Assembly (NCBI RefSeq): GCF_001194135.2
Contig: NC_069000.1
Coordinates: 20,979,632-21,014,641, forward strand
Source of the DNA: Octopus bimaculoides
Taxonomy: Eukaryota
Direction: 5' to 3'
DNA length: 35,010 nucleotides
A model generated the notes under the pieces. It was not told the DNA's origin, made no database searches, and saw only the letters and a program-made list of their open reading frames with translations. Made by a program: the position numbers and the translations under genes. Positions within the stretch are counted from its first letter, which is position 1, and each line of letters opens with the position of its first letter. Shown piece by piece: positions 1-35,010 of this stretch.

Positions 1-37
<37 letters not shown>

Positions 38-291
38 ATATATAACCACATTGTCCAGTGTATTCTTCATTCAAAATTGCTGGTATGTGAATTATGAGTG
101 ATTGTTAGTTATTTGCAGCCGATCGAACGACCACAAAGAAGCTTCTTCGCTGACGACAATATTATTAGTATTGATGGCAAGAGAATTGGTATTAGAACCG
201 GTGGTTATAATACTAATTTGTGTTAGTAAATGATAACAGAGTTCCTAACTGGAGTTTGTAATAATATAAGTAATGATGATAATTGTGGCAT

Positions 292-352
292 TGATGTTAT
301 TGTTTAACCCCAGGCAGGTCAGCTCGAATTCAACAGTTCTGTGATCAAAGGC
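292..352 (-). mobile_element. 3' tail fragment of a (CAA)n-ending SINE/LINE tail family
   Basis: Reverse complement of the tail seen at 3316-3467 and 24896-25088 (gcctttgatca...ctgacctg...ggggttaaacaataacatcaa). Confidence 0.55.
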
Positions 353-580
353 TTGAGTACTTGTGTATATTTTAGCTTAAGACTCTTAATGCAAAAATGA
401 ATAAATATATAATATAAAATAAAACTTGACGCTTTATCTCAAACATGAAAAATTTATAGACCCATATGCCAAATTATATTTTATTTAATTATATCAACTC
501 AATTGCTTCCAAAAACAACTATACTCTTTATGCTATTAAAATTAACTTTTGAGAAATTACATATATTATTTACTCCTAAA

Positions 581-730
581 AAGGCGGTGAGTTGGCAGAA
601 TCATTAGCACACCGGACAAAATGCTTAGTGAAATTTCTTCCGGATCTTTACGTTCTGAGTTCAAATTCCTCATTTCATCTTTTCGGGAGTCGATGAAAGA
701 AGTACCAGTTGAGAACTGGGGTCGATGTAC
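581..730 (+). mobile_element. tRNA-derived SINE, family A (octopus-type)
   Basis: A-box-like GGCGGTGAGTTGGCAGAATC and B-box-like GAGTTCAAATTCC. Homologous to copies at 6323-6480 (+) and 15084-15281 (-), with a short internal deletion. Confidence 0.85.
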
Positions 731-847
731 GGTGACCACTGAACGATAAATTGAGACAAGACAGTCAAAAGGCTTAGCAAAGCCATTAAATGGGGAAAAA
801 AAAACTGCACAAATCAGGCAACTAGTCAGGCAATTAGTAAATTGAGT

Positions 848-1075
848 TGGCCATAGATTCTCTCTTCCATCGTACAACTTGGATCCGTCACCTTCTGACT
901 TCCACCTGTTCGATCCAGTGAAGAACAGTCTTCGGAGACAAGGGTTTGATAACAAAGATGAGGGGAAATTAGTTGTAAAGAAGTTAGTGCAACAGTGCAT
1001 ATATGCATTTTTCAAAGCAGATTTACGAGTTAGGTGCGATGATGGCTCAGATACTTCGTTTGTGGGGAAGATTAT
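848..1075 (+). pseudogene. mariner transposase C-terminal relic
   Basis: Translates to LPSYNLDPSPSDFHLFDPVKNSLRRQGFDNKDEGK, a degenerate form of the mariner motif PPYSPDLAPSDFHLF...LK..L.G..F. No TIRs seen. Confidence 0.7.
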
Positions 1076-1950
1076 GCTGACTAGCACCTTTGTATAGAGG
1101 CATAGTTAGAGTGCCAACTCGGGCAATTTCAATAATCCATGTCAGGTAGTAGAAAAGTTATGTTTAATTTGCATTATTTTTAGTCGATTTCTTGCGCATA
1201 TAGAGTATATTAGAGTATATATATATATATNNNNNNNNNNNNNNNNNNNNNNNNNNNNNNNNNNNNNNNNNNNNNNNNNNNNNNNNNNNNNNNNNNNNNN
1301 NNNNNNNNNNNNNNNNNNNNNNNNNNNNNNNNNNNNNNNNNNNNNNNNNNNNNNNNNNNNNNNNNNNNNNNNNNNNNNNNNNNNNNNNNNNNNNNNNNNN
1401 NNNNNNNNNNNNNNNNNNNNNNNNNNNNNNNNNNNNNNNNNNNNNNNNNNNNNNNNNNNNNNNNNNNNNNNNNNNNNNNNNNNNNNNNNNNNNNNNNNNN
1501 NNNNNNNNNNNNNNNNNNNNNNNNNNNNNNNNNNNNNNNNNNNNNNNNNNNNNNNNNNNNNNNNNNNNNNNNNNNNNNNNNNNNNNNNNNNNNNNNNNNN
1601 NNNNNNNNNNNNNNNNNNNNNNNNNNNNNNNNNNNNNNNNNNNNNNNNNNNNNNNNNNNNNNNNNNNNNNNNNNNNNNNNNNNNNNNNNNNNNNNNNNNN
1701 NNNNNNNNNNNNNNNNNNNNNNNNNNNNNNNNNNNNNNNNNNNNNNNNNNNNNNNNNNNNNNNNNNNNNNNNNNNNNNNNNNNNNNNNNNNNNNNNNNNN
1801 NNNNNNNNNNNNNNNNNNNNNNNNNNNNNNNNNNNNNNNNNNNNNNNNNNNNNNNNNNNNNNNNNNNNNNNNNNNNNNNNNNNNNNNNNNNNNNNNNNNN
1901 NNNNNNNNNNNNNNNNNNNNNNNNNNNNNNNNNNNNNNNNNNNNNNNNNN

Positions 1951-2075
1951 ATATATTGTATATGTATATATAATATATATACACACATACACACATTCAT
2001 ACATACATACATACATACATACATGCATGCATACATACATACATACATACATACATACATACATACATACATACA
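1951..2075. repeat. (TA)/(CA)/(CATA)n microsatellite
   Basis: Direct reading. Abuts gap 1231-1950. Confidence 0.95.
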
Positions 2076-2499
2076 CAGGGACGCGGGCAGCCATCACAAA
2101 ATCACGCTAACATAATGTGAGAGGGCGGCAGATATATATAGACAGACAGGTCTATAAAGAGAAATCGCCCTCCATTATCCCTCTTCAAACAGCGCCGACC
2201 TTGTTAAATCCGATCGATAATAGCGTCTGCGAAAAGACAGAGGTGTTTTTGTTCCCCACTAGTGACGTATTATGATATCTGGAGGTTAATGTGCGTGTGT
2301 GTGTGTGTGTGTCTGTGTGTCAGCGTGTGCGTGTGTGTTTGTGTGTGAAGGTACATATGTGTACTTACGCGTGTGTGTTAAAGCGTTTGAATGTGTGAGT
2401 CTAGGAGAAGTCATACGGCCATATTGCAGAGCAGTGTTTCTTAAAATATATCAGAAATTTTAAGCCGGCACTTTATTCGTCCTTGCTTTTGAGTATGCA

Positions 2500-2514
2500 C
2501 ATAGACAGACAGAG

Positions 2515-2579
<65 letters not shown>

Positions 2580-2660
2580 CATACATACATACATACATAC
2601 ATACATACATACATACACACATACATACATACATACATACATACATACATACATGCATAC
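2500..2660. repeat. compound (GATA)n-(CATA)n microsatellite
   Basis: Direct reading. Confidence 0.95.
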
Positions 2661-2904
2661 AGTTTACTGTTCCGTTAAGGTAAGATCAACAAAAAAGTGC
2701 TCTATCCGGTGCGAGAGCTAAATGTCACTTAATATACTCAATGTCACAATTTTAAAACGTTTCGAGCTTTAGAGATGCATTATATTTGTGTGAATTTATG
2801 TGTGTGAGTGCGCGCGCGATTGTGTGTGTGAGTGTGTGTGTTTTGGGATCACTAATACTTTATTATCTCCCTTTCTTCCTAGCTCTCCTCTTTAATTTCT
2901 CCAG

Positions 2905-2960
2905 ACTGCTTATGTATGGGCCAAGGATATGTTTTTCGCTGGCAAAATAGACCAGGTAAA
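2905..2960 (+). CDS. candidate short exon (possible first coding exon, MGQGYVFRWQNRPGK from ATG 2916)
   Basis: Acceptor ctttaatttctccag at 2904 and two donors, CAG|GTAAAG (after 2955) and AAA|GTAAGT (after 2960). No homology recognised. Confidence 0.25.
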
Positions 2961-3315
2961 GTAAGTCTGCCGGGAAGCTCATGATAATCGCTTTTTTTTG
3001 GGGGGGGGGGCAGTAAGGACTTCATCTACAACCACTGTGTTCCATATGGCCATTTGAATGGTAAGAATTATTTGAATGGTAAGAATTATTTGAATGGTGA
3101 GAGCCACTAACAAAAGAACAACATGGAAGTTTGGAAACTGTAAGTAGCAGAGAGAGAAATCTAACATTTCGGGAAGAAATTCTGTTTGAAGAAGACATGG
3201 AGGGCCACAAATTTCTTCGGAGTTTAGTGTTATAGTCTTTCTTTGTATAAAGAACAGCTCCTCTGGAGCAAAACAAATCAGAATGAGCCAGTGCTCGTTC
3301 GACATGCTAGATGTC

Positions 3316-3467
3316 GTAGTCAAATCTCCCTCAAATCTTTTTACATTTTCTTCAACAATTGATATTAAAAAATAACATATGATGATCACAGCTAGAATGC
3401 TTTTGATAATAAATCTTCTTACCCAGGGCTAACTGGAGCTAATCAACAACAACAACATCAACATCAA
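3316..3467 (+). mobile_element. 3' tail fragment of (CAA)n-ending SINE/LINE tail family
   Basis: caaatctccctcaaa...gatgatcacagctagaatgcttttgat...cagggctaactggagctaatcaacaacaac. Similar to 24440-24478, 24896-25088 and the reverse complement of 292-352. Confidence 0.55.
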
Positions 3468-3681
3468 TATCAGCTGTACACACAGAAATGAATCAATATC
3501 ATAGATATCTAATGTAGCAAGAACAGTTTTTTCTTAACTTTTAATTGTTTCTATTAACTAACACTTTGGGCTCCACAGTCCATCTCAAGTGACTCTACTA
3601 CCCTAAAAGAATTATCCAATTTATAGAAAAATATATGAAACAAGAAATAGACTATAATAATCGTTCTTACTGACATACGGG

Positions 3682-3896
3682 CCTTCTTCTTCTTCTTCTT
3701 ATTATTATTATTATTATTCTCCTCCTCCTCATCCTCCTCTTCCTCCTCATCCTCCTCTTCCTCCTCATCCTCCTTCTCTTCCTCCTCCTCCTTCTCTTCC
3801 TCCTCCTTCTTCTTCTCTTCTTCATCCTCCTCCTTCTCTTTCTCATTCTTCTTCTGCTTCTCCTCTTCCTCCTCCTCCTCCTTCTTCTTCTTCTCC

Positions 3897-3928
<32 letters not shown>

Positions 3929-4220
3929 CTTCTTCTTCTCCTTCTCCTCTTCCTCTTATTCCTCCTCCTCCTCCTTCTTCTTCTTCTCCTTCTCCTCTTC
4001 CTCCTTCTTCTCCTTCTCCTCCTCCTTCTCATTCATCTCCTTCTCCTCCTCCTTCTTCTCATTCTTCTCATTCTCCTCCTCCTTCTTCTTCTCTTCCTCA
4101 TCCTCCTCCTCCTCTTTCTCATTCTTCTTCTGCTCCTCCTCTTCCTCCTCCTCCTTCTTCTTCTCCTCCTCCTTCTTCTTCTTCTTCTTCTTCTTCTTCT
4201 TCTCCTCCTCCTCCTCCATC
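3682..4220. repeat. about 540-bp polypyrimidine/polypurine (CTT/CCT)n tract
   Basis: Plus strand almost purely C/T apart from a short (TTA)n. Source of the poly-R/K/E pseudo-ORFs. Confidence 0.95.
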
Positions 4221-4233
4221 TTATATTAATATA

Positions 4234-5629
4234 TCAGGTCATCCCATAAGTTCTGTCCGAATTTTGAATAAAGAAAACAAGTGATCGAATGTTATATTTA
4301 ATTGAAATTTAATCATCAATGTACTTTCCCTGATTATCTATGACTTCCTTCCATCTATTTACAAGCTTTTTAATCCCATCAATGTAAAACTCTTTTGGTT
4401 TCAAAGCGAAGAACTCTGAAATGTCAGTTTCGACCTCCTCCTGGCTTGCGAAAGTTATGTCCCCCAAATGATTCTGTAAACTATGAAACAAATGGTAGTC
4501 TGAAGAAGCAAGGTCGGGAGAATAAGGTGGATNNNNNNNNNNNNNNNNNNNNNNNNNNNNNNNNNNNNNNNNNNNNNNNNNNNNNNNNNNNNNNNNNNNN
4601 NNNNNNNNNNNNNNNNNNNNNNNNNNNNNNNNNNNNNNNNNNNNNNNNNNNNNNNNNNNNNNNNNNNNNNNNNNNNNNNNNNNNNNNNNNNNNNNNNNNN
4701 NNNNNNNNNNNNNNNNNNNNNNNNNNNNNNNNNNNNNNNNNNNNNNNNNNNNNNNNNNNNNNNNNNNNNNNNNNNNNNNNNNNNNNNNNNNNNNNNNNNN
4801 NNNNNNNNNNNNNNNNNNNNNNNNNNNNNNNNNNNNNNNNNNNNNNNNNNNNNNNNNNNNNNNNNNNNNNNNNNNNNNNNNNNNNNNNNNNNNNNNNNNN
4901 NNNNNNNNNNNNNNNNNNNNNNNNNNNNNNNNNNNNNNNNNNNNNNNNNNNNNNNNNNNNNNNNNNNNNNNNNNNNNNNNNNNNNNNNNNNNNNNNNNNN
5001 NNNNNNNNNNNNNNNNNNNNNNNNNNNNNNNNNNNNNNNNNNNNNNNNNNNNNNNNNNNNNNNNNNNNNNNNNNNNNNNNNNNNNNNNNNNNNNNNNNNN
5101 NNNNNNNNNNNNNNNNNNNNNNNNNNNNNNNNNNNNNNNNNNNNNNNNNNNNNNNNNNNNNNNNNNNNNNNNNNNNNNNNNNNNNNNNNNNNNNNNNNNN
5201 NNNNNNNNNNNNNNNNNNNNNNNNNNNNNNNNNNNNNNNNNNNNNNNNNNNNNNNNNNNNNNNNNNNNNNNNNNNNNNNNNNNNNNNNNNNNNNNNNNNN
5301 NNNNNNNNCTCATCTGAATTTTGCAAACCATCTTCTGCAAGTTCTTTCATTCAAGCATTCTTTCCTAAAAACTGAGTGTATGTTTCGAGTCGCTTCGGCC
5401 GCAAACTTTCCTTTTTTGTACTCATAAAGCATTATGTGCCACAAATGCTTTTTGGATACTTCCAAAGAAATTTTAATTCTATTGTTCTGTAAAATAATAT
5501 TTAATTAGTTAAATGTACACAAATGCATAAAAATAATTTTTAATTCCATTAGACATTCTAAAATACTATTAAATTTCATTCGATTTAAAAAAAAAGGTAA
5601 AATCGGACAGAATTTATGGGATAACCTGA
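4234..5629 (-). mobile_element. mariner DNA transposon, both ends present, middle in gap, probably inactive
   Basis: 27-bp TIRs TCAGGTCATCCCATAAGTTCTGTCCGA (4234-4260) and its inverse (5603-5629, 2 mismatches), flanked by TA at 4232-33 and 5630-31. Minus-strand N-terminus (TTG)EVSKKHLWHIMLYEYKKGKFAAEATRNIHSVFRKECLNERTCRRWFAKFR at 5465-5310. C-terminus PPYSPDLASSDYHLFHSLQNHL...LVNRWKEVIDNQGKYIDD* at 4532-4309. The start codon reads TTG. Confidence 0.95.
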
Positions 5630-6322
5630 TATATATTCATACTAGCATAGTACCTGTAAATGGTAGAATATAGTTACTTCTTCGTGAACGTATAAGTGTG
5701 TAAGTATACTAGAGTCATGTGACTGTGTAAACGCTGGCTGTACGAAAATACAAGACTACATGGTTGAGAAGCAAACTTCTTACCACATAACCACGCCTGG
5801 ACTTGGATATTATTAGAAAAAGTTTTGACTGTTATTTCTTGCATGTCGAGCACCCGCACGACCTTTACTCAACTCTTGCGGTTATCCAGATAGCAGCAGG
5901 ATTTCATATCTTTTTATTGGCACTGAGTTTTGTTCGGCAGCAAGGCGCCGATCCAGATCTCAAAACAGCTTCTATTTACGTAAATACATTGTATTTCAAG
6001 ATAACAGAAAAGTTTCGTGTAACGTGCGGCGTTAACTGTCTTGATTCTCATAAATGTGTGTGCATGGTGTTTAAAGGCGGTCGAGTGTAAACGAGTTAAT
6101 GGAGTCACAAGGGAAAGAAAAGTGAGAGCGGAATTTTAATTGAGATGAGATAGAGACATATGAAGGCTATCATACAAACTAAAACAAGACCAGACACAAA
6201 CATCAAAAACTCATGTTATCTTCTATCTTTACTTTTCTTGTAAGGTTTAACCAATGGTCCTTAACTGTCCCTTCTCCACAAATTTCAGGTATTTTGCTAA
6301 TAGTAGAAAGGAATATTAAAAA

Positions 6323-6480
6323 AAGGTGGTGAGCTGCCAGAATTGTTAATGCGCCGGACAAAATGCTTAGCGGCATTTCGACTGAGTCCAATTTTCGCCG
6401 AGGTCGACGTTGCCTTTCGTCCCTTCGGGTCTATAAAACAAGAACCAGTTGAGCACGTGGATCGATGTAATAGACTTACT
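6323..6480 (+). mobile_element. tRNA-derived SINE, family A
   Basis: Homologous to 581-730 and 15084-15281. Contains ccgaggtcgacgttgcctttcgtcccttcgggtctataaaacaagaaccagttgagcac. Confidence 0.85.
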
Positions 6481-6579
6481 CACACGCCCGACTACAACTA
6501 CTACTACTACTACTACACATATTTATTATGTTTGTGAATACGTTTATTAAGGGATGTAGAGAAACAGACAGAAAGACAG

Positions 6580-6735
<156 letters not shown>

Positions 6736-6978
6736 TCAGAGTGACATGACATTTTGCCATACAACAAACGGATGTTATAATTTTTTCTTTCGTGCGTGTG
6801 TGCGTGTATAACACACACACTCACATACACACTCACATACACACATACATACACACATACACACACACGCACGCACGTACGCACATTCTAAATGTTTCTA
6901 GTTTGGATATTTTTAAATGTAATGTATCAGACGAAAAAAGATATCACACCTATCTCTTTTGACAAGGTTATATATATT

Positions 6979-6990
6979 AAAAAAAAAAAA

Positions 6991-7049
<59 letters not shown>

Positions 7050-7050
7050 G
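6979..7050. repeat. poly-A plus (AAT)n microsatellite
   Basis: Direct reading. Confidence 0.95.
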
Positions 7051-7239
7051 TGAGTGTTTTCCGCTTTGTAGTTCTTGATGAAGTCTAGGTATGTGCATTC
7101 ATTTTTTAGAAATTTTCTTAATAAGTAATAGACATATCGCTAAAGAAGAATATGCGATACAACAATCTATATTTTAATACAAACAGATTTGTATATTTTC
7201 AAATATTTTTATCATTTCCATGTATGTAACTACAATTTT

Positions 7240-7322
7240 GTGTATGACTTTTTATATGTATGTATATATAGATAGGCAAATAAATAAATAGATAAATAGA
7301 TAGAGATATAGACAGATAAATG

Positions 7323-7369
<47 letters not shown>

Positions 7370-7409
7370 GTTAGGATGTATACATATGTATGTGTACATG
7401 TATGTGTGC

Positions 7410-7451
<42 letters not shown>

Positions 7452-7598
7452 GTATATGTATGTATATATATATGTGTATATATAGAGAGAGAAAGTGACA
7501 GACAGACATACAGATAGAGAGATACAAATATACATATATATGTACATACATATATACATAAATGCGCGTATACATACATGCGTATATACATATGTGCA

Positions 7599-7653
<55 letters not shown>

Positions 7654-7666
7654 TGTATAATATATA
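7240..7666. repeat. compound (GATA)/(TA)/(TATG) low-complexity block
   Basis: Direct reading. Confidence 0.9.
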
Positions 7667-8942
7667 CAGGGTACGGTGAATACATTGCCGTCAAAATTAC
7701 GGAAAAATGAAAATAACATTGACATCTCATTTTCACAGATATATTTACCACAATTACGTAAAAATATCTTGAAATACTGAAGAATAAATGTATTCAATAA
7801 AATCGCCACTGGCTTCAGCCACGGCCTCCAGATGACTTTGGAATCTCCTGCAACTCTTCTGGACGGTCTCCTTGTTTAAGTTGGTGAATGCTGCCATAAT
7901 CCTTGCCTTCAGTTCATCTTTGGTGTTACAAGAAGTTTTGTTGGTCTATCGTCCAACTACGCCCCACACATAATAATCAAGGGGGTTGCAGTCTGGGGAG
8001 TTAGGTAGCCAGATGTTAGGTGTGATATGGTCGCAGAAATTGTCCGACAGCCATGACTGTGTTCTCCTGCTTGTGTGGCATGGTGCAGAGTCCGGTTGCC
8101 AGAAATAAGGTCTGTCTTCTAGCAGTCACTCTCTTCACCCAGGGCAGCACTACCTCCTCCAGGTACTTGATGTAGGTCTTCGTGTTGAGTCTGAGGACAT
8201 GTGGGAAGATGAATGAAAGCATAACGTCGCCATCATTAGTGGTCACTCCAAACACCATGATGTTGACTGGTTGTTTGATTTTTATCACTCTCGGTACATG
8301 TTTGGAGGACACGGTAAGCCAACGGGGTTGTTCTGTAGGTTCACAGAAATTTTTCTCGTCTGAGAAAAATCACAGCATTTTCGGTAGGAGAGGATGCTTG
8401 AGTTTGTTCAAAAGCTTCGTAGTGCGGTCTTTCCTCTTGTCTTTCCTAGTAGTGCGGTCTTTCCTTTGATGGCTTGGGATAAAAATTGGTCCTTTCTCAT
8501 CTTGTATGAGGAATATCAACTGTCTCCATACACTACCTGCCTTATAGGAAACTCAGACACTCCTATGTCCCTGGCGATGGACCTGATTGACTTGGAAGGA
8601 TCATTGTCAATCATAGTCTGGATCTCACTAACAAATTCAGAGTTCTTTTCTTATCAGAACGATCAGAATGCGTTTTCCGAGCTGCCGTACCTTCGTAATC
8701 GTCATTAGACTCGTCCAACACTTTCTGATTCCTCTGCACTGTCCTCAGATTGACACTCAAACACTCTGAAATGTTCTTATTGGAGCTTCCGGCGCGAATG
8801 CCAGCAGTACAGAGTGTCGTTTCCAAATTTCTGCCAGAGTGAATTGCGTCATGGTACTGTTCTCGCACAGACGGTGCCCAGCTGACCTACTATACTGTGT
8901 AGTCGACAAAAACAAAAAAAAAAAACAATGCGCATGCGCGAA

Positions 8943-8943
<1 letters not shown>
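7667..8943 (-). mobile_element. DD37D (maT-type) Tc1/mariner transposon, decayed, one end visible
   Basis: TA|CAGGGTACGGTGAATACATTGCCG at 7665-7690. Minus-strand transposase from ATG 8852 (MTQFTLAEIWKRH...) with FFSDEKNF and WQPDSAPCH...WLPNSPDCNPLDYYVWG, giving 37 residues between the second and third D. Has frameshifts and a small internal duplication near 8418-8468. Confidence 0.9.
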
Positions 8944-8975
<32 letters not shown>

Positions 8976-9566
8976 NNNNNNNNNNNNNNNNNNNNNNNNN
9001 NNNNNNNNNNNNNNNNNNNNNNNNNNNNNNNNNNNNNNNNNNNNNNNNNNNNNNNNNNNNNNNNNNNNNNNNNNNNNNNNNNNNNNNNNNNNNNNNNNNN
9101 NNNNNNNNNNNNNNNNNNNNNNNNNNNNNNNNNNNNNNNNNNNNNNNNNNNNNNNNNNNNNNNNNNNNNNNNNNNNNNNNNNNNNNNNNNNNNNNNNNNN
9201 NNNNNNNNNNNNNNNNNNNNNNNNNNNNNNNNNNNNNNNNNNNNNNNNNNNNNNNNNNNNNNNNNNNNNNNNNNNNNNNNNNNNNNNNNNNNNNNNNNNN
9301 NNNNNNNNNNNNNNNNNNNNNNNNNNNNNNNNNNNNNNNNNNNNNNNNNNNNNNNNNNNNNNNNNNNNNNNNNNNNNNNNNNNNNNNNNNNNNNNNNNNN
9401 NNNNNNNNNNNNNNNNNNNNNNNNNNNNNNNNNNNNNNNNNNNNNNNNNNNNNNNNNNNNNNNNNNNNNNNNNNNNNNNNNNNNNNNNNNNNNNNNNNNN
9501 NNNNNNNNNNNNNNNNNNNNNNNNNNNNNNNNNNNNNNNNNNNNNNNNNNNNNNNNNNNNNNNNNN

Positions 9567-10431
9567 GGGGAAAAACAGTCGGGGGCTATTTTTGAGAACT
9601 GCTCTCCACTCGGGGTGTTTCGGAGCAAGTCGTACATATTTGTTTCATTTTCTCCGTTTTGTGCATTTGTGCATCCGTAGATTTCTACAGAAGCAACAAA
9701 CAGACAATGAAGGCAAATGAAGCCCTCACCAGAAAATTCGTTATGCTAAAAATAACAGCTAAAGGTCTGGTACACAGAATTATGTTGTTAAGACGACTTA
9801 TCTGTTGCATACGATTTTTTTTCACTGTAAGTAAATTCCCAGGTAAACGTTTCTAATAGAAAGGCAGAAGACACCAGAAACAAAAATAAGGAATATACAC
9901 GCACAGTTAAATATAGAAGTGTAAAGTATAATTTGTTACATAATGTCTATAATAAACATCATACTGAATGGAATAATTCCCCGTTTGAACTTTTTAAATT
10001 ACATGTGTGTGTGTGTGTGTATGTGGTAGAAATCTACAGATGCACAAATGCACAAAACGGAGAAAATGAAACAAATATGGACGACTTGTTCCGAAACACC
10101 CCCGAGTGGGAAACAATTCTCAAAAATAACCCCCAATTGTTTTCCCCCAAAATTTCTATGTCCTCGGGATCTACATAATCTGAGGTATATTTCAAGAGAA
10201 TTTCATTAAAAAACATCCATTTTCTTGAAAGTTAAGACGAACTGAAGTGGACTCTGATCAATTTTCCGAAATTCGCTAGTTAACCCCCTTCTAAAATACT
10301 TGCCCCCCAAAATTTTGTATATTCGGAATCTACATGATATAACACATAACCGTAGAAAATTTCATTAAAAATATATTTATTTTTGTGAAAGTTATGACCA
10401 CCCAAAGTCGGTGGAGCAGAAATCTGTTACT

Positions 10432-10436
<5 letters not shown>
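9567..10436. mobile_element. long-TIR foldback element 1 (non-autonomous, left arm runs into gap)
   Basis: 9567-9688 is the reverse complement of 10026-10147. The right arm appears to continue to ...aatctgttactatgcc (10436) before (TA)n. The spacer of about 335 bp is non-coding. Confidence 0.75.
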
Positions 10437-10504
<68 letters not shown>

Positions 10505-10509
<5 letters not shown>

Positions 10510-10720
10510 AATTAAAAGGGTAAAGGATTATCAATTTATTAATTTATTAATAAATCAACAATTAATAATTTTTACCAAGCCCTTCGGTATGTAAGCACCA
10601 TTATCGGTGGAGAACTTATTTAAAAGTTCATATATATTTTTATAAACATAATTTAGGGATCAGCAAATATTTGCTTGAACTTCGGTATGTGGTGAAGCAA
10701 ATATTTGCTGATCCCTAAAT
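10505..10720 (-). mobile_element. probable Penelope-like terminal repeat fragment with inverted duplication
   Basis: Perfect 26-bp inverted repeat 10651-10676/10695-10720. Minus-strand CCGATAATGG...CCGAAG at 10582-10607 resembles the CTGANGA..CGAAA motif of PLE termini. Flanked by (TA)n. Confidence 0.4.
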
Positions 10721-11564
10721 GATGTATGTATGAATATATATATATAGTATGGGTACAACTGGCATTTATAATCTACGACTGTTGTTTAGGCAGAATTTTA
10801 TTGAGCTATTCATAGACTATATCATAACATATAAAACACCTTCTTCTAGTAAAATTTTTAATAGGCAAGATGTAAAACAAGGGACCTGTCATACATGGCA
10901 TCGGACGAATCCAATATTGTGGGATAAGTGGATCTTACAAAAAATAACATGCTTATTTAGAGAATAATTAGCGGTAGGTTAAAGGGCATGCAAGGAAGTA
11001 AAGAAATCGAACGAAAGAATCATTTGAACTCACTCTTAATTTATACCCGCGCCACATCTGGATCAAAACCAGTGTCAGATCTAAGGGAAAATTGGATTTG
11101 CTATTTACATATCTACAGTATCCTACATAAACATTCATTCATTTATTGTTGTGTACTTCACTGTGAACACTGTGTTGTCATACCTAGCCATTTCTGGCGT
11201 CCTACGTGTTTATGTATCTGCGTTCTATTCAATCCTTATAAGTAATATATATATATATATATATATATATACATNNNNNNNNNNNNNNNNNNNNNNNNNN
11301 NNNNNNNNNNNNNNNNNNNNNNNNNNNNNNNNNNNNNNNNNNNNNNNNNNNNNNNNNNNNNNNNNNNNNNNNNNNNNNNNNNNNNNNNNNNNNNNNNNNN
11401 NNNNNNNNNNNNNNNNNNNNNNNNNNNNNNNNNNNNNNNNNNNNNNNNNNNNNNNNNNNNNNNNNNNNNNNNNNNNNNNNNNNNNNNNNNNNNNNNNNNN
11501 NNNNNNNNNNNNNNNNNNNNNNNNNNNNNNNNNNNNNNNNNNNNNNNNNNNNNNNNNNNNNNNN

Positions 11565-11600
<36 letters not shown>

Positions 11601-11604
<4 letters not shown>

Positions 11605-11900
11605 CATCATTCAGTTTATTCGAAGATTTCTTGGCAATAGAGAAAGAACCGGTTTCTAACCTAGATCCACGGCTCCTTCATTGGAATTTCAATATCAATA
11701 ACAGGGTATTTTGCACGTATGTATGTATGCATGCATGTATGTATGTATGCATGCATGTATGTATGTATATATGTATGTATGTATGCATGCATGTATGTAT
11801 GTATGTATGTGCAGATTTGTATGATTCGTGTATATATTTTCATGCATATAGTTGCATATCTAGACATGCACAAATATATATTTAAATAATAGACTTCTGG
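11601..11900 (-). mobile_element. R4/Dong-clade retrotransposon, 5'-truncated copy C (3' UTR only)
   Basis: Reverse complement matches the UTR following the REL ORF at 32396-32491 and the tails at 33692-33918 and 33918-34068 (shared ttccaatgaaggagc, internal (CATA)n). The 3' end aaactgaatgatgataa runs into (TA)n. Confidence 0.85.
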
Positions 11901-11904
11901 ATAT

Positions 11905-12026
11905 CATTAGTGGTGTGGTGAGGAGAGGCTGGTATGCCTGGGCGACTGCTGGCCTTCCACAAACAAACTTGCCCGGACTTGTACCTCAGAGGGTAACTTT
12001 CTAGATGCAATCCCATGGTCATTCAT
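11905..12026. mobile_element. probable interspersed repeat fragment (unclassified)
   Basis: GC-richer 120-bp island between an R4/Dong tail and microsatellites. Resembles, from memory only, a common octopus repeat. Confidence 0.3.
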
Positions 12027-12029
12027 GTA

Positions 12030-12064
12030 TGTATATACATGTATGTATATATAACTGTATGTTC

Positions 12065-12117
<53 letters not shown>

Positions 12118-12133
12118 TGTAAGTATATCTATA

Positions 12134-12168
<35 letters not shown>

Positions 12169-12314
12169 TTACATATTTATATATATATATATAAATATAT
12201 ATAGATATATGTGAACTTATATATACACACACATACACATAAATATATACATATGTATAGACATATATATGAGTATTACTGTGCGTGTAGATAGATAGAT
12301 AGATAGAGAGATAA

Positions 12315-12388
<74 letters not shown>

Positions 12389-12537
12389 GAACATACATCT
12401 ACAAATGTACATAAATGTATACATGTGTGTGTGTGAGTGTGTGTGTATACATATATACAGACATGTGTACATATATACATATATACACACACACATACAC
12501 ACACATATATATATGTAAACATTTATATATACATATA

Positions 12538-12632
<95 letters not shown>
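12030..12632. repeat. compound (GT)/(TA)/(GATA)/(CA) microsatellite block
   Basis: Direct reading. Includes a long pure (GT)n at 12541-12630. Confidence 0.95.
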
Positions 12633-12633
<1 letters not shown>

Positions 12634-12989
12634 CAAACTGTATGTTCATTTTAGGGAACACAGAAATATAAGAGACTTAATGATGTCGTATATAATTTTT
12701 TTCTTTAATTTGTATTTCTTTGTGTTCCAAGTAAATATATATGCGTCAAGCCCAATTTCTGTTATCTATCGTACTATCTACACACCTCATATACATACAT
12801 ATATATATGTATATATATATATGTGTGTGTGTATGTGTGTGTGTGTGCGTGTGTGTGTGCGTACACTACATACATATAAACATATATATATATATGTATA
12901 TACGTATATATATAATACAAATAATATGTGAGTATATGCATATATACGTACATGTATGTACATACCTACATCTACATGTATATATAGAT

Positions 12990-13175
12990 GCATATCTGGG
13001 TACAGGACGTTGCAAAAAAACATGGACAAAATGTAAAACAGAACATAAACAAATCACGGAAACAAACTTTTTTTCGGACAACGGTAGGAACACTTGGCAA
13101 AACAGACAGGCCACATAGAGAACATTTCCTTCATCAGCTGCTCCTATTCTAAACTAAGAGTTTCGAGGAGTTAGG

Positions 13176-13180
<5 letters not shown>
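12990..13180 (-). mobile_element. possible Penelope-like terminal fragment
   Basis: Bounded by TA/CA microsatellites. The minus strand carries CGAAAC and CTGATGA motifs typical of PLE termini. No ORF. Confidence 0.35.
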
Positions 13181-13227
<47 letters not shown>

Positions 13228-13532
13228 TCATTGCGGATCTCGGAGCGCAAAAAGCAATTTTTCTACCCACATGGATAGTTCAACCCAATATTTNNNNNNN
13301 NNNNNNNNNNNNNNNNNNNNNNNNNNNNNNNNNNNNNNNNNNNNNNNNNNNNNNNNNNNNNNNNNNNNNNNNNNNNNNNNNNNNNNNNNNNNNNNNNNNN
13401 NNNNNNNNNNNNNNNNNNNNNNNNNNNNNNNNNNNNNNNNNNNNNNNNNNNNNNNNNNNNNNNNNNNNNNNNNNNNNNNNNNNNNNNNNNNNNNNNNNNN
13501 NNNNNNNNNNNNNNNNNNATATATATATATAT

Positions 13533-13606
13533 ATAAGACAAGGTAGAAAATGCTAAAATAATTTTATCAGGATAAAATTATTTTAGCATTTTCTACCTTG
13601 TCTTAT
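13533..13606. repeat. perfect 36-bp inverted repeat with 2-nt spacer
   Basis: ATAAGACAAGGTAGAAAATGCTAAAATAATTTTATC-AG-GATAAAATTATTTTAGCATTTTCTACCTTGTCTTAT. Confidence 0.97.
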
Positions 13607-13701
13607 TTTGCTTATACACATCAACTCATGTGTTCCTTTTCAACCTTCTACATATATATACAAAATATATATATGTGTGTGTGTGTGTGAATATATATAC
13701 A

Positions 13702-13736
<35 letters not shown>

Positions 13737-13765
13737 ACACATACATATGTATAAATATATATAAT

Positions 13766-13908
13766 ATACGACAGGTTTCTTTCAGTTTCCATCCACCAAA
13801 TCTACTCACACGGCTTTTGTCGGCCCATGGATATAGTAGAAGACACATAACCAAGGTGTCACGGAGTGGGACTGAACCCGGGACCATGTTGTTGGGAAGT
13901 AAACTTCT
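13766..13908 (-). mobile_element. tRNA-derived CORE-like SINE, family B, 5' half
   Basis: Minus strand: cttcccaacaacatggtcccgggttcagtcccactccgtgacaccttggttatgtgtcttctactata. Homologous to 16731-16813, 17256-17418 and 20757-20900. Confidence 0.8.
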
Positions 13909-14109
13909 GAATTCGTAAAACATGGAGAATTGGAAGATAACATGAAAACATTAAAGGAACAAACAAAAACAGGAAATATAGAATGTTTTTCCCCTTAGTG
14001 TTTTCGCCTAATGAGAGAAAAATATATAGGGAAACGACGACTATAAATAAATAGACGTCATAGAAAACGATGGTAAAATGATATATAAACAAAATGATTT
14101 AACTTCCTC

Positions 14110-15520
14110 AAACGTCGAGTAAACTTCATTGTGGTTTCTAAAACATTCTGACGGACAGAATTGTTTCCACTTTTTGGTCATAAAGATGCTGCCATTCATT
14201 CCAACTGGATTAGGATTTAGGGCGGTGTAAACCTTTTCTTCAAAGGTCCTACTATCGATTGAATAGAAATAAACTGATATCGGATCCTTCAATTGCGGAA
14301 CGTACCAGTGCCCCGATACATAACCTAACACAGATGTTAATATTCTGTGAAAATACAACATCCTTCCTATTGGAATTTGACTTACATCGACAAAAGAGGT
14401 TCTCCTATGGATACGCTCTTATGGCAAACATACGGATTAAATATTTTAAGGAAATAGTTTTGGATAGGAAACCACTTATGTCAACCGTGTTGCTGAGATA
14501 TGCAGACGACACCTTCATACCCTGGCCTCACAAGGGAGATGTGCAAATATTGCTGGGCCATGTGAATACAATAGGTTCCTCAATACAGTTTACAATAGAC
14601 AAAGATAATAAGCTGAACTTTATGGATGTGCTAATAAATAGTACAGAGTGTTGTCTCACAACATCTATAGATCACAAAACTCATATTCGCCTTCCAATAT
14701 TTAAAATTTGATTCCCGTTATCCCGGCAGCGTGAAGAAACGAACTGTCTGTGATCTACAGCATCGAAAAACGAACCCAAACATATGCAAACAAAAACTGG
14801 TGAAAATTAGAAAAAAACCCCATCATATTAACTGCTATCCTGCAAAAACGAAGATATAAAAGGTCGCAAATATTGGTCTAACACCAGCGACAGTCCGTGT
14901 AATTTACAAAAGGCATGTCCTGAGAGAAAATTCAAAGACGGAAGGTCTGCAGGTCGAAAAACATCGGGCAGTTGTACTCATTGGGGATATCTCACCACCA
15001 AATAAAGCCTCTATCAGAAGAAATCAGGACTAAAAATAATGTGTATTCCACCCAATTCATCTGTAATAGATGATCTATATAGGCAAAAGGTTTGAAATTT
15101 TAGGAAGCGGGATAGTCGATTACATCGACCTCAGTGCTCAACTGGTATTTATCATATTGACCCCGAAAGGCTGAAAGGCAAAGTCGACCTCGGTGGCATT
15201 TGAATTCAGAAATTATAGACGAGCCAAATGCCGCTAAGCATTTTATCCTGCGTGCTAACGATTCTGCCAGTTCACAGCCTTGCACCTGTAACAGATAATA
15301 TAGATGTGACCTGCCTACCTATAGGATGATCGTAAAGCCGTATTGTACAAGGATACAGAAAAATCAGACCATGGTTTATCACTTGTGAGAGGCAAAGTTA
15401 AGACGAGAAGATTTGTAGAAAAAAAAAAAACAAGATGATAGTGAACAGCACTCGAAGACAACTAAAAGAATAAGGATATGCTTTGAGCTCTCAGACTCTT
15501 CCCCTAAGTTGAATCTTAGA
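14110..15520 (+). pseudogene. Penelope-like retroelement RT plus GIY-YIG endonuclease, heavily decayed
   Basis: Motifs in order across frameshifts: GVNLFFKGP (DVxxLFT), MANIRIKYFKE, LRYADDTFIPWPH, IQFTIDKDNKLNFMDVLI, then VYSTQFICNR..IYIG (GIY-YIG) at about 15040-15084, then DRKAV...EKSDH and RRQLKE after the SINE insert. Confidence 0.8.
15084..15281 (-). mobile_element. tRNA-derived SINE, family A, inserted in the Penelope relic
   Basis: Reverse complement: aaggctgtgaactggcagaatcgttagcacgc...tgaattcaaatgccaccgaggtcgactttgcctttcagcctttcggggtc. Homologous to 581-730 and 6323-6480. Confidence 0.88.
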
Positions 15521-16267
15521 TAATAACTACAGAGATCTACAGGGATCAAAAATGAAAATCTTCCTATTGTGAACAAGTGTAACGAGAATAAACCACTCCA
15601 TGAACTGAATACAGACTTCAGTTCAAAATTCAGAGAACATAAGCGAAAACGACAAGCACTTGTCTCCCCCTCTGCATATATATATATCTATATCTATATA
15701 TATATATATATNNNNNNNNNNNNNNNNNNNNNNNNNNNNNNNNNNNNNNNNNNNNNNNNNNNNNNNNNNNNNNNNNNNNNNNNNNNNNNNNNNNNNNNNN
15801 NNNNNNNNNNNNNNNNNNNNNNNNNNNNNNNNNNNNNNNNNNNNNNNNNNNNNNNNNNNNNNNNNNNNNNNNNNNNNNNNNNNNNNNNNNNNNNNNNNNN
15901 NNNNNNNNNNNNNNNNNNNNNNNNNNNNNNNNNNNNNNNNNNNNNNNNNNNNNNNNNNNNNNNNNNNNNNNNNNNNNNNNNNNNNNNNNNNNNNNNNNNN
16001 NNNNNNNNNNNNNNNNNNNNNNNNNNNNNNNNNNNNNNNNNNNNNNNNNNNNNNNNNNNNNNNNNNNNNNNNNNNNNNNNNNNNNNNNNNNNNNNNNNNN
16101 NNNNNNNNNNNNNNNNNNNNNNNNNNNNNNNNNNNNNNNNNNNNNNNNNNNNNNNNNNNNNNNNNNNNNNNNNNNNNNNNNNNNNNNNNNNNNNNNNNNN
16201 NNNNNNNNNNNNNNNNNNNNNNNNNNNNNNNNNNNNNNNNNNNNNNNNNNNNNNNNNNNNNNNNNNN

Positions 16268-16320
16268 ATATATATGTATGTATATGTATATATATATATG
16301 GGGGGGGGTGTATAGATATG

Positions 16321-16385
<65 letters not shown>
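16268..16385. repeat. (TA)/(GATA)n microsatellite
   Basis: Direct reading. Confidence 0.95.
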
Positions 16386-16404
<19 letters not shown>

Positions 16405-16730
16405 CGTAGGTCCAATAAGGTTTAGCTAACATCTCACACACCCTCTCCACCCTACAGATATGATCTAGAATTAAGTGACGGAAAGATATCCTGTGCCAGT
16501 ATGGATCGGATGCTCAGGAATTTGGGAGTACCATGATCTCAAGTGCGAGCAAAAGATCCCTAAAATATTCAATGCCATTCCCTGCATATTTAGTAGTAAA
16601 TCAAAGTGACCTTCTACTAGTGAAATGCTTAAAAATAGCCAAGGGAAAATTCACTCCAAGTTGTCTTCAAAGCACGCCCGACAACACCTTGGAATTTCTG
16701 AGGAGCCATGCTATCTCTATATCTATCTAC

Positions 16731-16813
16731 CGTGTGGTTGCTTCCCAACCACATGGTTCCAGGTTCAGTCCTATTACGAGGCACCTTGGGCAAATGTCTT
16801 CTACTATAACCTC
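16731..16813 (+). mobile_element. family B SINE, 5' fragment
   Basis: gcttcccaaccacatggttccaggttcagtcc...ggcaccttgggcaaatgtcttctactata. tRNA B-box-like GGTTCAGTCC followed by CORE-like caccttgggcaa. Confidence 0.8.
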
Positions 16814-16830
16814 TTAGCAGGAAAAATTTA

Positions 16831-17418
16831 TTTTCTCTTACTCTTTTATTTCTTTCCGTCATTTGACTGCGGCCATGCTGAAGCACCGGCTTTAGTCGAA
16901 AAAATCGAGCCCAGGACTTACTCTTTGTAAGCCATGCACTTATTCCATGGGTCTCTTTTGACGACCCGCTAAGTTAGAGGGACGTAAACACACTTGCATC
17001 GGGTACCAAGCGATGTTGGTGGGGGACAAACACAGACGCACAAAGACACATAAATATATAGAGAGAATTCACAAAAAAGAAAGATGAAGACAGGTGGTGT
17101 AGACAACAAACAGATGTATTAGTATAACACTCGGGAAGTGAAAAAGTCTTTAACGTTTCGAGTCTACGCTCTTCCACAGAAAAGAACACAGAAAGAAACA
17201 AGGAGAGAAAAAAATATGTAGTGGCTAGCGATCTATCATGGCGAATATATATATATACGAAGTGCTTCTTTCAGTATCCGTCTACGAAATCCACTCACAA
17301 GGCTTTGATCAGCCCGAGGCTATAGTAGAAGACGCTTGCCCAAGGTGCCACGCAATGGGACTGAACCCGAAACCATGTGGTTGGTTAGCAAGCTACTTAC
17401 CACACAGCCATTCCTGCA
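16831..17418 (-). mobile_element. family B SINE, near full length, split by a 190-bp insert
   Basis: Tail 16831-17055 and head 17256-17418 match the contiguous minus copy at 20525-20900. The insert sits in the internal (TA) microsatellite. Confidence 0.8.
17056..17244 (-). mobile_element. probable Penelope-like terminal repeat fragment
   Basis: Minus strand has ctgtggaa-gag-cgtaga-ctc-gaaacgtt, a minimal-hammerhead-like PLE terminal motif. Flanked by TA repeats on both sides. Confidence 0.5.
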
Positions 17419-17444
17419 TATATAATATATATATATACGTAGGT

Positions 17445-17515
17445 ATGTATGTATGTAGATAGGTAGGTAGGTAGGTAGGTAGGTAGGTAGGTAGGTAGGT
17501 AGGTAGGTGGGTATG
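17445..17515. repeat. (TAGG)n/(TATG)n microsatellite
   Basis: Direct reading. Confidence 0.95.
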
Positions 17516-17738
17516 TGTACACGTGCAAAAATGTATGTGTAAATATTATTGCACCTTGAGAGGGTCGTATTTTGTCTAACGAGAGAATACGACACAGTTT
17601 GGTTCCATTTGTTATTGGCAAAATGACGTCCAAAGACGCAACATGTTTCAATACATATGTTAACATACAAGATCATGCAGAGTAAATAGAACAGCGAAAT
17701 TCTGTATGTGTGCATGTATATATGTACCTATGCGTGTG

Positions 17739-17769
<31 letters not shown>

Positions 17770-17770
17770 A

Positions 17771-17844
<74 letters not shown>

Positions 17845-17971
17845 TATGTGTGTGTATATATATGTGTTTGTGTGTGTGTAAGTATATATATATATACACA
17901 TCTTTATATGCACATATATATCTCTGTGTATGTGTGTGTATGCATATAGATATATAATATCTATTTTTTTT

Positions 17972-18190
17972 GTTTTATTCTTTTACTTGTTTCAGTCATT
18001 TGACTGCGGCTATGCTGGAGCACCGCCTTTTTAGTCGAGCAAAACGGCCCCAGGATTTATTCTTTATAAGCCTTGTACTTATTTTATCGGTCCCTTTTTG
18101 CCGAACCGCTAGGTTACGGGGACGTAAACATACCAGCATCGGTTGTCAAGCGATGTTGGAGGGACAAACACAGACACACAAACATATACA
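17972..18190 (-). mobile_element. family B SINE 3' half (remainder probably in gap)
   Basis: ttttacttgtttcagtcatttgactgcggctatgctggagcaccgcc...gggacaaacacagacac. Homologous to 16831-17055 and 20525-20740. Confidence 0.85.
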
Positions 18191-18235
<45 letters not shown>

Positions 18236-19305
18236 NNNNNNNNNNNNNNNNNNNNNNNNNNNNNNNNNNNNNNNNNNNNNNNNNNNNNNNNNNNNNNNNN
18301 NNNNNNNNNNNNNNNNNNNNNNNNNNNNNNNNNNNNNNNNNNNNNNNNNNNNNNNNNNNNNNNNNNNNNNNNNNNNNNNNNNNNNNNNNNNNNNNNNNNN
18401 NNNNNNNNNNNNNNNNNNNNNNNNNNNNNNNNNNNNNNNNNNNNNNNNNNNNNNNNNNNNNNNNNNNNNNNNNNNNNNNNNNNNNNNNNNNNNNNNNNNN
18501 NNNNNNNNNNNNNNNNNNNNNNNNNNNNNNNNNNNNNNNNNNNNNNNNNNNNNNNNNNNNNNNNNNNNNNNNNNNNNNNNNNNNNNNNNNNNNNNNNNNN
18601 NNNNNNNNNNNNNNNNNNNNNNNNNNNNNNNNNNNNNNNNNNNNNNNNNNNNNNNNNNNNNNNNNNNNNNNNNNNNNNNNNNNNNNNNNNNNNNNNNNNN
18701 NNNNNNNNNNNNNNNNNNNNNNNNNNNNNNNNNNNNNNNNNNNNNNNNNNNNNNNNNNNNNNNNNNNNNNNNNNNNNNNNNNNNNNNNNNNNNNNNNNNN
18801 NNNNNNNNNNNNNNNNNNNNNNNNNNNNNNNNNNNNNNNNNNNNNNNNNNNNNNNNNNNNNNNNNNNNNNNNNNNNNNNNNNNNNNNNNNNNNNNNNNNN
18901 NNNNNNNNNNNNNNNNNNNNNNNNNNNNNNNNNNNNNNNNNNNNNNNNNNNNNNNNNNNNNNNNNNNNNNNNNNNNNNNNNNNNNNNNNNNNNNNNNNNN
19001 NNNNNNNNNNNNNNNNNNNNNNNNNNNNNNNNNNNNNNNNNNNNNNNNNNNNNNNNNNNNNNNNNNNNNNNNNNNNNNNNNNNNNNNNNNNNNNNNNNNN
19101 NNNNNNNNNNNNNNNNNNNNNNNNNNNNNNNNNNNNNNNNNNNNNNNNNNNNNNNNNNNNNNNNNNATATATATATACATATACATATATACATGCTTAT
19201 ATATACGTATATATATAGTTACATACATATATACTTATATAGATATATATATATTCATTTATATGTATATGTGTGTGTATGAATGTATGTACGTGTCTAT
19301 GTATG

Positions 19306-19339
<34 letters not shown>

Positions 19340-19537
19340 TGTATGTATGTATGTATGTATGTATGTATGTATGATTGTATGTATGTATAGACAGATATAT
19401 TAGCATACAGTCACACCACTTCGGAATTGCTAAATTGCTAAGGATGTGAATATTAGAACTGCTATCACACATGATGTCAATGCCATTCTAAAAGCCGCAA
19501 TAAATACCAAACTTTTCAAATTTGATAATACAAACAG

Positions 19538-19760
19538 GTGAAAGACAACACATTTAACTTCGGAATTGATGAGGATGTCGCCAGGCTTTTCACACTACGG
19601 TGGGACAGATGCTTCAAAGAAATCCAAGCTGCCTATGGAGTTGACTTACTTACGAACTATCTCCGTGTAGATGACATCCACTTTGTCGCCAAACTTTCGA
19701 CTCTCGCCTGGGAGGATTTGATCGAAAATATCTACCCGAAGTCTAACTATTTCTGTTGAG
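19538..19760 (+). CDS. candidate host exon, 73 codons, product unknown
   Basis: CAG|G acceptor and GAG|GTAAGT donor. Only frame 0 is open (VKDNTFNFGIDEDVARLFTLRWDRCFKEIQAAYGVDLLTNYLRVDDIHFVAKLSTLAWEDLIENIYPKSNYFC*). Frequent C-ending codons and higher GC than the flanks. TGA lies 1 nt before the donor. No homolog recognised. Confidence 0.4.
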
Positions 19761-19900
19761 GTAAGTATTATAATTAAGTTGGACAAGTAACATATACTAT
19801 GATATACTTTCGAGCTACTGTGCCAAATAAATATAAACGAATTACTATATGTCTAACGGGAAGACGTAAAAACAAAGCCGATGACATAAACACATACACA

Positions 19901-19938
<38 letters not shown>

Positions 19939-20214
19939 TACACACACACACACGTATACACACACACAAAGACGCATATACATACGCACATGCGGTTCTG
20001 CGTGTATATGTGTATGTTAGCGTGAATGTGTGTGTATACATATGCGTATAACACAGAATAATACACGCACAGACACCCATAATGTTCTTATATATGTATG
20101 TATGTATGTATGTANNNNNNNNNNNNNNNNNNNNNNNNNNNNNNNNNNNNNNNNNNNNNNNNNNNNNNNNNNNNNNNNNNNNNNNNNNNNNNNNNNNNNN
20201 NNNNNNNNNNNNNN

Positions 20215-20245
<31 letters not shown>

Positions 20246-20524
20246 GCGACTTCATGTCATCGGCGTAACTCGGGCTCATCACAGATTTCTCATAAGACAT
20301 CCGAAGAATTTCACGTCTTACCGCTTTATTTCTAGCCCCAAATGGCTTATTTTTCATACCTAGCACTATGTCTTTCTCCATTTCTAAGTTGAGGGTAAAA
20401 ATAAAGCAACCCTGCTTTACATACAGAAGCACAGAATAACAGCAATCAAATTACGACCGCTGAGTGCACAACACCCATCAGCGATCTGACTGCCGCCTGT
20501 ACTCTTGACAAGAGATGCCAGTTA

Positions 20525-20898
20525 GTCTTTTAGACCTAATTGTTTCAGTCATTAGACTGCGACCTTGCTGGGGCACCGCCTTGAAGAATTTATAATCGAA
20601 TGTATTGACCCCAGTACATTTTTTGCCGGTATTTATTCTATCGGCTTCTTCGCCGAACCGCTTATTTAAGAGTTCCTAAACACAACATCGATCGTCAAGC
20701 GGTTGAGGCAGGGGGACAAACACAGACGTACAAACATAGATATATACTTGTATATGCACGACGGGATTCTTTCAGTTTCCGTCTACCACATCCACTCTCA
20801 AGGCTTTGGTCAGCTCGAGGCTATAGTAAAAACACTGCCCCAAGTTGACACGCAGTAGGACTGAACCCCGAACCATGTGGTTGGGAAGCAAGCTACAC

Positions 20899-20900
<2 letters not shown>
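20525..20900 (-). mobile_element. family B CORE-like SINE, near full length
   Basis: Head (gcttcccaaccacatggttcggggttcagtcc), CORE-like segment, short internal TA tract and tail (cagcaaggtcgcagtctaatgactgaaacaa) are contiguous. Confidence 0.85.
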
Positions 20901-20929
<29 letters not shown>

Positions 20930-21612
20930 NNNNNNNNNNNNNNNNNNNNNNNNNNNNNNNNNNNNNNNNNNNNNNNNNNNNNNNNNNNNNNNNNNNNNNN
21001 NNNNNNNNNNNNNNNNNNNNNNNNNNNNNNNNNNNNNNNNNNNNNNNNNNNNNNNNNNNNNNNNNNNNNNNNNNNNNNNNNNNNNNNNNNNNNNNNNNNN
21101 NNNNNNNNNNNNNNNNNNNNNNNNNNNNNNNNNNNNNNNNNNNNNNNNNNNNNNNNNNNNNNNNNNNNNNNNNNNNNNNNNNNNNNNNNNNNNNNNNNNN
21201 NNNNNNNNNNNNNNNNNNNNNNNNNNNNNNNNNNNNNNNNNNNNNNNNNNNNNNNNNNNNNNNNNNNNNNNNNNNNNNNNNNNNNNNNNNNNNNNNNNNN
21301 NNNNNNNNNNNNNNNNNNNNNNNNNNNNNNNNNNNNNNNNNNNNNNNNNNNNNNNNNNNNNNNNNNNNNNNNNNNNNNNNNNNNNNNNNNNNNNNNNNNN
21401 NNNNNNNNNNNNNNNNNNNNNNNNNNNNNNNNNNNNNNNNNNNNNNNNNNNNNNNNNNNNNNNNNNNNNNNNNNNNNNNNNNNNNNNNNNNNNNNNNNNN
21501 NNNNNNNNNNNNNNNNNNNNNNNNNNNNNNNNNNNNNNNNNNNNNNNNNNNNNNNNNNNNNNNNNNNNNNNNNNNNNNNNNNNNNNNNNNNNNNNNNNNN
21601 NNNNNNNNNNNN

Positions 21613-22624
21613 TGGTGTTCGTACGGCAGGCGCTAGCGTAACGAAAACAGCCGAAATGTTTGGTGTATCAAGAAGTACTGTCTCGAAAGTAATGGCAGCC
21701 TTTGAGAAAGAGGCAAAAACCTCCTCATCGAAACAAAACTCCAGAAGAAAACCAAAACTTTCAGAATTGTTAGAAAGGATCACAAAAGTACAGCTCCCAA
21801 AATTACTACAGAGCTTAATGACCACCTCGAGAACCCAGTTTCCACAAAAACTGTTCACTGGGAGCTGCACAAAGTCAGATTTCACGGGAGGGCTGCAATC
21901 AGAAAACCACTACTTTCAAAAACAAATGTTGCAAATCGCTTAGAGAGGAGTAAAAACTTACAGATTTGGTCCCTAGAACAGTGGAAGAATGTTATTTTCT
22001 CGGACGAGTCGTCCTTTATCTTATTTCCGACCACCGGCCGAGTATACGTGTGGAGACAGCCAAAAGAAGCATTTGACCCAGACTGCCTTCTCCTAACTGT
22101 TAAACACAGAGGAGGCTCTGTGATAATCTGGGGTGGGGCTATATCTTGGAAATCCGGTGACCAAATGGTTTTCCTTCATGGCAGAATTAATAGTTAAGAC
22201 TATTTAAGCATTTTATCTGATCAAATTCATCCTATGGTTGCGGAACTGTTTCCGGATGGAAACGCAATCTTTCAGGATGATAAGGCACCAATTCACACAG
22301 CTAAAGTTGTTACTGATTGGCACGAAGAACATTCAAGTGAAGTTGAGCATCTTATCTGGCCACCACAGTCCCCAGATCTCAATATTATTCAACATTTATG
22401 GTGCATTTTAGAAAAACAAGTAAGGAGTCGATGTCCCCCACCATCATCACTACAAGAACTGGAAACTGTTTTAACTGAAGAATTGACAAAAATTCCTTTG
22501 GAAACAATTCAAACTTTGTACGAATCCATACTTCGTAGAATTCAAGCTGTAATTACTGCCAAAGGCGGTCCTAACCCATATTACAATAATTTTAAGGGGT
22601 TTCCATTATTATGTCCATCACCTG
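21613..22624 (+). mobile_element. Tc1-type transposon with DD36E spacing, decayed, 5' end in gap
   Basis: AGASVTKTAEMFGVSRSTVSKV (HTH), VIFSDESSF and FQDDKAPIH...WPPQSPDLNIIQH. There are 36 residues from the aligned catalytic D to the E position, which reads Q here. Right TIR GGGGTTTCCATTATTATGTCCATCACCTG|TA ends at 22624. Has frameshifts and an in-frame stop. Confidence 0.92.
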
Positions 22625-22697
22625 TATATATATATATATTCCGTTTATATATTTGTTTTGCAAGATTTTTGATGTGAAATCGTGTGTTGAAACAGAT

Positions 22698-22730
<33 letters not shown>

Positions 22731-22869
22731 CTCGAACATATTTTTCTCAATTGCTATTTCTTTACTAAAATTCACTGGTTCCATTTTAATCACCCTCTTT
22801 TGATCGCTCTTCCAACGATTATTGGCCACTTAACTTAAATATTAATCTGGTCTCTGTGGGCGTTAAAGG

Positions 22870-23516
22870 CACACGGAACGACGCGTTCTTCTTCCAATAG
22901 CCGAGTCCCTGTGGACAAGCGATACGGTTATTCCACGTCTACACTGGCACATTCGAGAAATCCAATCGGTGTCTGTCAGAGAGTTGGAAATGTTTGAGCA
23001 GGTATACGAGACTTTTACACCCTCCTCTCCTATCGGTTAGCTTCACATGATCCCCTTTTTATATGTCTAAGATGCTATTCCAGTCACCCCTATAGTATCA
23101 GTATACTAAAGAGCGTGACGATCCCAAGAGCACTTCCACAAACCTGAAGAAATCCAGCCGTCCTGCACTTGTTTGGGTGTAGACGGCCATTATGTAAGCA
23201 CTACTTTTTCTATTGAACACGGCCAGGACCACGGACTTACCGTCCGGGTCCAGGATAACTGTTCGTACCTCAAGATCCAGATCTTTGCGAAACAACACTA
23301 CCATTCCTATTCTTCCTTCTCCCGATCCAAGCTGGCTCAGAGATGCATATATCTCTTAACCGCCAAAAATGAGTGGAAGTGCGTGAGTATGTCGCAAATC
23401 CTGGTCTCAATAATTCCTTCTACATCTGCATCTAATGACTATAAGTTATTAAGCGAACACTCTTGCTTTCAAGCCGACCTTGTTTCATCCATACATCCTA
23501 CTCTCATTTTTATCAT
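22870..23516 (-). pseudogene. Tx1/L1-clade ORF2 apurinic-like endonuclease relic
   Basis: MIKMRVGCM at 23516, then DVEGIIETR, VVLFRKDLDLEVRTVILDPDGK, MAVYTQTSAGRLDFF, DWNSILD and QLSDRHRLDF..V*TW, all APE-domain-like. Many stops and frameshifts. Confidence 0.75.
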
Positions 23517-23867
23517 GTTGGTCAGAAGAAAAAAACAATGTGAACTATCATATACCTTGGACACGTTAAAGAGGAAGTAGTCAACTTTTCATTACAGGCT
23601 GAGCTTTCTAGAAGGATCTGTTTAGATCTTTTTGTGTCAGAGCAAAGCGTTCAGTACTTTCGAATAATTTTCCCAATAATGCTATGTAGATGCCTAACGA
23701 CATCTTCAGTATTTTTCTTTGGTGTGCTTTTTTGTTTCGTGTTCGACAGAAACTTCTCCTCTTCCCTTTATGTTTTTTCGTTTTTGTTCCCCCTATCATT
23801 CGTAATCGCTACTATCTGCTTCCTTTAACGATCCACCCTCGTCCTTCATTCTTTCCATCTACTAAAC

Positions 23868-24328
23868 TTTAATGTGCCATTTTTCGCCCTCAATTGCGTT
23901 TATGTACCATCTAACGCGCATTGCAATCCATCGTCCTTAATTTCTACCATCTATTGTTCTTTAATGTACCATTCAGTACCCTTAAATGCTACTAACTACT
24001 GCCCTTTGAGGTACCATCCCTCACTCTTAATTGCTGCTATCTACTGATCTTTTATGTCATCCATCACCTTTAATTGACATTTCCTGCTCCTTAACGTTTC
24101 ACCCATCGCCCTTAATTGCTATTATATACTGCTATTCAATGTACCAGTAACACTCTTAACTGCTGTCCTCAATTGACAATGTGCGTGTCAGAAATTACCC
24201 TTAATAACTGCCATCTACTAATCTTTAATGTGCCACCCATCGCTCTTAACTGCCACCATGTACTGCTCTTTAATATACCACCCATCACACTAAATCATTA
24301 TCCTCTACTACTCTTTAATCTACCATAG
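23868..24328. repeat. diverged minisatellite, about 45-bp unit, about 10 copies
   Basis: Consensus approximately ctttaatgtgccacccatcgct-cttaactgccaccatctactgct. Best copies are at 24220-24312. Confidence 0.8.
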
Positions 24329-24895
24329 AACAAGGCCGCAAATTTGTAGAGCAGTTCTTAAAACGTGACTAGTATATCTTTTAATAATATTTCTACCAAA
24401 GTCTGTTATAACAACAAGGGAACATCTATTAAAAAAAAGCTCGGTCTGATAGAAATAGCAACCAAATCTCCCTCAAAATAATATCCTGACGCGCTGAAAA
24501 ATGAAGGGGACAGGGTAATACAGTTCTAGATATATTATATACGATAATCGTAGGAATTGTAGTTCTGCTCGATTAGATTTAACGAAGAATTTTTTTAAAT
24601 TGTAGCTAGTTGAGAGAGAGAGGGGGGGAGAAAAAGAGACAGACAGGCAGAAAGTTGTAAGGAAGAGAGTGAGATGAGAAGTGCGAGAAAGAAAGTGAAG
24701 GGAATAAGAAGAGAAAAGAGAGAGAGGGGAACAGATCGAGGAATGGTGGGAGATAAGTTGCCTTAAGAGCACACAGAATTTTTATTTAATTATACGTTTA
24801 TTTGTAGGACATATGCATACAATAAATAGTTGTTAGTTAATCACACATATAATTCGTCTCACATACATATACGAGCCAAATTGGTCGTACGACCC

Positions 24896-25088
24896 GCTAA
24901 AAATAGCAATTACATCTACCCCAAGTTCCACCCTACGGTCTTGAAAATAGGACACATTGGTTAATGTACTTCTGAGTGCACTATGCTTGTGACAAAACAA
25001 AAAATTGTGATGGTCATGGGTGGAATGCCTTTGATCATTGATCGGCTGGATCAAGGCCGAGTAGGGGTGAAACACAACGCATAATAAT
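24896..25088 (+). mobile_element. 3' tail of (CAA)n-ending SINE/LINE tail family
   Basis: gatggtcatgggtggaatgcctttgatcatt...ggggtgaaacacaac. Homologous to 3316-3467 and the reverse complement of 292-352. Confidence 0.6.
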
Positions 25089-25159
25089 CATACGCATTCG
25101 TACACTTATTGTGACGCTTGTGGTTGTGTGCCCGTGTTTGTGATCATATCTATGGGTTC

Positions 25160-25206
<47 letters not shown>

Positions 25207-26093
25207 CGCGCGCGTGAGTGTGTGTGCGTGCGAGCGATGTGTGTACACAACCAACCGAAGTTTATGGACATATAGCTATCCTGTTGTGACGTCGCATGTA
25301 TNNNNNNNNNNNNNNNNNNNNNNNNNNNNNNNNNNNNNNNNNNNNNNNNNNNNNNNNNNNNNNNNNNNNNNNNNNNNNNNNNNNNNNNNNNNNNNNNNNN
25401 NNNNNNNNNNNNNNNNNNNNNNNNNNNNNNNNNNNNNNNNNNNNNNNNNNNNNNNNNNNNNNNNNNNNNNNNNNNNNNNNNNNNNNNNNNNNNNNNNNNN
25501 NNNNNNNNNNNNNNNNNNNNNNNNNNNNNNNNNNNNNNNNNNNNNNNNNNNNNNNNNNNNNNNNNNNNNNNNNNNNNNNNNNNNNNNNNNNNNNNNNNNN
25601 NNNNNNNNNNNNNNNNNNNNNNNNNNNNNNNNNNNNNNNNNNNNNNNNNNNNNNNNNNNNNNNNNNNNNNNNNNNNNNNNNNNNNNNNNNNNNTGAGGTC
25701 AGTATGCACGCCTCCCTTGCAGACTATCAGTATGTGTCCTTACGTAGTAATGTATATGCATAACTATCTCCTTGTGTTTTAGTATATATGCATATCCATA
25801 CACACACACACGAACGTAAACTTGCACACATACATATACATATATACAGATACACTCACACACTCACACATATACTTATCCATAGCACACTCACATACAC
25901 GTCTATAACTATATTGAGGTCAGTATGCAAGTCTGTAACTGCAGCTGAACAGAATGTCTGTGTGCATATCTATGTGTACCGACATTTCATTACTTTTACC
26001 ATTTAGGTCACAACTAGTAACTACTGCTGCTTAAGTTGCCATGCGTATGTGTGTGTGTGTGTACATATACATACATACATATGCATGTATGTA

Positions 26094-26129
<36 letters not shown>

Positions 26130-26577
26130 NNNNNNNNNNNNNNNNNNNNNNNNNNNNNNNNNNNNNNNNNNNNNNNNNNNNNNNNNNNNNNNNNNNNNNN
26201 NNNNNNNNNNNNNNNNNNNNNNNNNNNNNNNNNNNNNNNNNNNNNNNNNNNNNNNNNNNNNNNNNNNNNNNNNNNNNNNNNNNNNNNNNNNNNNNNNNNN
26301 NNNNNNNNNNNNNNNNNNNNNNNNNNNNNNNNNNNNNNNNNNNNNNNNNNNNNNNNNNNNNNNNNNNNNNNNNNNNNNNNNNNNNNNNNNNNNNNNNNNN
26401 NNNNNNNNNNNNNNNNNNNNNNNNNNNNNNNNNNNNNNNNNNNNNNNNNNNNNNNNNNNNNNNNNNNNNNNNNNNNNNNNNNNNNNNNNNNNNNNNNNNN
26501 NNNNNNNNNNNNNNNNNNNNNNNNNNNNNNNNNNNNNNNNNNNNNNNNNNNNNNNNNNATATATATAAATATATATT

Positions 26578-26615
<38 letters not shown>

Positions 26616-26617
26616 CA

Positions 26618-26649
<32 letters not shown>

Positions 26650-26784
26650 CGTATGGGAGGTGTATATGTGGCTGTGTGCGTGTGTCTGACAGTGTATGTC
26701 TATATAACTATATTTAGGTGTGTATGTCTCTGAAACACTGTGTTTCCATCAAACTATATTTATATCTGTATAAACTTGATTGCC

Positions 26785-26831
<47 letters not shown>

Positions 26832-27094
26832 TCACAAACACATAAGACACACTCACATACATGTATATCCGAGTTGAATCTTTTTCTACACAGCATTTTT
26901 CATGTTTCCTCGACTCTTTTTACAATTTGGAGAAATAGCGTTCCTATATCATCAGTTAGTTCATTAACGCTTGAAACATTTCCGTCTCGTTATTATCCTG
27001 TAGTTGACGGGACCAGAAGATAAATGTGCAAGAACTGAAAAACAATGAAAATACTGATATATCTAAACGAATTAAGAGCATCTAGTTTATGCAG

Positions 27095-27129
<35 letters not shown>

Positions 27130-28132
27130 GAAAATATATACTATACTTCACGATAACAGCAACTTAATCATTTTAAACTAAATAAATCAACTCTTAAACG
27201 GCAGACATCATCAAGTCATGTTTCATTAGAGAATAGCGGACATCATTAATTGCTGTTTCCAAAATTTTACATGAATCCATCATGAAAAGAAAGTGAATGT
27301 TATATAGTACTTTTTGATAATGAAATTGTAAATCGTATTGTACCAGAGACAAACAATTATTATAGTTCTTGTACTTATTTAAAGTAAAAATANNNNNNNN
27401 NNNNNNNNNNNNNNNNNNNNNNNNNNNNNNNNNNNNNNNNNNNNNNNNNNNNNNNNNNNNNNNNNNNNNNNNNNNNNNNNNNNNNNNNNNNNNNNNNNNN
27501 NNNNNNNNNNNNNNNNNNNNNNNNNNNNNNNNNNNNNNNNNNNNNNNNNNNNNNNNNNNNNNNNNNNNNNNNNNNNNNNNNNNNNNNNNNNNNNNNNNNN
27601 NNNNNNNNNNNNNNNNNNNNNNNNNNNNNNNNNNNNNNNNNNNNNNNNNNNNNNNNNNNNNNNNNNNNNNNNNNNNNNNNNNNNNNNNNNNNNNNNNNNN
27701 NNNNNNNNNNNNNNNNNNNNNNNNNNNNNNNNNNNNNNNNNNNNNNNNNNNNNNNNNNNNNNNNNNNNNNNNNNNNNNNNNNNNNNNNNNNNNNNNNNNN
27801 NNNNNNNNNNNNNNNNNNNNNNNNNNNNNNNNNNNNNNNNNNNNNNNNNNNNNNNNNNNNNNNNNNNNNNNNNNNNNNNNNNNNNNNNNNNNNNNNNNNN
27901 NNNNNNNNNNNNNNNNNNNNNNNNNNNNNNNNNNNNNNNNNNNNNNNNNNNNNNNNNNNNNNNNNNNNNNNNNNNNNNNNNNNNNNNNNNNNNNNNNNNN
28001 NNNNNNNNNNNNNNNNNNNNNNNNNNNNNNNNNNNNNNNNNNNNNNNNNNNNNNNNNNNNNNNNNNNNNNNNNNNNNNNNNNNNNNNNNNNNNNNNNNNN
28101 NNNNNNNNNNNNNNNNNATATATATATATATA

Positions 28133-28380
28133 TACGACGACGAGCTTCTTTCAGTTTCCGTCTATTAAATCTACGTGCAGGTGTTGTTGTGTTTATGTGC
28201 CTGTAACTTAGCAGTTCGGTAAAGCAAACCTATAGGCTAAGTACCAGACTAAAACAAAAAGTAAGTATTGTGATTGATTCGTTCAACTAAATTTCTTCAA
28301 TGCGATGCCCCAACAGGGCCGCAGTCGAATGATTGAAACAAGTATAAATGAAAGATAAAAGACAAGTATAAAAGAAAGAT
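28133..28380. mobile_element. family B SINE pieces in opposite orientations
   Basis: 28133-28172 is minus-oriented (cttctttcagtttccgtct). 28180-28380 is a plus-oriented tail (tgtaacttagcagttcgg...ggccgcagtcgaatgattgaaacaagta). Confidence 0.7.
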
Positions 28381-30614
28381 AAACATTTATTAATAACAGT
28401 ATCCTAAATGTTTAGTAAACCTGAGACCCATAAACCAATGCAAGAGTAGGTTCCCTCACACTGATACAACCGATGCAGTACTTAACAACAAAACACGTGA
28501 ACGACACATATCGTGCACTACATGAACTAATTGTGCTTTAGTTGTATAAAAATAAACTACAGCGTGTATCACATCTAAGAATACATAGAATGTGTTACGA
28601 AAACGCCAGTATTAAAAGCGTTCTCCTCGACACAAAACCTCGGAGTGGCAACGTAGAACATGTTTTTGACAACAAAAACAACACATATTTTTCAATGTAT
28701 ACATGTAAGCTGTGAATTTCACGACACAAACTGTTAAATGCGATACCCAAGTACAACACTTTCCACTTTCTCATCATTTACAAGGAGCCATCGTAGTTCA
28801 TTATAATACATTACACGAATTTCATCTATTCATCTATTCATCTCCCTAGCCATGAAATATATCAAATTATCCACAAAGGTTGTTGCCAACCACAAACCAG
28901 AAACTGTAACCACAAACGAACCAATCCCTATTTTACAATCAACTCTTCAACGCTCGTATTTTTTTAAAGACTTTTTTATTCATTCGGCTTCTTATGCTTG
29001 TTTGCACGCCTACTTACTTTTTATAGTTGTTTGCTTGTTTCTCAGTTTGTTTCCAGCTTATATTTACCATCACAGCAATGCCTCTTCTCAGTTCAGTAAA
29101 AAATGCAGTATCATGTCTATTGGCATCGTATATAAACATGTATTTATTACACCATCAATAGAAAGTTAGCATCTATTACATAATGTGCAAATATGTATTC
29201 TTTCAGATGACAAAGATTTATTATTAGTTTGCTTTGATTTATATACCCTTTAAATGACTAACAATACCAGCCTCACAAAGACAAACCAGCTTATAAATAG
29301 AATATTTGAAGAAATGATTGATATTTACGAAGTTTCTTTTCCCTGCATCTCGTTTCAGTTTCATAAGTTTAATGCGATTCTTTTCAAAATGCATGAAAAC
29401 ATTTTTACTCAATGATAGCCTCTCATATGCAATTATTTCTCAAGTTTTCATGTGAAAATTGCCTTTTTTAACAAATCAGATTTAAAAATTTAAGGCAATC
29501 TTTGCATCTTTTACTTCAGTTCGTAAGAGAATCTTTGTTCTCTTTGGAGAAATATGTCCTCTATATAATAGGTGCTGTGAAATGCTTTTATCTTCTATAC
29601 AATCTATATAACCTCCCTATCCACCCTCGTTTGCAACGTTGGAAGAGAGCGTCGAAATTTATAACATTTACTAACTCAAAATCCGCAACATAATTCACGC
29701 ATACTCTCCAAGATACGTGCAAATTTTGTCGAAGATACTTTTATTGAAAATGCTCCAGCTATTTAACAGGTTTCGAAAAAAAATGTACATGCTTTACAGC
29801 CATACAACAAAACAGACAAAATTGGGAAATGGATATTTTAGTAATCTTTTATATACAACATTACTAAAATATCTATTTCCGTTGTGACTATAGAGAAGAT
29901 TGTCATTTCCTAACAAAAATATCCATGACTTCTGAATTCTATTTGTAATTTCGTCATCAAGATTTTCATCCTTGTTTGATATGCTACCAAAATATTGAAG
30001 GAAAATGCGTTTTTCAAGGTTACTAAGTAAACCTGAACAGTGATAACAGCTTCATATTAGGGGCGGCATTTGATAGAATCATCAGTGCAGATTGATTACA
30101 TTAATGGTGATTCTTGATAGTTTTTTTAGTGTCATTGATTGGTTATGGTTAGGGTTATTAACGATATACAACACTAGTGACGGTGGAGATCAGTGGTGAT
30201 ATTTGGTATTGTTAAGATAAGTATTGTAATTCCGCCTACCATAATCAAAGGGCGTGAGTTTAAATTTTTATGGTTTCTATACATGAAAGTGTGTGAGACA
30301 ACCAGCTAGGGGATTAGAGATTAACGGCAGTTTGGGGGGGCTTTTACGTTTTGTCTCTTTTTTTCGCAGTTTAAGCACGCCAAAATTGGAGTTCGCCTAT
30401 ATGCCCGTGGCCCTATATACCCGAAAATGCGGTAATTTTTATGATTAATTTCCGAACGCAAGCTGGCTTAAATCTTTGGCTATACACATAAGTAATATTT
30501 ATAATGAGATGTTATCCATAAGAGTTCAAGGGCTTTTTTTTAATATATATTGAGTGACTGTATCACTGACATCAGTGTATCAGATGTCCACATGCGCGTA
30601 CATACATGCAGAGA

Positions 30615-30790
30615 GAGAGGAGGGAGAGGGAGAGAAAGGACGATTGGGAAAGAGGCCGAATGAGAGAGAGGACGAGTGAGAGAGAAGACGAGAGAGAGAG
30701 AGGACGAGTGAGAGGGAGGACGAGTGAGAGAGAGAGGACGAGTGAGAGAGAGAATGAATGAGAGAGAGAACAGCACACACACACATACAT
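30615..30790. repeat. (GA)n-derived repeat with about five GAGGACGAGTGA units
   Basis: Direct reading. Confidence 0.85.
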
Positions 30791-31262
30791 GTGTACATAC
30801 CTATGATAGCTATCGGAAAGATAACCCCGAGGACAAAGAAATAAGAAGCCACAGAATGGTAGAAGCCATAGCCACTGATAATAAAAAGGAGTGCTGATGA
30901 ATGAAATATCCCAGTGAAGACCTCGATAAAATGTAAGCATAACAGACCTGATATAATGATTTGGGATAGAGAAGAGGAAACGTGCACAGTTGTGGAAATT
31001 AGCTGCACAGCGGATGTTAACATAATTCTGAAGATCATTGAAAAAGAGAATACCTACGCCGAACTATTGAGAAATCAGCAGTTACTCCATCCAGAATACA
31101 AGTTCAGGTTTATACCTGCAATTATTAGGGCCCTGTGATATATGTAACACACTGCCTAAACACCAATCTAGAGAAATTAGGCTTCTCAAAACCAGAAAGG
31201 AGAAAGCTAATTCAAAGACTACAGATCCAATCCATCACTGGAACTGAAAAAAATCAGAAGTT

Positions 31263-32395
31263 GGATCCGTTCAATTTGGCACACAGATTTTTTTAATTAA
31301 TTTTTTAAAACTAAACAGTTTGAAACATCGTATACTGGTGGAATGTCTCACGCAGGACACGGTTTACTTTGAATATTTTTGACAAAATTTGGTATTTTCA
31401 GAAGTTATTTCGTGTTAAAGTTGTCGTTTTGGGGTAATTTCAACCAATCAACGACGTGTATTCAGTTGAAGAAAGCTACTGCTGTTTGCGATAGTGATCG
31501 AAGAGGAACAACTTCCGGGTCATCTCTACTAAATGTCACCACTCTGTGCTATTCATTTTTTGTTTACTCCCCGTGTTGCATATTACACGCTTTTTGTTTT
31601 TGTTTTTGGTCTTCGCGTCGGACTAACTAGTAAACATCGAAGAACCAATACCAAGATGGAAGAAATATTATTTACATATATTTATTCGTTTGCTCGACAT
31701 CGGTGTTTTATCCACACATAAAGCGCACCAGTGTTTGAAAGACCTATAGAGCTACGGGTCCGCAGCTAGCTTTTTTGTTGTTGATGTGTATGTAGTTTTA
31801 AAATGGCTTATTTTACAACTATGAGATGTATTGTTATTGTCATGATTTTATCTCACTATAATCAGCAACAAACACGTCATCAATACAAAAGTATTAGATT
31901 AAAAATATCATCATCAAAATATGAAGGTAAAACAAAACAAATAGCGGCTTATACACAGGAAAATACAGTAATTGTAGTGACAGTGACAAGTTCGCTCGCT
32001 GGTTGCTAGCTGATAGCGTGGAAGGCAGGGAAAGAGTAAGGAATGCACGGTGCTGACTAGAAAGGAAGAAAGGATAAAGGTGGCATCGCCTTCGCTCGAC
32101 ATACGAATAGAATAGAGCGGTGACATTTAGTAGAGATAACCCGGAAGTTGTTCCTCTTTGATTACAATCGCAAACAGCAGCAGCTTTCTTCAACTGAATA
32201 CACGTCGTTGATTGGTTGAAATTACCCAAATACGACAACTTTAACACGAAATAACTTCGAAAATACCAAATTTTGTCAAAAATGTTGAAAGTAAACTGTG
32301 TTCTGTGTGAGACATTCCACCAGTATACGAAGTTTCAAACTGTTTAGTTTTAAAAAATTAATTTTAAAAATCAGTGCGCCAAACTGAACAGATCT
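31263..32395. mobile_element. long-TIR foldback element 2, 1133 bp, 8-bp TSD
   Basis: Arms 31263-31554 and 32105-32395 (about 291 bp) are inverted copies. Flanks CAGAAGTT (31255-62) and CAGATGTT (32396-403). The 550-bp spacer is non-coding. Confidence 0.92.
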
Positions 32396-32491
32396 CAGAT
32401 GTTTATCATTTAAATATATATGAGCATGTCTAGATATGCAACTATATGCATGAGAATACATACATAAAGCAAAACATACAAACTTGTACAT

Positions 32492-33918
32492 GAGCCCTTG
32501 ATGTGAAGACCCGGAAAATACTAACGAGCACGAACAACTTTCACATCAATAGCGATGTAGACCGCCTATACTTAAAACGAAATAAAGGAGGGAGGGGCCT
32601 AACATCAATTCAGACTGCTTTTGAATGCCGTGTCATATCTCTTCGACATCATCTCATAACCACCAAGTGTCGAAGTGCAGCCCTTGATGAAGTCTGCAGA
32701 CATGAGGTAAATACCATCATGAGATTGAGAAAGCAACTACTTGACAAGCATTCCTTATTCGACAACCCTGAACACTTACCCAAAGAAATTGCAAGACTCT
32801 ACCGTAACATAACATCAGAGGAGAGGATGAATGCATTCCAGCAGAAGACCATGCATGGATACGATAACAAAAAGTTCCAGGGTGATAACAACATTGACAA
32901 CCAGAGCAGTCTATCGTGGACAAACAATCGGGTCACCAACTCTCACTTTGAAGGGTATGCCTTTGCTATTCAAGAACAAGAAATAGCAACCAAATTCCTA
33001 ATAAACAAACGGGGCAGAGAGGCGGGCAAAGCGCCACAATGTAATAATCGATGCAGACTCTGTGGAATCAGTATTGAAGATATCACCCACATCATTAGCA
33101 GCTGTCCAAAAATGTCATCACGGTATTACCTNNNNNNNNNNNNNNNNNNNNNNNNNNNNNNNNNNNNNNNNNNNNNNNNNNNNNNNNNNNNNNNNNNNNN
33201 NNNNNNNNNNNNNNNNNNNNNNNNNNNNNNNNNNNNNNNNNNNNNNNNNNNNNNNNNNNNNNNNNNNNNNNNNNNNNNNNNNNNNNNNNNNNNNNNNNNN
33301 NNNNNNNNNNNNNNNNNNNNNNNNNNNNNNNNNNNNNNNNNNNNNNNNNNNNNNNNNNNNNNNNNNNNNNNNNNNNNNNNNNNNNNNNNNNNNNNNNNNN
33401 NNNNNNNNNNNNNNNNNNNNNNNNNNNNNNNNNNNNNNNNNNNNNNNNNNNNNNNNNNNNNNNNNNNNNNNNNNNNNNNNNNNNNNNNNNNNNNNNNNNN
33501 NNNNNNNNNNNNNNNNNNNNNNNNNNNNNNNNNNNNNNNNNNNNNNNNNNNNNNNNNNNNNNNNNNNNNNNNNNNNNNNNNNNNNNNNNNNNNNNNNNNN
33601 NNNNNNNNNNNNNNNNNNNNNNNNNNNNNNNNNNNNNNNNNNNNNNNNNNNNNNNNNNNNNNNNNNNNNNNNNNNNNNNNNNNNNNNNNNNNTGCATGCA
33701 TCTAGACATGAAAATATATACAGAAAAACGCATCCATAAAACAAACATACAAATCTGTGCATACACTAACACCAAATACTGCACACACACACACACACAC
33801 ATATGCACAAATACCTAGTTGATGTTGATAAAAGTTCCAATGAAGGAGCCTTGAATCTATGTTAGAGTCCGGCTCTTTCTCTATGGACAAGAAGTACAGA
33901 AATGAAACTGATTGATAA
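32492..33918 (+). mobile_element. R4/Dong-clade retrotransposon copy B (5'-truncated: RT thumb, zinc knuckle, gap, 3' UTR)
   Basis: Uninterrupted frame ALDVKTRKIL...SDVDRLYLKRNKGGRGL...FEGYAFAIQEQEI...CRLCGISIEDITHIISSC (CX2CX8HX4C, 33052-33105). After the 560-bp gap comes a full 3' UTR ending gaaactgattgataa. Confidence 0.88.
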
Positions 33919-34074
33919 CATACATGCATACATACATACATGCATACGTACATACATACATACATACATACATACATACATACATACATACATACATACA
34001 AAAATACCGTATCATTGATGTTGAAATTCCAATGAAGGAGCTTTGAATCTAAGTTAGAAACCGGCTCTGAGTTT

Positions 34075-34188
34075 ATAGATAGACAGAGACAGAGATAGAC
34101 AAACAGACAGACAGACAGGCGGGCAGACAGACAGGCAGGCAGACAGGCAACCAGATGGACAGGCAGACAGACAGGTAGGTAGATAAGT

Positions 34189-34279
<91 letters not shown>

Positions 34280-34340
34280 TATAGGGAGGCAGTCACACAG
34301 ACAGACACAGAAAGACACACAGACAGACACAGACAAACAC

Positions 34341-34395
<55 letters not shown>
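34075..34395. repeat. compound (GACA)/(GA)/(GATA) microsatellite
   Basis: Direct reading. Confidence 0.95.
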
Positions 34396-34783
34396 CGACC
34401 AGCTAAAAAGTCACAAATGAACGGGCAGTTAAGGAGTGGATAAATGTGCGTGTGTGAATCGCTAACCAAGAAACACTGATCCACTCCCAGTTGCTCAACT
34501 TAAAGGTTCTTTGTAAAACATGTGTATAGCAAGGGAACCTCTACATATTTGATCGCAAATATATCGTCACAGACACATGTACGTACATAAACAAACAACG
34601 CGTATTAATGATGTAGGTGGCGAACGTATTGAGCACTAGGAACTTGTTTGACTGACAATTATATATGCTTCAATTATGAAAGGAACAAAATGACACGCAT
34701 TCATACTTTTAGACACATACTACAGACATGCGTACACACATGCGTATGTACAAAAGTACTTAAATACATGCATACCATTGAAA

Positions 34784-34836
<53 letters not shown>

Positions 34837-35010
34837 CCTTCATAATTGCATAGGAAGTTTACTCAGTGATTGCGGTAAAGTTGTAAGATTTTCAATTACT
34901 CTTGAAATATTCAAACAAAATCAGATACGTGCATAAACGAGAAGACGCACACGCACATACACAGTACATGTGTATGTGTATATGTGTGTGTGTGTGTGGA
35001 TGCATATACA

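What the first reader, a model, noticed from the sequence alone, without database searches (positions are those of the whole stretch)
30799..34068. R4/Dong retrotransposon that carries its own target: copy B inserted in the (CATA)n tract of copy A's 3' UTR
Seen: the order REL, partial UTR, RT thumb/zinc knuckle, full UTR, second UTR end is impossible for one element but resolves exactly as a nest. Copy A's UTR breaks at ...aaacttgtacat (32491) and resumes as acatacatgcatac... (33918). This is the point where uninterrupted copy C has ...aaatctgcacatacatac. The 560-bp gap fits the roughly 500 bp of REL region plus UTR start expected for B. B's frame is open for about 210 codons while A has stops, matching the nesting order. 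A's 5' junction is in acacatacatgtgtacatac and C ends in (TA)n. Established: R4-clade elements use a REL endonuclease, and Dong targets microsatellite repeats. Inference: this lineage targets CATA/TA repeats and exports a fresh target with every insertion, a self-seeding loop that would spread (CATA)n tracts and build nested arrays. I do not know whether this has been reported.
Basis: partly seen in the sequence, partly recalled or inferred. Interest (0 to 1): 0.75.

Follow-up and report, generated by a model that had tools for sequence, protein, structure and literature searches.

The report
Nested octopus LINE copies at (CATA)n
An old, broken copy of an octopus jumping gene (a LINE with a restriction-like endonuclease) has been hit twice, once by an unrelated DNA transposon and once by a young copy of its own family that landed in the (CATA)n repeat inside its tail; the nest is real, but it is an ordinary outcome for LINEs that end in a microsatellite.

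Summary
With the insertions removed, copy A (30799-34068) is collinear with the uninterrupted copy C (11900-11603, minus strand). A breaks at 32491 exactly where C's (CATA)n tract begins. About 8 raw reads from three independent libraries cross the 32491|32492 junction, so it is not a misjoin. B is young (about 2% from the high-copy consensus, 213 open codons). A is old (roughly 7-10% or more from consensus, with stops).

- Most of the "partial UTR" (31264-32394) is a foreign 1,131-bp element with 291-bp inverted arms and a 9-bp target duplication.
- B's own internal tract is (CA)11, not (CATA)n.
- The sequence upstream of C is not LINE ORF.
- The gap stays unread, although both of its edges continue as one B element predicts.

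Family-wide read evidence shows an internal (CATA)n tract and a (CATA)n 3' tail in most copies. A preference for (CATA)n is plausible but cannot be separated from an element-borne tail. The "self-seeding loop" was not tested genome-wide. Microsatellite-targeting LINEs (Dong, Waldo, Togen) and LINE-born microsatellites are already known, and Dong-R4 LINEs are already annotated as active in Octopus. Verdict: a new member of a known kind, of modest interest.

The parts
30799..31263 (+). Copy A, 5'-truncated. It holds the REL (PD-(D/E)XK) endonuclease remnant and the ORF tail, with stops and frameshifts. The 5' junction follows ...cacacatacatgtgtacatac.
   Evidence: Translation. Alignment with relatives P0014 and P0019. 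A 0-difference 922-bp contig spans 30400-30841. The family consensus continues upstream as VARTLYNEIR, so A is truncated.
31264..32394 (.). Foreign non-autonomous DNA element of 1,131 bp inserted at the ORF end / UTR start of A. It has 291-bp terminal inverted arms (92% complementary) and is flanked by TCAGAAGTT / TCAGATGTT.
   Evidence: Inverted repeats I1 and I2. Self-BLAST gives 291 bp at 92%. A with the element removed is collinear with C across this point. A unique-depth 597-bp contig spans its right junction. Its longest reading frame (117 aa, 31894-32247 minus) lies in the spacer and right arm and was not searched.
32395..32491 (+). Copy A, left part of the 3' UTR. It ends at ...aaacttgtacat, the first unit of the family's internal (CATA)n tract.
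   Evidence: 81.6% identical to C 11899-11807. In other copies this segment runs on as TCTGCACATA(CATA)n.
32492..33131 (+). Copy B, 5'-truncated and young. It covers the RT thumb, the linker and the CCHC zinc knuckle, with 213 open codons.
   Evidence: Translation. 67% identical to O. bimaculoides LOC106878562. About 2% from the high-copy contigs, which extend 5' as GILDWTIDEI. Raw reads cross 32491|32492.
33132..33692 (+). Assembly gap. It should hold B's REL domain, ORF end and UTR start. This is inferred, not read.
   Evidence: Expected 527 nt from the A ruler against 561 N. Loose ends at both edges continue as predicted.
33693..33918 (+). Copy B 3' UTR. It has an internal (CA)11 tract at 33780-33802, a terminal module of about 110 nt with a predicted hairpin, and ends ...aaactgattgataa.
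   Evidence: MAFFT alignment with A and C. Hairpin. 3'-end consensus from reads.
33919..34000 (+). (CATA)n tract of about 20 units. It is B's own 3' tail merged with the rest of A's internal tract. The boundary between the two cannot be placed.
   Evidence: TRF row 33918-34000, period 4, 20.8 copies. 54-68% or more of B-like 3' ends in reads are followed by in-phase CATA units.
34001..34068 (+). Copy A, right part of the 3' UTR (first 68 nt of the terminal module). The last 45 nt or so are missing or decayed into (GACA)n/(GA)n/(GATA)n at 34077-34396.
   Evidence: BLAST to C 11810-11645 at 82%. Alignment. TRF.
11603..11900 (-). Copy C, uninterrupted: UTR-left, (CATA/CATG)n, terminal module, then (TA)19 and a gap. 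The upstream 130 nt are not LINE ORF.
   Evidence: No tRNA or Rfam match for the upstream part.

Best explanation
This is a three-layer pile of transposable elements in a microsatellite-rich intergenic stretch of an octopus genome, most likely Octopus bimaculoides.

1. An old 5'-truncated copy (A) of a LINE that encodes a restriction-like endonuclease inserted next to CA/CATA-like sequence.
2. A 1.13-kb long-inverted-repeat DNA element then inserted at the junction of A's ORF end and UTR, duplicating 9 bp.
3. Recently, a 5'-truncated copy (B) of the same LINE family inserted at the first unit of the (CATA)n tract inside A's 3' UTR.

The family's RNA has the layout UTR-left, (CAUA)n, a module of about 110 nt with a hairpin, and a (CAUA)n tail.

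Inferred mechanism: target-primed reverse transcription starts most easily where the nicked bottom strand, (TATG)n, can pair with the (CAUA)n tail. (CATA)n tracts are therefore favoured landing sites, and that includes the tract every family member carries. Self-nesting is then a by-product of tail-target pairing and not a special device.

Shown: the anatomy, the order of ages, the reality of the left junction, and the family-wide internal tract and tail.
Inferred: the tail-pairing preference, the content of the gap, and how the 82-nt tract divides between B's tail and A's tract.
For: - Collinearity of A-left plus A-right with C, with breakpoints meeting at the start of the tract.
- About 8 raw reads from three independent runs cover 32462-32521 without a break.
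- Age order: B differs at about 14 of 640 positions from the high-copy contigs. A differs from the majority base at 10 or more of about 150 positions even among reads at least 90% alike, and has stops. The arms of the inverted-repeat element are 8% apart.
- B is 5'-truncated relative to the family consensus.
- The internal (CATA)n is family-wide. 870-1,600 reads per run show (TACA)n directly upstream of the module, and UTR-left runs into (CATA)n in most reads.
- The tail: 54-68% of B-like 3' ends still fit 14 nt into the CATA flank, and the locus-specific G33926 is A in about 95% of reads.
- A's own 5' flank contains an 8-mer of (CATA)n, against a background of 2.0-2.3% of window positions.
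- The C-terminal fold of a relative matches R2 proteins first and PD-(D/E)XK nucleases next.
- A relative in another species ends in (CTTA)5, so tetranucleotide tails are a trait of this group.
Against: - The gap hides B's REL region, so the two halves of B are joined only by scaffolding and by family-level contig ends.
- The right junction lies in an 82-nt microsatellite that 150-nt reads cannot span.
- No Logan contig carries the left junction.
- About 10% of B-like copies have only CATACA followed by varied flanks. L002's tail is followed by non-repeat DNA. Both fit an element-made tail with little target choice.
- At least three other (CATA)n tracts in the window show no recognisable element copy beside them.
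- The locus was picked by a reader because it looked like a nest, so its existence says nothing about frequency.
Confidence: 0.75

Rival explanations
1. Assembly artefact. A high-copy LINE contig (B) was placed or patched into the unassemblable (CATA)n tract of A, or the two halves of B on either side of the gap belong to different copies.
For: The window has 13 gaps. B's sequence is a repeat of 50-90 copies. Depth is exactly 0 over 32487-32491 in the Logan contigs of X14, X15, X4, X1 and X20. B's contig stops only about 30 nt before the point where A's homologous region begins, which looks like an assembler reacting to two local copies.
Against: Raw reads of X36, X37 and X38 (5, 2 and 1 reads) cover the whole 60-nt stretch centred on the junction, including the A-specific 'cttgtacat'. 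Logan contigs are known to drop low-depth links between repeats. Both gap edges extend into the sequence expected for one element, and the gap size fits.
Confidence: 0.08
2. Random nest. The family has no target preference. B landed in A by chance, and the (CATA)n to its right is mostly B's own reverse-transcribed tail.
For: Tetranucleotide tails are element-borne in relatives and can be followed by unique DNA. About 10% of B-like copies have very short tails and varied flanks. If C is simply truncated, its 5' flank is not a repeat.
Against: B's 5' junction falls within 0-4 nt of where the tract starts in C, although the tract is only about 9% of A. A's own 5' flank is CATA-like, against a 2% background. 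Tail-target pairing is established for other LINEs with microsatellite tails and for the known microsatellite-specific LINEs (PMC3812793).
Confidence: 0.15
3. Tail-to-head array rather than a nest. A-right (34001-34068) is not the continuation of A. It is a separate, extremely 5'-truncated copy (module only) sitting in a (CATA)n tail, and A simply ends at its tract.
For: The terminal module is flanked by (CATA)n on both sides across the family, so module-only insertions into tails would look like this. A-right lacks its last 45 nt or so.
Against: A-left and A-right show similar divergence from C (82% and 82-87%) and together rebuild a complete UTR. LINE copies are not normally 3'-truncated. 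Thousands of reads support UTR-left-(CATA)n and (CATA)n-module as the standard layout.
Confidence: 0.05
4. Single-event chimera. The reverse transcriptase copying B RNA switched template onto another family RNA, creating A-left plus B in one insertion.
For: Template switching at 5' ends is known for R2 and L1. This comes from established knowledge and was not tested here.
Against: A is several-fold more diverged than B. A also carries a later DNA-element insertion whose arms are 8% apart. A continues on the far side of B.
Confidence: 0.02

Closest known systems
Dong (R4 clade; Bombyx mori, Anopheles gambiae, and the snail Biomphalaria glabrata), a restriction-like-endonuclease LINE that inserts in (TAA)n (PMC3812793, PMC4640811)
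   Same: A single-ORF LINE with RT, a CCHC knuckle and a C-terminal PD-(D/E)XK endonuclease. It is associated with a microsatellite and is found in molluscs. Octopus annotations call the abundant, recently active RLE LINEs 'Dong-R4' (PMC13282606).
   Different: The repeat here is (CATA)n, with (TA)n once, and not (TAA)n. Clade placement by RT phylogeny was not tested. The internal tract followed by a terminal module is not a described Dong feature, as far as I know.
Waldo (R1 clade; WaldoAg1/2, WaldoFs1), LINEs specific for (ACAY)n microsatellites; also Mino (AC)n, Kibi (TC)n, Koshi (TTC)n and Togen (TG)n (PMC3812793, PMC4640811)
   Same: The repeat class is the same: ACAT is CATA in another phase. 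The element sits inside its microsatellite, and the logic of landing in harmless multicopy DNA is the same.
   Different: Waldo, Mino, Kibi and Koshi use an APE-type endonuclease and belong to other clades. Specificity there was shown from many copies with both junctions in the repeat. That was not done here.
Retroelement-born microsatellites (Alu/L1 poly(A) tails and internal proto-microsatellites; RTE-associated microsatellite families in Lepidoptera; PMC3812793, PMC2887409 cited in PMC9115989)
   Same: Each new copy brings a tract that can expand. This explains families of microsatellites that share flanks.
   Different: Here the tract the element seeds is also a likely landing site for the same family. 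That feedback is plausible but was not measured.
R2 (Bombyx, zebra finch and turtle structures 8GH6, 9DOU, 9NL2)
   Same: Best structural match for the thumb-linker-knuckle-RLE region of a relative (Foldseek E 7e-6 to 1e-2). Insertion is by target-primed reverse transcription.
   Different: R2 is specific for 28S rDNA. Sequence similarity is too low for HMMER. This element is dispersed, with hundreds to thousands of copies.

Membership tests
LINE with restriction-like endonuclease (R2 group: CRE, R2, R4, NeSL, HERO) | C-terminal PD-(D/E)XK (RLE) domain | tested here: met
   Copy A has RPDIMIWDREEETCTVVEIS...K. An AF2 model of relative P0014 gives Foldseek top hits to R2 proteins and then to PD-(D/E)XK nucleases.
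LINE with restriction-like endonuclease (R2 group) | CCHC zinc knuckle between RT and RLE | tested here: met
   CRLCGISIEDITHIISSCP in B. Pfam zf-RVT matches at E 0.0036, below its cut-off. The motif is conserved in the alignment.
LINE with restriction-like endonuclease (R2 group) | Reverse transcriptase domain upstream in the same ORF | tested here: met
   It is not in the window because both copies are truncated. The family consensus continues 5' of 32492, and longer relatives carry PF00078.
R4/Dong clade | RT phylogeny groups with R4, Dong and Rex6 | not testable with these tools
   No named reference sequences were reachable, and the hits carry no clade names. The only support is indirect, from annotation in O. 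vulgaris (PMC13282606).
R4/Dong clade | Known targets: 28S rDNA (R4) or (TAA)n (Dong) | tested here: not met
   The flanks are (CATA)n for B and for the family consensus, and (TA)n for C.
Microsatellite-specific LINE | 3' junction lies in the repeat in most copies | tested here: met
   54-68% or more of B-like 3' ends are followed by at least 3.5 in-phase CATA units. The contig consensus reads ...AATAATGA|CATACATATT. This cannot be separated from an element-made tail.
Microsatellite-specific LINE | 5' junction also lies in the same repeat in most copies | tested here: inconclusive
   Only A (flank has ACATACAT, background 2%), B (edge of the tract) and C (ambiguous) were available. No genome-wide set could be built.
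LINE-SINE pair sharing a 3' tail (for copy C) | A non-LINE head (tRNA, 5S or other) joined to the LINE's 3' UTR and present in many copies | tested here: inconclusive
   The sequence upstream of C is unlike the LINE ORF, but there is no tRNA or Rfam match. The copy number of the head was not measured.
Long-TIR non-autonomous DNA transposon (Mutator-like is a guess), for 31264-32394 | Terminal inverted repeats plus a target-site duplication | tested here: met
   291-bp arms at 92%. The flanks are TCAGAAGTT and TCAGATGTT, and A is collinear with C once the element and one repeat are removed. The superfamily was not tested, and no transposase-length ORF is present.

The most novel reading that the evidence does not exclude
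The family's internal (CATA)n tract acts as a portable landing pad. Young copies would insert into tracts carried by older copies (LINE and any SINE partner) far more often than the element-borne share of genomic (CATA)n predicts. That would build nested arrays and drive the spread of (CATA)n microsatellites in octopus genomes.
Probability: 0.15. Interest if true: 0.55.

Novelty: new member of a known kind. Interest (0 to 1): 0.3.

Why it matters
If the preference for (CATA)n holds genome-wide, this would be a restriction-like-endonuclease LINE with a new microsatellite target in a cephalopod, a group whose genomes are unusually rich in both LINE/SINE copies and tetranucleotide repeats. It would help explain shared flanks of octopus microsatellite loci, which matters for marker design. 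It would also help explain why short-read octopus assemblies break at these sites. As it stands, the locus is a well-resolved example of an ordinary process: nested insertion of repeats. Its practical lesson is that Logan contigs can miss a true repeat-repeat junction that raw reads confirm.

Tried and rejected
- Logan contigs for the 32491|32492 junction: none carry it. I first read this as a possible misjoin and dropped that reading after raw reads spanned the junction.
- A first raw-read attempt on a 195-nt stretch was uninformative because the bins mixed the signals.
- My first attempt at a 3'-flank consensus ended the stretch exactly at the element's end, so the flanks were not reported. 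I repeated it with the flank included.
- A search for PacBio runs found none.
- I suspected that A's start coincides exactly with the end of B's contig, which would point to one mis-ordered element. I rejected this. The family consensus shows A starts about 10 codons further on, and A's 5' junction to unique DNA is in independent contigs.
- L001 (O. bimaculoides chromosome record) is full of gaps and lacks the UTR.
- L002 is another species and its UTR is not conserved.
- HMMER against PDB, with a single sequence and with a profile, gave nothing significant. Only the fold search worked.
- tRNA and Rfam scans of C's upstream part hit only microsatellite-like miRNA families below threshold.
- A profile search of the protein database returned 1,141 relatives but no clade names.
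Full report
**Where we are**

The window is cephalopod DNA.
- B's ORF is 67% identical to Octopus bimaculoides LOC106878562.
- A related copy lies on an O. bimaculoides chromosome record (L001).
- Runs of one coded species, including a 2015 sample, hold 100% of the sampled words of the unique flank.
- The window has 13 N gaps and is very rich in microsatellites.

**Anatomy**

Reading 30799-34068 on the + strand:

- *A, 30799-31263.* This is the back half of a restriction-like endonuclease domain (RPDIMIWDREEETCTVVEIS...) and the ORF tail, broken by several stops and frameshifts.
- *Foreign element, 31264-32394.* This stretch is not UTR. It is a 1,131-bp element whose two 291-bp ends are inverted repeats 92% complementary. 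It is flanked by TCAGAAGTT and TCAGATGTT. Removing it and one copy of that 9-mer makes A collinear with copy C. A unique-depth 597-bp contig spans its right junction.
- *A's UTR-left, 32395-32491.* It ends ...aaacttgtacat.
- *B, 32492-33131.* 213 stop-free codons (P = 3e-6 by composition) encode the RT thumb, the linker and a CX2CX8HX4C knuckle.
- *Gap, 33132-33692.*
- *B's UTR, 33693-33918.* It has an internal (CA)11 tract, not (CATA)n.
- *(CATA)n tract, 33919-34000.* About 20 units.
- *A's terminal module, 34001-34068.* This is its first 68 nt, after which A dissolves into (GACA)n/(GA)n/(GATA)n.

**Is it a nest?**

- Collinearity. BLAST places A-left on C 11899-11807 and A-right on C 11810-11645. 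The two pieces meet exactly where C's own (CATA/CATG)n tract starts.
- Age of B. It differs from the high-copy contigs at about 2% of positions.
- Age of A. It differs from the majority base at 10 or more of about 150 positions, even among reads at least 90% alike.
- Age of the foreign element. Its arms are 8% apart.
- The resulting order, A, then the inverted-repeat element, then B, fits the nesting.
- Truncation of B. The family consensus continues upstream of 32492 as ...GILDWTIDEI, so B is an ordinary 5'-truncated copy.
- Truncation of A. The consensus continues upstream of 30813 as VARTLYNEIR, so A is also truncated.
- A's 5' junction. A 922-bp contig with no differences spans it in four runs.

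**The misjoin test**

Logan contigs of five runs have exactly zero depth over 32487-32491. The bin values equal 2/7 of B's depth. That first suggested a patched join. Contigs, however, drop low-depth links between repeats.

On a 60-nt stretch centred on the junction, raw reads from three independent 2026 libraries cover every position from 32462 to 32521 at constant depth (5, 2 and 1 reads). That stretch includes A's private 'cttgtacat'. The join is therefore real and is present in other individuals.

**The gap**

It cannot be read.
- Using A as a ruler, 527 nt are expected against 561 N.
- High-copy contigs run past 33131 as ACCTATGAGACATGA, which continues the ORF as YYLPMRHD.
- They reach 33693 from AAATACATA, which matches A's ttaaatatata before the same UTR motif.
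- These contigs are family-level, so continuity of B across the gap is inferred. The reading frame across the gap does not matter, because the ORF must end inside it.
- B's contig stops about 30 nt before the point where A's homologous region begins. I take this as the assembler failing once two local copies share sequence.

**Family-level features from reads**

- UTR-left runs into TCTGCACATA(CATA)n in most reads.
- Directly upstream of the terminal module, 870-1,600 reads per run read (TACA)n AAAC AAAAATACCCTGTTG.
- The internal tract is therefore a standard part of the element, and A and C show the two halves joined.
- Of the reads that reach the last three bases of a B-like 3' end, 56%, 54% and 68% (three runs) still fit 14 nt into the CATA flank.
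- The locus-specific G at 33926 is A in about 95% of those reads.
- About 10% of those reads stop after CATACA and continue into unrelated sequence.
- The contig consensus for the main subfamily is ...GAAATAAAACTGAATAATGA|CATACATATT.
- (CATA)n is therefore the canonical 3' tail.
- A relative in another species ends in (CTTA)5 followed by unique DNA, so tetranucleotide tails are typical of this group and are element-borne.
- The terminal module has a predicted 9-bp hairpin kept in all three copies, without covariation. It may be the RT's recognition element. This is inference.

**What kind of element**

- An AlphaFold model of relative P0014 has mean pLDDT 61, with the nuclease part at 64-89.
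- Foldseek hits five R2 retrotransposon proteins first (E 7e-6 to 1e-2) and then PD-(D/E)XK nucleases.
- HMMER against PDB found nothing significant.
- Together with the knuckle and the RPD...E motif, this makes it a restriction-like-endonuclease LINE.
- I could not test R4/Dong placement. The only support is that a 2026 O. vulgaris annotation lists Dong-R4 as the main recently active RLE LINE group, with 5 families and 1,129 young insertions (PMC13282606).

**Mechanism and targeting**

The most likely mechanism is target-primed reverse transcription helped by pairing between the (CAUA)n tail and a nicked (TATG)n strand. That would favour (CATA)n tracts, including the one inside every family member.

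For this:
- B's 5' junction is within 0-4 nt of the tract's start.
- A's own 5' flank holds an 8-mer of (CATA)n, where only 2.0-2.3% of window positions do.

Against a strong claim:
- 3' flanks cannot separate tail from target.
- Only two or three 5' junctions were seen.
- C's upstream sequence is ambiguous.
- At least three other (CATA)n tracts here show no recognisable element copy beside them.
- The locus was chosen because it looked like a nest.

**Comparison with what is known**

- Microsatellite-specific LINEs are well described: Dong (TAA)n, including in a snail, Waldo (ACAY)n, Mino (AC)n, Kibi (TC)n, Koshi (TTC)n and Togen (TG)n. Most RLE clades are target-specific (PMC3812793, PMC4640811).
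- The same review covers the birth of microsatellites from LINE and SINE tails and from internal proto-microsatellites.
Combining them in one family is plausible, but it was not measured here.

**Verdict**

The classification is plausible but untested at clade level. The self-seeding loop is unproven. This is a new member of a known kind, of modest interest.

Noticed in passing
window 31264-32394: A 1,131-bp element with 291-bp inverted terminal arms (92% complementary) and a 550-bp spacer, flanked by TCAGAAGTT/TCAGATGTT, sits inside copy A. It has no transposase-length ORF. Contig depth suggests a few hundred copies. Long arms plus a 9-bp duplication suggest a Mutator-like non-autonomous element, which is a guess.
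   Followed up: partly
window 11900-12030 (minus strand): The 130 nt upstream of copy C (gaccatgggattgcatctagaaag...caccacaccactaatgatat) are unlike the LINE ORF tail seen in A. C may be a SINE-like partner that shares the LINE's 3' UTR, or a truncated copy next to unrelated DNA. No tRNA or Rfam match was found.
   Followed up: partly
window 33843-33880, 34035-34068, 11640-11678 (minus): A predicted hairpin GAAGGAGCC...GGCTCTTTC in the terminal 3' module is kept in all three copies. Two positions change to G-U and none are compensatory. It may be the RT recognition element.
   Followed up: partly
window 30613-30768 and 34077-34396: Copy A lies between two purine-rich arrays. Upstream is a 16-nt minisatellite, (GAGAGAGAGGACGAGT)n. 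Downstream is (GACA)n/(GA)n/(GATA)n, which replaces the last 45 nt or so of A's terminal module.
   Followed up: no
window 33131 versus 30799: B's assembled contig stops only about 30 nt, in element coordinates, before the position where copy A begins. This is probably the assembler failing once two nearby copies share sequence, not biology.
   Followed up: yes
window 22234-22677 (+): An ORF of 147 aa matches the Tc1-type DDE_3 transposase domain (Pfam E 1.9e-10). It is a DNA-transposon remnant.
   Followed up: partly
window 4309-4530 (-), next to gap 4533-5308: A translated piece, PPYSPDLASSDYHLFHSLQNHL...FYIDGIKKLVNRWKEVI, looks like the C-terminus of a mariner-type transposase. This is from memory; Pfam gave no hit on the 73-aa piece.
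   Followed up: partly
window 14259-14711 (+): An ORF with ...LLRYADDTFIPWPH...LNFMDVLI... looks like a reverse-transcriptase fragment of another retroelement. Pfam gave no hit.
   Followed up: partly
L002 5790-5977: A related RLE LINE in another species (ENA ERZ25042219) has an intact ORF end (...SGTVKIVKTFIGFKM*), a 170-nt UTR and a (CTTA)5 tail followed by non-repeat DNA.
   Followed up: partly
runs X36-X38, loose ends: The palindrome AGGTTCGTCCATCGATCGATGGACGAACCT recurs at many positions. It is most likely a linker or ligation junction of these proximity-ligation-type libraries and not genomic sequence. A GATC site near 32390 may explain why the junction has more spanning reads than 0.7x coverage predicts.
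   Followed up: no
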